From an uncultured virus (IMG/VR IMGVR_UViG_3300044956_000873) (Duplodnaviria; Heunggongvirae; Uroviricota; Caudoviricetes), in IMG/VR virus record IMGVR_UViG_3300044956_000873: a stretch of DNA of 64,000 nucleotides, one strand, 5' to 3'. The notes beneath the pieces were generated by a model, which saw only the letters and a program-made list of their open reading frames with translations, was not told the DNA's origin and made no database searches. Made by a program: the position numbers and the translations under genes. This document shows, piece by piece, positions 1 through 64,000 of the stretch; within the stretch, counting starts at the first letter, position 1; the number at the start of each line of letters is the position of its first letter.

Positions 1-115
1 GGATTTGAGTGGGAATGAAGATTGGGAGGTTTTATCTAAAGTGCTTGACGAGAACTTGAGTCGGGAAGCTCAGAAGGGATGTTCGATGTTAGGAAGGTTT
101 GGTTTTTTCGAATAA
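1..115 (+). CDS. 3' end of a gene entering from outside the window; ends ...REAQKGCSMLGRFGFFE* (KGxxMLGRFG C-terminal tag)
   Basis: Open frame from position 2 to TAA at 113-115; C-terminus matches those of 21538..22224, 22529..22921 and 43990..44490. Confidence 0.75.
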   Translation, partial: DLSGNEDWEVLSKVLDENLSREAQKGCSMLGRFGFFE

Positions 116-151
116 ATCATTTTTTTAATTAAATAGAATTTTCTACATTTG
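115..151 (+). promoter_or_regulatory. Early-type promoter: AATCATTTTTT upstream box + TACATTTG (Bacteroidota -7 box TAnnTTTG); representative of a family
   Basis: Same two-part motif at ~477, 883, 1393, 3029, 3591, 4883, 5603, 18486, 28458 and 63091 (+), and ~4593 and ~6575 (-), with constant spacing to TAnnTT(T/A)G/C. Confidence 0.7.
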
Positions 152-162
152 AACTAAACTGG

Positions 163-372
163 ATGGAACTTGATAAGTTCGAAATGAGTTTTGAACATAA
201 AGTTCGACTTTTCAAAAATCTTAAATTAGAAATCTCAAATTCCTACTGTGCGAGTCCTGGAACTTTGCTTAAGTTCGAAAAACTAACCAATAACGATAAC
301 ACAATCATTTACAGAGTTCGCCGCACAGGCCGAAGAACTTTCTTTACTACTTCTGAATTCCTAACCGCATAG
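163..372 (+). CDS. Small basic hypothetical protein, paralog 1 of 3 (N-terminally truncated)
   Basis: Near-identical to the C-terminal part of 1459..1770; DNA identity begins at AAACTGGATGGAACT. Confidence 0.75.
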   Translation: MELDKFEMSFEHKVRLFKNLKLEISNSYCASPGTLLKFEKLTNNDNTIIYRVRRTGRRTFFTTSEFLTA

Positions 373-391
373 GAATTCAGAATAAACCTGG

Positions 392-418
392 AAGGAGCCA
401 ATGGCTCCTTTTTTTGTG
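392..418 (+). terminator. Intrinsic terminator ending TTTTTTGTG (representative of the cassette terminators)
   Basis: GGAGCC-AAT-GGCTCC + T-run; analogous hairpins at 1258-1291, 1787-1813, 2864-2890, 3410-3443, 3974-4001, 6308-6332 (+) and 4205-4236, 4343-4374, 4722-4752, 6468-6495 (-). Confidence 0.85.
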
Positions 419-539
419 ACCAAAAACTATGGCTGTCCTATGTTGCTCCGGGGAACCCCAGGCAGTTTGATCAGGAATCATTTTTTTATTTGTATAAAAA
501 TCCATATATTAGCTAAGTTAATCAATCAAATAAAACACA

Positions 540-716
540 ATGGAAAAATTAGCAGAAAAAATTAACCTTGTAATAGTTTCCCTTCTTCTTTTACTGACAG
601 CGGGAATCTTCTTCCTCTCCGTAATAGGAGGACACGTACTAATGGGCATCATCTCTGGATGCCTAACCTGGATGGCAACACAAATCTTAAAAATCACAAT
701 CAATGAATCAGCGTAA
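540..716 (+). CDS. 58-aa membrane peptide MEKLAEKINLVIVSLLLLLTAGIFFLSVIGGHVLMGIISGCLTWMATQILKITINESA
   Basis: Below the ORF-track cutoff; directly downstream of the early promoter at ~477-513; two hydrophobic stretches. Confidence 0.65.
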   Translation: MEKLAEKINLVIVSLLLLLTAGIFFLSVIGGHVLMGIISGCLTWMATQILKITINESA

Positions 717-923
717 GCCAAAAAAAACACTAGGAGACCTATACATTGAGGTTGTCCTGGTAACATTAATACCCTTAGGAATAGTAGCACTACTCAACTG
801 GTTGCTCTCCTAATATAACGGGGTCCCCACCCGGGGCCGCGTGCCTACGTGCGTACGTAAGGGATAAAACAACAAAAACAGGAATCATTTTTTTAACCAG
901 AGCATTTTAAATACATTTACCTC

Positions 924-1211
924 ATGAACACTTATAAATTTAGAGCAGAATGCCTTATTGATGTGATACAATTCATGGGACATGCTCCAGAAGTAATACA
1001 ACACATAGAGGTAGATAAAGATGAAAGATTTCCCGATTGCTATGTCACTCTTAAAAGCACATTTGAGCTCTCAGAAATACTAAATAAAATACTTGAAATG
1101 CAAGGAGACGTTCACGTTATGTTTGAAAGTCTACAACCAGAAGGAGAATACACAGGAGAAAGAATAAGAAGTTTCTTCCATTCACAAAAAGACCACTTCA
1201 TAAAGAAGTAA
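924..1211 (+). CDS. Hypothetical protein (95 aa)
   Basis: ORF between the early promoter (~883) and terminator (1258). Confidence 0.75.
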   Translation: MNTYKFRAECLIDVIQFMGHAPEVIQHIEVDKDERFPDCYVTLKSTFELSEILNKILEMQGDVHVMFESLQPEGEYTGERIRSFFHSQKDHFIKK

Positions 1212-1458
1212 AAGAAACTATTCTGTGATTAGTTTAGTTTGATTAACACCCAAGATAGGGATTCGGCTTCGGCTCGGATCCCTTTTTTGCGAGCCGAGAT
1301 TTTTGGTCAGTCTGGATTAATCTCTGGGGAACCCCAGGAATCCTGATTCAAACCCTCCTATAATTTTTTGGAAATTTTCACATTTTTCCAAGAATCATTT
1401 TTTATATTAGAATATTCTACATATATTTGTATAGTTAATCAATTAAACAATATCAATT

Positions 1459-1770
1459 ATGAAAAAGGAAATGACGGCAGAACAAAAAGCAAAAAAAGCG
1501 GCAGCTAACAAGGCGTACAGAGAGCGCAAAAAAATGCAATCTCAAAACTGGATGGAACTCGACAAGTTCGAAATGAGTTTCGCTCATAAAGTTCGACTTT
1601 TCAAAAATCTTAAATTAGAAATCTCAAATTCCTATTGCGCAAGTCCTGGAACTTTGCTTAAGTTCGAAAAACTAACCAATAACGATAACACAATCGTTTA
1701 TCGGGTTCGCCGCACAGGTCGAAGAACTTTCTTCACCACCTCCACCCACCTCCACGCTCCCGCTGAATAA
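1459..1770 (+). CDS. Small basic hypothetical protein, paralog 2 of 3
   Basis: Own promoter (~1393) and terminator (1787); shared core WMxLDKFEMSFAHKVRLF...YCASPGT...RVRRxGRRTFFTT. Confidence 0.8.
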   Translation: MKKEMTAEQKAKKAAANKAYRERKKMQSQNWMELDKFEMSFAHKVRLFKNLKLEISNSYCASPGTLLKFEKLTNNDNTIVYRVRRTGRRTFFTTSTHLHAPAE

Positions 1771-2048
1771 TTGGGACCCACCATAGAAAGGAGCTTCGGC
1801 TCCTTTTTTTGTGCACTAAGGTTTTCTTACCAGGCTAAGATAAACTCCTGGGGATCCTCCGGAAATTTTCACATTTGCCTTAACTATAAGATTTATGGAA
1901 GAGATAGATAGATAAAATAAAGAGATGAGGTTGTATAGGAAAATTTTTTGGCTATTCAAAAAAAAACAAATTGGGATATATAAATAAAAAAATAAAATGA
2001 ATAATATTGCACTTTTCGAATACTAACGAGCAAAAAAATTAAAAAACG

Positions 2049-2702
2049 ATGGAGACAAAATTAGACACTAGTAAGATTATTCAAGTTCCTTTAGATAAAT
2101 CGCAATACTTCCAAGAAGAAGCGACAAAAAAACAAATTTACTTACACCATACCGCAGGCGGAGGAAACGCGAGGGCGGTTAGTCATTTTTGGAATAGTAA
2201 CGAAACACGGATAGCAACGGCATTCGTTATCGCGAATAACGGCGAAATAGTACAATGTTTTAGTTCTAAATATTGGGCTTGGCATTTAGGAATAGACGTT
2301 GAAGATTTTTCCCGCAACGGAGCGGCTTACCAAAATCTTAACAAAAGTTCGATAGGGATTGAAATTTGCAATTACGGAATGTTAAGATTTCGCAATGGTA
2401 AATACTATAATTACACGGGTGGAATAGTTGACGCAAAAAACGTTACTACCTTAACGCAACCATACAAGGGTTATATACATTGGGAAAAATACACCGATGC
2501 ACAAATTGAAAGTACGCGACAATTACTCGTTTACCTTTGCGACACGTATAAAATTCCCAAGGAATACCGAAGCGAGATTTTCCAAATAGACAAAGAAGCA
2601 TTTAAAGGAACTGCGGGAATTTTTACCCACAATTCAGTTCGTAAGGACAAATCGGATATTTACCCGTGTCCTAGAATGATCCAAATGCTCAAAAATTTAT
2701 AA
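2049..2702 (+). CDS. N-acetylmuramoyl-L-alanine amidase (Amidase_2 family)
   Basis: IYLHHTAG, AWHLG, SIGIEIC, THNSV..KSD motifs. Confidence 0.85.
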   Translation: METKLDTSKIIQVPLDKSQYFQEEATKKQIYLHHTAGGGNARAVSHFWNSNETRIATAFVIANNGEIVQCFSSKYWAWHLGIDVEDFSRNGAAYQNLNKSSIGIEICNYGMLRFRNGKYYNYTGGIVDAKNVTTLTQPYKGYIHWEKYTDAQIESTRQLLVYLCDTYKIPKEYRSEIFQIDKEAFKGTAGIFTHNSVRKDKSDIYPCPRMIQMLKNL

Positions 2703-2712
2703 TATACCCGAT

Positions 2713-2830
2713 ATGCTTAATAGATTAACTAACCGCGCACTTATCAGGTTTCTCATTTTAAGCGTTTTAACGCTGTTTTCTTGTTCAAGTGAACGTAAAG
2801 CACAATACCTGACTTTACAATTTGAAATAT
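2713..2830 (+). pseudogene. Truncated lipoprotein-like gene following the amidase
   Basis: MLNRLTNRALIRFLILSVLTLFSCSSERKAQY: signal peptide with lipobox-like FSC, then cut off by a cassette terminator. Confidence 0.4.
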
Positions 2831-3093
2831 CAGGAACGTAATTTGAATTCATATAATAATAAGAAAGACTCTTAGGAGTCTTTTTTTGTGACCAAAGCAT
2901 TAGCACATGCTAATACTATGCTAATACTACCGGAGGATCCTCAGGGAAACAAATAATACATCCATTATATTTGATGGGCCCCCCGGGGACGCGTGCGTAC
3001 GTATGCACGCGTAAGCACTTTTTTCAGAAATCATTTTTTTATTTGTAGAAAATTCTATACATTAGCTATGTTAATCAATCAAATAAATACAAA

Positions 3094-3228
3094 ATGGAAA
3101 AGATATTAAATGTTTTAGGAATGGTTTGGGTAGGTGTTTTATTGTCAATGACAATCATCTCATTAGGGTATGCAATATTTCAAGTTGTAACAGGCAATGT
3201 ACATTCCACAGCAAGTTTTGAATTTTAA
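3094..3228 (+). CDS. 44-aa membrane peptide MEKILNVLGMVWVGVLLSMTIISLGYAIFQVVTGNVHSTASFEF
   Basis: Downstream of the early promoter at ~3029; inverted paralog at 4394..4528 with conservative substitutions. Confidence 0.8.
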   Translation: MEKILNVLGMVWVGVLLSMTIISLGYAIFQVVTGNVHSTASFEF

Positions 3229-3393
3229 ATGAAAACAACAATCACAAAAGAAGCCCTAAGAAAAGCCAGAATGGGCTCAGTAAGAGAAGACCAGAAAGCA
3301 CAAGGGTTCTTTGATGGTAGATTTGTAACAAGATGTGAGGAAGACAAAAAGAAATACACAAGAAAAGAGAAACACAAATCTAAATCCTTCTAA
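3229..3393 (+). CDS. 54-aa basic peptide MKTTITKEALRKARMGSVREDQKAQGFFDGRFVTR...
   Basis: Starts immediately after the upstream stop codon; followed by the terminator at 3410. Confidence 0.65.
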   Translation: MKTTITKEALRKARMGSVREDQKAQGFFDGRFVTRCEEDKKKYTRKEKHKSKSF

Positions 3394-3657
3394 ACAAAAA
3401 CAAAATCTTTTAAACCCTAGGTTCGACCTAGGGTTTTTTTGTGGGCTAAAAATCCCAAGCTATGGAAAATCCTCCGAGGCACCCCAGGAATTTTTCCATA
3501 GATTTATTTTTTATATTTCTCCATTTCTCCCATGCGGCACCCCAGCGAAACCCTATAAATTATTTTTATAAATTTCCATTTTTTTCCAAGAATCATTTTT
3601 TAGTTTGTAGAAGAATCCATATATTAGCTATGTTAATCAATTAAACAAAAACAAATT

Positions 3658-3954
3658 ATGAAAAACACAGAAAAAAAACCAGAAGCTAAAAAAACAGCTA
3701 AAGTTTCTAACAATCCTGATTGGATGACTTTGGATAAGTTCGAAATGAGTTTCGCTCACAAAGTTAGATTATTTAGAAATCTAAAATTGGAAATCACAAA
3801 TTCCTATTGCGCAAGCCCAGGAACTTCCCTAAAGTTTGAAAAAATCAAAAATGAAGACAATAAGATTATCTTCCGAGTTCGCCGCAATGGCCGACGCACC
3901 TTCTTCACCACCAACGCGGAACTCCAGGCGCCAGTTGAAATCTCCGCTGAATAA
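3658..3954 (+). CDS. Small basic hypothetical protein, paralog 3 of 3
   Basis: Own promoter (~3591) and terminator (3974); diverged copy of 1459..1770. Confidence 0.8.
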   Translation: MKNTEKKPEAKKTAKVSNNPDWMTLDKFEMSFAHKVRLFRNLKLEITNSYCASPGTSLKFEKIKNEDNKIIFRVRRNGRRTFFTTNAELQAPVEISAE

Positions 3955-4202
3955 TCAGGGATTCACAAAACTCAAAAGACCCTTAGGGGTCTTTTTTTGT
4001 GACCAATTTTTAGGACAGATTCTAATCCTACGCACGTGTCCCCGGGGGGCCCATCAAATATTATAATGGATGTATTATTTGTTTCCCTGAGGAGCCTCCT
4101 GTAGATACCATAGAGGGAAATTGTATTACCATGAGTAAACATGGAGTTACCATAAATTCCCGGTGGCGCCGCAGGAGTTTTACCATAGTTCTAGATTTCT
4201 TT

Positions 4203-4730
4203 ACACACAAAAAATCCCAAGATTACTCTTGGGATTTCACTTGAATGTTTTATTTTCTAAAACTCAAAACTTGCTTGAATCCTTCTACTTTTTTTCCTGG
4301 GGATCCTCCGGTATTATTAGCATAGTATTAGATTTCTTTGCACACAAAAAATCCCAAGATTACTCTTGGGATTTCACTTGAATGTTTTATTTTCTAAAAC
4401 TCAAAACTTGCTGTGCCATGATAGTTACCTGTACAGAGTTGATAAACTGTGAAAGCCAAAGCAACTATAACTGTTGCTGTTAAAACACCTACCCAAACCA
4501 TTCCTAAAACATTTAATATCTTTTCCATTTCGTATTTATTTAATTGATTAACTATATAAATATATGGATTTTTCTACAAATAAAAAAATGATTCTTTGAA
4601 TCCTTCTACTTTTTTTCCTGGGGATTCTCCGGTATTATTAGCAAAATGATTCTTTGAATCCTTCTACTTTTTTTCCTGGGGATCCTTCGGTATTATTAGC
4701 ATAGTATTAGATTTCTTTGCACACAAAAAA
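4203..4730. repeat. Nested direct repeats (4203-4274 ~ 4341-4412; 4276-4345 ~ 4597-4642 ~ 4655-4730)
   Basis: Near-identical blocks ACACAAAAAATCCCAAGATTACTCTTGGGATTTCAC... and GAATCCTTCTACTTTTTTTCCTGGGGATCC..GGTATTATTAGC. Confidence 0.9.
4394..4528 (-). CDS. 44-aa membrane peptide, inverted paralog of 3094..3228
   Basis: MEKILNVLGMVWVGVLTATVIVALAFTVYQLCTGNYHGTASFEF; own minus-strand promoter at ~4593 and terminator at 4343. Confidence 0.8.
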   Translation of the reverse strand: MEKILNVLGMVWVGVLTATVIVALAFTVYQLCTGNYHGTASFEF

Positions 4731-5024
4731 CCCTAGATAATCTAGGGTTTTAGGTTTATTCCAAAGAATAAATTTTTATGAACTACAAATATAAGGATTT
4801 ATTTTAAATATAAAAAATGTATATATGAAAAAGTTCCTAGGGTGCCTCAGGACATATGCATGCGTAAGCACTTTTTTCAGAAATCATTTTCATCTTCGTA
4901 GAAAAATCCATATATTTACTTAGTTATTTGATTCCCCATTTCATTGAATTAGCAAGAAGTGTTTACAAAAAATTGAGTTATTAAAATAATATATACCTTA
5001 TGAGAATTAAAAAAGTAAATAATT

Positions 5025-5438
5025 ATGAATCATTTAAAATCATATAAACTATTTGAGTCAGTTGACAAAACATTTATTAAGGACTTTTTAACAGATTTTG
5101 GAACTCTTATATCTCTTAACTTTAGTCAAATTACTAAAATGGGTAAAGATGAAAATGCGACAATAGAACTTACTATTATGATGCAACAACTTAGAAAACC
5201 AATAATAAACGGTCAAAATTATTTTGATTTTTTAAAAAATAATATAAACACTATTCCAAATAATCCAAAATTACTTTCAGTTTTATTAGGTGTAGTAAGA
5301 GATTTTATAATTTATATTGAACCAAGAGTTAAACAATTTGTAACTGATGAGCCAGCATTAAATGGTGTCAATTATAAAGAAGCTTGGTTAAAAAGGATTG
5401 ATAAAATTAAAAATGATTATAAATTAATAGTTAGTTAG
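5025..5438 (+). CDS. Hypothetical protein with capsid-targeting-like leader MNHLKSYKLFES
   Basis: ORF track; leader motif. Confidence 0.8.
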   Translation: MNHLKSYKLFESVDKTFIKDFLTDFGTLISLNFSQITKMGKDENATIELTIMMQQLRKPIINGQNYFDFLKNNINTIPNNPKLLSVLLGVVRDFIIYIEPRVKQFVTDEPALNGVNYKEAWLKRIDKIKNDYKLIVS

Positions 5439-5439
5439 T

Positions 5440-5593
5440 ATGTTACCATTTTAAGAAACTAAATTAGAAGAAAATACTTTCATTAGGAAATTTAGACAGG
5501 ACACTGATTCCGGAGATTATATGTGGCATCGTGATAGAGAAGATAGAATAATTGAATCTATTGTAGAAACTGATTGGATGATACAAATAGAAT
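5440..5593 (+). pseudogene. Truncated cupin-like gene (paralog of 37032..37298)
   Basis: MLPF*ETK...MWHRDREDRIIE...TDW; in-frame TAA at 5452; cut off by the promoter module at ~5594. Confidence 0.65.
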
Positions 5594-5657
5594 TTTCTCA
5601 GAAATCATTTTTTTATTTGGAGTATAATGAATATATTTACTCTATAACACACAACAC

Positions 5658-6287
5658 ATGATAGCAACAATAATTGTCATAATAAACATAATACTTCTAG
5701 AAGTCATCCTAAGCATAGACAATGCAGCAGTGATGGCAACAATGGTTAAAAAACTTCCACAATCACAACAAAAGAAAGCACTCACCTATGGTATCCTAGG
5801 AGCATTCATCTTCAGAGGTCTCGCACTCCTCTTTGCATCACTACTACTCTCCATAGCATGGCTGAAAATAATCGGGGGCGCATATCTGTTCTATATAGGT
5901 GTCAAAAGCCTAGCTCCTAAAACACCAGAAGGAGAAATTAAATCATCTACCTCATTCTGGACCACAGTACTATCAATAGAAATAATGGACCTTGTCTTCA
6001 GCATAGATAATGTCCTAGCTGCAGTAAGCTTCACCAAAAATCTCTACCTCATTCTCGCTGGAGTATTCATAGGCATACTAGGCATCAGATTTGCCACCAC
6101 TAAATTCATCAACATCATCAACCAAAACCCACAGATAGAAAAAATAGCATACATAGTTATATCAGCACTAGGCCTAAAACTCATCCTCTCCTACTTCTTA
6201 CCCATCATAAACACTGAATCGGTAGACCTAGCCTTCTCTATCCTCACTCTAGCAGCATTTACCATTCCACTAATCAAAAAGAGATAA
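5658..6287 (+). CDS. terC: TerC-family integral membrane protein
   Basis: LEVILSIDNAAV, FIFRG and IMDLVFSIDNVLAAV signatures; multiple TM helices. Confidence 0.85.
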   Translation: MIATIIVIINIILLEVILSIDNAAVMATMVKKLPQSQQKKALTYGILGAFIFRGLALLFASLLLSIAWLKIIGGAYLFYIGVKSLAPKTPEGEIKSSTSFWTTVLSIEIMDLVFSIDNVLAAVSFTKNLYLILAGVFIGILGIRFATTKFINIINQNPQIEKIAYIVISALGLKLILSYFLPIINTESVDLAFSILTLAAFTIPLIKKR

Positions 6288-6579
6288 AATAACACCTCTA
6301 TTAAACAAGGGCCTTTTAGGCCTTTTTTTGTGACCTCATGTAATCAAAGTTTAATGTGAACATCCTATGGGGAGTCTAGATAGTCTAAGAAAAAGATAAG
6401 AAAGAAGAAGAATCTCTATCCTCTGGGGCACCCCGTAGTTACCCTCCTTTCTCCTAAAAAAATTCCATAAAAAAAGGCCCTGTTAAAAGGGCCTTCTCTT
6501 TTAGATATGTAACCAACTAAAAGATGGGGATTTATAATGCTAATATAGAGAAACTTCTACAATTAAAAAAATGATTCCC

Positions 6580-6890
6580 TTGAAAATTGGGGCCTATCGT
6601 AAGAGTTTTTCTAGAGGCGTAAATGGCTAAAATTGGGGGCCAAAATGAGGGATTTTAAGGGGGTAAATTTGGGGGCCTAAAATGGCTAAAATATGGCCTT
6701 TTTGGTCCCCTTATAAAAGTGTGCTATGGCCCCGGGGGATATATGTAATTTGGCCCCCGGCTTAGGGCTAGCAAAATTTTATGAGCCTCCCGAAATGGGT
6801 TTTCCTAGGGTTTATCCCCGGGCTATCTAGGAGGGATCTTGGATAGGTCTAAGGGAGTTACCCCTATACATTACAAAGGGTACATGTTTA
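6580..6890. other. GC-rich non-coding block with short repeats (AAATGGCTAAAAT x2; AATTGGGG(G)CC x3; CCCCGG)
   Basis: No ORF; composition differs sharply from the flanking AT-rich genes. Confidence 0.6.
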
Positions 6891-6983
6891 TTAGGGTGGG
6901 GCTGGGCCCTAAACATGAGGTGTGTTCTAGAACCAGAATTTTTTTTCTAGGGAAATCTGGGGTTCCTAGGGCTTCGCCTCGAA

Positions 6984-7418
6984 TTACAATTGTTTGATTG
7001 TGTAGATAGTTAAGTCTCCTTCTTGTCTTTTACCACTCACTTGTATCTTTGTTCCTATATTCATTATATGTTCAAGCTCTTCGTCTGCTGTTTCTATTAG
7101 CATTTCGTAGTTGGGATCTTCTGTGTCCCCTCCGTTCATTTCTAGTTCTTGATCTGCCATTTCCCTGATCCATTGGTGATAGTTTAGAAGGCCTTTGCTT
7201 TGTTCTAGTTCTATTAGTATATTTGTTCGTGTTAAGAATAATATACCAGTTTCTTTTGATTCACTGAATGATAGGTATCTTGTTGTAACCCCTATATCTC
7301 CTGATAGGTATAGTTCCTCGTAGAGATCTTTCTCTCTTCTGTATACTCCGCTCCATAGTGGTGAGTTGTAATAACTATCTTTTACTTTGTTGCTTCTTAT
7401 GTGTTCTTGTAGGTTCAT
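6984..7418 (-). CDS. Possible ADP-ribosyltransferase-like protein (R-S-E type)
   Basis: VYR ... YLSFS ... EELE motif order; weak. Confidence 0.4.
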   Translation of the reverse strand: MNLQEHIRSNKVKDSYYNSPLWSGVYRREKDLYEELYLSGDIGVTTRYLSFSESKETGILFLTRTNILIELEQSKGLLNYHQWIREMADQELEMNGGDTEDPNYEMLIETADEELEHIMNIGTKIQVSGKRQEGDLTIYTIKQL

Positions 7419-8383
7419 AATTTGTTTTCTAATATGTCATATATCTTATAAGCTTCATTTTCAGCCCAAGTTATAATGTCCTCTTCTTTATGTGTCACAT
7501 CATGTTGATGTAGTTCTAATGAAAGATGCATTGTCTCATGCATAATTAGTCCCATTCTTTCTTTTCCTTTACCTAATCTACTTGTATTTAAGAAAAGAAA
7601 ATGTTTTTTTGTTTTTGGTGATAAATTTGTCAGACCACCAATGTATGCGTTATCTTTTGTATTTTTGAAGGATAAACATTTTTGATAGTTCAATCCGTGG
7701 AGTTCTTTAACTTTGAAGTGTGTGAATATATCACAAGGATTTTTAGAAAGTATAAGCGTGTATTTTTTATAGTTATAAACTTTGATACTTGGTTGTTTTT
7801 TAACCTTAGTTTCTTCCCTTAATATTCTTCTTATGTTTTCATGTAGGTATTTGTAACAAAATTTAACTTCTAATTCTATCTCACCCCAAAATTGATTGTT
7901 TTCATCCATGTAGTTTTGTAATAAATAGATTGCGGATATTCTATGTGCACCATCTTGAATAATATCATCTACCACAATTATTGGTGGTAGATTTCTTAGT
8001 GACTTAGGGTTCTTTTTCATATATCTTGCATACTCTACAACTTTTTTTGTCACACCCCAACTATAATCACCATTCATAACATCCTCTAAAACTTCCCTAT
8101 AATAAGGAATCCTTTGTATTCTACCGTCTAATATTTCATCAATCGTAAGATAATCAGTATCACAATCCATAAAATCCATCTCATCTTGCGATAAAGGTTT
8201 TCCTGATGATTCACCTGGTTGTGTAATATCTAGTATTGGATCTTTCCTTTGTGTTGGACCTAATACGTGTTCTTTGTCGTGCATAAGGAATCCTACTTTC
8301 TCATTTTGTTCTTCGTTGAACCTATCTGATAGTTTTATAGATTCATTTATAAATTCCCAAAATTTTGATATATGTTTTCTCAT
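7415..8383 (-). CDS. Fusion protein: ParB/Srx-like domain + HExxH zincin-like domain
   Basis: PPIIVVDDIIQDGAHR and IMHETMHL motifs; leader MRKHISKFWEFINE; internal second leader LHENIRRILREE. Confidence 0.55.
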   Translation of the reverse strand: MRKHISKFWEFINESIKLSDRFNEEQNEKVGFLMHDKEHVLGPTQRKDPILDITQPGESSGKPLSQDEMDFMDCDTDYLTIDEILDGRIQRIPYYREVLEDVMNGDYSWGVTKKVVEYARYMKKNPKSLRNLPPIIVVDDIIQDGAHRISAIYLLQNYMDENNQFWGEIELEVKFCYKYLHENIRRILREETKVKKQPSIKVYNYKKYTLILSKNPCDIFTHFKVKELHGLNYQKCLSFKNTKDNAYIGGLTNLSPKTKKHFLFLNTSRLGKGKERMGLIMHETMHLSLELHQHDVTHKEEDIITWAENEAYKIYDILENKL

Positions 8384-8664
8384 GTACTTATATATCTGGG
8401 ATCGATCATATTAAAAATTTTAGTGTGTACGCGCGCATAGGGTGGGGCTAGGCCCTAAAACATGTTGATGTTTGGTTTTGAAAATTTTACGTGCGGGGTG
8501 GATCAGGGGTTCCCGAAGGTTCGCCTCGTTATCATATCATAGCTTGCCCTCCGGGCTCCTAGATTTTTCTACAGATCTTAAAAATGGCCCTTGGGGGCCC
8601 TTGAATCTAAGAATTCGTTGATTATATCTTAGATATATTAGATATATATGATATATAACAAAAT

Positions 8665-9177
8665 GTGAAATTCATTAAACTATTTGAGAACTTCGGAGCT
8701 GAGTATCCTTTTTCTATAACTGTAGAGCCGACTGAAGAATTTAAAAGATCCCTTTTGGATATAAAAAATTCTGAGGGGAAGCCTACGTATCTTTTAGGTA
8801 ACGAATTCCGTTTGGTTAGAAATATGCAGGACGAATATAATCTTGTTAGGATTGCTACAACTCCATTTGAACTAACTAGGAATGAGCTTGATGGTAAAAT
8901 GCTTATTGGTAAAGAGGATGATTATTGGTTGTCTTATGATCCTAAAAATTCTGAGATTTATGTACACACATCAAGAATATTCGGATCTGAATTTAATTTT
9001 GATAGAGACAGAGAATTAATTAGTACCGATAGAAGATATGCAGTGAGTGAGGATTTCAGAAGAGTTGGGCTATTATGGATTGGTGGATATTACTGTAAAT
9101 TTGAAAACGGCTTTGAAGTGGGAATGGTAGACCATCGTGGTTATTTTAGAATAACCAAGTTGGAGCCTTTTAGTTAA
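8665..9177 (+). CDS. Hypothetical protein with leader MKFIKLFENF
   Basis: ORF (GTG start); GATATATA immediately upstream. Confidence 0.8.
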   Translation: MKFIKLFENFGAEYPFSITVEPTEEFKRSLLDIKNSEGKPTYLLGNEFRLVRNMQDEYNLVRIATTPFELTRNELDGKMLIGKEDDYWLSYDPKNSEIYVHTSRIFGSEFNFDRDRELISTDRRYAVSEDFRRVGLLWIGGYYCKFENGFEVGMVDHRGYFRITKLEPFS

Positions 9178-9185
9178 TATCTATT

Positions 9186-9659
9186 ATGATATTTGTTAAT
9201 GTATACGAGTTCTCCTCAACACCTTATGGGGATTATATAGGGTATAATTTTTACTCTGGCGATTCTGAGGATTCTGTTAAGAGAATGATAATAGATTGCG
9301 TCACTGATTCATGGGATAATGCAGGTGATGAGGTTGTAGATGCTTTGGAAGCATTGGATACATCTTTGAGTTTTAAAGAGATTGCTTGGAGGATAAATGA
9401 TATACTTAGTGATCCTGATGTATTGTATGAGTACGATTTAATAATAGGTTATCCCACTTCTGATATTTCCTATGGATTAGATTTTTATATCCAGTATGAG
9501 GAGGACGATACAGAAGAGTCTAGTTTTTCTTTCTATGGTGGATATGCTATTAAGGTCCAGAATTTGTTTCCTTATATTTGTGATATTAGGAGGACATATA
9601 ATGTGAGTATCAGTAATAAGGTTTTTGATAAGATCGCTAGGGAGTTGCTTAACTTATAG
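9186..9659 (+). CDS. Acidic hypothetical protein
   Basis: ORF track, 157 aa. Confidence 0.75.
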   Translation: MIFVNVYEFSSTPYGDYIGYNFYSGDSEDSVKRMIIDCVTDSWDNAGDEVVDALEALDTSLSFKEIAWRINDILSDPDVLYEYDLIIGYPTSDISYGLDFYIQYEEDDTEESSFSFYGGYAIKVQNLFPYICDIRRTYNVSISNKVFDKIARELLNL

Positions 9660-9964
9660 TTCAGGTATTGGTGGATAACATATTATAAGAATACAATAAG
9701 AGAGAGTAATAAATTTGTTGAAATTATTCTAACATACAATTATCCGTATGAGGTCGAGGAAGACGAGTATGGATGTGCCTGCTGAGGTGACATCTAAAGT
9801 TCATCATGAATTTCAAATTGATGGCACTCCTGCTATTAAAGGAGATAGGACACTTTCCACTACTGGTGTGTCTGCAAAAGGAACTGGAATTCTTAAAGAT
9901 AGATGTGGTGATGGTTACTATTTAGAGATCACTACATTAACTATTGATATATAAAGATAAAATT

Positions 9965-10495
9965 ATGAGTACAGAAATGAGAAAATTTATAGATAGTTTT
10001 AATAAATTTATTATTAAAGAAAAATCCAATAATGTTAAAAATATCATTTCAAAATATATTCAAGATACAGAATATGATATTAAAAATAGTTTGGGCAATT
10101 GTTCTTTTTTCACAAGGGATATTATTAATTGGGGTAAAAAAAACGGGATAAAGGTAAATTATATTTATATGCCAATGTCCGAAGATTATAGGGAAAAAAA
10201 TAAAATAGGAAATGATTTTGGTGGAAATGATTCTGATTGGGAAGACCATATAGTTCCTATGATTAATGGAAAGATAATTGATTTTACATATACTAATGAA
10301 GGTGTTTCAAATAAAGTTAGAAAAGTAAATACTATACCACCAATGATAGTTGATTATAATATTTCTTTGTTTAGACCAAATGGTATTTATGGTAAATATG
10401 GTTATACTAATCCAGAAAAAAACACACAATACGGTAATTCAAAAGATATAAATCAATTTCAAGTATCAGAACCAAATAAAAAAGTGGGTGGGTAA
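9965..10495 (+). CDS. Hypothetical protein, possible papain/transglutaminase-like Cys-His-Asp fold
   Basis: GNC...DHIV...IIDFT spacing; start after GATATATA. Confidence 0.4.
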   Translation: MSTEMRKFIDSFNKFIIKEKSNNVKNIISKYIQDTEYDIKNSLGNCSFFTRDIINWGKKNGIKVNYIYMPMSEDYREKNKIGNDFGGNDSDWEDHIVPMINGKIIDFTYTNEGVSNKVRKVNTIPPMIVDYNISLFRPNGIYGKYGYTNPEKNTQYGNSKDINQFQVSEPNKKVGG

Positions 10496-10554
10496 AAAAT
10501 ATTGTATATATCATGAATAAAAACACGGTATAGTATGTAATTTCTCTCTCTCTC

Positions 10555-11007
10555 TTATATGGTGGGATTTTTTGCGATTATGGATTTCAACATTTTTTGG
10601 TAATCTGGGGAAAGTAATGATGATCCATCTATCAGTAATTTCATATAATCATCAGTAGGTTTAAGACCTTCAACTATATAATCTGTCTGAGCTATGTAGG
10701 TTATACATTCGATTTTTTTACCATCGGAGATAACATTAATCTTTTCTCTTCTATAATGTAAGGGAGCACCCTCGAATTTATCTAATTTTTCAAGGTGAGA
10801 TTCTCTTATATCGAATATTATTCCTTCTACTACATCTCCTTCGCTTTCTTCTATGTTTGCAAAGGACCAATCGCCTTTTGAAGATTTTTTATTAAATTTT
10901 AATATGTAATTATTAAGGATTCCATGAGATCTAGAAATAGGAGTTACCCATCTTTTTATCATTCTAGAAACACTCATATTAGAACCGTATGCAAAGTATT
11001 TTACCAT
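10555..11007 (-). CDS. Gamma-glutamylcyclotransferase (GGCT/AIG2-like)
   Basis: YFAYGSNM, LDKFEG, PTDDY motifs. Confidence 0.85.
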   Translation of the reverse strand: MVKYFAYGSNMSVSRMIKRWVTPISRSHGILNNYILKFNKKSSKGDWSFANIEESEGDVVEGIIFDIRESHLEKLDKFEGAPLHYRREKINVISDGKKIECITYIAQTDYIVEGLKPTDDYMKLLIDGSSLLSPDYQKMLKSIIAKNPTI

Positions 11008-11018
11008 TATAGATTAGA

Positions 11019-11582
11019 TCATAATGATTTCAATCTGTCTACTGGAAAGTTATCAATAGAATATTTGGTCACTATAGCATGAGAGTTAGACCCTCTTATG
11101 TTTTGAAAGTAGTTATAAACTTCTGTTATGTCGCTAGTTTTTGTAACAATTATTCCAGCTTCCTGTGCTTTTTTCATTAGGAAATGTCCGTATATTCGAG
11201 ATCTTCTATCGTCGCCTTCAAACTCAGACTTTGCAACAACTATAATCGAAACAAGATTGCCTCCTTTGCTCCTCTCTTTAGCCCATTCTTTTACTGCCCA
11301 TCATACACTTCCTATAACATCTTGCATATTATTTCTCCCTGTAAGATCATCCGTATATGGATCTTCTGAGGTTTCTGCTTTAGATGAGAAATGTATTTCT
11401 AGTGCTACTGTGTTGTTCTTCCGTCTTATAACATAAATAAAAATACGGTATAGGTATCCGCCTATCTCAAATTCATATATTATATTCTCATCATTTGTAG
11501 GAATCTTGTTTATAACTTTGATGTCTGGGATCGTTTCCCACATCTCGTTAAGAAATTGTCCATATTTAAGTAGGGATTTCAT
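11019..11582 (-). pseudogene. Leader-bearing protein interrupted by in-frame TGA (11301-11303); paralog of 16055..16522
   Basis: Frame continues past the TGA to EGDDRRSRIY, matching YGDDRRFNIY in the paralog. Confidence 0.75.
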
Positions 11583-11608
11583 TCATTTATATATCTTTAT
11601 TTTATAGG

Positions 11609-12412
11609 TCATGATTGTTTAGAATACCTATTATTGTAGTTTTGAGTGTACTTATCTAATTCTTTAGGATTAGATTTTAAATATTGTATTTCCTTAGATG
11701 TTAATGGGTAAATCTCCTTTATTAATTCCCCCATTTTTTTAGTAAGAGCAGGAGTGAAATCTTTTTGTGTTCTATACGAGGAAAAATAATCTATGAATCC
11801 TAGTAATTTTGCTGGATGCTCTTTCGGATCATTCGAAATACTCGGGTCTGATATTTTTCTAGTTATTATAAAAGTTCCATATCCTTCTCTTCCACCGTCT
11901 AGAGGGTTTGTGTTTCCCTCTATTCCTGTCCATGTTCCTGCTGATTTATCTACAGACAGAACTATTCCAGTGTGTCCCTTTCCTGGATATGCTCCTTTTT
12001 TATCTCTGCTTAGATAGCAAAAGACCATGCCTGGTAATATTTTATTTGCGTCCATTCCTTCTGTATAGACTAATTTTTTACCTTTGGTTGTTTCCCAGTG
12101 ATATTTAACCGCTGCGGTGCTTGGGATTTTACTAAGCTCCTCTGGTTTAAACTTTGTTTTAGATAGAGCACCCTTAACGAAGCCAACGCACCAGGGATTT
12201 CCTGGGGTTACGTTTACCCCTTTTAATAGGGTTTCAACTTCTGGACCCTTATTGCTTCCCCTTGGTTTTTCCTCTGCTATAGAAGATTTAATTGCAGAAT
12301 AAAAGCTGTCTATTAGATTTTTATTTTCTTGTGAGGTATTTATTGACTCTTGAAGTCTACTTTTTTGTAGAGCCTTATTTTTAAAATTCTCGAAAAATAA
12401 TATATGCTTCAT
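11609..12412 (-). CDS. CHAP-domain peptidoglycan hydrolase with leader MKHILFFENF
   Basis: PWCVGFV, GHTGIV, IEGNT motifs. Confidence 0.8.
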   Translation of the reverse strand: MKHILFFENFKNKALQKSRLQESINTSQENKNLIDSFYSAIKSSIAEEKPRGSNKGPEVETLLKGVNVTPGNPWCVGFVKGALSKTKFKPEELSKIPSTAAVKYHWETTKGKKLVYTEGMDANKILPGMVFCYLSRDKKGAYPGKGHTGIVLSVDKSAGTWTGIEGNTNPLDGGREGYGTFIITRKISDPSISNDPKEHPAKLLGFIDYFSSYRTQKDFTPALTKKMGELIKEIYPLTSKEIQYLKSNPKELDKYTQNYNNRYSKQS

Positions 12413-12415
12413 TAA

Positions 12416-12778
12416 TTATTTATCCTTTATTTTTTGTGTTTTTCTTTTAGATGCTTCACACTTAGATACCGCGTAATCGTGTGCTCTTTTAAGTCTACTT
12501 TTAGTAGCCGGGTCTTTTGCTCTTCTCACAGCAACACGCAGTCTTTGTTCTATGAGATTTAGTATTTGTGATTGTCTTTGGTGTGATTTTGATTTAAAAG
12601 CTTTACTGTTAACCGTTGCTTGGACATCTTCTTTTGTACGAAATTTAACTGGAACAGTGTCACTAGGATTCTCATCTGTGTAGAGTCTTCTTCCTGATCC
12701 TTTAGGCTTTTTTCCTGTGCCTTTTTTTGGATCATTTCCTTCGTTAATAAAATCATTAAAGTTTGACAGATGTCTCAT
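12416..12778 (-). CDS. Basic hypothetical protein with leader MRHLSNFNDFINE
   Basis: ORF; GTGKKPKGSGRRLYTDENP motif. Confidence 0.75.
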   Translation of the reverse strand: MRHLSNFNDFINEGNDPKKGTGKKPKGSGRRLYTDENPSDTVPVKFRTKEDVQATVNSKAFKSKSHQRQSQILNLIEQRLRVAVRRAKDPATKSRLKRAHDYAVSKCEASKRKTQKIKDK

Positions 12779-12830
12779 GTAGTATATATTAAAAAAAGAA
12801 TATATAAATTAAAAAAAGAATATATAAAGG

Positions 12831-13298
12831 ATGATACAACCATACAAACAATTTATAGCTGAAAAGAAAAATCCTTGCTGGCCTGGTTACAAGCAGATAG
12901 GAACAAAAAAGAAAAACGGAAGAATCGTTCCTAATTGCGTAAAGGAAAGTGAACTTTCCGATTACTCGCAAGATTCTTATATAAATGAGGAAAGCGAATC
13001 GCACCAAGAATTTGCAGAGAACAGATTAGCGGGAGCAACAAAAATATCTAAAGCGGCAAAAGAAAAAGGTGGCGATGCTCTACTAACATACCACCATTTT
13101 CACGTGAAACTTCCATATTATCAAAAAGCCGTTGATGGTGAATTAGAGATGGAAGAACTTAAGAGCGAATATGATAAATTACTAACAGATCTTTATGAAG
13201 CCACTAGAAATTCTATGAATATTAGCCAGGTGAGATTTCAGGAGCTAGTTGGAAAGATAGAAGTTGTAGGTGAGCTGTTAATTGAAAACAATAAATAA
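12831..13298 (+). CDS. Hypothetical protein with leader MIQPYKQFIAE and a CWPGY...VPNCV motif
   Basis: Leader closely resembles the T4 IPII/IPIII capsid-targeting sequence MKTYQEFIAE. Confidence 0.75.
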   Translation: MIQPYKQFIAEKKNPCWPGYKQIGTKKKNGRIVPNCVKESELSDYSQDSYINEESESHQEFAENRLAGATKISKAAKEKGGDALLTYHHFHVKLPYYQKAVDGELEMEELKSEYDKLLTDLYEATRNSMNISQVRFQELVGKIEVVGELLIENNK

Positions 13299-13473
13299 AT
13301 GGCATTTTGAAATATAAATATATTAAACTATTTGAATCAATATTGTACGGGGGTAATTATTATTATACTATAGGAGGCAGAAGAAGAATGTTCTGGCACT
13401 TTTATAATCATATCGATCCTACAGTGTAGGTAATTTGTAAATAAAATAGATATATAAATGAAAAATATAAATT

Positions 13474-14193
13474 ATGAAAAAGCATTTAAAATCTTTCGAT
13501 TATTTTTCCTTAAATGAAGGGATATTTGATATTTTTAGAAGTAAAAAGGAAGATAAACCCTCTTTTGGATATTCACCAGATAGGAGTAAAGACTCTTATT
13601 TAAAATCAGCAACGCATTCACAGATAAATCTAACTTATGAAACTAGCTGGGACGCTTCTTTTGTTATCGATATAGAAGGTGATTTAATAACACAAGGAAA
13701 ATATAGCTATGTTATAACTCCTAGAAAAATTAAAGTTTATCCAACATATAAGGGATACGTATACGGGGGTACAGTAAATAATAAACCTATAGATTTTTCA
13801 AATCAGTTTTTTATTAAAAGAGGAACAGAAGAATATGTTAAATCCGAATCAGGAGATGTTGACTCTCTATATGAGGATTTTAATAGAAAAATGCAGACCT
13901 ATATAGGGAAAGATATGATGTTAAGTTTTTATGAATTAGATTTAGAAGCTTGGGAGGAGGAGCATTCAGATCCTCATTTTATAATGGGTAAAAAAACTCC
14001 AACCTGGGTTAGAAATGGCGTTAAACTACCTTTAATAGAAGGAGGAGAGCTTCCTGAAACAAATTTATTAGACGATAGAAATAGATTAAAAGAGGCTATT
14101 TGGGTAAGCATTTCAGAAATAGGATATGCTCTATCAAATTCAGGAACCGGTATATTAAGAGAAATCTCCGTTTATAGTACGGAAATGTGGTAA
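13474..14193 (+). CDS. Hypothetical protein with leader MKKHLKSFDYFSLNE
   Basis: ORF; GATATATA upstream. Confidence 0.8.
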   Translation: MKKHLKSFDYFSLNEGIFDIFRSKKEDKPSFGYSPDRSKDSYLKSATHSQINLTYETSWDASFVIDIEGDLITQGKYSYVITPRKIKVYPTYKGYVYGGTVNNKPIDFSNQFFIKRGTEEYVKSESGDVDSLYEDFNRKMQTYIGKDMMLSFYELDLEAWEEEHSDPHFIMGKKTPTWVRNGVKLPLIEGGELPETNLLDDRNRLKEAIWVSISEIGYALSNSGTGILREISVYSTEMW

Positions 14194-14203
14194 AATAAAA
14201 AAA

Positions 14204-14932
14204 ATGAAGCATATTAGAAAATACGATGAGATAAACGAGCATCTAGGCGGAAGAGATATAAGCAGTATCGATAGGATGAAAATTAAATATCCTAAAGGAA
14301 TAGAGATACCAAAAGAGATTAAAGCCACTGGGTCTGGTAATTTCTCTATTGGCGTTGACTCATTAGATCCTGAGTCTAAAAAATTCATAGAGATCGTAGA
14401 GATTATTAATGATCTATTACAAAACTCAAAAGGGGAAGTTAAAGTAAAGGTTAGTGCAGGAGCTTCAGGAGTAGGACAGGGTAGATATGATAATCAGGGT
14501 CTTGCTGAGAGAAGAAGAGATAATACAATAGAAGCTCTTAAGAAGTATCCTTTTATAGATCCTAAGAGGATTGTTTATATACCAGGAAAAGCGACAGTAG
14601 GAAAATCAACAGTTAAAGGATCTAAAGAAGCTGAAGCAGAACAATATATTATGGCTGAAGTTTCTGGTACTGGAAGTCTAAATGTCCCAGTTACGGGAGT
14701 TCAAGGGGATAATACTAATGTATATAGACCAGAATTATTTAAATTCGACGGTAAGAAAAAAAATAGTGATGATGACGATTTTGATTTCACTAAAACAAAA
14801 ATAAAAAGAATATGCCTACAGTTACCTGAACCATATGTAGGTGGGTTTATAAAAGTTTTAGGAAAATTTAGAAGGGATAATGGATTTGAAAAGATCCCTT
14901 ATGGAATCTATGATATAGCCCCTAAAAAATAA
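14204..14932 (+). CDS. Leader-bearing protein with possible OmpA-like peptidoglycan-binding domain
   Basis: YDNQGLAERR resembles the OmpA_C NxxLSxxRA motif. Confidence 0.45.
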   Translation: MKHIRKYDEINEHLGGRDISSIDRMKIKYPKGIEIPKEIKATGSGNFSIGVDSLDPESKKFIEIVEIINDLLQNSKGEVKVKVSAGASGVGQGRYDNQGLAERRRDNTIEALKKYPFIDPKRIVYIPGKATVGKSTVKGSKEAEAEQYIMAEVSGTGSLNVPVTGVQGDNTNVYRPELFKFDGKKKNSDDDDFDFTKTKIKRICLQLPEPYVGGFIKVLGKFRRDNGFEKIPYGIYDIAPKK

Positions 14933-14978
14933 TTAAGAAATGAACTTTAGAATAGTATCAGTAAATTAAAATAAAAAA

Positions 14979-15266
14979 ATGAAAACATTTAATGACTATA
15001 GATCGGGAAGAATTGATGAATATCAAGCTCCTTTTTACGCATCTGCTGAGAAGATTAAAACAATACTTTCTAGTGAAACCGTTTCTAGTAAGATGGGGAT
15101 GCAAAGTGTAAACTATATAAATCAAAAATCCGGTCTAGTTTATGCTCTTAAAAGCAGTTCTGTCCCTGGATATTATTTTAAAGTCACTTTAAAAGAATCA
15201 ACAGGAAATGAGTATGGTGAAGGTAAAAAATATTCCGTATTATCAGTGGAAAAATTATCCCTATAG
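14979..15266 (+). CDS. Hypothetical protein (MKTFNDY... leader)
   Basis: ORF track. Confidence 0.7.
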   Translation: MKTFNDYRSGRIDEYQAPFYASAEKIKTILSSETVSSKMGMQSVNYINQKSGLVYALKSSSVPGYYFKVTLKESTGNEYGEGKKYSVLSVEKLSL

Positions 15267-15317
15267 TAGATAACTGTTGTTATAGACGATGAAGTATCTT
15301 AAATATATATAAATTAA

Positions 15318-15962
15318 ATGAAATATATTAAAGATATAGACCAATTTATAAATGAGCAGCTATTTTCCGATGCTAATAGATTTTCTAAACTGTTAGGTTT
15401 AGGTGGAAATGATCAAGGATCCACTGGTTCAGATTCTCCCAGCGGACCAGTTTCCACTTCTAGAAATGATGAGACATCGTGTACAAACTACGACTGTTGG
15501 ACCCACTTTGGTAAGGAAGCTTTCTGGAACGGAACAAGTCAAATAGGAGGTAGAACAGTGCCGAAGATAACAATCAAAAAATCACCCACTAACTTTGACA
15601 TAAACTACGATGGACCTGCTTCAGGATTTTTACTCAAGCACGCCAAGGGTGGTAAAGGAGATACTATTCACCAGTTATTAAATGTTCTAACATTAGAGCT
15701 TAATGAATACCTTAAAACAATAAGTGTTAAGCCTGATGTTAAAAATATTAAAATGGAATTAATAGGAAGTAAACTTAGCGTTTATGTCCCGCTTGTTAAA
15801 GTACCAGAGGGTACGCACTATCTTATAGCTAGAAGGGGAGGATTAGGTCACGGTGGAGATTTCACAGGATTAATGAAATATAGAGGAATGGAAGGGTACG
15901 AGGAGGCTAAGCATAAATCAGGAAGACTCACGGAGAAATTTGTAACAGTTATATCTAAATAA
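15318..15962 (+). CDS. Leader + NEQLFSDANRFSKLLGL module + unknown C-terminal domain
   Basis: N-terminal module nearly identical to that of 26947..27678. Confidence 0.8.
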   Translation: MKYIKDIDQFINEQLFSDANRFSKLLGLGGNDQGSTGSDSPSGPVSTSRNDETSCTNYDCWTHFGKEAFWNGTSQIGGRTVPKITIKKSPTNFDINYDGPASGFLLKHAKGGKGDTIHQLLNVLTLELNEYLKTISVKPDVKNIKMELIGSKLSVYVPLVKVPEGTHYLIARRGGLGHGGDFTGLMKYRGMEGYEEAKHKSGRLTEKFVTVISK

Positions 15963-16054
15963 TAGAAAATTTTAAAACATATGACTTTTGGTGATAGACG
16001 CCTTTACGATAGATGTCTTTCTCAGATATCATTTTAAAGAAATATATAGATCAT

Positions 16055-16522
16055 ATGATTCTTCGTCACTTAATATCAATTGATAATATCATATCGGAAT
16101 CAACTTTAAATGAGGTTGGAGAGGCTAATATACATGATTTAAAATGGGAATTAGCATATGATAACGGAAAAGAAGTTATGTACAATTTCTATAATGGTCC
16201 AGAGATCTATGAATTACATATAACAAGAAATTCTCAAAGAAATATAACTTTCTATTTTTCTTGTAATGGAGACCGAGATAATTCCACAAATTCTGGAAAT
16301 CCCCTGAGTGTTATGGGAGCAGTTATTGCTATACTAAAGGATTATCTAAATAATAATCCGGAGGTTGATTCATTTTCTTTTGTGCCCACCTCTGAATATT
16401 ATGGTGACGACAGAAGGTTTAATATTTACATGAGTTACATAAAAAAGAATTTCCCGGGATCTAATATATCAATAGATTATCTTCCTAGTGGATACAAAGG
16501 TGTAGATGTAAAGTTTAAATAG
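16055..16522 (+). CDS. Hypothetical protein (GDDRR..IY family)
   Basis: Paralog of 11019..11582; likely start MILRHL after AATATATA. Confidence 0.7.
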   Translation: MILRHLISIDNIISESTLNEVGEANIHDLKWELAYDNGKEVMYNFYNGPEIYELHITRNSQRNITFYFSCNGDRDNSTNSGNPLSVMGAVIAILKDYLNNNPEVDSFSFVPTSEYYGDDRRFNIYMSYIKKNFPGSNISIDYLPSGYKGVDVKFK

Positions 16523-17279
16523 GATGAAAAAAAAATCTAAATATAGGTGTTTTTGAGGTTTTACCAAAAGGTAAAGAATATTCATCTTATTTGGAATTTC
16601 TTAATGATTATTCTAAATATACACCTAATAGCGAAGGTGTAAGAATAGCTAAATTAAAAGAGGGTAGTTATCTTTTGAGAGAATTTAAAAAATTAAAAGT
16701 ATCTCGATACCTTGATGAATATTATTACACTTTTGTAACCGAAATAGTTGTAAGGTATGATCCTTATGGTACGGGAGATTATAGAGAAGCCATGATAGAT
16801 AATCCAACTGAGATCGTTAAATTCCACGAAGGGGATCCTGCCTTGGGATATGATAGCGACGGAGACGAAAATGAATTCACAGGGGGTTCTAGTAAAAAAT
16901 AGATGACTGGACTGATGAAAGTTCTGTATTTTTTTTAGTTAGATCATTATGAAAAAAGATTATAGGTAATTTAATTTTTATGAAGGAGCTGATAATGTTT
17001 AAAACCGACAAGGAGGATTCAGAGATTTATAATCAACTTTGGTATAATTCCTACACTTATACTACTTCAAAAATTTGAAACTCTAGAACTTTATGAGGAA
17101 TGTGCAAAAATTTTAGGAGCTATAAATGCTATAAATAAAAAAGCATTAATCTACAAACAAACAAAGCTAACAGATGATCCTATAAGTGAGGTGGTGGACG
17201 ATTACAGAAAAATGGGAATTGAAGATATGGATAAAAAAAATTAATTACCAGATCTGAACGTTACGCCTCTATGTTTATA

Positions 17280-17678
17280 TCAAATAACTCCTCTATGATT
17301 TTTAAGTCTAAATAGATCCCTTTTTATAGACAGATACCCATCCCCGTGATATTCAGCACCTATACTTTCCCAAAAATCCATACTCTCCTGTGTGGGCATT
17401 GCTAGAAAGTAGTTCACGCTGGGAAATTTATCAAATAATCTTCTTATTGCTAGTCTACCTATTCCCTTCCCCCGAAATTCATCGTATACATGAATCCCTG
17501 CGATCTCCCCCTCATCATATCTAAGATTTTCCTTGTAAAACCCGACATCTAATATCCCAGCTTTTCTGTTATTAAAATAAATTGCAAAGGACTTGTATTG
17601 TGGTGCTTCTTCCACTAAAACAAGATCGAGATGAGCTAAATCAGAATAGTGTTCTTCGAAAAGTTTAATGTGTATCAT
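17280..17678 (-). CDS. GNAT-family acetyltransferase with leader MIHIKLFEEH
   Basis: IHVYDEFRGKGIG acetyl-CoA binding motif; FWESIG. Confidence 0.8.
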   Translation of the reverse strand: MIHIKLFEEHYSDLAHLDLVLVEEAPQYKSFAIYFNNRKAGILDVGFYKENLRYDEGEIAGIHVYDEFRGKGIGRLAIRRLFDKFPSVNYFLAMPTQESMDFWESIGAEYHGDGYLSIKRDLFRLKNHRGVI

Positions 17679-17738
17679 TGAAGTTTAATGTGTATCATTG
17701 AGATATATATTTTTATCTAATAAATAATCAAACCGAGT

Positions 17739-17942
17739 ATGAGCAGCCACGAGGATTTTTTTTACGATATGTATCATGACATAAGGTCTAAGGGAATCGT
17801 AGATGATTTTTATAAACAACTAGAAAAAATGAAATTCCAGGATCACCACAAATACAAAAGTGTAAAAGAAACATGGGAATACGCTTATAAAAAACTCATA
17901 AACTCTAAATCATCAGAATTCAAGTCTAAAAACCCCATTTAA
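17739..17942 (+). CDS. Small hypothetical protein
   Basis: ORF track, 67 aa. Confidence 0.6.
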   Translation: MSSHEDFFYDMYHDIRSKGIVDDFYKQLEKMKFQDHHKYKSVKETWEYAYKKLINSKSSEFKSKNPI

Positions 17943-18549
17943 CCATTCTGGAACCTCCGATATTTCTTCTAATAAAGAGATAGTAAACGGGGTGTTCTTA
18001 CCCCATTAATACTTCCATGTTTTGAATTTAGAAGGTGTTGTAAAAGCTTTACCAGAGTTTAGAATATCCAAACCTTATGTCACCATCTGAAAGTCCTTTA
18101 AAACTCTTTATACGAGATATCTCTTTGCTACTAAAATACACATGAATACCTCTCATGCTTTTTTCCCAGAATAAAGAATCCAGATCTATTTTGTTTGATT
18201 CCAATCTTCTTTTTAATTCCCCACTGAATTTTTTGTTCCCTCTATATCAAGACAAGATATACCAGAGTCGCTTAGATCTATACCAATAAAATTATAAGTA
18301 GGACCATAAAGGATTAATAGGATCCTCTATATCAACTTCGAGTAATCCCTTTGTGTGTTTGATGTTTCCTATTTTTCCAATATCTTAGCGATCAATTTGA
18401 AGGGATTGATGATCTAGCGATTCCTAAATGGTTTGGCCTAAATGATTACTGTTCAGTTTACAGAAAAAAAGTCGAAAAATAAAGAAATCGTTTTTTTATA
18501 AAAATTCAATATTCTAACTTAGCGGACAATTTAAATTAAAATATAAGGA

Positions 18550-19410
18550 ATGAGACAACTTAAGATCACATCGAGTATTACAATAAGAGAAGATAAATCT
18601 TTAGAAAAATATTTACAAGATATTTCCAAAGAGGAAATGATTACCGCAGATGAGGAAACATATTTAACTAGAAGAATAAAAGAAGGGGATCAAGAGGCTT
18701 TAGATAAAATGGTTAGGGCAAACTTAAGATTTGTTGTATCCGTTGCCAAGCAATATCAGCACCAAGGACTCCCTTTGATTGATCTAATAAACGAGGGGAA
18801 TGTGGGATTAATAAAAGCCGCTAAAAAATTCGACGAGACCAGGGGATTTAAATTTATATCGTACGCTGTTTGGTGGATCAGACAAGCAATAATGGAAGCT
18901 CTTTCGGAAAAAGCCAGAGTTATTAGAATCCCACTAAATCAGGTGGGGGTTTTAAGTAAAATAAACAAAGCATATGCTAGATTGGAGCAGGATCTAGGTA
19001 GAGCCCCATCCTCTCAAGAGATAGCAGATGAGCTAGATCTCCCGGAACAGAAAGTCAAAGACAGTTTAAGTAGCTCGAGAAATCATGTATCCTATGACGC
19101 TCCCGTGGGAGGTGACCAAGAAAATTCTCCGATGATAGAAGTACTAAGCAACGATTTCCCCTCGACAGATTCTCTAATGATAGAGGAATCATTAAGAGTT
19201 GATATTGAAAGAAGCCTCTCCGCCTTAGATCCTAAATGTAGAGAGATAATAAAATTAAACTATGGAATAGGATACACACATCCTAGATCATTAGATGAGA
19301 TTGGAGAAAAATACTCTTTGACTAAGGAAAGAGTAAGGCAGATCAGAGAAAAGGGTCTTAGAAAGCTAAGAGCTGAGTCTAGAAGCAAAATGCTAAAACA
19401 ATATCTCTAG
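18550..19410 (+). CDS. rpoD: RNA polymerase sigma-70 factor, Bacteroidota primary-sigma type
   Basis: MRQLKIT N-terminus, ANLRFVVSVAKQY, DLINEGNVGL, FISYAVWWIRQ, LTKERVRQI. Confidence 0.92.
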   Translation: MRQLKITSSITIREDKSLEKYLQDISKEEMITADEETYLTRRIKEGDQEALDKMVRANLRFVVSVAKQYQHQGLPLIDLINEGNVGLIKAAKKFDETRGFKFISYAVWWIRQAIMEALSEKARVIRIPLNQVGVLSKINKAYARLEQDLGRAPSSQEIADELDLPEQKVKDSLSSSRNHVSYDAPVGGDQENSPMIEVLSNDFPSTDSLMIEESLRVDIERSLSALDPKCREIIKLNYGIGYTHPRSLDEIGEKYSLTKERVRQIREKGLRKLRAESRSKMLKQYL

Positions 19411-19424
19411 GAGATAAATAATAT

Positions 19425-19625
19425 GTGAAAGATTTTTTAAAATATCTAGTGGAGTGAATAAGTGAGAACTTATCCATTCCTTTTTGGATAGTTGGACATA
19501 TACATCTTACTATGAACATTTACGAGGATCTCTATGAGATCCTTTGTTCTTTAGGGATGAATATTATTGTTGGCGTTGGTTTTTACCTATCTTATAAAGA
19601 ATGGAAAAAGAATAAAGATATATAG
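19425..19625 (+). pseudogene. Small membrane protein with in-frame TGA (19455)
   Basis: MKDFLKYLVE*ISENLSIPFWIVGHIHL...; GATAAATA upstream. Confidence 0.55.
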
Positions 19626-19643
19626 AAAGAAAAAAAAATAAAT

Positions 19644-21248
19644 ATGAATTACGTAGAAACTTTCGAATCTTTCTACAACTTTGCTCCTAATGATGGAGGT
19701 GCTAACATTAACAAATTATTCTTTTTAAATCAGGGCTGTATGCCTAAATATACATGCGAAGAATTCAAGAATTTATTTTCTTCCTATTTAAACGAGGCAG
19801 AAGAATATATGGATGACGATTCTTTAAATAAAGCTCACGCATACTACGAAATTGGAATGCTTTCAGAAGCTAGATCTTCGTGGGGAGAAACCGAAGGGGA
19901 TATTCATTATGTAGACGCAGAAACACACGTTATACTAGTTAAAAATTCAGAGGTTTTTATTATAGAAAAGAAAACTTTAGACTATGTTCAAAATAATAAT
20001 CTTAACGAGTTTAAAATGTTTTCATTTAGTGATCTTAAAAAAAAATACCACGAATTAAAGGATAAAGCTGTTGATTATGCTAAGAAAAAAATAAGCTATG
20101 CTAAGGAATTTGTTGCTAAGTCCTGGGATAAAATGTCTGATGGTGCTAAAAAAGCATGGGAATGGCTGAAAACCGCAGGATCGGCCAGCGCTAAATTTGT
20201 AGGAGATAACTTAGAAACAATAACGATTGTTCTTACTGTACTTGGTTCAGTTTTAGGAATAGCGGGAGGAATTTTAACAGCAGTAGGAATAGGACCTATA
20301 CTTACAGCAATTGCTGGGGGTATTATGGCTATAAATGGTGGTATACACATATATGAAGGATTCCATAAAATTCATCGCGCAATTGAGGTATCTAAGGATG
20401 TAGCGTTAGATCCTATTGCTAAATTTGCGGCAGGTATGATTAAGGCTGGTCCGGATCTTTTCCTGGGATTATTATTTCTTCCTCTTGGATTTTATGATAT
20501 AAGCCACGGATTAACAGAAGCACTGGCAAACCCAGCAGCAGGATCTATTGCTGCAGGGGTTAAAGGAACTGCTAAAGCTGCTTCAAAATCTTGGTTAGGA
20601 AATCTAGGTCACACTATAGAAAAAGTATTAGGGGGATTTCTTAAAAAATTCTTTGCTAATCCTAAAGTTGGCGCAGTAGTTGGAGCGGGCGTAGTCGGAG
20701 GAATTACAATCCTCGGTGCTAAATTCTTTACCGATGTTTGTGGATGGCTTTATGAATTTATGCTTAAAAGTGGTGATTCGATACTTAAAGGGATAAATTG
20801 GCTTCTTGACATGCCTAAAAAATTAACGGATGCGATTGATAAATTTTCTAAAGTTGCAGATGGATTTTTATCGAAGATAATAGCTAAAGGATTAAGTGCT
20901 ATAGTTAAGCCTATGACATCTTATTTAGCTAAAATATGTGAAAAATATTTTAAACCATTAGTTGATAAATCACGAAAATTTATACAAAGACAGATTGCTG
21001 CTAAAAAACTCTTAGATGCAGAAATGGAAAAAGAACACGGAGGTCACGGAAAAGGTGCAGACAATAAAAAACACGGGAAAATTCCAAAAACTAAAGGCAA
21101 GCCCTTATTTAAAATGGGAAGTGTAGAAATTGAAAAAAAGGATGCCAAATATGCTGCTAAAGTAAATAAAGGAATCAAAAAAGTTAAGGAATCAAAAGTT
21201 TGGGAAAATAAATATATTGGGTCCTTTGATGATTTAAATCTTATTTAA
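19644..21248 (+). CDS. 534-aa protein with leader, Gly/Ala-rich hydrophobic helices and basic tail
   Basis: MNYVETFESF leader; hydrophobic segments; ends KESKVWENKYIGSFDDL. Confidence 0.8.
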   Translation: MNYVETFESFYNFAPNDGGANINKLFFLNQGCMPKYTCEEFKNLFSSYLNEAEEYMDDDSLNKAHAYYEIGMLSEARSSWGETEGDIHYVDAETHVILVKNSEVFIIEKKTLDYVQNNNLNEFKMFSFSDLKKKYHELKDKAVDYAKKKISYAKEFVAKSWDKMSDGAKKAWEWLKTAGSASAKFVGDNLETITIVLTVLGSVLGIAGGILTAVGIGPILTAIAGGIMAINGGIHIYEGFHKIHRAIEVSKDVALDPIAKFAAGMIKAGPDLFLGLLFLPLGFYDISHGLTEALANPAAGSIAAGVKGTAKAASKSWLGNLGHTIEKVLGGFLKKFFANPKVGAVVGAGVVGGITILGAKFFTDVCGWLYEFMLKSGDSILKGINWLLDMPKKLTDAIDKFSKVADGFLSKIIAKGLSAIVKPMTSYLAKICEKYFKPLVDKSRKFIQRQIAAKKLLDAEMEKEHGGHGKGADNKKHGKIPKTKGKPLFKMGSVEIEKKDAKYAAKVNKGIKKVKESKVWENKYIGSFDDLNLI

Positions 21249-21257
21249 TCCAACTTA

Positions 21258-21533
21258 TTGACCCGACATATCACTATCCACTTTATAATAGATAGAGATA
21301 ATAAGATTATTAATGATTTCTTTTATATGATAGCATATACAATTTTTGTCGTCTTATTTACCCTGATAATAATTTCTGGAATTTTCTTTTGGCTAATATC
21401 GATGTTTACAGGAAAGGTAGAAAAACCAATTCTATCTCTAATGGGATATGTGGTTTGGCCAATAAGTTTTGTTTTTATATGGATTTATATTTATTTTTAT
21501 AATAAATATCGAGGGGTGAAAAAGGATATATAA
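21258..21533 (+). CDS. Small membrane protein
   Basis: Two hydrophobic helices; start uncertain. Confidence 0.55.
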   Translation: MTRHITIHFIIDRDNKIINDFFYMIAYTIFVVLFTLIIISGIFFWLISMFTGKVEKPILSLMGYVVWPISFVFIWIYIYFYNKYRGVKKDI

Positions 21534-21537
21534 ATTT

Positions 21538-22224
21538 ATGAAGCGAATAAAGCTTTTTGAAAATTTTACGAACGAGGAAAAATATTTATGGCCGGAAGCT
21601 GCATTATGGATAGAGGAGCTTTACCCGGAAGAAATATGCTTTTTAGCTCTTTATGTTTCTGTTATAGAATATAATAAAAAGCTTACGTATAACAGAAGTG
21701 TCGAAGATCCCCTTTTTTCCATAAAAACAGATTATAAGAGTTATGAATTAGAGCCAGGTTCTTATAACGACGACGAAGACGGGATTTCTAATTTTGAACT
21801 CTATTATGAAATACCATCAAAGAACAAAGAAAATTGTACACTTTCTATTGATGTTGTAGGCAAAGGACATTTTACTAAATTTAGAGAAGGAGGATATATG
21901 AAACCTGATGAAGGAGGTGAACCTATCCTCGATTCAGTCGGATTTGATTCGGCTTACTATTTAGATTCTAACGAGCAGACAGAAATCAATTTTTCAGATA
22001 GCTCCTATGTTTTTAAATCTGATATTTTAACAAAAAAAGATCTTACTAACATAATGAAGTATGTCGCAGCTCAGAGGATAGAAGCGCATGATGAAACAGA
22101 TACTATTAAGCCCTTTGTTCCACAAAGATTAATGAACAAATGTGAAGACATCAGGAAAAAATATCCAGCTGCAGTAAAAGGTGGTAATTTATTAGGTAGA
22201 TTTGGAATTTTTGGAACAAAATAA
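21538..22224 (+). CDS. Hypothetical protein with N-leader MKRIKLFENF and C-tag KGGNLLGRFGIF
   Basis: Both terminal motifs visible; GGATATATA upstream. Confidence 0.8.
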   Translation: MKRIKLFENFTNEEKYLWPEAALWIEELYPEEICFLALYVSVIEYNKKLTYNRSVEDPLFSIKTDYKSYELEPGSYNDDEDGISNFELYYEIPSKNKENCTLSIDVVGKGHFTKFREGGYMKPDEGGEPILDSVGFDSAYYLDSNEQTEINFSDSSYVFKSDILTKKDLTNIMKYVAAQRIEAHDETDTIKPFVPQRLMNKCEDIRKKYPAAVKGGNLLGRFGIFGTK

Positions 22225-22253
22225 TTTTTATCTCTATAAGGATAGTTAAATCC

Positions 22254-22520
22254 TTGGAAATGAAAAATTTTATTTTAGTTTTATCGTTATTTACTTCTTT
22301 ATTATCTTTTTCTCAAGATTATAAATTCAACACATTATCTGTTGTTTCCCCTAATAGGGATACTCTTTGGATTTTAAATGATCCGTCAGGAAGGCTAATT
22401 GCTTATTCCTGGGAGCTAGATAAAAATCCCACTGAGAAAAAACCAGTAATTATTCTTGTAAAATCATTACCAACTATCGAGGGGAAAAAAAAGAAAAAGG
22501 GATATATAGAGGGTAATTAA
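22254..22520 (+). CDS. Small secreted-type protein
   Basis: MKNFILVLSLFTSLLSFSQ, Bacteroidota-style signal peptide. Confidence 0.6.
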   Translation: MEMKNFILVLSLFTSLLSFSQDYKFNTLSVVSPNRDTLWILNDPSGRLIAYSWELDKNPTEKKPVIILVKSLPTIEGKKKKKGYIEGN

Positions 22521-22528
22521 AAACCTTT

Positions 22529-22921
22529 ATGAGACATATCCAATTATTTGAAAATTTCGGCCAAGATAAAAAAGTATACAGCTTAGATCTATTATTTAAT
22601 TGGATGCCTTTTGATACGGAGGTTAATAATCCAATTAATTCTTATGCCCCTGCGGAAATAACTGCACAGGAACTTGTAGAGTATTGTAACGCTAATCCGG
22701 AGATAGGTAAAGTTGGTCTTTATATTGCACATAAAAAAAATCCGGGTGGTGGATTCACTAGATATGTAACCACTTCAACGAATCCTTTGTTATTAGAATC
22801 CGCGATGTTTGATAGAGAGTTTAACAAAATAAACGAAGTGAAAGGAATAAGTGCGGAATCTATTGTTTCTTTTACAAAGGGATCTTCGATGCTGGGTAGA
22901 TTTGGATTATTTGACAAGTAA
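22529..22921 (+). CDS. Hypothetical protein with N-leader MRHIQLFENF and C-tag KGSSMLGRFGLF
   Basis: Both terminal motifs; GGATATATA upstream; terminator at ~22950-22972. Confidence 0.8.
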   Translation: MRHIQLFENFGQDKKVYSLDLLFNWMPFDTEVNNPINSYAPAEITAQELVEYCNANPEIGKVGLYIAHKKNPGGGFTRYVTTSTNPLLLESAMFDREFNKINEVKGISAESIVSFTKGSSMLGRFGLFDK

Positions 22922-23070
22922 TTATAAGTTCTACATATTAAAAAATATTAAAACCCGGTAACGGGTTTTTTTATGATTTTTTTCTCTTATTTTTTCAAAA
23001 AATATAAACTTTTTTAAAACCCCTGCATATAATATAAGTATAAAATAAAAACAATTTAAATTTTTTAATT

Positions 23071-23544
23071 ATGGAAAAAAGAGAAGCAAAAATTGAAGCG
23101 CTTTTAGCTTTAAAAAATGACAAGTCAGTAAAAGCATGGATTGGTCCTAATCATGTTCTTTTCAAGGACAGTAACGAAAATAGAGACATGTTCCTTACTA
23201 CTTATCGAATTAGAAATGCCTACGAGGAACTTTTATTAAAATTAGAAGTTAATGAGGAAGTTACAGAGGAAAGAGATCTTCTATTAATCAGAAGGTTTTT
23301 TGAAATGATGTTTTATCCACCTAGAAAAATGAACATCAGCGATTGGAAAAATAGAAGAGATCCTATTGTTAAAATAATAAAGGCTTATAAGGATGTTAGG
23401 TGGAAAGGTAACAGAAGAAGAAAACACGAAATAACTCTTTTATTAGATGACGGAAAAAAGATACAAATTAATCCAGGTGATGTTTTGAATAAGTTTTTCC
23501 ATATATGGGGAAATTTCGATTCACTTATAAATTCTAAGTTATAA
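23071..23544 (+). CDS. Hypothetical protein
   Basis: ORF followed by terminator at ~23569-23600. Confidence 0.7.
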   Translation: MEKREAKIEALLALKNDKSVKAWIGPNHVLFKDSNENRDMFLTTYRIRNAYEELLLKLEVNEEVTEERDLLLIRRFFEMMFYPPRKMNISDWKNRRDPIVKIIKAYKDVRWKGNRRRKHEITLLLDDGKKIQINPGDVLNKFFHIWGNFDSLINSKL

Positions 23545-23650
23545 GTATTTTCTTGTTAATTAAATATTAGCCGGCTTCACATTAAGCTGGCTTTTTTTGT
23601 GGGTTTTTTTAAGGCGGGGGGATATATAACCGGTAAATAATTACTAATTA

Positions 23651-24022
23651 ATGGAAGAATTTGGCCCCCACATAACTATTGATCTAAAAGGATGTCCTAA
23701 AGAAACATTATCTAACTACAAGTTACATTTTAACTATCTTAAGAATCTTCCTGAATTAATAAGTATGACACCAATAACACAGCCTTATGTGTTTCCTTAT
23801 TCTGGATTAGTTCCGGAAGATAAAGGTATAACTGGAATAGTTATAATAGCAGAGAGCCATATATCTGTACATTCATTTGAAGAGAAAGGGTATTGCTTTA
23901 TTGATATTTTCTCCTGTAAAGATATGGATGTAGAAAGAGCTATACAAATAACACTTGATACTTTTAAACCTACTGACTCAGAAATTAATATAGTTAAAAG
24001 AGGAAAAGGTTTTCCTAGATAG
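23651..24022 (+). CDS. speD: Pyruvoyl-dependent S-adenosylmethionine decarboxylase-family proenzyme
   Basis: G.H..IDL.GC, IIAESHISVH (E/S self-cleavage site), IDIFSCK. Confidence 0.88.
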   Translation: MEEFGPHITIDLKGCPKETLSNYKLHFNYLKNLPELISMTPITQPYVFPYSGLVPEDKGITGIVIIAESHISVHSFEEKGYCFIDIFSCKDMDVERAIQITLDTFKPTDSEINIVKRGKGFPR

Positions 24023-24481
24023 TTATTTTTTTAATTTTCTTTTTATCTCCTCAATCTCACTTATGATATTTTTCATATCATTCTTAATTATCACTGTTGA
24101 TGTGTTTCTTACCGAAGTGGCGGAGGAGTCAACTTTTTTTAATGTTTCCATATTCATCTGGCTTAATATCTTGTTATCCTCTTTTTTAGCTTTGTCTTTT
24201 AGATAGTCAAGCATTGTCACAAATTCTTTTTCCCTTTCTAATATTTGATTAGTACAACTTTTTCGTTCTTCCCTTATCTTAGTATCTTTTTTATTTAATT
24301 CGTTCTCTAATGACCTTATTTTATTTGTTTTTGTCTCTATCTCCTCCTTTAGTTCGTCTTTACTTTCTATTATAGAGGGACCTATCGTGATTACCACTAT
24401 GGAGAACAAAATAGGTGAAAGAGCTATGACTTTTTGTGGGGTTGAAAATTAAGCTAATATCTCCGCAATGTATTTAAACAT
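24023..24481 (-). pseudogene. Membrane-anchored coiled-coil protein with in-frame TAA (24449-24451)
   Basis: MFKYIAEILA*FSTPQKVIAL... in frame with ORF 24023..24409. Confidence 0.6.
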
Positions 24482-24521
24482 ATTTTTAGTTGTTATTTGC
24501 TGATTCTTAATATATACTCAT

Positions 24522-24830
24522 ATGGTCAACATAATTAGAGAAAATTTAGAAATAATGGGACAGGATCTTCCTGGTAAGATGTCGTGGACCAGTGTTCCTG
24601 CTCAATTAGAGTTATTAGGTGGAAACGGCTGGAGACTTCCTTATGAAAGAGAATTTTTGATTATACACCAGCTTTATCAGTTGGGGATAGGAGGATTTAA
24701 ACCTTCTCGTTATTGGTCTTATTCAGATTACAACAATAAGGCTTGGTACTACGATCTCAGCGTGGGTTATTCTCCCCACATAATAGATAAAACTAATTTG
24801 TACTACGTTAGACTTGTTAGAGACATCTAG
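24522..24830 (+). CDS. DUF1566/Lcl-like domain protein
   Basis: GWRLP..E, YWS, YVRLVR motifs. Confidence 0.65.
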   Translation: MVNIIRENLEIMGQDLPGKMSWTSVPAQLELLGGNGWRLPYEREFLIIHQLYQLGIGGFKPSRYWSYSDYNNKAWYYDLSVGYSPHIIDKTNLYYVRLVRDI

Positions 24831-24847
24831 AAATAGATGCTAAGATA

Positions 24848-25063
24848 TTAGTTTGGGTTTCTCATACGGGAAAGATTTTTTCTGACCGCCTTATCTAAAT
24901 CCTCAGAAGTTGTTCTTAATCCTTTATCGTATATGTTAGAAAGAGATCTTGCCACTTTGTTTTGGTCAAGAATTATTTCCCACCGGGGATCTTTTTCTTT
25001 GTGGATAATTTCCTCTGCTATTTCTTTACCTAGCTCTTCAACTTTTTTTTCGTATGCTTTCAT
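24848..25063 (-). CDS. Small hypothetical protein
   Basis: ORF track. Confidence 0.6.
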   Translation of the reverse strand: MKAYEKKVEELGKEIAEEIIHKEKDPRWEIILDQNKVARSLSNIYDKGLRTTSEDLDKAVRKNLSRMRNPN

Positions 25064-25090
25064 GATATTTTATACCAGATAATTCTGGTT

Positions 25091-25405
25091 TTATTTCATC
25101 TGGTTGTATATTTTTTGTAAATCCCCAACAATCCAGTCCTCGGGGTATCCATCATCTTTAGAATTTTCTATGGCATCACTTATTATTGAGATGTATTTAT
25201 ACTCATCACTTCTACGATTAAACTTAGGAGTGTTTTCTTGGTCATTATAGTAGTTTAGTATATCTTTGATTGTGGATTTCAAAACATAAAGATCTGCTCC
25301 AAGCTCTATGGCTTTATTTATTTTTTTAGAAATAAGGGTGTAAGGATCTTCCGATTCTGGATAGAATTCGTATAATTTTAAAAAATCTTTGTATTTAGTT
25401 AGCAT
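25091..25405 (-). CDS. Hypothetical protein with leader MLTKYKDFLKLYE
   Basis: ORF; similar architecture to the adjacent 25407..25789. Confidence 0.7.
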   Translation of the reverse strand: MLTKYKDFLKLYEFYPESEDPYTLISKKINKAIELGADLYVLKSTIKDILNYYNDQENTPKFNRRSDEYKYISIISDAIENSKDDGYPEDWIVGDLQKIYNQMK

Positions 25406-25406
25406 T

Positions 25407-25789
25407 TTAAAACAAGTATTCTTTCTTAAGATTCTCTATTTCTTTCATTATTAGATCTTCATCGTACCAATCTTCCTCAGCTAATATAAATTTTTGTCTT
25501 AGTGAATTTATGGCGGAGTTTAAGTTAGTTCCTATAAAAACACTTTTTTTTCTTTAAAATCTATAATGTCTCTTTCACTATAAGCAGTTGCTTTATTTCT
25601 GTCACTATAAGCAGTTGCTTTATTTAATTTGTAAAAATCTAAATAGAAAGATAAAGCCTCCATAATAACTGGAATAGTGAATCCCCTATCCGTCAATTTT
25701 TTTATACCTTCCCGTATCATATCTTGGACAGGAATAGCACCCGGGTGATGCTCACTTATTGATAAGAAATTCCTGTATTTTTTTATCAT
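25407..25789 (-). pseudogene. Leader-bearing protein (MIKKYRNFLSISE) with 27-bp internal duplication and frameshift in an A-run
   Basis: NKATAYSDR-NKATAYSER duplication; a plausible C-terminus continues in another frame to ~25407. Confidence 0.55.
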
Positions 25790-25845
25790 AGATTATATAT
25801 CAAGAAATAAAAACCAATTATTAACTATAATTAAATAAAAATAGA

Positions 25846-26826
25846 ATGGTAAAGAAAAAAGGACCTATTAGTATGTTTATAGAAAGAAACTATAAACACT
25901 TTAATGCAGCAGCTTTAAAAGATGCTGCTGTAGGATATGAAACACACATCGATGGCGGAGGAAAAATGCTGGTCTCTCTTGCTGGTGCAATGAGCACGGC
26001 AGAACTTGGTATTTCTCTTGCCGAAATGATTAGAGCTGGCAAAGTTGATATTATTTCTTGTACAGGTGCCAACTTAGAGGAGGATCTCATGAATCTCGTA
26101 GCACATTCACATTACAAGAGAATACCTAATTACCGGGATCTTACACCAAAAGAGGAACGTGATTTATTAGACAATGGACTTAATAGAGTTACTGACACTT
26201 GTATTCCAGAGAAAGAAGCATTCAGAAGACTACAGAGTCACATATATGATATATGGAAAAAATCAGAAAGCAGAGGAGAAAGACACTTTCCACACAAATA
26301 CATGTACGAATTAATATACAGCGGAGTGCTAGAGCAATACTATGAAATCAATCCCGAAGATTCGTGGATGGTTGCAGCAGCAGAAATGAATTTACCTATG
26401 GTTGTTCCTGGATGGGAAGATTCCACTTTAGGAAACATCTTTGCTTCTTATGTAATAAAAGGCGACTTGAAGCACGACACTGTAAAAAATGGAATAGAAT
26501 ATATGGTTTCTTTAAGCCATTGGTACATAGAAAATTGTCAGAAGCCAGGAATAGGATTCTTCCAGATAGGTGGAGGAATTGCCGGGGATTTTCCTATCTG
26601 TGTTGTACCTATGATGTACCAAGATCTTGAATGGGAAGATGTACCATTCTGGTCTTATTTCTGTCAAATTTCCGATTCAACAACATCTTATGGTTCTTAT
26701 TCAGGAGCAGTGCCAAATGAAAAGATTACTTGGGGTAAATTAGATGCAGACACACCTAAATTTATTGTAGAATCTGATGCTACAATAGTTGCTCCTCTGA
26801 TTTTTTCGTGGATATTAAATAAATAG
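25846..26826 (+). CDS. Deoxyhypusine synthase-like protein (possible homospermidine synthase)
   Basis: CTGANLEED, IGGG, GSYSGAVPNEKITWGK (catalytic Lys), SDATIVAP. Confidence 0.88.
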   Translation: MVKKKGPISMFIERNYKHFNAAALKDAAVGYETHIDGGGKMLVSLAGAMSTAELGISLAEMIRAGKVDIISCTGANLEEDLMNLVAHSHYKRIPNYRDLTPKEERDLLDNGLNRVTDTCIPEKEAFRRLQSHIYDIWKKSESRGERHFPHKYMYELIYSGVLEQYYEINPEDSWMVAAAEMNLPMVVPGWEDSTLGNIFASYVIKGDLKHDTVKNGIEYMVSLSHWYIENCQKPGIGFFQIGGGIAGDFPICVVPMMYQDLEWEDVPFWSYFCQISDSTTSYGSYSGAVPNEKITWGKLDADTPKFIVESDATIVAPLIFSWILNK

Positions 26827-26946
26827 AGTCTGAATATATAATGAATATATAATATATAATATACTAGATGAAAGAGATACATGGCCTATCGATATTCCCT
26901 ATTTTTATTTTATTAGCAGGCTATATCAAAATAAAAAAAAGAAGAA

Positions 26947-27678
26947 ATGAAGCATCTTAAAAGTATAGATGAGTTTAAAATAACAAATGAACAGCTTTTT
27001 TCTGACGCTAATAGATTTTCTAAGCTTTTCGGATTAGATTCCACATCTAAAGACTCAAGCGACAACAAGGATCCTTCTTCCGGTGGAACGGATTCTTCCG
27101 ATACATCTTCATCAATTTCCCCAAAAACAGAACTTGGAGATTATGGTAAATTTAGTGAAGCATCTAAGAAAAATGCTCCTCTAATTATGGTTTATGGGGG
27201 TATAGATGTAGGGAGTAAAAAGAGTGGAGAATACATGTATGACTATTTAGGAAAAATAGGAAGCTCCGCTAATATTTTTGTGGCAAAAGATCATAAAGTA
27301 GAGGGCAAAGGATCATACAAAGCAGTTAAAGATAAATTGTCGGAAAAGTCTATATCCCCGTCTAAAAAAATATTATATCTTTTTTCCGAAGGATATAAAC
27401 CCGGGATGGAATTATTAAAGGGTGTTCCAGCTTCCGAGTTTGACTTAATATATCTAGTTGATATTTGGATGGGTAATTCTAAAGTTGCTTCTTTCTATAA
27501 AAATCTAGCAGAGAACAACAGAGGTAAGGTTAGATATTTTTATACTGGGGACGGGGCCAAAAATTCAGATGCAAAAGACAGTTTAATTAAAACACTGAAC
27601 TTCTATAGGGCGAACGATAAAAACGATCACATGTCAACAAACACAGATGCTGTCGCCGATCTATCAAATAAATTATAA
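26947..27678 (+). CDS. Leader + NEQLFSDANRFSKL module + alpha/beta-hydrolase-like domain
   Basis: LYLFSEG nucleophile-elbow-like motif, LVD, C-terminal His. Confidence 0.55.
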   Translation: MKHLKSIDEFKITNEQLFSDANRFSKLFGLDSTSKDSSDNKDPSSGGTDSSDTSSSISPKTELGDYGKFSEASKKNAPLIMVYGGIDVGSKKSGEYMYDYLGKIGSSANIFVAKDHKVEGKGSYKAVKDKLSEKSISPSKKILYLFSEGYKPGMELLKGVPASEFDLIYLVDIWMGNSKVASFYKNLAENNRGKVRYFYTGDGAKNSDAKDSLIKTLNFYRANDKNDHMSTNTDAVADLSNKL

Positions 27679-27680
27679 AA

Positions 27681-28457
27681 ATGAAACACATAAAGAACAT
27701 ACAAGAATTCAGTTATCTTTATGAACAGTTATTTGCTGCTGATATTGCAAAGTTCAATAAACTAATGGGAATATCTGTAGAAGAAACCGGTATGGAGGAG
27801 CCAAATATATCTCCTGCCGAAAATCCTTCGGGCTCTGGGACAGCTTTTGCTTCCGTTGTTAAACTTAACACCAGCCAGTTAGATGAATATGGATCAACTG
27901 CTGGAATTAGTGAAAAGGGAGACAGTGCTCCATTACAGCAACCAGCAAGAGGACCTTTAGGAAATATAGTAAATTCAGCTTATGCTAATTTAAATGTTTC
28001 AACCAGGAAAATACCGGGGACTCTCGGAGGTAATTTAGGCTGTGCAGCGGCGGTTTCTATTATATTTTATAGGGCTACTGGCTATGCAATAGCTGGTTCT
28101 GGAGCTATCACATTAGGGACTGCTCACATGTGGAGCCATTTTGAAAAAGAAAGCAGAAATCCCAGTGGCGTGTGGCAGAAAATATCTAATTGGAAGACTG
28201 ATTCTCAACCTGGAGATATAATATTAACATGTAGGGGATCTAAAGCGGGTCACGTTGGTGTTGTTGTTGAGGGTGGTAATATTATATCAAATTCTTCCGG
28301 GGGATTCCAAGGAGATAAAAAGGGGCAGATTGAGCTAAACTATAATCTAAACACATGGCAAAGCGTTGCTAATAGAAACCCACAGCAAACTGCTTCTTTT
28401 AGATATAAAGGAGCATATAAAAAAACCTGGGGCAAAACGGAAAAACCAGTAGTATAG
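27681..28457 (+). CDS. Leader + EQLF module + NlpC/P60-like amidase domain
   Basis: LGCAAAVS, QPGDII, GHVGVV. Confidence 0.7.
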   Translation: MKHIKNIQEFSYLYEQLFAADIAKFNKLMGISVEETGMEEPNISPAENPSGSGTAFASVVKLNTSQLDEYGSTAGISEKGDSAPLQQPARGPLGNIVNSAYANLNVSTRKIPGTLGGNLGCAAAVSIIFYRATGYAIAGSGAITLGTAHMWSHFEKESRNPSGVWQKISNWKTDSQPGDIILTCRGSKAGHVGVVVEGGNIISNSSGGFQGDKKGQIELNYNLNTWQSVANRNPQQTASFRYKGAYKKTWGKTEKPVV

Positions 28458-28508
28458 AATCATTTTTTTATTTGCACTTTAATCTCTATATTTGGTCAAA
28501 AATCATTT

Positions 28509-28733
28509 ATGAGAGAGAAAGTAATCAAGGTAAAAGACAATTACCGAATAAATCCGGAAAGCCACATTCCTGGCGGATCCGTAGTGGAAACCTTTAACGA
28601 TAAAGGTATAAGATTAGTTTACGATAAGATTAAAAATCCAAGTGCCTATATTAGGAGAATTACTAAGGATGAATCCATAATTAGGGTATACGTAGATGGA
28701 GAACTTAAATTCGATCGGAATGGAGAACAGTAA
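28509..28733 (+). CDS. Small hypothetical protein
   Basis: First ORF after the early promoter at 28458-28494. Confidence 0.65.
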   Translation: MREKVIKVKDNYRINPESHIPGGSVVETFNDKGIRLVYDKIKNPSAYIRRITKDESIIRVYVDGELKFDRNGEQ

Positions 28734-29082
28734 ATTTATGGATCTGGTCTATTTCGGATATGACCACTACGGCCAGGAGGCAAACGCTGCTCAGAAAGAG
28801 GAGAAGGAATTTATGGAAGCCCTTAAGGAAAGATTTCCATCAGTTGAATTTAAGGATACTTACGACCAAATCAAAGGATTTAGGCAGGAGGTCATTTTGG
28901 AGAAATCTTTCCAGGATGAATATTACTCGTGGATATTTGCATTCGGATGGATGGATTACTCTTTAAGCACTTCTCTATCTCTAATGATGTCAAACATAGA
29001 CGGAAAGGATGATGCAATAAAGTACATTAACCTAGCTAAGGTCGGGTATCCTGATAATTTTAAATCTAAAGAAAATGAGTGA
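28696..29082 (+). CDS. Hypothetical protein
   Basis: ORF track; operon-like overlap. Confidence 0.65.
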   Translation: MENLNSIGMENSKFMDLVYFGYDHYGQEANAAQKEEKEFMEALKERFPSVEFKDTYDQIKGFRQEVILEKSFQDEYYSWIFAFGWMDYSLSTSLSLMMSNIDGKDDAIKYINLAKVGYPDNFKSKENE

Positions 29083-29668
29083 TGTCGAAATATGGAAGGA
29101 CGTGGAGCATCCTATATTTTGGAAATACTACCAGGTAAGTAATTTAGGCAGAATAAAAACAAAAGGTAGATTTGTAACAAGAGGAGGTCCAAAAAATGAA
29201 TACACTTATTGGGCAAGCGAAAGAATAGTATCTACTCGAAGATCTAAGGAAAATCCACATCTTTTTTGCTCTCTTTATGCTAAAAAGACTTTACTTAAAA
29301 ACAAAACTGCTTATGTTCATAAATTAGTCGCGGAAGTTTTTATAAAAAGACCAAGCAAGAATCACGTTTATGTTACTCATATAGATGGGAACTATAATAA
29401 TAATATGGCATCTAACCTTAAATGGATTACAGCTTCGGAAAACTCGAGGAAGAACATGGAAAAATATCCAGAGAATAAAAATAAGTTAAAAGACCATAAC
29501 GAGAAGACGGGTTATTATAAAAGTCTTAGACATTGTATATGGGAAGAAAAAAATCTAAAAAAAATCATAAAAATGATTTCCTGGGGTGTTTCATATAAAG
29601 AAATAAAAAGAATATATGGGTGCTCAGAATCTACGGTTTATAAAGTAATTAAAAAAGTAAAGTTATGA
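29075..29668 (+). CDS. NUMOD4/HNH homing-endonuclease-like protein
   Basis: EIWKDV...YQVSNLGRIK; VHKLVAEVF...HIDGN..NN...NLKW. Confidence 0.85.
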   Translation: MSDVEIWKDVEHPIFWKYYQVSNLGRIKTKGRFVTRGGPKNEYTYWASERIVSTRRSKENPHLFCSLYAKKTLLKNKTAYVHKLVAEVFIKRPSKNHVYVTHIDGNYNNNMASNLKWITASENSRKNMEKYPENKNKLKDHNEKTGYYKSLRHCIWEEKNLKKIIKMISWGVSYKEIKRIYGCSESTVYKVIKKVKL

Positions 29669-30171
29669 AATATCTAGAGTACGAAGTTACAAAACTTCCT
29701 AACAGTGTTGAAGATTTATTCTGTAGGCCTCTAGACGAAGGTGGAGAGAGAATCGGGTTAAATGAGATACAGATTAAAATTATAACTCTGGCAATGGTTT
29801 CTTCTAAAGATAAAACGGACCATATGTATGAGAAGTTAAAAAAAGAGCACAATCTCTCACTTATACTGGAAGATAGATTAAAATCTATTAACTGTAAAAC
29901 TGATAACGGTGTTAAGATATTAATTACGTGTTGTTGTAAATCTCCAGGGGAAGCTGTGATGTACACCTATTATTTAGCCTACAAAATGAAGGAGTTGGGA
30001 ATAGAATTTTTAGACACGGAGGCGCTTTGTTTAAAAATATTTCCCAAGGGATTTTTCTCTAGCGCGACATTGGAAAAATATTGGAATAAGCAAAAAGTAG
30101 ACATGAGAGGTAAAAAAGGAGGAGACAATTTGTTGGACTATACTAAAGCAACTGAAAGTCTAGTGAAATAA
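29665..30171 (+). CDS. Hypothetical protein
   Basis: ORF track. Confidence 0.7.
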   Translation: MKYLEYEVTKLPNSVEDLFCRPLDEGGERIGLNEIQIKIITLAMVSSKDKTDHMYEKLKKEHNLSLILEDRLKSINCKTDNGVKILITCCCKSPGEAVMYTYYLAYKMKELGIEFLDTEALCLKIFPKGFFSSATLEKYWNKQKVDMRGKKGGDNLLDYTKATESLVK

Positions 30172-30327
30172 ATTTTAACTCCTACTCTATAATAAGTAAA
30201 GTCTATATGGAAAAAGATAAAGAAGCCATAAAAGATATTACCAATTTTATTAAGAAGTATCCAAACGATTACGAGCTTGGTAAGAAAATAAGAGAGGTGT
30301 TTAGTCCCATAGTAAAAGATAAAGAAA

Positions 30328-30741
30328 ATGATAATAGGAATTGATTTTGACGGAACTTGTGTATCCCACGAGTTCCCTTATATTGGGAAAGATATAGGCG
30401 CAGTACCCGTACTGAAAAAACTAGTGGAGGATGGAAACCAGCTTATTCTGTGGACTATGAGATCTGATGGTAAAAGCGGGGATTTTTTAAAGCAAGCAAT
30501 AGAATGGTTTAAGGATAACGATATCCCACTCTGGAGAATATAAAGAAACCCTTCGCAGGATTCCTGGACCACTTCTTCGAAAGCATATTGTGAAATGTAT
30601 ATAGATGATGCTGCTTTAGGATGTCCGTTAAAGATTGATCCTGCTACATCATCTAGACCTTTTGTTGATTGGGTAGACGTCAGAAAAATTCTAGAGGGTT
30701 CTGGGATTATTAAGAAAATGGTAAACGTTGTAAATGATTAA
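30328..30741 (+). pseudogene. HAD-superfamily protein with in-frame TAA (30541-30543)
   Basis: IDFDGT motif I; the frame after the TAA carries K..CEMYIDD motif IV. Confidence 0.8.
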
Positions 30742-31246
30742 ATATTATGCTGGGATAGGCTCAAGGGAAACCCCACCTGGGGTTAAACCTATGATAGAGG
30801 AAATAGTTAAGATCCTTACTAAATTTGGATATGTTCTACGCTCTGGGGGAGCAGATGGATCGGATTTTATGTTCGAAAAATATTGTGAAGGCGAAAAAGA
30901 AATATATCTCCCCTGGAAAGGATTTAATAAAAACACCTCCGATCTTTATTTAGATAATATAGATCCGGAAATTATAGAGAGATCCAAAGAGATCGCAAAG
31001 AAATTTCATCCCTCTTGGAACTTTTTATCCAACGGGGGAAGAAAACTTATGATCAGGAACACTTTTCAGATTCTAGGCAAAGATTTAGAAAGTCCAGCTT
31101 CTTTTGTTGTTTGTTGGACACCAGGCGGAAAAATAACAGGAGGTACAGGGCAAGCTTTAAGAATCGCAAAAAGCTTATCTATACCTATATTTAACTTATA
31201 TGAAAAAGACTGCTTATACAAGCTAAAAATACAAATAAATATATAA
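30734..31246 (+). CDS. SLOG/DprA-like nucleotide-binding protein
   Basis: YAGIGSRETP, LRSGGADG, GGTGQA. Confidence 0.75.
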   Translation: MIKYYAGIGSRETPPGVKPMIEEIVKILTKFGYVLRSGGADGSDFMFEKYCEGEKEIYLPWKGFNKNTSDLYLDNIDPEIIERSKEIAKKFHPSWNFLSNGGRKLMIRNTFQILGKDLESPASFVVCWTPGGKITGGTGQALRIAKSLSIPIFNLYEKDCLYKLKIQINI

Positions 31247-31819
31247 ATGGCAGATACAATCAACTTACCAAACCCCAAAGAAAGAAACCTTTTCTTTGAC
31301 AAACAGGTCTCACAAAGTTCTGTAAATACTCTTTTAAAAGATATCATAGAAATTAATGAGCATGACAAATACATTAAAAAAATCTATGATGCTCACGACT
31401 TAAATTATACTCCTAAACCAATTAAGACCTATATTGATTCCTACGGAGGATATGTTTACCAGTGTTTAGGTTTAGTTGGGATAATGAAATCATCTAAAAC
31501 ACCTATTCATACAATAGTTACTGGGTGTGCAATGTCTTCGGGATTTTTGATAGCTATATCCGGACACAAGAGATTTGGACATCTTAGATCCACGTATTTA
31601 TATCACCAAGTTGCAGGAGGTGCTTTTGGGAAGGTGAAGGACATGGAAGAAGAACTTGTTGAGATTTAAAGATTACAACAAGCAGTGGAGGAGATAACAC
31701 TGGAAAGTACTGCTATAACAAAAAAGATGCTAGAGAAAGCCTACAGGGGGAAAAAAGACTGGTATATTACATCAGAGCAAGCAATTAAATTAAAAATAAT
31801 AGATGAAATAATATCTTAA
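31247..31819 (+). pseudogene. clpP: ClpP-like protease interrupted by in-frame TAA (31667-31669)
   Basis: IDSYGG, GCAMSSG, YLYHQ; the frame after the stop encodes KDWYITSEQAIKLKIIDEI and ends in a TAATG overlap with the helicase. Confidence 0.8.
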
Positions 31820-33246
31820 TGGAAGAACCTAAAATAATTCCTAAGCCTGTTATAGATTTTTCGTCTTTAAATAAAGATCAGAAAGAAGCTTTTGATAAGC
31901 TTAAGAATTTTATATACAATAGAAAAGATCACGATATTTATGTCCTAAAAGGTTGGGCAGGAACGGGAAAGACCTATTGTGTTAGTGTACTTGTTAGATA
32001 TGTTCTTGACGTTATTTACCCAGATAAAAATTGGTATAGGATAGCAGTTACTGGACCAACTAATAAGTCTGTTAGAGTAATTAAGAAAACAACTGGTATA
32101 AAAAATCCTAGAGTTATTTTTCAGACTGTTCATAAAATGCTTGGTCTAACAGAAAGAATAACACAGGACGGGCAACAGGAATTTGTTAGTCAAGGAGATT
32201 TTGTCCCCCAAATAGAAAAAGTCAAACTTCTTATTATAGATGAGGTGTCTATGCTTAATGATGACTTGTTTCACGAAATATTAAGATATAGAGGCAAAGT
32301 TAAGATTATATGTATGGGCGATCCCGCGCAAATCCCCCCAGTCGGAAAACCAGACTGTATTCCATTTAGAGACGAATTTGCTGAAATGTATGGGATAAAA
32401 ACTATAGAGCTTAAAACAATAATGAGGCAAAAAAGGGATAATCCTATTATAGACACTTCAGTTACTATAAGAAATGATTTAGAAAATCCCTACGTTGACA
32501 CAGGAAACACATCTAAATTAAACGATAGGGGGGAAGGAATAGAGATAATAAATATAATCTCTAGTGATCGAAGAGTTACTTTCTCTGATATACTTTCTAA
32601 CTATTTTAAAACCGAAGAGTTTAAGGAGGATTCTGAATACTCTAAAATAATAGCTTGGAGAAATAAAACAGTAGAAACTATGAATAATCTTGTTAGGAAG
32701 GTTATTTACGGGGAAGAAAATGTCGGGTCTAAAATATTAATAGGTGAAAAGCTTATAGCCAATAATCCTATCATGAATATGAATCAGATACTTTTTAATA
32801 CCAATGATGAGTTTAGTGTGGAGAACTTTGAAATAAAAAAAGAAAAAGTTAAGATAGATGGTGGGGAAGGAGCTTTAAAGTATTATGAAACTAAAGTTAC
32901 CTATTTAAATGATGATGATAAGAAAGTTTGCTACTATATAGACATACTACACGAAGACAGCGAATCATATTTTAATGTTTTAGCAGGTAAGCTTAAAAAA
33001 ATAGCAATAGAAAAAAGAGGTAAGGAAAAATCATGGATAAAATATTACGATTTTCTTAGGAGGTTCGCAGATGTTAGTTATGCCTATGCTATAACTGCAC
33101 ACAAATCCCAAGGCAGTACGTATAACACTGCTTTTGTTCTCGAAGATGATATAGATGTCAACACTAATATCGTAGAGAGAAATAGAATAAAATACACAGC
33201 ATACACAAGATCAAGTAAAAAATTATATGTACTTAAACGATTCTAA
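31819..33246 (+). CDS. dda: SF1B (Dda/RecD-like) DNA helicase
   Basis: GWAGTGKT, IIDEVSM, GDPAQIPPV, YAITAHKSQGST, YTAYTR. Confidence 0.88.
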   Translation: MEEPKIIPKPVIDFSSLNKDQKEAFDKLKNFIYNRKDHDIYVLKGWAGTGKTYCVSVLVRYVLDVIYPDKNWYRIAVTGPTNKSVRVIKKTTGIKNPRVIFQTVHKMLGLTERITQDGQQEFVSQGDFVPQIEKVKLLIIDEVSMLNDDLFHEILRYRGKVKIICMGDPAQIPPVGKPDCIPFRDEFAEMYGIKTIELKTIMRQKRDNPIIDTSVTIRNDLENPYVDTGNTSKLNDRGEGIEIINIISSDRRVTFSDILSNYFKTEEFKEDSEYSKIIAWRNKTVETMNNLVRKVIYGEENVGSKILIGEKLIANNPIMNMNQILFNTNDEFSVENFEIKKEKVKIDGGEGALKYYETKVTYLNDDDKKVCYYIDILHEDSESYFNVLAGKLKKIAIEKRGKEKSWIKYYDFLRRFADVSYAYAITAHKSQGSTYNTAFVLEDDIDVNTNIVERNRIKYTAYTRSSKKLYVLKRF

Positions 33247-33571
33247 AATAAAACACATATTAGCAATATTTTTTGCGATGGGTATATCTCACGAATTAGT
33301 CGTTTTATTTAGGTTTTCTATACCTGAATTATCCTTAATCTATACGGTGGGTTTATTGATATTAATATTTAATTTTTCCGCGGTAAAAAGATATGTCTGG
33401 CCCCCCGGATTGAGCATCATAGGTATTTTTTCTTTACTCTATTTTGTATTTATTTTGATAGGATACGGAGCTGAATTTTTTAGAGATTTATCCTCGGTTG
33501 TATCTATAGCGGTCTGGCTTAAATGTATATCATGTCTAAATAATGAAATAGATATAGAGGATTACGAATAA
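33227..33571 (+). CDS. Small multi-pass membrane protein
   Basis: Hydrophobic profile. Confidence 0.6.
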   Translation: MYLNDSKIKHILAIFFAMGISHELVVLFRFSIPELSLIYTVGLLILIFNFSAVKRYVWPPGLSIIGIFSLLYFVFILIGYGAEFFRDLSSVVSIAVWLKCISCLNNEIDIEDYE

Positions 33572-33714
33572 TATAAAATAATAAGAATGACGAAGATGTC
33601 AGAAAAATACAGACACATAGGATATTCTTATCTGGGAGTACCTAACTAATGGAAGCCTATAGTGAGAAGACAATAGTAGAGATAGAAAGAAAAATGTAAC
33701 CCAGATTTTGTACT

Positions 33715-34431
33715 ATGAAAAAATATCATGTTAATTATGCAGATAAAATGTATTATGGTTCACAACTATTAAATACAGATACTGGTAAAACTTTATGTAA
33801 ATTTGATGTATCTTTATCTTTTAATAAAGGAGATCTAGATAACTCTTTTGTAGAAAAAAATAATCATATATTAAACCAACCAAGGGGTGCAGGATATTGG
33901 TTATGGAAACCATATGTTATAGTAAAAGCACTATCACAAATGAACGATAATGATCTTTTATTTTATACAGATTCTGGATCATATTTTTTAACTCCAATCG
34001 ATCCTATAACATAAATAATGGAAAATACTCAAGAAAAATTGTTATTATTTACATTAGAAGAATTTCATACACATGAAAAATGGACAAAAAGAGATTGTTT
34101 TGTTTTAATGGATATGGATAAAGAACCATATATTTCCTGTGGTCAAATTTTAGCAAGTTTTGTTTTGATGAAAAAGACTCCATTTGTTGTTGATTTTATG
34201 AATCAATGGTTAATGTATGCACAAGATCAAAGAATAATTACAGATTTACCCAATCAATGTGGTAAACCAAATTATTCAAATTTTATAGACCACAGACACG
34301 ATCAAAGTATTCTTAGTTTATTGGGTAGAAAGTATAATATTAAAACAATACCAGACATATCACAATATGGTAATGATAGAAGACCTGCAGCAATACCACA
34401 AATAATGGACCATACTAGGAAAAAATCATGA
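33715..34431 (+). pseudogene. Glycosyltransferase-like protein split by in-frame TAA (34012-34014)
   Basis: RGAGYWLWKP, YTDSG, DHRHDQSILS; both halves in the same frame. Confidence 0.7.
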
Positions 34432-34640
34432 ATAATGTTACAATTCAATGTATAAGTTTACCAGATTCTGATAGAAGAAAAACATTTTCGAGTAGATTGG
34501 ATATTCCTTTTATGTTTTTTGATGCAGTGGATTGTAGAAAATTTAAAAATATAACTTCTGTTATCTCTCAATCTGGAATTAAAAATATGGCATCTAAATT
34601 AATGAATATCCGGGGTGTCAAAAATTTTAGAAGTTTCTAA
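34428..34640 (+). pseudogene. GT25-like N-terminal fragment
   Basis: CISL...RR...F.FFDAVD, then truncated. Confidence 0.45.
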
Positions 34641-34663
34641 GTTTTTTTATATACTCTATACAC

Positions 34664-34936
34664 TTAAGTCACTTCATTTATCAATTCAGCTAATTTTACA
34701 TCTTTATGGGTAATAATATAACCGGCATCATGTGTTGATAATTTTAGAGTTATTTGATTATAAATCCAATTTATTTCAGGATGATGATTTTCTGTTTCAC
34801 AAATTTGTGATATTTTATTTATGAATTGTAAAGCTCCATTAAAATCAGAAAATTGGAAATCTCTACAAAGTTTCCCATCAATCTCTATCCAGTTTTGAAC
34901 AGATTCAAATAATTTATAAGATTTTAAATATCTCAT
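34664..34936 (-). CDS. Pterin-4-alpha-carbinolamine dehydratase with leader MRYLKSYKLFES
   Basis: F.DF..A..F, ENHHPEI, LSTHDAG motifs. Confidence 0.85.
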   Translation of the reverse strand: MRYLKSYKLFESVQNWIEIDGKLCRDFQFSDFNGALQFINKISQICETENHHPEINWIYNQITLKLSTHDAGYIITHKDVKLAELINEVT

Positions 34937-34983
34937 ACTCCAATTTGTTTTTGGAAGATATCCAGAAAAAATATATTACAAAT

Positions 34984-35052
34984 GAAAGCCGGGGTGGTTG
35001 CGATTTCCCGGCTTTCGATGATACTTGCGTAACATCACGGTCCTAAGCCGTG
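34984..35052 (-). ncRNA. Candidate structured RNA: three abutting hairpins
   Basis: CACGG-CTTAGGA-CCGTG; GATGTTAC-GCAA-GTATCATC; GAAAGCCGGG-loop-CCCGGCTTTC. Confidence 0.5.
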
Positions 35053-35597
35053 TAAAATTGAAATCTTTTCCTTCGTTTCTTCTATAATATCTATCCGATA
35101 TGGCTAGAAAAAAAGAGAAATCGTCGGGAATAATATAGATAATATTTGTATTTTAACGGGTAAGAGAAAGGATCTTTTCGAAAATATGAGAAAGTTATAC
35201 CCCAAAGGTAAAAAAGAATTGCAGCTATCTATGTGTATGGAATCGGAAGATAAGAGGGCGGATTACTATCTTAATAATATTTTTAATATAAATAATATAA
35301 AAAATAAAATATGAAGTCTTTACTTTTTTTTTGTTGTAGTTTTAATTTATTCGTGTTCATCTGGTAAAATGGACATTAAAGAAATAGATTGTTTGGTTTA
35401 TAAGTGTGAATTGATTGAAAAAAAAATCAGTTCATGATGATATTAATCCGCCTAAATATAAAGTGTATACAGATTGAGGACACTACTTTATTGGATATAG
35501 AAAATATCAAATAGGAGACACAGCAACTTTAAGACTTATTAGGTATAACTAAATAATAATTTAGCTATTTGGGATATATAAAACAAAAATATATTAC

Positions 35598-36410
35598 ATG
35601 GTACTTAAACTAGGATCTAAGGGAACTGAGGTAGAAAAACTACAAAATTTTTTAGATGTACCTATCAATGGAAATTTCGACGAAAGCGTAGACAAAGCTT
35701 TAAAATCTTGGCAAAAATCTAATGGATTAAAAGATGATGGGATAGCAGGTCCAATCACTCTTAAAAAAATGGGCATAATCCTACAATCCGCTGTTCCTGT
35801 TCCTGCTTCCTCATTCAAGCTAGACAATCTAAAAGGACACATTCCTGATTCGGTTATAGCTCAAATACCAGATACCGCAGCTAAATTTGGAATAACAAAC
35901 GTGCTTAGACTTTCTCACTTCCTTGCACAGTGTGGGCATGAGTCCGGGGGTTTTAAAGCGGTTTCAGAAAATCTTAATTATTCAGCTGATGGTTTAAAAA
36001 AGATATTCGGTAAATATTTTCCCGGTAATCTTAACGAATCATACGCTAGGCAACCAGAAAAAATTGCCGCAAGAGTTTATGGAAATAGGATGGGGAATAG
36101 AGATGAATCTTCTAAAGAAGGATGGAAATTTAGAGGCAGAGGATACATTCAGTTAACTGGAAAATCTAACTACGAAGCATTCGACAAATTTGTTGATGAT
36201 GATATTCTAGGTAATCCCGATTTAGTTGCAACTAAATATCCTTTAATGTCTGCAGCTTGGTTCTTTAATAAGAATGGCTTATGGACTATTTGTGATAAGG
36301 GAGCAGACGATGCAACGGTTACATCTGTTACTAAAAGAGTAAACGGAGGTACTATAGGTTTAGCTGATAGAATTAAACACTTTAAAGAATATTACAACCT
36401 ACTTAAATAA
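35598..36410 (+). CDS. Endolysin: PG-binding domain + GH19 lysozyme/chitinase domain
   Basis: DGIAGPIT; HFLAQCGHESGG, RGRGYIQLTG, VNGG. Confidence 0.9.
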   Translation: MVLKLGSKGTEVEKLQNFLDVPINGNFDESVDKALKSWQKSNGLKDDGIAGPITLKKMGIILQSAVPVPASSFKLDNLKGHIPDSVIAQIPDTAAKFGITNVLRLSHFLAQCGHESGGFKAVSENLNYSADGLKKIFGKYFPGNLNESYARQPEKIAARVYGNRMGNRDESSKEGWKFRGRGYIQLTGKSNYEAFDKFVDDDILGNPDLVATKYPLMSAAWFFNKNGLWTICDKGADDATVTSVTKRVNGGTIGLADRIKHFKEYYNLLK

Positions 36411-36421
36411 TAAATTAATAT

Positions 36422-37030
36422 ATGTGCTACACAAGAGAACAAATAGAAAAAGCTGTTAAAGATAAAGGATATGTTTGGTTTGAAGATAAAGCAAACAAAA
36501 CGTATGATGTAAACATTATTGGAGTTAGGAATACTTTACCTTCTGTATACAAAAAGGTCACTAATGTTTTTGATGACCATTTAACTGTATCATTTAAAGA
36601 CGAGAGTTTAAACTGGCAATCTTATTGTTGGATGGGAACTTGCGATCCTGGTAAAAAGGGGGTTATGGAATTCCACAATAAAAAGGGGGTTGCTAGATTA
36701 GTGCCTGGCCAATATAGGGGTGTTTGGAAAATAGACAAGCACCGAGGTAAGTATGAAGCTCTTTGTCAGAGAAATGGTAATGTAACTGTTTGGAGAGACA
36801 AGAACAGGGATTTACTTTTTGAAGAAAGTGTTACTGATACTGGTATGTTTGGTATTAACATACACAAAGCTGGGCAAGATTCAACATGGGTGGAAAATTG
36901 GTCTCTGGGATGCCAGGTGTTTAAAAGAGTTAAGGATTTTAATGCTTTTATGGCAATTTGCAGAAAAGCATCTAAAATTCACGGTAACAAATTCTCTTAT
37001 ACATTATTAGAGTCTACTGATATAGCTTAG
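36422..37030 (+). CDS. Possible L,D-transpeptidase (YkuD)-like protein
   Basis: GINIH...WSLGCQV (Hx..SxGC). Confidence 0.5.
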   Translation: MCYTREQIEKAVKDKGYVWFEDKANKTYDVNIIGVRNTLPSVYKKVTNVFDDHLTVSFKDESLNWQSYCWMGTCDPGKKGVMEFHNKKGVARLVPGQYRGVWKIDKHRGKYEALCQRNGNVTVWRDKNRDLLFEESVTDTGMFGINIHKAGQDSTWVENWSLGCQVFKRVKDFNAFMAICRKASKIHGNKFSYTLLESTDIA

Positions 37031-37031
37031 T

Positions 37032-37298
37032 TTATATTCTTTTAATAGATATTTTAAGATCTCCAGATCCTTTAATGAGGCGATGATATTCGCCTCTTTT
37101 TATTTTTATTGGTCCATTTAATACTATAGGGAACTGATTATCAAATTGAAATTTCCAATCTGTTTCTTCTATAGCTTCTATTATCCTGTCCTCTTCATCG
37201 AAGTGCCATTTCAATTCCTCGTCGAATAATAATTCTTTAAATATTCTTATGGATTCTTTATTCGAGATCCATTCCTCAATGAAAGGTAAGTTATTCAT
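37032..37298 (-). CDS. Small cupin-like protein
   Basis: LKWHFDEEDR...YHRLIKG. Confidence 0.6.
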   Translation of the reverse strand: MNNLPFIEEWISNKESIRIFKELLFDEELKWHFDEEDRIIEAIEETDWKFQFDNQFPIVLNGPIKIKRGEYHRLIKGSGDLKISIKRI

Positions 37299-37351
37299 AT
37301 TTTATATATCTTTTTATCCTATATAGGGATATATATTTCATTAAACCCCTT

Positions 37352-37534
37352 ATGAGAATTCTTGGGGTTGGTATTGTAATTACGTGTGTTTATTTAATAG
37401 CTCTTTTTAGTGGGCTCGACACAGCAGTTATTGGATCAACTTGGTCAAATATAGTAGGTATAATACTGACTAACTTATTTAGCATAGTTGGTACTATAAT
37501 GGGGGTTAAATACGCAACGGAAAAGGGAAAATAA
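37352..37534 (+). CDS. Two-TM small protein (holin-like candidate)
   Basis: Hydrophobic, near the endolysin; basic C-terminus. Confidence 0.45.
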   Translation: MRILGVGIVITCVYLIALFSGLDTAVIGSTWSNIVGIILTNLFSIVGTIMGVKYATEKGK

Positions 37535-37538
37535 ATAG

Positions 37539-38108
37539 CTATTCAAATCTCTTCCTATCTGCTATAGAATTTAGATATTCATTTAATTCTAATTCTTTAT
37601 CTCCTTTAGCTAAAAAGAAAAAGTATTTATTATTATCCACATCCGCATCAGTAGTTCTATCTATTACATCGTCTGCTCCTAATTTAAATTTTAATCTGTT
37701 TGCTAAATCAGATCTCGTTTCTTTACTGATAAAATCCCACTTATATTCCGAGATAATGTTTGTTATTTCTTCTCTGATTATATCTGCTTCGACACTAGAA
37801 GGAAGAAGATTATTAAGGTGACTTATATTTGATAAATGGGATGCAATAGTAGGGAATAGATACATTTTCATCATAAGAACCGGTGTCATCGAAACCTCAT
37901 CTATCCATGATTTAAATTCAAAATCCATAATCTTATCCTTGTGCATTTCTATGTAACTCTCTATTACTTCGATACATCCTTCGTAATCTTCAATAAGATC
38001 TTCCATAGTGAACGGAAAGAATTTTTTAATTGTCTTTGGACCTCTTTGTAGATTTTCTATTTTTTCGAAAATCTTTCTCCTAATGTCAGTTTTTATACTT
38101 TTCATCAT
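37539..38108 (-). CDS. Hypothetical protein
   Basis: ORF track. Confidence 0.7.
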   Translation of the reverse strand: MMKSIKTDIRRKIFEKIENLQRGPKTIKKFFPFTMEDLIEDYEGCIEVIESYIEMHKDKIMDFEFKSWIDEVSMTPVLMMKMYLFPTIASHLSNISHLNNLLPSSVEADIIREEITNIISEYKWDFISKETRSDLANRLKFKLGADDVIDRTTDADVDNNKYFFFLAKGDKELELNEYLNSIADRKRFE

Positions 38109-38451
38109 AAAATTTTACTATTTCGTCGACATCTGTTATAAAAACAATATCGTTGTCTTTAAGTCCCAATGTGTAAAGTGTAGGCATAAAGGAATTCCTT
38201 TGGAATTTTTCTCTTCCCCAAGGATCCTCTATATTGCTTGGATAATAAACTTTTACGTTTATAATCTTATCTATAAATTTTTTGAACCTCCATTTATTTT
38301 CCTAGAAGATAAATCTCTTATTCTCTCCTTTATGAGTTTTCTCTGCCTCTACCAATATGAAAAGATCTACAACATCATATAACTCCTCTAATTTTAGTTC
38401 TAGTATTTCTAGTTCGTTGTAAAATGTAAAACAATCGATTACTTTTTTCAT
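38086..38451 (-). pseudogene. GT17-like glycosyltransferase fragment with in-frame TAG (38302-38304)
   Basis: MKKVIDCFTFYNELEILE...FILVEA; REKFQRN; DVDEI, then truncated. Confidence 0.7.
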
Positions 38452-38515
38452 ATAATATTTTACCCGAAAAAAAATTATTGTTTCTTATTAAATATATAAT
38501 AAAAGAAAATATGTT

Positions 38516-38716
38516 ATGGACTATAGAGAATACCTTAAAAACATAAAAAAGAAACTGGACTCTTTAAATAAAGTTGCTGGAGTTAACCCGGAAGCAGACA
38601 GAGAGCTTAAAAAACAAATGCAACAATCTCATATGCCATCCGATGAGATATTCGATATGTTAGGACACGGTGCTAAAATGTGGATAGATAAGAATAAAAA
38701 TCAAAATCCTTTGTAA
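38516..38716 (+). CDS. Small hypothetical protein
   Basis: ORF track. Confidence 0.6.
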   Translation: MDYREYLKNIKKKLDSLNKVAGVNPEADRELKKQMQQSHMPSDEIFDMLGHGAKMWIDKNKNQNPL

Positions 38717-38767
38717 CCTATTCGGGTTTAGACTATAAGAAGTTTATAATCCATTAAAAATGTATTA

Positions 38768-39649
38768 ATGCGGGATTTTAAAATAATTAACAGGATAACT
38801 AATACTTCTGATAATCTAAACCGATACTTCAACGAAATATCAAAATATGAATTATTAAGTCCAGAGAAAGAGGCTGAACTTGCTTTTAAAGCTAAAGAAG
38901 GGGATGAAAAAGCTAAAGAAGCAATATTAAAATCTAATCTAAGATTTGTTATTTCTGTTGCAAAATCATATGTTTCTGACAACTCTCCCCTGGAAGATCT
39001 TATATCCGAAGGAAATAAAGGATTGGTAGAAGCAGTCGAAAACTTTGATCCTACTACCGGATTTAAATTCATTAGTTATGCTGTTTGGCATATCAGAAAA
39101 AACATACTTGTATATCTTAATAATCATACAAGATCCATAAGAATTCCCTCTAATGTAAATAATGAGATGAGAAAATATCATGCTATAGAGGAATCTTTTA
39201 TCTCTTATAATGGTTGGCAACCTTCAATAGATGAGATGCTAGAAATAATAGAAAATCCAGAATATGGTGTACAGATTTCTAACACTACAATAGAAACGAT
39301 TAAAAACACTCCGCTTTCTATTCCTCTTGAAAATTACGGAAAAGAAAATGATGGGATTAGCTCTCCATTAAGCTGGTTGCAATCATCTGAAAATAGTGAT
39401 GGAATAACACTAAACGACGATATTAGGAATATTATTATGAGGACCCTTTCTGAGTTAAAACCTATGGAGAGGGAAGTTACTATTTTGAAATACGGGCTTG
39501 GGAACTTAAAAGAACCTATGAGCTATAAAGCTATAGGGGAGAAGCTAGAAAAAACAACCGAATGGGCTAGGATTATTTCTAAGAAAGCTGAAATGAGGAT
39601 GAAGTCTATTATTAGAAGAAGAAAAATAAAAGAATTATTCTTCGATTAA
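38768..39649 (+). CDS. Second, more diverged sigma-70 (RpoD-like) factor
   Basis: SNLRFVISVAKSY, DLISEGNKGL, FISYAVWHIR; region 4.2 diverged (KTTEWARI). Confidence 0.88.
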   Translation: MRDFKIINRITNTSDNLNRYFNEISKYELLSPEKEAELAFKAKEGDEKAKEAILKSNLRFVISVAKSYVSDNSPLEDLISEGNKGLVEAVENFDPTTGFKFISYAVWHIRKNILVYLNNHTRSIRIPSNVNNEMRKYHAIEESFISYNGWQPSIDEMLEIIENPEYGVQISNTTIETIKNTPLSIPLENYGKENDGISSPLSWLQSSENSDGITLNDDIRNIIMRTLSELKPMEREVTILKYGLGNLKEPMSYKAIGEKLEKTTEWARIISKKAEMRMKSIIRRRKIKELFFD

Positions 39650-39963
39650 GCTAGTTCTATTTCCTCTATTATAAAAGGCAATTTAGTTCCGTATCTATAC
39701 ATACAAAAATGATCAAATTCTTCTTCGTTCATTTTTTCTGTGTGAAACTCCATTTCATCCCACAGAACTTTATTATCCTTGTCTTTTAAATAGAGATCAA
39801 AAACATCTTTACCTTTCTCTATCTTTTTTACGAGTGAGTTATTTAGATCTTTTTTTATTTTTTCCGCTCTTTCTTTAGAGATTGTTATTTTTTCAATCCA
39901 CTCTTTTCTAGATCCTTCTTCAATTACAGATCCTCTTATTATATAAGCTTTCTTATTATTCAT
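39646..39963 (-). CDS. Hypothetical protein
   Basis: ORF track; start moved to MNNKK. Confidence 0.6.
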   Translation of the reverse strand: MNNKKAYIIRGSVIEEGSRKEWIEKITISKERAEKIKKDLNNSLVKKIEKGKDVFDLYLKDKDNKVLWDEMEFHTEKMNEEEFDHFCMYRYGTKLPFIIEEIELA

Positions 39964-40025
39964 ATCTGCTAATTTAATAAATAAATTAAAAAGCAAAAAG
40001 ATATATAAAGATAATGGAGACAAAA

Positions 40026-40853
40026 ATGAGGCATCTTAAATCATTAGAAGAGTTTAGAATAGTTAATGAGCAGTTATTTAAAGACGGCGAAGCATTAATG
40101 AAACTCTTAAGCGGGGGTAAACTTCAGGATTCTCCTGTAGAAGGATCATTAGCAATAAAAGGAGGATCTATATCAGGGGATAAAGCCAAAAATGCACAAG
40201 CAGTGATAAATTCTATGAATAAGCATGGAATAAAAAATCCTTACACACAAAAAGCAATACTAGGTGTAATTGGTAAAGAGTGCGGATTTATGCCTCAAAA
40301 TGAGACATCATACTCTAACACTTCTTCTGCTAGAATAAGAAGTATATTTGGTGAAAGAGTTAGTAAAATGACTGATGCACAGATCGATCAGCTAAAAAAG
40401 AACGATGAAGCTTTCTATAATTACCTTTACGGTGGAAGATACGGAAATGCTCCTAACGAAGGATACAAATATAGAGGCAGGGGATTTAATGGTATAACAT
40501 TTAAAGGAGTTTACCAAAAGATGCAGAATCTATTAGATAAAATAGGTAAACTAGATAGAAAAGTCGATATAGTTGCAAATCCCGACGTTATTAATGACAT
40601 AGATGTAGCAGCAGAAACCGTAGTCCTTTATTTTTTAGATAGAGCATCAAATCCTTCAATATATAAAAAATATGGGGTTAAAGATCTAAATGGATTCAAA
40701 GACGAGGAAACAGCAGTTAAAGCTATGGTTCATGCGAATGCTGGATGGGGAGCTAATATGAATTCTCCGTTTTTAGTAACTAACTTAAATAAGGCTAAGG
40801 AGATGGCTCAGCAATTTAGTATTGCAGATTTAGGCCAAAATAATTTAGCTTAA
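40026..40853 (+). CDS. Leader + NEQLF module + GH19-like lysozyme domain
   Basis: MRHLKSLEEFRIVNEQLF; GKECGF; EGYKYRGRGFNGIT. Confidence 0.75.
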   Translation: MRHLKSLEEFRIVNEQLFKDGEALMKLLSGGKLQDSPVEGSLAIKGGSISGDKAKNAQAVINSMNKHGIKNPYTQKAILGVIGKECGFMPQNETSYSNTSSARIRSIFGERVSKMTDAQIDQLKKNDEAFYNYLYGGRYGNAPNEGYKYRGRGFNGITFKGVYQKMQNLLDKIGKLDRKVDIVANPDVINDIDVAAETVVLYFLDRASNPSIYKKYGVKDLNGFKDEETAVKAMVHANAGWGANMNSPFLVTNLNKAKEMAQQFSIADLGQNNLA

Positions 40854-41084
40854 ATTATCTTCTAAATTTATTAGAAAACATTCTTCTCCACTCGTGACCT
40901 TGTGGAACGTCCTTTGCTCTTACTCCGAATATCTTTTCTTCTGGGCATGGATCCATTTCTCTAACCATTCGATTGTTAATCCATGTCTATATTTTAACAA
41001 AGTTATTATTACAAGCCCAAGATTCTATTGATCTGTTCCAAGATGATCCCACCATAAATGGGAAATTTGTATTAGAATTATTAA

Positions 41085-41335
41085 CCACATCCATTATTTC
41101 CTATATTTCTATCATTAGATTTATAAAATTCTATCCAATATTTTTCAGAATTAGATAGATCCTCGTAATTATCTGTTTCGTATATTATTTCTTTTTGAAA
41201 ATATTCTATTCCGTATTTTTTTATAGCTCTTTTAAAATTAATACACCTTAACCCATATAATTTTTATTAAAAAGTGTATCCTTACCTATCTATATTTTGG
41301 CGTCTAATATATTGGTTATTATATAAACCTGCATA
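41085..41335 (-). pseudogene. Degenerate GIY-YIG homing endonuclease remnant
   Basis: YMG*G...RAIKKYGIEYFQKEII...EKYWI with stops and frameshifts. Confidence 0.6.
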
Positions 41336-41345
41336 TTTTATATTT

Positions 41346-41918
41346 TTACCAAGGATTGCTGGATTTAATACCTATCAATTTACGATAACGTGAGATATTG
41401 CACGACCAGTATTTAGCTTTCCATTTAGGTCCAGGCTGATCGCACTTCATCCTTTTTTGAAACGATCTTGCTTTTTTAGGATCAGCATTATTAACTCTCA
41501 TTCCAGGTTCACCAAATCCAACCTTAACAATGTTACCACTTTGATTTTTTGTGTATACCCCAAATTTCCTAGGACCTGAAGGTGTTCTGAAAGGTCTATT
41601 AAGGTTTACTTTTCTACCTCTATATTCTGCCTCGTGTAGCTCGTCTACATCTTCAAAAGGTATGTCGAGAAAAACCTCTTTTCCCTCATATATTCCCTTT
41701 TTGCCAGCATCAGTACCAACCAACCAGATTTCATCTTCAGTTAGTCCAATATTTCCTTCATTAAATAATATTCTAGCTTCGTTAACAAGATCTAACCATG
41801 CTTCCGATTCCACCCTAAAAACGCTCTCTAATAAGCCTATACCGTTGTTAAAGTGATAAGATAAGTTCTCAGATAATAAATTATTATTAAATGCGTTAAA
41901 ATCGCTTATATGCTTCAT
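41346..41918 (-). CDS. Hypothetical protein with leader MKHISDFNAF; basic C-terminal domain ending YWSC
   Basis: ORF; GGATATATA upstream; internal LHE before the basic domain. Confidence 0.8.
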   Translation of the reverse strand: MKHISDFNAFNNNLLSENLSYHFNNGIGLLESVFRVESEAWLDLVNEARILFNEGNIGLTEDEIWLVGTDAGKKGIYEGKEVFLDIPFEDVDELHEAEYRGRKVNLNRPFRTPSGPRKFGVYTKNQSGNIVKVGFGEPGMRVNNADPKKARSFQKRMKCDQPGPKWKAKYWSCNISRYRKLIGIKSSNPW

Positions 41919-41933
41919 ATAAATTATATATCC

Positions 41934-42656
41934 TTATTTAATTAGATCGTTCTCGAACATAATATCACATATGTATCTTGAGATTTTTGTATCTGATGGA
42001 TAGTGGATTCCAACCACCTCCCTGCTTCTTGCAATTTTTTCACCTACTTCCCTAACCTCGGACGCAATTTCGGGATGTTTTCTTGCATAATGCTCTGCCA
42101 TTGTAAATGCAGTGAGTGCGTGCCCGCTCGGGTAAGCTGCGGTCATGGCATCAGTTCTTATTAATGGATACAACGGAATGTCATAAGCTTTAGCTAACTG
42201 ATATGGTCTAGGTCTATTGATGACATCTTTTAAATAATTAAGAATCACGTCCGTTTGGTTGTCTATCCTAAAATAGCCATCCATAGTCTCCTTGTATCCT
42301 TTTGAATTTAAAAAATCTATAAAAATGTTTGGCAGATTGCTCTGGTCATCAGCGTATCTAGCAAATGTAACATCATCTCCCGTTGTATTTGATGTTAATT
42401 CTAGTAATTCTTCTAGGTCTTTTCTTGTGGTTTCGCTGTCATTTAAAGGAGCTTCTTTTATTATCTTTTCTATTAGCCCTTCTTTTTCGAACCATTTTCT
42501 TATAGGATCATTCTTGTCTTCTATAATCTCCTTGAATTCAATCGGTGCATTTCCATATACTATTTGGTTAATATCGACAGTTTTTTTCGACTTATTTAAA
42601 GATTGCTCAAGAATTATAGAATTATTTAATTCCTTGAAATAGCTTATATACTTCAT
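41934..42656 (-). CDS. PAP2/acid phosphatase-haloperoxidase superfamily protein with leader
   Basis: K...NRPRP, AYPSGH, SREVVGIHYPSD. Confidence 0.85.
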   Translation of the reverse strand: MKYISYFKELNNSIILEQSLNKSKKTVDINQIVYGNAPIEFKEIIEDKNDPIRKWFEKEGLIEKIIKEAPLNDSETTRKDLEELLELTSNTTGDDVTFARYADDQSNLPNIFIDFLNSKGYKETMDGYFRIDNQTDVILNYLKDVINRPRPYQLAKAYDIPLYPLIRTDAMTAAYPSGHALTAFTMAEHYARKHPEIASEVREVGEKIARSREVVGIHYPSDTKISRYICDIMFENDLIK

Positions 42657-42858
42657 ATAGCTATATATCGATCGTAGTGATTCTTAATCCCTAAACCACC
42701 AAATCATTCCGCCCAAAGAGCATCGCCGTGTCTCCAACCGGATACAACTACTCCTCTATCTACGTTGTATGGTCTAAATCCTCGATGTTCTAGTATATCT
42801 GGCTTCTTTAAAGAGAGATCCTTGTACCAAACAGCAGCACATAAAATGTACTCATCCA

Positions 42859-43134
42859 TTATTTTATTTTTATAAGCCAATTAGCTAGGTGTTCGTCGAT
42901 AGTTAATTCGTCCCACTCGTAATCAGTGAAACCTTTCCTACAATACTCACCAAAGTTTGTAAGATCCATTGCAGTGAAACCTGGGGTTCTTTTTAGAACG
43001 TCTCCGACAGTCTCTGAGGAAACTTCATCTCCTTTTGTTTCTATATCTTTCCATTCTTTTTCTATAGATTCAGAATCAATGGAGTTAAATTTTTCTGCTA
43101 ACATTGCAGTTAGTTTCATTTCATTTAGGTTCAT
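42859..43134 (-). CDS. Hypothetical protein
   Basis: ORF track. Confidence 0.6.
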   Translation of the reverse strand: MNLNEMKLTAMLAEKFNSIDSESIEKEWKDIETKGDEVSSETVGDVLKRTPGFTAMDLTNFGEYCRKGFTDYEWDELTIDEHLANWLIKIK

Positions 43135-43600
43135 ATTCTTTTATTTGTTTTATGTAAGGTTCATATACTGAGGTTCCTGTTAATCCTCCGTTTTCGTATT
43201 TGTCTACAGGAATCCATTTTGTCACCATAGTGTCCACTTCTTTTCTTTCACATGGAAATGCTAATATATTCATGTCCTCTATATCAGGTCCTTGACAAAA
43301 AAGCTCTTTCCAAGTAGACTTGTCTAGATAATTCCTAAGAGCGCTCCACGCCTCCATATCGTGTGAGAGCCACATGTTGTCGTCGTGATTCATCGCATAA
43401 TCAATCTGTCTTTGTATCTCCTCTGCTAAAGATTTCCCTTATTGTTCTGAAAGTCTTTTACCAAAGTTTCTAACTAGATCCGACGGGTACATTGTGGATG
43501 CTATTGTGTATCTTCCACAGAAATATCTCAGGGAAGACCAAGTAAGATCCCATTCCCAGTCGCTCAATGGCTTAATTTTTTGCTTTTCCTTTGTTTTCAT
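43121..43600 (-). pseudogene. Hypothetical gene with in-frame TAA (43439-43441)
   Basis: MKTKEKQ...LRYFCGRYTIAS...EQ*GKSLAEE continues in frame into ORF 43121..43393. Confidence 0.65.
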
Positions 43601-43661
43601 AAAATTTATACTAAAAATGAATGTTTAAGTTTCTTCTGTAAAAATAGGAGATAAATATAAG

Positions 43662-43987
43662 ATGGAAGGATATGTTTATCTGATTGTTGAAGGTAACCAT
43701 AATGGAGAAGAGAAGTACAAGATAGGAGAAACTAAGAACGACCCACAGAAAAGACTTAAGAAATTAAAAACAGGTAATTCAAATCAGCTAGATATCCTTA
43801 AACTTTATAAGAGCAAGCACTATAAAAAGGTGGAAAAAATTCTACACCGAAAATTTATAAGTCAAAGGACATTATCAGAGAACGAGTTTTTTATCTAAGT
43901 GACGAACAGGTGTTTGGATTTATAAAGTATTATGAAGAAGCAGAACACATTATAGAGTCGCTTCAGGATAATCCATTTTTTAAGTAG
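43662..43987 (+). pseudogene. T5orf172/GIY-YIG-like protein, frameshifted in a T-run (~43887)
   Basis: GYVYLI...YKIG.T...RLKKL.TGN...E..LH...NEFF. Confidence 0.7.
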
Positions 43988-43989
43988 AG

Positions 43990-44490
43990 CTAAAGCCCAA
44001 AACGGTTAAGTAAAGCCGCACCTTTACATCTTAGTGCTTCTAATATTTTTTCGTCTAGCACTTTATCTAGTTCTTCACTCGGTTTTTTTCTATATAGCCT
44101 AGCCATTTCTAAAGGATATTCATTAAACGATTTTATAAGATCTCATAGAAGATCATATATTTCTGTGCTTCTGCCATCGTTTCGGTCTGCTATGATTTCT
44201 CTCCAATTTTCTAGACAGTCTAGTAGTTCTGTCCTTTCGTATAGATTAGAGTTTTCTTCCTCTAGGTCTTCAAATTTTGATTTTAGTTCGTCAAGATCAT
44301 CTTTAACATCGTCCCTAGATTCTTTCATATTATCTAAGTCCCGCTCTAAACAATCGATCCTCTCCTTTGCTTCCATGAGTTCTGATAGGATATCTTCTTT
44401 TTCTTGAATTAATTCTTAATTCTCGTCTTCGAGGCCCTCTATATAAAGAATAAGCTCCTCAACCGTTTTTTCTTTTAATTTATTAGGCAT
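43990..44490 (-). pseudogene. Coiled-coil protein with two in-frame stops and C-tag KGAALLNRFGL
   Basis: Single frame from ATG at 44490 with internal TAA and TGA. Confidence 0.65.
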
Positions 44491-44539
44491 AAATAATTTT
44501 ATGCAAATTTAGAAAAAATTTAAGGTAATAAAAAACGAT

Positions 44540-45124
44540 TTATTTTCTTTTCTTCCTATTAGCCTTGGCTTGTTGATAGAGTTTTTTATCGTGCATTTTT
44601 GTTGTCTTACCCCCGGTAACAAAAGAGTTAACCCTTGCCATTGCCCATTGCTGTGGATTTGTTCCTGGAATGTGTCCAGTTTTCCAAGCAGCATAGCCTC
44701 TTTTCCAAACTTGAGTGAGTATTCCTTGGGGAAACCCAGTTTTATCTGATTTCTTTTTAAGTGCTTTTCTAACAGGGCTAGTCGGAGAAGATACCCCCTC
44801 ATTTAAAAACCCTTCAAATTCTAATAGTTCTGATTCTGTTAAATGATTTAGAAAATCTATAAATTCATTTTCTAGATCCTCTAATATCCTCATGAATTCG
44901 TAAGGATCTGTGATTAGGTTTTCACCAAACATTTGTTTGTATTTTTTTGTGTATTTACTTGTTTTAGTTCCCACCTTCTTACCCACGCCCGCTTTGCGCG
45001 ATTTATAATCTGCATCCCATGGGCCATAAGCGGAGGAATCGTCGTCCCTTTTATGTGCGTGTTTTTTTATTTCTCTACGCATCACATTAGGATTTTTGGT
45101 AAGATACTTTTTGGGTAATTTCAT
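44540..45124 (-). CDS. Basic hypothetical protein (RGYAAWKTGH...WAMARVNSF motif)
   Basis: Start at MKLPKK after GGATAAATA. Confidence 0.75.
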   Translation of the reverse strand: MKLPKKYLTKNPNVMRREIKKHAHKRDDDSSAYGPWDADYKSRKAGVGKKVGTKTSKYTKKYKQMFGENLITDPYEFMRILEDLENEFIDFLNHLTESELLEFEGFLNEGVSSPTSPVRKALKKKSDKTGFPQGILTQVWKRGYAAWKTGHIPGTNPQQWAMARVNSFVTGGKTTKMHDKKLYQQAKANRKKRK

Positions 45125-45200
45125 AATGTATTTATCCAACCCAGAGGAAAAATTTTTTTTTAACAAATGAATTTTTTAGGTTTGCATAACTATAAAAAAT

Positions 45201-45530
45201 ATGAAAAGAAAAAAAGATTATGCAACTCTAATCCATGGTTCTATTTTTAGCCCTTGTTTTATGACAGAGGAAAAATTCGAGAATGGATATAAGTCTTCGG
45301 TATTTTATGTAGAAAAAGATTTTCGCGAGGAATATGAAAAACACATAGCAGCGATGTCTCACATTTCAAATATAGCAAAAAGCTACATTTTTAATAACTG
45401 GGAAAAGGTTAAGGATTGGAGTGATTTAGAAGTGGTTGTTAAACATGGACCAACTGGAGAAAAAACATACTATTACTCCTACAAAGAAAAAATAAGAAGG
45501 AAAGAATACGTCAGTGGTATGATTTCGTAA
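45201..45530 (+). CDS. Hypothetical protein
   Basis: ORF track. Confidence 0.6.
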   Translation: MKRKKDYATLIHGSIFSPCFMTEEKFENGYKSSVFYVEKDFREEYEKHIAAMSHISNIAKSYIFNNWEKVKDWSDLEVVVKHGPTGEKTYYYSYKEKIRRKEYVSGMIS

Positions 45531-45597
45531 CTACTTATAAAGTCTGATAAAAAAAAGAAAAGAAATCAAAACCCAGTTTTAACTATAAATAAATAAT

Positions 45598-46227
45598 GTG
45601 GTACTAGATCCAACTGATGGTGATTTTTCAATCACTATAAACGGAAAAAAACATTGGTGGATTCAAGACGAGGCTGTTATAATCATAGCAGACTATATAG
45701 AAAAAAGATTAAAAAAGAAAATAGTCCCGATGAAAAGGGGGTATAAAATGTATGGGATTGTTTGTAATAAAATAAGTTCTTTACAGAAGGGTATTCAATT
45801 TGGTAAATCTATTGTTGAATATGTCACTAAATATGGAAGTAATGAGCCATATAAAAAATGGTCTAGCGGAGATAAGCAGGTAATGCTCTATGATGGGGGA
45901 AATACTAATTCAAGAAGATTTGATGGAAAATATGTTGGGTCAATGAAAGGATGCTTAGATGAGTTAGATAGCCATAAAATAGAATCAGTTTCTTTTTATG
46001 AGAAAGATTTAGGAGACCAACTAACTTGTATTTGTTTATTACTAGATGAAAGGGTATGGGACATAGAAAAATTCAATGACTATGACGGCCCATTTATAGA
46101 CAAGCACAGGAAAGAGCCTTCACAGATTCCATACAATTACTGGAGATCAAAATTTGGTAACAGTGAAGAAGAAATAAATAAAATATTTTTTCTTAGAAAA
46201 TTTTTTAAAGAGCTAAAAACTTTATAG
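45598..46227 (+). CDS. Possible peptidyl-tRNA hydrolase (Pth2)-like protein
   Basis: MYGIV...QKGIQFG...FYEKDLGDQLT; weak. Confidence 0.35.
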   Translation: MVLDPTDGDFSITINGKKHWWIQDEAVIIIADYIEKRLKKKIVPMKRGYKMYGIVCNKISSLQKGIQFGKSIVEYVTKYGSNEPYKKWSSGDKQVMLYDGGNTNSRRFDGKYVGSMKGCLDELDSHKIESVSFYEKDLGDQLTCICLLLDERVWDIEKFNDYDGPFIDKHRKEPSQIPYNYWRSKFGNSEEEINKIFFLRKFFKELKTL

Positions 46228-46230
46228 TTT

Positions 46231-47244
46231 ATGTCAGAAAAATCCTCCTCGGATATTAGGAAAAGAATAAAAAATTTAATTAATATATCAAATAGAATGA
46301 CGAAAAGAAATGAGAACAGATACGTTGATATGACAGATGACGATTTAGGATTAGTTAATACACACAAGCACACCCAGTGGTCAGTTCTACAAAACGATCA
46401 ATTTGCGCCATCCTATGTTTCAGTTTCTAGAGTTCCTAGCGGTTTATATGAGTTAAAATGGAACTCTCTTGTGCAAACTTGGGTTTTAGCAAAACAAGCT
46501 CTGAACATAGACGAGCTATATGAGCTACCTTCTCCTGAAATAGAGAGCATTCTTAATGACATTAGGCTTTTCTGGAAAAAGGGGGGAGTTTATAGGGATT
46601 ATAATTTTGTCCACAAAAGAGGTATACTTCTTTATGGAGATCCCGGATGCGGAAAATCTGGTATCATACAGCTTTGTGTTAAAAGCTTAATAGAGGAAGA
46701 ATCTGGAATAGTAATAAACATAAAAGAAGATGAAGATTTTAAAGCCTTTCTGGAATTTGTTCCAACTATAAGAAAAATAGAACCCGAAAGACCTCTTATT
46801 GTATTATTGGAGGATATCGACTCTCTAGCTGGAGAGGATAGATATTCAACAACTAAACTTCTAAATATACTAGACGGTGTTAAACAAATAGAGAATGTTG
46901 TTTATATAGCAACAACAAATTACCCTGAAAAATTACAGGAAAGAATTACCAATAGACCTTCCCGATTTGATAGAAGGTACGAGGTGCAAATGCCATCGAG
47001 AGAAATTAGGGAAGCATACATCAAAAATAAGCTAACTGATGATGACTTAAAGACAATCAACATGGAAGAATGGTTAGACGCATCTGAAAACATGTCGCTA
47101 TCACATTTAAAAGAGATGGTGATTTCAGTTATCGTAATGGGTAAAAACTTTAATGAATCACTATCCGCTTTAGATGCACTCTCCGAGAGGCCTAAAATCA
47201 AAGGAGGAAAAAGAAAATCTGGAATAGGTTTCGGAAAATCATAA
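46231..47244 (+). CDS. AAA+ ATPase
   Basis: GDPGCGKS Walker A, LLEDID Walker B, TTNYPE, RPSRFD. Confidence 0.9.
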   Translation: MSEKSSSDIRKRIKNLINISNRMTKRNENRYVDMTDDDLGLVNTHKHTQWSVLQNDQFAPSYVSVSRVPSGLYELKWNSLVQTWVLAKQALNIDELYELPSPEIESILNDIRLFWKKGGVYRDYNFVHKRGILLYGDPGCGKSGIIQLCVKSLIEEESGIVINIKEDEDFKAFLEFVPTIRKIEPERPLIVLLEDIDSLAGEDRYSTTKLLNILDGVKQIENVVYIATTNYPEKLQERITNRPSRFDRRYEVQMPSREIREAYIKNKLTDDDLKTINMEEWLDASENMSLSHLKEMVISVIVMGKNFNESLSALDALSERPKIKGGKRKSGIGFGKS

Positions 47245-47272
47245 TACGGGATATATAATATAAGACTAGCAA

Positions 47273-48349
47273 ATGAAGAGTTTTAGAGATAAATTCCCCG
47301 GACTTACTGAAGAACAGATAAGAATCAAGTATAAACTCTGGGAGAAGGAAAAGGAAAGAGAAAATGATCTTTTAGAATCTCTTAAGAAAAAGAAAAGTCC
47401 ATTTAGAATTAAAGATGATAACGGAGAGGAAGGGCTTTACGACGGTTCTCTCGATGTCTATTACAATCATGGCGGTATAGTTTCAGATGCCGTTTTAGTA
47501 GGAGCTAATGTCTGCTTTAAATATAACGATTTAAGTTTTTCTGTGGTATTAAAGTACACTACAACCGATTCGGAGGGAAGATTTAAAACTCCAAGGAGCT
47601 TTGCAAGAGGTAGCGTTATAATTTCAGGAGGAATTGATTCAGTAAATGGTTTACTATACAATGGGCAATTTGTTATAGATTCTGCTTTTTATCATAACTA
47701 TAGGGCAGTGACGCCGCTCACTCATATTATAAATCATATATGGGAAAGAACCCCAACTAGGGTTCCAAAGGAAGCAACTAATGTAGTAAATGAATTCCTT
47801 AATGATTTTATGCCAGTTAGAGTTGGGAGGCTAAATCATGAAATATTATTTAACGACGATCACGTAAAACTCACACTAAATGGGATAGAAGGTGCGAAGG
47901 AGATTCAAGCTATTAATACCCTAATAGAGATTCATAGCGATTTAATAGGTAGTTTAAGAGCAAATAATATTAGCGAATTTAATCATCTAAAGATAAACAC
48001 CTATAATGAGATAGGAAATGCTTTATTGACCAGAATAAATGGACAGGAGAGCAGCAAATATTTTGAAGATATCTTCAAATTTCACTACACTGGATGTAAA
48101 AGAAAACACGAAGAATGCTGTATGGAACTTATATCTAGAGCTTCTGATGTTATTTTAGGATCTTTAGATAAGGACGTAGTTGAATCAACTAAAGAAATTC
48201 AGGCAATAAACTTAGCAGTAAAAACAGAGTGGTGCGAGAGAGCACTACATATGACTAATGATGATTCTATAAACAAAAGAATCATATGGGATAGTATAGA
48301 AAAAAAGAATCCGATTGATCTCATGGATTCTATAAATATACCAGCTTAG
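47273..48349 (+). CDS. Hypothetical protein (358 aa)
   Basis: ORF; GGATATATA upstream. Confidence 0.75.
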   Translation: MKSFRDKFPGLTEEQIRIKYKLWEKEKERENDLLESLKKKKSPFRIKDDNGEEGLYDGSLDVYYNHGGIVSDAVLVGANVCFKYNDLSFSVVLKYTTTDSEGRFKTPRSFARGSVIISGGIDSVNGLLYNGQFVIDSAFYHNYRAVTPLTHIINHIWERTPTRVPKEATNVVNEFLNDFMPVRVGRLNHEILFNDDHVKLTLNGIEGAKEIQAINTLIEIHSDLIGSLRANNISEFNHLKINTYNEIGNALLTRINGQESSKYFEDIFKFHYTGCKRKHEECCMELISRASDVILGSLDKDVVESTKEIQAINLAVKTEWCERALHMTNDDSINKRIIWDSIEKKNPIDLMDSINIPA

Positions 48350-48943
48350 TTATTTGTGGTTATCAAGATCAGTTGGATATTCCTTGATTTTTTCCATTGT
48401 TATTTTAAAATCCTCATATGAATATGGCATGAAAGAGTTAGTTTCTACTCCTATGTCCATTGTTCTTCTTCTTGTAGATTTTGTCCACCATTTATCATCT
48501 TTAAGATTATTGTGACAGTGCCCATACAATTGCCATGATCCTTTATGATATTTGTTCCAGATCTTCATTGGCCAATGACTAAGAACGATAAAATTTTTCT
48601 CTATCTCTATTTCAAGATAAGAGCTTACACTTTGAAATATTTCTTGGCAGTTTTGCCTGTTGCTGTATATGTGTTTGTCGTGATTACCAAGAATTAAATG
48701 TACGTTTTGACATATTATTCTCTTCCTAAACTTAAACACATTTTCTATTCCACCAAAGCTCCAATCACCTAGATGATATAGTATATCGTCCTGAGTGGCT
48801 CTTTCTTTTATAGAATTTACTATTTTTTCGTTGTGCTCCTCAAATGTTGTAAAATTCCTGCAATTGGATCCCTCTGGCCAATTACTTACTCCTTTGACAA
48901 TATTTTTATGTCCGTAATGAGTGTCTGAAGTGAAATATATCAT
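48350..48943 (-). CDS. Calcineurin-like metallophosphoesterase
   Basis: SDTHYGH, HLGD, GNHD, SHWP, YGHCH. Confidence 0.9.
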   Translation of the reverse strand: MIYFTSDTHYGHKNIVKGVSNWPEGSNCRNFTTFEEHNEKIVNSIKERATQDDILYHLGDWSFGGIENVFKFRKRIICQNVHLILGNHDKHIYSNRQNCQEIFQSVSSYLEIEIEKNFIVLSHWPMKIWNKYHKGSWQLYGHCHNNLKDDKWWTKSTRRRTMDIGVETNSFMPYSYEDFKITMEKIKEYPTDLDNHK

Positions 48944-49007
48944 ATTTTTTTATTGCGTCTATTCCTTTAAGTTCCGGAACTTTTTTGTTATGTATTGTAA
49001 AATTAAT

Positions 49008-50183
49008 ATGGTTTTTGAAAAGTTTAGAGAATGCGTAGATAATTTAATTGTTATACTTAATAAAAGCATGGGTGCATATATAGACATATTGGATTATTAT
49101 GACCCGTATGAAAAATCATTAAATATACTTTGGAAAGAAATATTAACCGAAGAGGGATTCGATTGGCTTGGATGGTATCTTTACGAAAAAGATGGTATTT
49201 CTGGCAGTCCTAAAAAAGACATGAAAGCATGGGTCAACGGACAAGAAATATGTAAAAATCTCGAGGATCTTCATGGGTATTTAACTATTAATTGTTATTT
49301 CAGACGAAATGAAAAATAAAAAATTTACTATTATAAACTGGGAGCTCCACCAGAAGCTACAGAAAAAAAGAAAAATTGACACTGAGTACAAATACCATAG
49401 GGGTAAAAAAAAGCCCAGTTGTTTTAGGAGGATTTTTAATCATATAAAGGATGTACTTAAAGGTTTACTCGAAATGTTAAAAAATGGCCATGCACCCAGG
49501 AGTTAAGCCCAGAGCGGAAATAATAATCGGGGAGGAGAAATATACATTGGATGATATCTTTATTTCAGAATTAGGATATTTGATGGTGAGGATATATTCA
49601 CTGGAGAAAAGGGTCTACACAACATATAATCTAGGATCTCACGATCCCGAAGAAAATTTTATAAAGGATGCAATCGAAAAGGAAAAAGGAGGACGAGATA
49701 GTTCTAATTAATATTGAAGGACCTATACTTAAACTCAAAAGGGGCGATGATGATAATTATGTTCTATATGATAAAGAAGACGGTATAGTGGAATTGTTAA
49801 GTTATAAGGGTGTTGTTGATTTTATATTTAATAAAGCCCCTATAACTTATAAGGATGGTAAACAAATTCTATATACAGATTTTTCTCCAAAGGATAGAGC
49901 TCACAGGGGTGAACTTGCAAGATTTCTTTTTGGTAAGGGTGTAAGTACAGGATTTTTAGAGATCAATAAGGAGAATGGACAATGGCTTTCTCCAGTACCC
50001 GAGGAAAGGGAATGGCAGGAGGAGGTTTTGAAAGAGATATTTCCGAGCTATCCAGAAGCCGCTCCTAGATGGCAGTATATGAATGGGCTATTACAGATAG
50101 CATTGAGATATAAAGAACAAATGGAAGTAGATCATGGTATTAGCTCCGGTGAGGAAGAACTAGAAGATGACGAAAATAGGTAA
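49008..50183 (+). CDS. Run of four small overlapping hypothetical genes (49008..49319, 49309..49506, 49484..49711, 49668..50183)
   Basis: ORF track; tight operon-like overlaps. Confidence 0.6.
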
Positions 50184-50520
50184 AAAATTAATTTATATCG
50201 CATCCCCTTATACCAATCCGGACGAGAGGGTAAGACACGAGAACTATTTAATAGTTACTAAAATTGCAGGAGATCTAGTGTCCAGAGGAGCTGTTGCAAT
50301 ATCGCCTATAACTTATGGACACATATTAGCTGAGCATACTAAAATGTCAACAGATTGGGATTTCTGGATGGATTTCTGTCTTGTGCTTTTAGCTAAATGT
50401 GATGAGATTCTTGTCTGTAATACTGTGGTTGGATGGGAAAAATCTAGGGGAGTTACTGCAGAAATTGAATTTGCTAAAAAGAATGGAATAGAGATAAAAT
50501 ATTTAAATCCCATAAAATAA
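50167..50520 (+). CDS. DUF1937 / nucleoside 2-deoxyribosyltransferase-like protein
   Basis: IYIASPY...SPI..GH...W...GWEKSRGV..EI..A. Confidence 0.7.
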   Translation: MTKIGKKLIYIASPYTNPDERVRHENYLIVTKIAGDLVSRGAVAISPITYGHILAEHTKMSTDWDFWMDFCLVLLAKCDEILVCNTVVGWEKSRGVTAEIEFAKKNGIEIKYLNPIK

Positions 50521-50528
50521 AGGGAAAT

Positions 50529-50885
50529 ATGACAAATGCAATTGCTTTGATAATCGGTATTTTATTTGGATTCATTGCACAGGTTATGACTTTTTTTCAA
50601 CTACAGGGACCGATTAAATATGATTGGTTTAAAAATCACTACTGGTTAACTGTTTTAATGGGAATTCCAATATCAATGTTATTCATGTATTCAGTAAAGA
50701 ATATGATTATAGCATTTGATGGACAGATGTGGCCATCCAGATTAATAGGATTTAGCATAGGAGCAATGGTTTTTACTTGGCTTAGCTGGAAGGTATTTAA
50801 TGAACCAATAACTTTAAAAACCCTAGTGTGTCTCTTGTTATCTGCTGGTATATTAATAATACAACTCGTATGGAAAACACCTTAG
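50529..50885 (+). CDS. Four-TM small membrane protein (SMR/DMT-like)
   Basis: Hydrophobic helices; F.EP.TLK. Confidence 0.55.
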   Translation: MTNAIALIIGILFGFIAQVMTFFQLQGPIKYDWFKNHYWLTVLMGIPISMLFMYSVKNMIIAFDGQMWPSRLIGFSIGAMVFTWLSWKVFNEPITLKTLVCLLLSAGILIIQLVWKTP

Positions 50886-51447
50886 ATATAATAATAGAAA
50901 GCATGACTGATTCCGAATGGGAAAGGTTAAAGCTAAAAGTTGACTCTAATAAAGCACACAAAGCAGCTAAAACATTTAGCGACAAGAGAGAATCAGATAT
51001 AAAGTTTGGTAATTGGATACTAAAAAAGAATCTAGTAAATGGATACGACCCGGATGGATCTTCATGTTGGGTAGTTCCTGACGGAAAGGGAAACACCTAT
51101 ACAACCGTTGAGATTTATAATATTTATATTTATTTAAGAGGAGATTGGGAAGATGTAGAGGATGACGACACAGAAGATATGATATGACAGAAAGAGAACT
51201 ACAACTTTTAGGATTTGAGCAAAAAGTCCAAAATGACCCAGATTGGGGAATTTATCATTATTACACCTATGAAGTAGCTAAGGGATTAGATTTTATATCT
51301 AATGCTAGCGATGAAATTAAGGAAGGTGAAGAATGGTACGTAGAATTTTTTGAATCTGCGCCAGCCATCAGATTTTATGGCTTTGGTGAGGTTCAAGCAT
51401 TAATAAATCTTTTAGAAAAACATAAAGTAAATGAACAACCTGGATAA
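50870..51447 (+). CDS. Two small hypothetical genes (50870..51187, 51184..51447)
   Basis: ORF track. Confidence 0.6.
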
Positions 51448-51599
51448 AGATATAGATCTTCCACTGATATTAATCCATAGCGCAAATCCTATAGGATCTG
51501 CTAATATTATGGGATATATAAATAACTACCCTAAAAACAAGAGACTTCCGCAAAATTGCACAAGACATAAAATACCGCACACGGTTTAATATATAGTTT

Positions 51600-51929
51600 A
51601 TGGAATTTATAAAAAAGTTATTTTCGGCAATTGCTCTTTCTTTGATATTGTCTCTCCCCTTATCGATGCTAGAAGCACTGTCGATATATTCTATTATAAA
51701 TCTTTACGAAATACCATATCTAATAAAATTCCAATACTATCAGATCTTAGGTATAAGCTTTATTATTATGATAACAAGGAACAGAATTAGAATAGAATCA
51801 GAAAACGAAAAAGACGAAGAAAAAGATCTTATCTCGTCTTTAGCATCCCTAAGTGTTAATAGGCTATTTAAAATAGTATTTGTTTGGTCTGTCTCTTTTG
51901 CAGTTCATTATATTTTCTTTAATAGCTAA
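51600..51929 (+). CDS. Membrane protein
   Basis: Three hydrophobic segments. Confidence 0.6.
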   Translation: MEFIKKLFSAIALSLILSLPLSMLEALSIYSIINLYEIPYLIKFQYYQILGISFIIMITRNRIRIESENEKDEEKDLISSLASLSVNRLFKIVFVWSVSFAVHYIFFNS

Positions 51930-51941
51930 TAAAATAGATAA

Positions 51942-52484
51942 ATGATAAGCACACTTTTAACAATAGTTATACCTTGTAAAAACTCAGTAATCGAACTTAA
52001 AAAAACGATTAATGATATAATTAAAAAAACAAAAATAAAAGACACAAGAGTTTTAGTTCTAGATTTTGGTTCGGTAGATGGATCCTATCAATATGCTGCA
52101 CAAGCATCGAACGAAATGATAAGGATTATTAGAATAGAGTCTATAAAAATGGAGGAGGGAGAAACAATAAAAGATGCTTACAATCTAGTACGCACTCCCT
52201 ATGTGCTAGTTATGACTCCAGGATCAACTTTTAAAGATCCGGATGTTTTTTTTACTTCTGTAAACAAAGTTTCTAAGATAAACTATTCAGTCGTATATCT
52301 AAAAAAGTCTGACTTTATAAACGATTTAATTTCTACATTCTTAAAAAATAAAAGAAAGATAAACGCTATATTCTCTAATAAGGAATCTCTGAATATTTTA
52401 GGGTACAACCCAGAAGATCAAAATTCAGATATATCCTTAGAAAATATGTCTAAAGGAATAAAAGTTGGTGGATTTACAAACTAA
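51942..52484 (+). CDS. Divergent GT2 glycosyltransferase-like protein
   Basis: LTIVIPCKN...VLVLDFGSVDGS. Confidence 0.5.
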   Translation: MISTLLTIVIPCKNSVIELKKTINDIIKKTKIKDTRVLVLDFGSVDGSYQYAAQASNEMIRIIRIESIKMEEGETIKDAYNLVRTPYVLVMTPGSTFKDPDVFFTSVNKVSKINYSVVYLKKSDFINDLISTFLKNKRKINAIFSNKESLNILGYNPEDQNSDISLENMSKGIKVGGFTN

Positions 52485-52806
52485 CTATGAGTGATACATT
52501 TTGCTCCTTTTGCTAGATTTACTATCTAACAAATCAAACTCTTCTTTTACGCTATTCCAAAGAATCTCCAGTGGCTTACTAATATTCCCGCCATCTTTCT
52601 GGATCGATGCTATGAATTTAACCCAAAGTTTAAATTCTTTTTCGTCTCTTACGTTAATTCCCTCTTTCCTAGAGGAACCTTTTGATAACATCTTTTTAAA
52701 ATTTTAGTTAAACTTGGTAACTTTTAATACTGCTAAATTAACATTTTATTGTTAATAAAAAAAATATAAACGATGTTTTTTATACTATTTCGTTAAAAAA
52801 ATCGAG

Positions 52807-53118
52807 TTATGGGTGGTTTTGGAAGTGTTCTTTTGCTTCTTTAGCCATCTGAGCATACTCATATAGCTCCATATTGACAAAATATTCTATAGCTTTTTCC
52901 ATTGCTTTAGGAATATCGCTTCTTTTCATAAATATTTTAGAGTAAACCTCATCTTTCCACGAGAACTCCATAAAAGATTTTTCTATAAGATCCTTATTTT
53001 TAGCTAAATAAAGAGCAGTTTCAACGGATCTTTTATAAACTTTACCAGGATTTATTGTTAACCATTCTTCTAAATAATCCGGATCAACTTCATTTATCAT
53101 TTCTATTTCTTCAATCAT
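52807..53118 (-). CDS. Hypothetical protein
   Basis: ORF track. Confidence 0.65.
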   Translation of the reverse strand: MIEEIEMINEVDPDYLEEWLTINPGKVYKRSVETALYLAKNKDLIEKSFMEFSWKDEVYSKIFMKRSDIPKAMEKAIEYFVNMELYEYAQMAKEAKEHFQNHP

Positions 53119-53361
53119 ATAAATTTCATACCATACAAAAGAGATTTTGTTCCGAAACTAAATTTAATACTCACAATAAAAAAGTATAAATAAGACTATG
53201 GAAAATTCAATAATTTTACCTTCATGTATTTCTCACTTAAATGAGATCAAAATAGAAACATTAGAAGAAGCAATGAAGTTTGAGCTTCTGATGGAAGTCT
53301 ACAAGAAAAAAACGTATCTTGAAATATCTAATATATTAGAGCAAGAAGATAAAAAATAATT

Positions 53362-54024
53362 ATGAAGCTAGTATTTATATCCGATACTCATACCCTACAT
53401 GACCGGTTTAATATACCAGATTGTGATTTTATTATACACTGTGGAGATGTTTCAAGTAGAGGATACAGAAGTGAGGTCGAATATTTTTTAGATTGGTATT
53501 GTGCTTTACCACATAAGCACAAGATTATGATACCAGGAAATCATGATTTTTTCTTCGAGGAATACTACGAAGCTTCTAAAAACTACTGTGACTCTAGAAA
53601 CATACATTTACTTATCGACAGCGGAATAGAGCTAGAGGGTATAAATTTTTGGGGATCTCCCATAACGCCTTATTTTAATAATTGGGCTTTTAATAGATTT
53701 AGGGGATCTTCTATAGAGTCACATTGGAATAAAATACCAGAAAATGTAGACGTCCTTCTAACTCATGGACCTCCAGCGTATATGGAAAACTATCTATCAA
53801 TGATTTTAGAGGGTGAGGACGTAGGATGTGAGGATCTTTACAAAGCGGTGAAAAGGGTAAAACCAAAGATCAATGCCTTTGGACACATTCATGAAGGATA
53901 TGGAACCTATAATGACGGCGAAACATTATTTTTAAACTGTAGTCTTTTGAATAGAAGATATAGTTCCACAAATAACCCGATTGAAGTACTATACGAAGAT
54001 GGAAAATTCTCTCTCTATAAATAG
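53362..54024 (+). CDS. Metallophosphoesterase (MPPED-like)
   Basis: ISDTH, HCGD, GNHD, THGPP, FGHIHE. Confidence 0.9.
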   Translation: MKLVFISDTHTLHDRFNIPDCDFIIHCGDVSSRGYRSEVEYFLDWYCALPHKHKIMIPGNHDFFFEEYYEASKNYCDSRNIHLLIDSGIELEGINFWGSPITPYFNNWAFNRFRGSSIESHWNKIPENVDVLLTHGPPAYMENYLSMILEGEDVGCEDLYKAVKRVKPKINAFGHIHEGYGTYNDGETLFLNCSLLNRRYSSTNNPIEVLYEDGKFSLYK

Positions 54025-54400
54025 CATTAAAAAAGGAACTTCTGAGGTATCTGATAGCTTTAGAAAAAAATTAATAGAAATTGGATACAGAAAGTTCGAT
54101 GCTAAATCTATCAAAGGCGAGATCTGTTATGATGCCTACTTTAAAGATTTTGAATCAGGAGGTTCTTCTAATTATACAATATATTGTTATTGCTATGACC
54201 TCAATGATATAGTTCCGAATCCGGAGATGTTTGAATTCTCTTTCGAAGTTCAAATAAATGCAGGATTAGGTATTATAGGATTAGAAGCTATCCAATGGGA
54301 TTTCAAAAATGAAGAGAGCGCAAAATTTAATATAGATTTCTTCGAGAAAAAAGTTGAGGTAGTATGGAAAGCTTTAGGTGGATTAAAATTTCCTTCTTAG
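53981..54400 (+). CDS. Hypothetical protein
   Basis: ORF track. Confidence 0.6.
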   Translation: MKYYTKMENSLSINSIKKGTSEVSDSFRKKLIEIGYRKFDAKSIKGEICYDAYFKDFESGGSSNYTIYCYCYDLNDIVPNPEMFEFSFEVQINAGLGIIGLEAIQWDFKNEESAKFNIDFFEKKVEVVWKALGGLKFPS

Positions 54401-55155
54401 AAATCCATTAATCTCTTTAGATTTTTAAATCTCCTATTCAAAGATTCTTTAAGCTTCGTTATAGATATTTCAAATTCTCTACCAAAAACTTTAGGAGCTT
54501 CTTTATACGATTCTTGTGTTTCGTCATTTGAATCCTGAGTGAACTGCCAATATAATGACATTTCATCTGGTACATTAAATCCATAGAATTCGTATACTTG
54601 TTTTTGAGTTTCTAATACCTGCTCTCCGTTCCAGTTTTGTCCTATTATAACACATCCTGCATCGATCCCAGATACTATATTATCTTCCTGTAATGTAGTG
54701 TGTCTATTTTCTATCCAATTTAATCTCTCTATAAGTTTTTGATAGAAAGCATTAGCTTGTCCCCATCTTACGCTTATAAAGAAAACAACTGCATCTGATT
54801 CGAAAAGTTCTTTGGTCACTTTCCATAATTCATCATCCTCATTGTTTAATGAAGCCCAGCATCTATGATTTCCCGATGGGTCTTTTTCTGTGTCCTTTAG
54901 AAGGGAATCTTTTATTCCGCAATTGTTTCCTTCTACCCCCGATACGTTTCCCTCACAGGGATATATTTTTAGCTTTGGTATCTCTAAAAGATTAACTTCT
55001 GTGGTCTCTTCGAGTCTAGATTTAATATCCATAGCCAATAATGTAGACTTAGGGATTTCTTTGCTCCCCTCCCATCTATTAGAAGTGGTTAAAAAAAGAA
55101 CTTTATTTTTATTAGACAGATATTCTACTAATTCTTGTATTTGATCTGAAACCAT
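54397..55155 (-). CDS. Flavodoxin-like / NAD(P)H-dependent FMN reductase-family protein
   Basis: Flavodoxin-like pattern with Cys cluster (PCEG...C...C), SDAVVFF..VRWG, KLIERL. Confidence 0.6.
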   Translation of the reverse strand: MVSDQIQELVEYLSNKNKVLFLTTSNRWEGSKEIPKSTLLAMDIKSRLEETTEVNLLEIPKLKIYPCEGNVSGVEGNNCGIKDSLLKDTEKDPSGNHRCWASLNNEDDELWKVTKELFESDAVVFFISVRWGQANAFYQKLIERLNWIENRHTTLQEDNIVSGIDAGCVIIGQNWNGEQVLETQKQVYEFYGFNVPDEMSLYWQFTQDSNDETQESYKEAPKVFGREFEISITKLKESLNRRFKNLKRLMDF

Positions 55156-55191
55156 AACTTATATATCTACCGGGTTTGAATATATACTTTA

Positions 55192-55449
55192 ATGAAACAC
55201 ATCAAGATTTACGAAAATTTTGGTTCAGCTACAGAAAAAAAATATTTTACTGATGCAGAAATCCAATATTATCAAAAATTATGGGATTGGCTTCCAGAAA
55301 GATACAGATATAATCAATTTTTCTCAAAGCTCTGGACACAGGTAACCACTAAGAAGTATCTTTCTAATAAACAGTGGATACAACTGGAGTATTTACTAAA
55401 AAATGGTAAATCCCAATATGAGGCGGGAATTCTCCCTAGCAATTATTGA
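55192..55449 (+). CDS. Hypothetical protein with leader MKHIKIYENF
   Basis: ORF; AATATATA upstream. Confidence 0.75.
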   Translation: MKHIKIYENFGSATEKKYFTDAEIQYYQKLWDWLPERYRYNQFFSKLWTQVTTKKYLSNKQWIQLEYLLKNGKSQYEAGILPSNY

Positions 55450-55495
55450 AACAATCATTAATTTTACTTGTATTATCTATACAATAAAAATTTAG

Positions 55496-56493
55496 ATGTC
55501 TAAAAAAAGAAAATGGGGAATATCTAATCCCTTCTCCGAAGGCCATAGAGAATATCTGCCAGCAAATTATTGTCTTTTTGATGTTGACGGGATATTGATA
55601 AATCTTAATGATGATCCTGAATTTTTATATGAGAGTAAATACAAAATGTCTTATGATGAATTAGATTTTATAGAAAGTTTCTATAATTCTAAAAACACAC
55701 AAGCTTTCTTCTTAAGACATGTATCTCAAAAAATAGGAGTATACATTCACGAAGAAAAGACTGATCGATGGTGGTTTTTAAAAGACAGGGATCTAAATAT
55801 TTCATTAAATCCTAGGCTGGATCTAATAAAGACAGAGAACAGGATTTATGTGGAAGATATAATTTCAAATTACTCTCATAATCTTTCCGGAGTATTTGTT
55901 AGAACCGAGGGTGAGAAGCCTTCATATATGGAGAGATATGGAGCCTTTATAGCACAAAAAATGGGTATACCTAATATATTGGTTAACGACGTGTTTGAAA
56001 GTGCTTATATACACTTTAAAAAAGAAAATAACACATATAAATGTGATTCAAAATCCAATTGGGAATTGGTGTGGGAGGATCTAGATATAGTTGGAAATTA
56101 AGAAACTATATTTGGAGATTTCTCTATAAATAAATAAAAAATATGTCTACTAAAAGTCGTGTAAGAAAAAAGAATGGTAAACCGGTAAAGTACAAACAGA
56201 AACCAAAAGGTTTATCAAAAACTAGGATGAAAAAGCTTTTAAAAATGATTGAGGATCAGCAGAAAGCTGCACAAGAAAATTCGGGGGAAGTATCGGAAAC
56301 TAGAGAAGGCGGAGAATTATTAATTTCTCCAGAGTTTATAAAAAAACTAAATGTCAATCCCTCCGATAGTATAGAAGAGGGTCCGGCTTTATACGAAGAG
56401 AAGAAAAAAGAAGAACCTGTTAACGAAGCGGAGACCATTGATAAAAAAGAGGAAGAGAATTTAAATCAAGGTCCTATTTCTTCCAAGATTTAA
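55496..56493 (+). CDS. Two hypothetical genes (55496..56101, 56143..56493)
   Basis: ORF track. Confidence 0.65.
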
Positions 56494-56579
56494 TATAAAT
56501 TAATATAAAAAAAGTCCCTCTTTAAGGCGGGATTCTTTGTGTCCTAATGGTTATATACCATACCAAATAATCAAATCGA

Positions 56580-56900
56580 ATGGAAATTATTAATGATGAA
56601 CAGCTAAATGAATCAATTAAAAGCGGGGAAAAAACTTTAGTTCTTTTTTCTGCAGACTGGTGCGGACCGTGTAAAATAATTAAACCCGCACTCGAGAAAG
56701 TAGAGGAGGAATTATCCAACACGATAAAAATAGTAAAAGCTGATGTCGGTGAGGCAGGAGAGTCTGCAAAAAAATTTAACATAAAAAATATTCCCACTTG
56801 CGTACTTATAGAAGGAGAAACAGAAATCGCTAGATTTGCTGGTGTAAAAAATGGAGACCAGATTAAAAAATTTCTAGAGGAACATCGGGTTTTAAATTGA
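56580..56900 (+). CDS. trxA: Thioredoxin
   Basis: WCGPC active site, IPT cis-Pro motif. Confidence 0.92.
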   Translation: MEIINDEQLNESIKSGEKTLVLFSADWCGPCKIIKPALEKVEEELSNTIKIVKADVGEAGESAKKFNIKNIPTCVLIEGETEIARFAGVKNGDQIKKFLEEHRVLN

Positions 56901-56909
56901 AACTTTGTT

Positions 56910-56955
56910 TATATTTGCGATATATTTTAATAAAAAATAAAACGTTCTTTAACAT
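56910..56955 (+). promoter_or_regulatory. Bacteroidota -7 box TATATTTG followed by boxA-like GTTCTTTAACA
   Basis: TATATTTG at 56910-56917; GTTCTTTAACAT at 56944-56955; related GTTCTTTGAAAT at 63297 before the tRNAs. Confidence 0.6.
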
Positions 56956-56960
56956 ACATA

Positions 56961-57181
56961 TTTTTCTTGAAGCGGTTTAAGGGGTTACTTCAATAATTTA
57001 AAAACAGCGATCGATAAGCAGCTCTTATTGTTTATCTAACTAAAGGTCTTAGTAATCCTACAGAAGAACGCTTCCTAGGGGAAGAAAATTACAGTAGGTT
57101 GGTTTAATTCACTGACTAGAAATACGGGAACGATTACCTCACGTAAGAAGGGACCACTCTTTAAAGATTTCTCAAGAAAAA
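56961..57181 (+). ncRNA. Y-RNA-like element 1 (long form, ~160-nt inserted domain)
   Basis: TTTTTCTTGA-AG pairs with TT-C(bulge)-TCAAGAAAAA; TTTAAGGGGT pairs with ACTCTTTAAA; conserved GAAGCGG and TACTTCA. Confidence 0.75.
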
Positions 57182-57198
57182 AATTATATAAAATAAAC

Positions 57199-57268
57199 TC
57201 CGAAGCGGAATGGAGGGTTACTTCAATATTAGGAAAAAGAAAAAACACCCTTCATTAATATTCTCGGA
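57199..57268 (+). ncRNA. Y-RNA-like element 2
   Basis: TCCGA-AG / TT-C-TCGGA; AATGGAGGGT / ACCCTTCATT; GAAGCGG and TACTTCA. Confidence 0.8.
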
Positions 57269-57277
57269 TTTTAGAAC

Positions 57278-57354
57278 TGTTCCGAAGCGGGATTTTGAGA
57301 TACTTCATATATTGTTAGACTCTAAAAATCCTCGAAATCAATTTTCTCGGAACA
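57278..57354 (+). ncRNA. Y-RNA-like element 3
   Basis: TGTTCCGA-AG / TT-C-TCGGAACA; GATTTTGAG / CTCGAAATC; GAAGCGG and TACTTCA. Confidence 0.8.
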
Positions 57355-57360
57355 ACCACT

Positions 57361-57400
57361 AAGGGGTTTGGACGCTTAAGCGACCGAACCCCTTTTTTTT
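57361..57400 (+). terminator. Intrinsic terminator between the RNA array and the Ro60 gene
   Basis: GGGGTTTGG..CGC-TTAA-GCG..CCGAACCCC + T8. Confidence 0.8.
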
Positions 57401-57427
57401 ATTTTAGTAACTTTTTAAAACAACTAT

Positions 57428-59053
57428 ATGTCAAAGTTGAGTAATTACGCAGATAAAAAAACAGCAACGCAAATTGCGCAGAATTCAGTTTATGGATCTT
57501 TTGCAGTGGAGAACTTTATGGGGGGAACATCCTATGAGATCAATCCACTAGACAGATTAAGAATTGTAGCGGCTTCCTCTATATTTGGAGAACCGCAATA
57601 TTACCGTGACGGACTAAAAGCGCCTAGTAATCTTAGCACCCTTTCTAAATACTCAATATTTTCCCCGATGTATAAATCGGATTTAACCTCTGTTGAAATT
57701 TTTGAAAATGCGATAGACTCTGCCCTTGACTATGACTTTAAAGAAACCCTAGATCTTGCTTTAGAATTAAGAAATAAATTCTTTATGAGACTTAATCCTG
57801 CGTTTATATTCATAAGAGCATCACAGCACAGCAACAGAACAGGGTTTAACGAGAGTAACCCAGGATACATGAAAAATGTGGGTAAGAGTATTTCGCTTAG
57901 ACCTGATGATTTAACAAATCAATTTGAGTACTATATGTACAAGAATGCGGGTAAAAAGGGCCTTTCTTCTTTAGTTAAAAGAACATGGGCAGAAAAACTT
58001 GGTGAATTTAGCAGATATCAATTAAATAAGTACAAAGGGAAAAGACTAATAGACCTTGTACGTATATCTCACGCAAAAGGAGAGGACATTAATGAGTTAA
58101 TGTCCACTGGTACATTAAAATTAAAAGAGACTGAAAAAACCTGGGAAACCCTAAGATCCGAAGGAAAAACATGGAAGGAAATAACGGATACAATTCTTAT
58201 CCCTCATATGGCCTTGTTAAGAAACCTCAGAGGTATATTTACTGAGGTAGAAGATCGTACAATTACAGCGAGAATCTTATCCCAATTAAAATCCGGTGTT
58301 GAAAGTGGAAAACAATTTCCATTTAGATATTGGTCAGCCTTTAAGGCAGTACAAAATTCGGATATACACCACAAGCAGCTTGTTCTTGATACTCTGGAGG
58401 AGTGTTTAGATATTTCAGTAACTAATATGCCTAAATTAAAAGGGAAAACTGCTTGTCTTTCCGACAACTCCGGATCTGCTTGGGGATCTTTCAATAGCGA
58501 ATATGGAGCGGTTACTGTGGCGGAAATAGCTAACCTTTCATCATTAACAACTGCTTTACAATCCGATGAAGGTATTGTAGGAGTATTTGGTGACAATCTT
58601 TCATTAAAAGAAGTTTCTAAAAGAAATGGTATACTCACACAATTAGAGGAAACGTCTGAGAGGGGAAGACAACAAGGGGGCGGAACAGAAAATGGAATTT
58701 GGATTTTCTGGGACGAAGCTATAAAAAATAAAGTCCATTATGATAACGTTTTTATCTACTCGGATATGCAGGCTGGACACGGTGGGCTATATGGACACAG
58801 CAATACAGTAGGAAGTTCACCTTATGGGCATAGTGGTAAAGGTGACGTTCATGTAGACGTACTGGCAATGGTGCAGGAATATAGAAGAACAGTTAATCCT
58901 AAGGTTAATGTTTTCACTGTTCAAGTTGCGGGATACAACAACACAGTTCTACCAGAAAATCTTTATAGAGGTGCTATATTAGCTGGCTGGACGGGAAAAG
59001 AGCCATTATTTGCTAACGCCATAATAGAAGCTTGGGATTCTATAGAATCTTAA
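57428..59053 (+). CDS. rsr: Ro60/TROVE-domain RNA-binding protein with C-terminal vWA domain
   Basis: NFMGG, D..R..H, PHMALLRNLR, QFPFRY..A, DNSGS MIDAS, IYSDMQ; 541 aa. Confidence 0.88.
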   Translation: MSKLSNYADKKTATQIAQNSVYGSFAVENFMGGTSYEINPLDRLRIVAASSIFGEPQYYRDGLKAPSNLSTLSKYSIFSPMYKSDLTSVEIFENAIDSALDYDFKETLDLALELRNKFFMRLNPAFIFIRASQHSNRTGFNESNPGYMKNVGKSISLRPDDLTNQFEYYMYKNAGKKGLSSLVKRTWAEKLGEFSRYQLNKYKGKRLIDLVRISHAKGEDINELMSTGTLKLKETEKTWETLRSEGKTWKEITDTILIPHMALLRNLRGIFTEVEDRTITARILSQLKSGVESGKQFPFRYWSAFKAVQNSDIHHKQLVLDTLEECLDISVTNMPKLKGKTACLSDNSGSAWGSFNSEYGAVTVAEIANLSSLTTALQSDEGIVGVFGDNLSLKEVSKRNGILTQLEETSERGRQQGGGTENGIWIFWDEAIKNKVHYDNVFIYSDMQAGHGGLYGHSNTVGSSPYGHSGKGDVHVDVLAMVQEYRRTVNPKVNVFTVQVAGYNNTVLPENLYRGAILAGWTGKEPLFANAIIEAWDSIES

Positions 59054-59131
59054 TTTTTTACTATTTTTTTTAAAATACCTAGCGATAGGGATTTTTTGTG
59101 GTTTTTTTCTACAAATAAGATAAATACTTAT

Positions 59132-59383
59132 ATGAAAATAATAAAAACATACGAGAACTATAATGTTATAGACATGGGAATGAACGAGCCTGTAAAAAAA
59201 TACGGTGAACCCTATCCATTAACTAATCTTAAGAGAGGCGATAAAGTAACATACTTGGGTACGTCTTTTATAGTAGATAAAGTAGACGAGTACACATTAT
59301 TATTAAAATCTGTAGAAGATGGATCTGCTTTAAGGGTAAATCAGAACATGTTTAATCAGAGAGGATTTATTGGGCCTCGTTAA
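59132..59383 (+). CDS. Small protein with leader MKIIKTYENY
   Basis: Start after GATAAATA. Confidence 0.7.
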   Translation: MKIIKTYENYNVIDMGMNEPVKKYGEPYPLTNLKRGDKVTYLGTSFIVDKVDEYTLLLKSVEDGSALRVNQNMFNQRGFIGPR

Positions 59384-59576
59384 TATTTCAAATTATGGAA
59401 GAAGAAATTAAGATATTAAATATCCTATCAGAAAAAACAAAAAACGATATAAGGATGTTTGTTACTAATAGCTCTATATCAGAAGATCCTGAAAGAAAAA
59501 AGAAATTTTACGATATTATCCAAAGGGTAATAGTTGAATCCTCATTGAGGACAAAAGATAAAATAAACCTTAAATA

Positions 59577-59722
59577 ATGGCAAAAATTAAATCTCTAGAC
59601 TCTTAAAAAAATCACATAAGAAAACCTAGAAAAAAAGACCGGGCATACATTCTAAATGTAAAACAAGTGTTAGTAAGAATGCTAAACACTATAAAAAACC
59701 TTATAGATCTTAAGGTAGATAA
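59577..59722 (+). pseudogene. Degraded small basic protein ending KKPYRS*GR
   Basis: Two TAA stops plus a frameshift. Confidence 0.45.
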
Positions 59723-59745
59723 AAGGATATATAAAATAAAAAAAA

Positions 59746-60129
59746 ATGAGACACCTTAGAATATACGAAAGCTTCGTTAGAGAAGTAGAAATGGATCCGG
59801 TAGTCATGGCAGAACCTAATATGGAGACAATGTCAAGCGATATGGAGAATGGTAGCTTCGAAGCAGAATCTACAGATTTCGTTTCAACTCCAGAAGGACA
59901 AGAAGGTGATTATATAGTAAAATTTATTAATCCGGAGGGAGAGGAAGTAACCGTTACAGTAGGATATGCAATAGATCCAGAGTACATGGGGAAAAAGATG
60001 ATTAGTGCTATAGAAATGATTCCAGATTCAAGCTCTGATGGTAGACAATATTCATTTATAGGATACTATGACGAAATTCCGGGATCCGCAGGAGCTTATG
60101 AACTTAAAAAGGTTTTAATTGAGGGATAA
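59746..60129 (+). CDS. Acidic protein with leader MRHLRIYESF
   Basis: GGATATATA upstream. Confidence 0.8.
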   Translation: MRHLRIYESFVREVEMDPVVMAEPNMETMSSDMENGSFEAESTDFVSTPEGQEGDYIVKFINPEGEEVTVTVGYAIDPEYMGKKMISAIEMIPDSSSDGRQYSFIGYYDEIPGSAGAYELKKVLIEG

Positions 60130-60131
60130 TA

Positions 60132-60416
60132 ATGTCTATAAAAATATATTCAGGCTATGATGAATTTAAATATGAAGAGCCTGAATTGTGTGATTGCATA
60201 GATATAGAAGATGATTCCTATGAGGAAGAGCAAGAAGAATCGAGTGACCTTTTTTTCTATTACACAAAAACATTAGATTTTATAGATTCTTCAACTTTTT
60301 ATGTTGTATCAGATATGCAGGACGAAGAAAATGCAGAAAATATATCAGGATACCTAGGAAAATTCAAAAGAAAGTATCTCCCAGATTTTCATAAAGTATT
60401 GTTCTGTGTAAGCTAA
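60132..60416 (+). CDS. Acidic hypothetical protein
   Basis: ORF track. Confidence 0.6.
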   Translation: MSIKIYSGYDEFKYEEPELCDCIDIEDDSYEEEQEESSDLFFYYTKTLDFIDSSTFYVVSDMQDEENAENISGYLGKFKRKYLPDFHKVLFCVS

Positions 60417-60422
60417 TATAAA

Positions 60423-61355
60423 ATGGAAAAAATACTAGATTTTAAAGAATTTTCTCTTTTTGAAGCAGAGGTTACAGAAAGTAAATCTGCCATTTTCGAT
60501 CTAGAAAATAATCTAGCATATCAAACAATAAAAGATTTAAGAACTGCAACTATCAACGGGAAGGAATATACATTTATATGTGTAGGTAGCGGTATGAGCA
60601 CTTACGCAGAATCTGTAGCTAAGACAGATAAAAAAATAGGGGACATAATTTCAAAGATGGCTTCTAAAAAAGACCAAACTCTTGTTTTCTCTGATTCTGG
60701 AATATATGTTATGTCTGAAGCTGCAGGTAATGGTATTATAACTATGGCTTCATCTATATTTTCTTATGTAAAGGAAGGATCTATAACCGCTGGAATTAGC
60801 GTTATTTATACCTTTAAAAAAATAAACATCTATTACAAAAATAAGGGAGAAGAGACTTTTAATAATATTAAAGAAAATTCATCTGAGATTTTTAAAATCA
60901 TTATGAAGGACCTTTATAAGCTATCGGAAGAATCTCCTAAAGCTTCAGAAGCTGTATCTGTTCTAGTAGTTGGAGCATATAAATCATCGACATCATCATT
61001 TAAAACAATACCAGATTTTTTAAATGATTGTATTTATAAAACAGCGAAAGACTCAGAAATAAGATCTGTAAATATAGGACAGGGAATAGATGATTTTTAT
61101 AAGGTGTCACAAAATACCCTAGACAATCTAAACGTTCCTATAAATAAAACAATAGAGGAGGGAATAGAAAAGCTTTCTTCTGTAATAGAAAAGGGAGTAA
61201 GAAAGACCGAGATATTTTCAGCAAGACTTAGAAAAGAAGCTGGAGAGTCATTAAGGAAATTACAAAATAGAATAGCACCCACTGCAAAAATCATATTATC
61301 TAAAAGCAAACCTATTTGGGATTCTATAAGCGGAAAGAAAAAAAAAACCAATTAG
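60423..61355 (+). CDS. Helical hypothetical protein with leader; paralog of 61385..62539
   Basis: Shared YTF...G.GM..YAE, GIYV..EA..NG....ASSIF.Y.K.G. Confidence 0.8.
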   Translation: MEKILDFKEFSLFEAEVTESKSAIFDLENNLAYQTIKDLRTATINGKEYTFICVGSGMSTYAESVAKTDKKIGDIISKMASKKDQTLVFSDSGIYVMSEAAGNGIITMASSIFSYVKEGSITAGISVIYTFKKINIYYKNKGEETFNNIKENSSEIFKIIMKDLYKLSEESPKASEAVSVLVVGAYKSSTSSFKTIPDFLNDCIYKTAKDSEIRSVNIGQGIDDFYKVSQNTLDNLNVPINKTIEEGIEKLSSVIEKGVRKTEIFSARLRKEAGESLRKLQNRIAPTAKIILSKSKPIWDSISGKKKKTN

Positions 61356-61384
61356 GATATATACATTATAAATAAAAAAACAAA

Positions 61385-62539
61385 ATGTCAAGAATACTAT
61401 CATTTAGCGATTTCAACGAACTAAACGAGGGTTATAGCTTTAACAGCAGCGAATATAATTTCGAGAACCATTCAAGTTACGTTGAATTAACAGAATCTGA
61501 AATGTTATCATTTATTAACGATGCCATTTACGAACAAGGTCCAGCAGGAAACACTGTAAAAGGCGGATTATTTGATGTTAACGATAAGAACGTGTACAAT
61601 ACAGTTAAAGCCGTAAAAACTGCAGTTATACAAGGAGCTCGGTACACATTTCTTACTATCGGAGCTGGTATGAAAGCTTATGCTGAGGCTCGGAAAAAAG
61701 TTTCAGTTTCTACCGGAGAGGCATTACTAAACCTAGCAAAATTTACAGGAAAGGTCGTTATATTTACTGCTGCAGGTATTTATGTTGTAACAGAAGCAAT
61801 TGCTAATGGATTATTTTCATTAGCATCATCAATATTTGGATATGCTAAGAAAGGAGCTATGGCAGTAGGATCTACTATTGTTACTGCAATGAAAAATGTT
61901 AATGATTACTTTAAAAAATTAGGTAAAGCAGTATTTAATACAATTAAAAATGATGCCTTAGCAGTAGCTAAAGCTTTTATGACAGGCTTATACAAAGTTG
62001 CTAATTTAGCAACTAAAGCATTTCAAGCAGTTGCAGCTTTAACAGTTGCAGCTTACAAAATAGCTAAAACAGCTTTTAAAGGAATTGCTAATTTTGCAGC
62101 AGAATGTATATACGGAGCAGCTAAAGCAGCTAAAATGATAGCAATTAAAATAGGAAACGACATTTCAGATTTTTATAATGCTTCGGTATCTTCATTTAAA
62201 AAAAATAAGGATGCTATTGTAAAAACAACAAAAGATGGATTTGACGCAGTAGCAAACACAATTAAAGCTGGAGTTCAAAAAACTGAAAAAGTTGCTAACA
62301 AGATAAAAACTGCGGCTGGTAATGCTCTTAAGACAGCTCAGAACAAAATTGTTAACACAGGAAAAGAAATACTTTCAATTGGATCCGCTATATGGGGGGG
62401 TATTTGGGATCATGAGATTTACCAAGGAACATCCGAAGATATATTCGAATCGTATATTATTGTTGAGGGACAAAAATATTATGTACCAGTTGAATCATAC
62501 GATGATTACGATTTAGAAGTTTTTGGATCGCAATATTAA
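61385..62539 (+). CDS. Ala/Lys-rich amphipathic helical protein with leader; paralog of 60423..61355
   Basis: GGATATATA upstream; alignable to its neighbour. Confidence 0.8.
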   Translation: MSRILSFSDFNELNEGYSFNSSEYNFENHSSYVELTESEMLSFINDAIYEQGPAGNTVKGGLFDVNDKNVYNTVKAVKTAVIQGARYTFLTIGAGMKAYAEARKKVSVSTGEALLNLAKFTGKVVIFTAAGIYVVTEAIANGLFSLASSIFGYAKKGAMAVGSTIVTAMKNVNDYFKKLGKAVFNTIKNDALAVAKAFMTGLYKVANLATKAFQAVAALTVAAYKIAKTAFKGIANFAAECIYGAAKAAKMIAIKIGNDISDFYNASVSSFKKNKDAIVKTTKDGFDAVANTIKAGVQKTEKVANKIKTAAGNALKTAQNKIVNTGKEILSIGSAIWGGIWDHEIYQGTSEDIFESYIIVEGQKYYVPVESYDDYDLEVFGSQY

Positions 62540-63032
62540 GATGTCCTAGGGAAAAAATCCCCAAGAATATACCTATTAAATGACCCCAGTGTGATACTCC
62601 ATCGGGGTCATTTAGTGTAACAAGCTCTCCTAAACCTATTATAGCTAAAATTGGTATAAATATCTTTCTATAATCTAATAGAAATCTAGTAAGCATAAGA
62701 TAAACCAGTCCTGATATACCAATAGATACTGATATTCCTAATGCACACGTAAGTAAAAAAGTAATACACTGGATTATTATAGTTATCAAAACTATTTGTT
62801 TTAAATCATATTTATTTCCTTTATATAGAAGAAAAAGAAATATAGCAATAATATTAAAAACAAAATGTAATAGAGATTGGTGTATAAATCCACTAATAAA
62901 AGGCATAGATATAGCAAGATCTGCATTTCCTCCTAGGATTAGCATAGTAATTAATCCCACCGGATAAGCGAGTACGCATACGCCTATAATTTTTAATGTC
63001 TCTATCGCGGATCTTCTTAAATTATCTTTCAT
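62457..63032 (-). CDS. Rhomboid-family intramembrane serine protease
   Basis: FIH...HFVFN, SIGISG catalytic Ser motif, VSHWGHLIG catalytic His. Confidence 0.8.
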   Translation of the reverse strand: MKDNLRRSAIETLKIIGVCVLAYPVGLITMLILGGNADLAISMPFISGFIHQSLLHFVFNIIAIFLFLLYKGNKYDLKQIVLITIIIQCITFLLTCALGISVSIGISGLVYLMLTRFLLDYRKIFIPILAIIGLGELVTLNDPDGVSHWGHLIGIFLGIFSLGHLNIAIQKLLNRNHRMIQLVHNIFVPQQ

Positions 63033-63090
63033 AATATTTGTTTTGTTATGCAATTATAGAAAAAAGTGAAAAATACAAAAAAAGATTACG

Positions 63091-63294
63091 AATCATTTTT
63101 TGTATCAATAAAAATAGCCTATATTTGTGAAACAAAACAAAAGGAACAATATATAACACTTAAATAAACAAATTAATTAACATAATACCCTCTATATTAA
63201 GACCGTCGATAAGACGATCCCCAAAGGTCCTATGTTAGTTTTAACTATAACTATAAACTAAAAACCGGGGCCTTTAAAAAGTCCCGGTTTTTTT
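63091..63294 (+). promoter_or_regulatory. Promoter + candidate attenuator leader upstream of the tRNA cluster
   Basis: AATCATTTTTT and TATATTTG (63120); terminator CCGGGGC/GTCCCGG + T7 (63265-63294); AAAGGTCCT (63223-63231) can pair with GGGGCCTTT (63267-63275). Confidence 0.6.
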
Positions 63295-63329
63295 ATGTTC
63301 TTTGAAATATTGGTTAAATAAAATTATAA

Positions 63330-63417
63330 GGAGGATTAAACCATAATTGGTACTGGCGCAGTCTTGAAAACTATTCATCGTGCAAACGATGTGTAGATTC
63401 GAGTCCTACATCCTCCG
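63330..63417 (+). tRNA. tRNA-Ser(TGA), slightly degenerate
   Basis: GGAGGAT/ATCCTCC acceptor, long variable arm, CT-TGA-AA loop; C.A mismatches in the anticodon and T stems. Confidence 0.8.
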
Positions 63418-63422
63418 CTCAT

Positions 63423-63494
63423 GGGTCCATAGTTAAAGGGATATAACCCTAGCCTTCTAAGCTTGTATTCCTGGTTCGAGTCCAGGTGGACCTA
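63423..63494 (+). tRNA. tRNA-Arg(TCT)
   Basis: GGGTCCA/TGGACCT acceptor, CT-TCT-AA loop, CCTGG-TTCGAGT-CCAGG. Confidence 0.88.
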
Positions 63495-63541
63495 CATACC
63501 GCCCTCTACCTAGCGCTGGGTATGGATCGAAGATAAACCAT

Positions 63542-63769
63542 ATGGATCACGTCCCTAATGGTATGAAGGGTAAAAGACATTCTAAAGAATCTAAAGAAAA
63601 AATGGCTTTAAATAACACTAATAAATTAAGTCATTCTGAAATAATCAATAGGATAAATGATATTAAAAATGAGAATAATAAATGGGGCTATATAATTAGA
63701 CTATCAAAAAAATGCAAGGTCAGTCACACCCAAGTTAAAAGATTCATAAAAAAATATTTAGAGACGTAG
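63542..63769 (+). pseudogene. NUMOD3/HTH remnant of a homing endonuclease inside the tRNA cluster
   Basis: GMKGKRHSKESKEKM NUMOD3 motif; no nuclease domain. Confidence 0.6.
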
Positions 63770-63833
63770 CTCAATTGGTTAGAGCACATGCCTTATACGC
63801 ATGCGGTCATGGGTTCGACTCCCATCGTCTCTA
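63760..63833 (+). tRNA. tRNA with TAT anticodon (Ile-UAU)
   Basis: AGAGACG/CGTCTCT acceptor, CATGC-CT-TAT-AC-GCATG, ATGGG-TTCGACT-CCCAT. Confidence 0.85.
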
Positions 63834-63837
63834 CTTA

Positions 63838-63910
63838 GGTCCCTTAGCTTAGTCGGTTAGGACGTTAGGTTTTCATCCTAGAAAGAGGGGTTCGATTCCC
63901 CCAGAGACTA
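63838..63910 (+). tRNA. tRNA-Glu(TTC), one acceptor mismatch
   Basis: TTAGG-TT-TTC-AT-CCTAG, GGGG-TTCGATT-CCCC. Confidence 0.75.
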
Positions 63911-64000
63911 CTACAACTGGTACCCTTGAGAAACTCGTATTTAAAGATAAGCAGTGTGGTATAAAAGATAAAATCATTAATTTTTTGAAATAAGGGAGTG

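What the first reader, a model, noticed from the sequence alone, without database searches (positions are those of the whole stretch)
63164..63294. Candidate codon-sensing attenuator controlling a phage tRNA cluster
Seen: between the promoter (63120) and the tRNAs lies a 24-codon frame (63164-63238; ATA AAC AAA TTA ATT AAC ATA ATA CCC TCT ATA TTA AGA CCG TCG ATA AGA CGA TCC CCA AAG GTC CTA TGT TAG). It has five ATA, two AGA and three TCN codons, those read by the downstream Ile(TAT), Arg(TCT) and Ser(TGA) tRNAs. Its 3' end (AAAGGTCCT, 63223-63231) can pair with the 5' arm of the terminator (GGGGCCTTT, 63267-63275), or alternatively with upstream sequence (GACC/GGTC; AATTAACATA/TATGTTAGTT): classical 1:2, 2:3, 3:4 logic. 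Inference: tRNA genes switch on only when ribosomes stall for lack of host tRNA, e.g. after anticodon-nuclease defence. Caveats: the frame begins with ATA, not ATG, and ATA/AGA are common in AT-rich DNA.
Basis: partly seen in the sequence, partly recalled or inferred. Interest (0 to 1): 0.72.

Follow-up and report, generated by a model that had tools for sequence, protein, structure and literature searches.

The report
Start-codon-less attenuator before phage tRNAs
A short "test gene" plus a switchable transcription stop sits in front of this lake phage's tRNA genes; related phages carry an intact copy that looks built to switch the tRNA genes on when their codons are read slowly, but in this phage the test gene has lost its start codon.

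Summary

The decisive evidence comes from relatives. Twenty other contig records of uncultured lake phages carry the same module: conserved promoter block, leader, terminator, tRNA block. Nineteen have ATG exactly where this window has ATA. The frame stays open. Codons 7-20 vary almost only among codons read by the tRNAs that follow (Ser-UGA, Arg-UCU, Pro-UGG, Ile-UAU, Leu-UAA).

A paralogous second leader lies 2.9 kb beyond the window's end. It has an intact ATG and is spelled in the codons of its own tRNA block (Trp, Cys, Arg-ACG, Gln, Ser-AGY).

The family therefore looks like a ribosome-mediated attenuator for tRNA genes. I found no paper on this; earlier notes of this scan report it on other DNA.

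This window's copy is a derived variant. ATG became ATA, two further unique substitutions weaken the antiterminator, and the tRNA block behind it is eroded. It is probably no longer translation-responsive.

Weak points: no compensatory covariation, no expression data, and equilibrium folding supports the switch in only one subfamily. Whether the start-less copy is stuck off or on is unresolved.

The parts
63070..63135 (+). Conserved upstream block with the putative promoter: T-rich/TTTG at 63099-63102, TAnnTTTG (TATATTTG) at 63121-63128, and GAAACAA at the likely transcript start.
   Evidence: It is shared almost base for base with the paralogous leader 2 and with all relatives. The exact TTTGTGAAACAA occurs only once in the 64-kb window. 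It is not a sigma-70 consensus match. No transcript start has been mapped, so the promoter is an inference.
63164..63238 (+). Leader frame: 24 sense codons plus TAG, beginning with ATA (ATG in relatives). Peptide if read: INKLINIIPSILRPSIRRSPKVLC.
   Evidence: Position 63166 is A here, in the possible source run and in a second lake run. It is G in a relative's contig and in 19 of 20 related contig records.
63177..63191 (+). Region 1: 5' strand of helix P1, the anti-antiterminator. It lies inside codons 5-10.
   Evidence: RNAalifold consensus, columns 49-56 and 59-63 of A2, and the MFE of the window. All pairs are invariant or vary on one side only, so there is no covariation.
63201..63219 (+). 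Small invariant hairpin GA-CCGUC-GAUAA-GACG-AUC inside codons 13-19. It may be an RNA polymerase pause hairpin; that is inference only.
   Evidence: The 20-nt core AGACCGTCGATAAGACGATC is identical in 10 of 11 aligned sequences, third codon positions included.
63223..63241 (+). Region 2: the 3' end of the ORF including the stop codon. It can pair either with region 1 (P1) or with region 3 (antiterminator).
   Evidence: The window-specific A at 63232 (G in 10 of 10 others) turns a G-C antiterminator pair into A.C and a U.G pair of P1 into U-A.
63255..63275 (+). Region 3: AAACTAA (63255-63261) plus CGGGGCCTTT (63266-63275), the partner of region 2. It overlaps the 5' arm of the terminator.
   Evidence: The window-specific G at 63270 (A in 10 of 10 others) turns a U-A pair into U.G.
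63260..63294 (+). Intrinsic terminator: stem 63260-63271 with 63281-63292, a 9-nt loop, and a run of 7 T at 63288-63294.
   Evidence: segment -16.3 kcal/mol.
63288..63308 (+). Conserved box after the terminator, TTTTTTTATGTTCTTTGAAAT. Function unknown.
   Evidence: It is shared by leader 1, leader 2 and relatives, although the two leader ORFs are otherwise unrelated.
63330..63416 (+). tRNA-like gene with a UGA (Ser) anticodon loop and a long extra arm. It is non-canonical.
   Evidence: Rfam tRNA-Sec model 32.2 bits, below the gathering score of 47. ARAGORN misses it. It is 61% identical to the relatives' tRNA-Ser(TGA) and 82% identical to a slot in tRNA clusters of Vibrio phages.
63423..63495 (+). 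tRNA-Arg(TCT).
   Evidence: 57.1 bits. It is only 73% identical to the relatives' Arg(TCT), so it is probably a replacement by a foreign gene with the same anticodon.
63542..63769 (+). 75-aa ORF lodged between tRNA genes. It is probably a remnant of a homing endonuclease.
   Evidence: phrog_16521, E 3.2e-14, matching only positions 101-166 of a 178-position profile. Its end overlaps the start of tRNA-Ile.
63760..63834 (+). tRNA-Ile(TAT).
   Evidence: 74.6 bits. It is 97% identical to the relative's gene; the two differences fall in the 5' and 3' strands of the acceptor stem and by my reading form a compensatory pair.
63838..63911 (+). tRNA-Glu(TTC).
   Evidence: 41 bits. It is 91% identical to the relative's gene.

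Best explanation
What it is. The stretch 63070-63308 is this phage's copy of a conserved module: promoter block, short leader ORF, competing hairpins, intrinsic terminator. In a clade of uncultured freshwater giant phages this module heads the first block of tRNA genes. The hosts are probably Bacteroidota, because the phage genes lack Shine-Dalgarno sites and the promoter fits TAnnTTTG.

How the intact form should work. In relatives the module has the anatomy of a ribosome-mediated (leader-peptide) attenuator.
- A ribosome that reads the 24-codon ORF quickly reaches the stop codon and covers region 2. Region 3 is then free to form the terminator with region 4, and the tRNA genes stay off.
- A ribosome held up at the sensor codons (ATA, TTA, CCN, TCN, AGA, which are the codons of the Ile-UAU, Leu-UAA, Pro-UGG, Ser-UGA and Arg-UCU tRNAs that follow) leaves region 2 free. 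Region 2 pairs with region 3 and blocks the terminator.
- A second, paralogous leader does the same for the second tRNA block, using a complementary set of codons.

This window's copy. The start codon is mutated (ATG to ATA) and the antiterminator is weakened by two further substitutions, so this copy is probably uncoupled from translation. I think it mostly terminates, with some leak. That would make a leader RNA of about 165 nt and give only basal read-through into an already eroded tRNA block.

Shown: homology, the ATG in relatives, the codon match, the complementarities and the terminator. Inferred: translation of the leader, the switch itself, and the state of the start-less copy.
For: Homology and start codon.
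- The module is shared with 20 other contig records, giving 14 further distinct leader sequences.
- ATG sits at the position of 63164 in 19 of these 20 records; L030 has a 5' deletion.
- A contig from a further run also has G at 63166.
- In leader 2 of the same phage, ATG aligns with the window's ATA in the same register from the promoter.

Reading frame.
- Frame 0 has no internal stop in the 24-codon forms.
- Three subfamily members end at codon 19 through a 1-nt deletion.
- Across the same span, frame +1 has 2-5 stops and frame +2 has 0-1.
- Leader 2 shows an in-frame 3-nt deletion. Six of its variable codon columns are synonymous-only (five sense codons and the stop codon) and 4 change the residue or make a stop.

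Codon match.
- The tRNA order behind leader 1 is Ser(tga), Arg(tct), Pro(tgg), Ile(tat), Met, Leu(taa). Behind leader 2 it is Phe, Lys, Trp, Arg(acg), Cys, Ser(gct), Ile(gat), Val, Asn, Tyr, Gly, Ala, Met, His, Thr, Gln.
- Own block against other block, Fisher p: 3.4e-5, 8.4e-6 and 1.2e-4 in three relatives, and 2.2e-4 in this phage (leader 1: 9 own, 2 other; leader 2: 0 and 10).
- Random draws from the phage's coding usage reach the observed match in 1 of 20,000 trials for this phage.
- In codon columns 7-20, 125 of 137 cells are block-1 codons. Of 14 variant codons, 12 stay in that set, against 7.0 expected (p 0.006).

Structure.
- Antiterminator columns 95-104 with 139-148 are paired in 96% of cells, against 20-65% when the partner is slid by 1-3 columns.
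- Segment energies in relatives: 1:2 is -13 to -20, 2:3 is -14 to -20, and 3:4 is -13 to -18 kcal/mol.
- With a ribosome mask on L008, the antiterminator has probability 0.82-0.99 at A-site codons 3-15, and the terminator has probability 1.00 from codon 16 to the stop and 0.94 with no ribosome.
- In transcripts cut before the 3' arm of the terminator, the antiterminator disappears once the A site is at codon 19 or later, in 6 of 6 leaders tested.
- The estimated barrier from the P1 state to the antiterminator state is 8.1-14.8 kcal/mol.

Impairment of this copy.
- A at 63166, A at 63232 and G at 63270 are each unique to the window among 11 aligned sequences.
- The 2:3 segment is -15.2 kcal/mol here, against -19.7 in the near relative L010.
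- Antiterminator probability is 0.00 at all 25 ribosome positions.
- The ATA is present in two runs, so it is not an assembly slip.

Translation context and array erosion.
- The lack of a Shine-Dalgarno site is normal here: 0 of 55 phage ORFs have GGAG or GAGG upstream, and their upstream regions are A-rich and G-poor like the leader's.
- The contig of this phage has 7 tRNA hits in 49.5 kb. A relative has 28 hits (27 over the cut-off) in 61 kb.
Against: - No helix has a compensatory double change: 0 of 29 pairs, 0 of 54 and 0 of 11. The paired stretches are simply invariant, which fits any RNA- or DNA-level constraint.
- Equilibrium folding of full-length leaders favours the antiterminator clearly only in the L008 subfamily. 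It reaches at most 0.30 in L010, and at most 0.13 in the window's leader 2 and 0.01 in L011's.
- In truncated transcripts the antiterminator forms even with no ribosome (0.98-1.00). 'No translation gives termination' therefore rests on a kinetic trap that I only estimated. If that trap fails, the start-less copy would be constitutively ON rather than OFF.
- Two natural leaders without a start, this one and L030, still keep the core, region 2 and the terminator. The RNA could therefore have a role that does not need translation.
- 8 of 23 leader-1 codons in relatives belong to block-2 tRNAs.
- The tRNA genes behind this leader are intact, and ATA and AGA are the phage's commonest Ile and Arg codons. 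That sits badly with a block locked off.
- There is no mapped transcript start and no read-through measurement. The only RNA evidence is one metatranscriptome contig of a relative (157 nt, depth 2.6) that runs from the leader across the terminator into tRNA-Arg.
- Relatives were fished with exact promoter or core patterns, so they are close kin and the statistics across genomes are not independent.
Confidence: 0.6

Rival explanations
1. One reading: this copy is a working codon-sensing attenuator. Translation starts at the AUA (or the in-frame AUU at codon 5), perhaps because start-codon rules are laxer in the Shine-Dalgarno-less host.
For: Apart from the start codon the frame is intact and still carries ATA x5, AGA x2 and TCN x3. 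P1, the antiterminator complementarity (9 bp) and the terminator are all present. The tRNA genes behind it are intact. The ATA is fixed in two runs.
Against: No in-frame ATG, GTG or TTG exists. AUA and AUU initiate at 1-2% of AUG in E. coli (10.1101/063800, passages read). 19 of 20 relatives keep ATG. The antiterminator is 4.5 kcal/mol weaker than in L010 and is never populated at equilibrium.
Confidence: 0.12
2. The conserved leader is not an attenuator. It is a small gene of its own, either a regulatory RNA of about 165 nt or a 19-24-residue peptide, ended by an ordinary terminator. The tRNA genes are then made by leak-through or from another promoter, and the codon match is a by-product of AT-rich composition.
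For: The anatomy (promoter, structured RNA, U-rich spacer, strong terminator) is that of a typical small RNA. The core is invariant at all three codon positions. There is no covariation for the alternative helices. The copies without a start (window, L030) keep the RNA. The terminator is favoured at equilibrium in most leaders.
Against: Two paralogous leaders with unrelated peptides share the same layout, with the stop codon inside region 2. Each leader is spelled in the codons of its own tRNA block, including GC-richer codons in leader 2, so composition alone does not explain the match. ATG and the open frame are conserved. Region 2 mimics the 3' arm of the terminator in both leaders. The peptide's C-terminus is dispensable, as the 19-codon forms show. 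There is no room for a promoter between the terminator and the first tRNA, about 35 nt.
Confidence: 0.15
3. The start-less copy is locked ON. With no ribosome to cover region 2, the antiterminator forms as soon as region 3 is made, and the tRNA block is transcribed constitutively. The ATG-to-ATA change would then be an adaptive de-repression.
For: In transcripts cut before the 3' arm of the terminator, the antiterminator has probability 0.98 in the window with no ribosome. The window has one of the lowest P1-to-antiterminator barriers, 9.8 kcal/mol. ATA and AGA are the phage's commonest Ile and Arg codons, and the Ile and Arg tRNA genes are intact.
Against: At full length, P1 plus terminator is the ground state, with terminator probability 1.00. 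A barrier near 10 kcal/mol should outlast the less than 1 s that the polymerase needs; that rate estimate is mine. The two extra window-specific substitutions weaken the antiterminator rather than strengthen it. From memory, not seen in any paper here: start-codon mutants of the E. coli trp leader terminate more.
Confidence: 0.1
4. Chance: an open frame in AT-rich intergenic DNA that happens to sit next to an ordinary bidirectional terminator.
For: Within this window alone, 1.2% of all 24-codon windows match the four tRNAs as well. The frame has no start codon.
Against: Conservation of the whole module, the ATG and the frame in 19 of 20 relatives; the reciprocal codon match of two leaders; and the complementarity of region 2 with region 3.
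Confidence: 0.03

Closest known systems
Leader-peptide (ribosome-mediated) transcription attenuators of amino-acid operons in bacteria (trpL, hisL, thrL, ilvL, leuL, pheL). Recalled from textbooks; the abstracts listed for PMC3082878 and PMC6614838 were seen.
   Same: A short ORF close to the promoter, written in the codons that report on the regulated product. The stop codon lies inside region 2. Helices 1:2, 2:3 and 3:4 are mutually exclusive, and 3:4 is an intrinsic terminator. The sensor is multivalent, as in the thr and ilv leaders.
   Different: The regulated genes are tRNAs, not enzymes. What is sensed would be decoding capacity per isoacceptor (ATA against ATY, AGA against CGN, TCN against AGY) rather than amino-acid supply. 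The sensor has no runs of one codon but a mix of 5-16 codon classes. It is phage-borne, comes as two paralogous copies that split the code, and has no Shine-Dalgarno site. No Rfam leader model matches: Thr_leader 17.4 bits against 55, L20_leader 23.9 against 58.7. This window's copy lacks the start codon.
Start-codon mutants of the E. coli trp leader (AUG to AUA). Recalled only: the search for 'trpL29' returned only unrelated Drosophila papers.
   Same: The same base change in the same functional position. It is a natural counterpart of the classical mutant that uncouples attenuation from translation.
   Different: Here it arose in nature and appears in contigs of two lake runs (the possible source run and one other). 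Its effect is unmeasured, and the default state of this leader (terminate or read through) is unresolved.
pyrBI-type attenuation, where a ribosome close behind the polymerase blocks the terminator. Recalled from memory.
   Same: The outcome depends on where the leading ribosome is when the terminator is transcribed. My truncated-transcript folds suggest that ribosome position relative to region 2 is the main determinant.
   Different: In pyrBI the ribosome physically prevents the terminator and no antiterminator helix is needed. Here the ribosome at the ORF's end would do the opposite: it would mask an antiterminator.
T-box riboswitches, which sense tRNA directly.
   Same: A leader with a terminator/antiterminator choice that reports on tRNA status.
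   Different: A T-box needs no translation and has Stem I with a specifier loop and a tRNA-acceptor-binding bulge. No T-box or other riboswitch model matched at E up to 10, and this leader is only about 165 nt with a conserved ORF.
Earlier notes of this scan on other genomes: 'leader-peptide attenuators gating phage tRNA arrays' (e1-5768875 and others).
   Same: The same proposed system. e1-5768875 shares sequence words with this stretch and describes two leaders that split the code by isoacceptor, which is what I found independently in relatives fetched here.
   Different: Those notes describe leaders with start codons. This window holds a start-less, weakened copy behind an eroded array.

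Membership tests
Leader-peptide (ribosome-mediated) transcription attenuator | Short ORF with a usable start codon soon after the transcript start | tested here: not met
   The window has ATA at 63164 and no in-frame ATG, GTG or TTG. The feature is met in 19 of 20 related contig records and in leader 2 of the same phage.
Leader-peptide (ribosome-mediated) transcription attenuator | Leader codons enriched for those that report on the regulated genes | tested here: met
   Window: leader 1 has 9 own-block and 2 other-block codons, leader 2 has 0 and 10; Fisher p 2.2e-4, and 1 of 20,000 random draws does as well. Relatives: p 8e-6 to 1e-4. In codon columns 7-20, 125 of 137 cells are block-1 codons.
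Leader-peptide (ribosome-mediated) transcription attenuator | Intrinsic terminator between the leader ORF and the regulated genes | tested here: met
   A 12-bp stem plus a run of 7 T at 63260-63294. It is conserved in all 11 aligned leaders.
Leader-peptide (ribosome-mediated) transcription attenuator | Antiterminator helix that shares a strand with the terminator and involves the 3' end of the ORF | tested here: met
   63223-63232 pairs with 63266-63275: 9 bp in the window, 10-11 bp in relatives, 96% of cells paired. The 2:3 segment is -15.2 kcal/mol in the window and -14 to -20 in relatives. The support is complementarity only; there is no covariation.
Leader-peptide (ribosome-mediated) transcription attenuator | Outcome depends on ribosome position (stall gives read-through; completion or no translation gives termination) | tested here: inconclusive
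   Masked-ribosome folding gives the textbook profile in L008, a weak one in L010 and none in the window or in leader 2. Truncated transcripts show region 2 masked from codon 19 on, but the antiterminator also forms with no ribosome. The barrier estimate is 8-15 kcal/mol.
Leader-peptide (ribosome-mediated) transcription attenuator | Read-through shown to depend on leader translation | not testable with these tools
   This needs reporter assays, in vitro transcription-translation or term-seq. The only data are one RNA contig of a relative that spans the terminator.
Rfam leader and riboswitch families (Thr_leader, L20_leader, T-box and others) | Score at or above the family's gathering threshold | tested here: not met
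   Thr_leader 17.4 bits against 55; L20_leader 23.9 against 58.7; no T-box hit at E up to 10.
Stand-alone small RNA gene | Own promoter and terminator, with no conserved translated frame | tested here: not met
   A promoter block and a terminator are present, but relatives conserve an ATG-started open frame.

The most novel reading that the evidence does not exclude
A clade of freshwater giant phages measures the cell's decoding capacity with two paralogous leader peptides that divide the genetic code by isoacceptor: ATA, AGA, TCN, TTA and CCN in one; ATY, CGN, AGY, Trp, Cys, Gln and others in the other. Each leader gates its own tRNA array by ribosome-mediated attenuation. This window preserves a natural start-codon knock-out of one sensor together with erosion and piecemeal replacement of the array behind it. 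Sensor and array would then evolve as one unit.
Probability: 0.45. Interest if true: 0.85.

Novelty: new variant of a known kind. Interest (0 to 1): 0.68.

Why it matters
Why phages carry tRNA genes is still debated: to match their own codon usage, to keep translating after host shut-off, or to escape tRNA-cutting defences. How those genes are regulated is largely unknown.

A leader peptide written in the codons of the tRNAs behind it would mean the phage makes each tRNA set on demand, using the ribosome as the sensor. That is the logic of the trp operon applied to the decoding machinery itself.

The module is small enough to test directly with reporter fusions. The start-less copy in this window and the ATG copies in its relatives form a ready-made natural control pair.

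I found no paper describing this in three full-text searches (listings and abstracts only). Earlier notes of this scan report the same idea on other genomes.

Tried and rejected
- Rfam scan of 62000-64000 at E up to 10. Only tRNAs and sub-threshold noise (Thr_leader, L20_leader, several sRNA families); no riboswitch or T-box.
- Sigma-70 promoter and simple terminator scan. Nothing at the leader. There were 17 promoter-like sites against 19.0 expected, and the terminator was missed because of its 9-nt loop.
- Search for relatives in cultured phages. blastn of 62000-64000 matched only tRNA genes. tblastn with the neighbouring rhomboid-like protein found nothing. The Dda-like helicase is at most 31% identical to any record. 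No cultured relative exists in that collection.
- Exact-pattern scans of IMG/VR with the terminator, with the tRNA junction and with the rhomboid protein. All returned only the phage's own contig.
- No whole genome is held for the window.
- Covariation: none in any helix.
- Enrichment of TAnnTTTG upstream of phage genes. None: 0.49 per kb upstream against 0.61 per kb overall. The motif supports a promoter only through its conservation.
- Equilibrium switch for leader 2: not supported.
- A 9-codon ORF, 63232-63261, whose ATG is created by the window-specific G-to-A change (GTG in relatives) and which ends at the foot of the terminator. I considered it as a rewired leader but judged it compatible with chance.
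- RNA evidence. The single metatranscriptome run held only contigs of relatives at low depth. It gave no cover of this phage's leader and no transcript ends.
- Literature. 'trpL29' gave only unrelated fly papers, so the statement about trp leader start-codon mutants is from memory.
- 23 of the 42 metagenome loci from the promoter pattern were unrelated sequences and were dropped.
Full report
**1. What is in the window**

- It has 24 sense codons, preceded by an in-frame TAA and ended by TAG.
- It holds ATA x5, AGA x2 and TCN x3.
- It has no in-frame ATG, GTG or TTG, and the ORF listing finds no + strand ORF of 20 aa or more between 63168 and 63300.

Downstream lies a strong intrinsic terminator: stem 63260-63271 with 63281-63292, a 9-nt loop and seven T.
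- The 171-nt leader folds at -32.3 kcal/mol, z -3.34, and none of 200 shuffles does as well.
- The proposed AAAGGTCCT/GGGGCCTTT pairing is possible: 9 bp, two of them G-U.
- The GACC/GGTC pairing is not used in any fold.

ARAGORN and Rfam confirm tRNA-Arg(TCT), Ile(TAT) and Glu(TTC). The 'Ser(TGA)' at 63330-63416 is only tRNA-like: it matches the tRNA-Sec model at 32.2 bits, below the threshold of 47, and ARAGORN is silent.

The gene upstream (62457-63035, minus strand) is a rhomboid-like membrane protein that diverges from the leader.

**2. Is the codon content more than chance?**

Judged from this window alone, only modestly.
- Against the phage's own coding usage, 10 of 24 codons matching the four downstream tRNAs gives p 0.018.
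- 1.2% of all 24-codon windows in six frames do as well. Without Glu the figures are p 8e-4 and 0.37%.
- ATA (4.8% of codons) and AGA (2.7%) are the phage's commonest Ile and Arg codons, not rare ones.

**3. A second leader in the same phage**

An IMG/VR contig is 100% identical to window 57262-64000 and runs 5.3 kb further. There, 2.9 kb past the window's end, a second tRNA block (Trp, Arg-ACG, Cys, Gln, plus a Ser-GCT-like element) follows a second leader.

The two leaders share about 65 nt of upstream sequence almost base for base, including TTTGTGAAACAA, which occurs exactly once in the window. They also share a box after the terminator.

Leader 2 has a clean ATG and 35 codons (MKNCSKHNITRMKSQINGCYQTVAFWAKGKKPDRS). 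Its ATG aligns with the window's ATA, in the same register from the promoter.

**4. Relatives**

No cultured phage is close. Scans with the shared promoter pattern and with the leader core found the following.
- 8 other IMG/VR contigs.
- 42 metagenome loci, of which 12 carry leader 1, 7 carry leader 2 and 23 are unrelated and were dropped.

Altogether 20 contig records other than the phage's own carry leader 1, giving 14 further distinct sequences. Some records are probably the same population filed twice.
- 19 of the 20 have ATG where the window has ATA. L030 has lost the 5' half of the ORF by deletion.
- A contig of one further run also reads G at 63166. The possible source run and a second lake run both read A, so the ATA is real.
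- The frame stays open. It has 24 codons, or 19 in one subfamily through a 1-nt deletion that creates TAA. Across the same span, frame +1 has 2-5 stops and frame +2 has 0-1.

**5. The leaders match their tRNA blocks**

In relatives the tRNA order is as follows.
- Behind leader 1: Ser(tga), Arg(tct), Pro(tgg), Ile(tat), Met, Leu(taa), then Glu, Asp and Met.
- Behind leader 2: Phe, Lys, Trp, (Tyr), Arg(acg), Cys, Ser(gct), Ile(gat), Val, Asn, Tyr, Gly, Ala, Met, His, Thr, Gln.

Codons 7-20 of leader 1 read ATA TTA CCT NNN ATA TTA AGA CCG TCG ATA AGA CGA TCT CTA.
- 125 of 137 cells in these columns are codons of the block-1 tRNAs.
- Where the columns vary they swap among ATA, TTA and TCN. Of 14 variant codons, 12 stay in the set, against 7.0 expected from random single-base neighbours (p 0.006).

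Leader 2 holds codons for the block-2 tRNAs, and the isoacceptors are split between the two leaders: ATA against ATY, AGA against CGN, TCN against AGY.

Own-block against other-block counts give Fisher p 3.4e-5, 8.4e-6 and 1.2e-4 in three relatives. In this phage p is 2.2e-4 (leader 1: 9 and 2; leader 2: 0 and 10). Random draws from coding usage reach the observed match in 0-9 of 20,000 trials.

These genomes are related, so the tests are not independent. The background usage for relatives was taken from this window's genes.

Leader 2 shows six synonymous-only variable columns (five sense codons and the stop codon) against four with a residue change or stop, and one in-frame 3-nt deletion.

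**6. The RNA switch**

The consensus fold has these elements.
- P1: A2 columns 49-63 with 96-110, which is window 63177-63191 with 63224-63238.
- A small invariant hairpin at 63201-63219.
- The terminator.

Region 2 (63223-63232, the ORF's last codons) is complementary to region 3 (63266-63275, the 5' arm of the terminator plus its loop).
- The pairing is 10-11 bp in relatives. 96% of cells are paired, against 20-65% when the partner is slid by 1-3 columns.
- An inner extension (GTTAGTTT with AAACTAA) adds to it.

Segment energies in relatives are -13 to -20 (1:2), -14 to -20 (2:3) and -13 to -18 kcal/mol (3:4).

Leader 2 has the same design: ATCGAAGC at the end of the ORF against GCTTCGAT in the terminator.

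Folding with a masked ribosome gave mixed results.
- L008 shows the textbook profile. The antiterminator has probability 0.82-0.99 with the A site at codons 3-15, and the terminator has probability 1.00 from codon 16 and 0.94 with no ribosome.
- L010 reaches at most 0.30, and leader 2 almost nothing.
- In transcripts cut before the 3' arm of the terminator, the antiterminator is present until the A site reaches about codon 18 and is gone from codon 19 to the stop, in 6 of 6 leader-1 sequences. The same happens from codon 31-32 in 3 of 3 leader-2 sequences. But it also forms with no ribosome at all.
- Termination without translation therefore depends on P1 acting as a kinetic trap. My direct-path barrier estimates are 8.1-14.8 kcal/mol, which should outlast the polymerase's transit. 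That is an estimate, not a simulation.
- No helix shows a compensatory change.

**7. Could the leader be translated at all?**

The phage's genes have no Shine-Dalgarno sites. None of 55 ORFs has GGAG or GAGG upstream, against 5.8% at random positions, and their upstream regions are A-rich and G-poor. The relatives' leader ATG sits in just such a context.

Together with the TAnnTTTG box this points to a Bacteroidota-type host. That motif assignment is recalled from the literature, and TAnnTTTG is not enriched before phage genes in general.

**8. What is special about this window's copy**

Three substitutions are unique to it among the 11 aligned leaders.
- 63166, G to A: destroys the start codon.
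- 63232, G to A: breaks a G-C pair of the antiterminator and tightens P1.
- 63270, A to G: turns a U-A antiterminator pair into U.G.

The 2:3 segment drops to -15.2 kcal/mol, against -19.7 in the near relative L010. The antiterminator is never populated at equilibrium. AUA starts translation at 1-2% of AUG in E. coli (bioRxiv 10.1101/063800, passages read).

The arrays are also eroded.
- This phage's 49.5-kb contig holds 7 tRNA hits. A relative's 61-kb contig holds 28, of which 27 pass the cut-off.
- Pro, Met and Leu(taa) are gone from block 1.
- Ser and Arg(tct) are only 61% and 73% identical to the relatives' genes, so they are probably replacements with the same anticodons. Ile(tat) and Glu are orthologous at 97% and 91%.
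- A homing-endonuclease remnant sits between Arg and Ile.

The only other start-less leader, L030, has lost the whole Ser-to-Leu set. All 14 ATG-bearing loci with enough flank keep Ser-Arg-Pro-Ile-Met, and 13 of them also keep Leu(taa). This is suggestive, with n = 2.

**9. Verdict**

- The family is best read as a leader-peptide attenuator for tRNA genes. That is a known mechanism applied to a new kind of target.
- This copy is a natural start-codon mutant. I think it mostly terminates (confidence about 0.6 for the whole reading), but a constitutively read-through state cannot be excluded.
- Three literature searches found no description of such control (listings and abstracts only).
- Earlier notes of this scan describe the same system on other DNA. 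One of them led me to look for the second leader.

Noticed in passing
window 57428-59053 (+): A 541-aa protein with a TROVE (Ro60-like) domain (Pfam PF05731, E 3.7e-8; phrog_850 'RNA-binding protein', E 7.6e-43), 4 kb upstream of the tRNA cluster. Ro60 proteins bind Y RNAs, some of which are tRNA-like. No Y-RNA family matched in 62000-64000.
   Followed up: partly
window 63330-63416 (+): A non-canonical tRNA-like gene with a UGA anticodon loop and a long extra arm. ARAGORN misses it. It is 82% identical to an unannotated slot between annotated tRNAs in several Vibrio phages. It seems to be a mobile, unusual tRNA-Ser-like gene.
   Followed up: partly
window 63288-63308, and L001 about 3005-3030 (-): A conserved box right after the terminator T run (TTTTTATGTTCTTTGAAAT). 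Both leaders and all relatives share it, although the leader ORFs are unrelated. Its function is unknown; it may be a processing site or may pair with the 5' leader (GGAAC with GUUC).
   Followed up: no
window 63232-63261 (+): The window-specific G-to-A change at 63232 turns the relatives' GTG into ATG. This opens a 9-codon ORF (two ATA, two TTA) whose stop codon abuts the foot of the terminator. It may well be chance.
   Followed up: partly
window 63542-63769 (+); L001 1747-2235 (-): A 75-aa ORF matching only the C-terminal part of phrog_16521 sits between tRNA-Arg and tRNA-Ile and overlaps the start of tRNA-Ile. A full HNH endonuclease gene lies further down the tRNA region. Homing endonucleases seem to be remodelling the arrays.
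   Followed up: partly
window 62457-63035 (-): A rhomboid-family membrane protein encoded by a phage (PF01694, E 1.3e-8). tblastn found no homologue in 50,697 phage records.
   Followed up: partly
window 18550-19410 and 38768-39649 (+): Two sigma-70-family genes (phrog_351, E 1.9e-68 and 1.8e-44). The phage may redirect transcription, yet the tRNA leaders carry a host-like TAnnTTTG box.
   Followed up: no
L030 (metagenome contig of 152 kb), leader at 2375-2507 (-): A second natural start-less leader. The first half of the ORF is deleted, and the Ser-Arg-Pro-Ile-Met-Leu tRNAs behind it are replaced by an ORF. The core, region 2 and the terminator are kept.
   Followed up: partly
L001 about 3783-3796 (window-equivalent about 65495-65508, beyond the window's end): A run of a dozen or more G between two divergent genes inside the tRNA region.
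   Followed up: no
run X23 (RNA), relative of window 63277-63495: A 157-nt metatranscriptome contig of a relative runs from the leader spacer across the terminator and straight into tRNA-Arg, without the 107 nt that hold the Ser-like gene here. It is a weak hint of read-through transcripts and of a variant array without the first gene.
   Followed up: no
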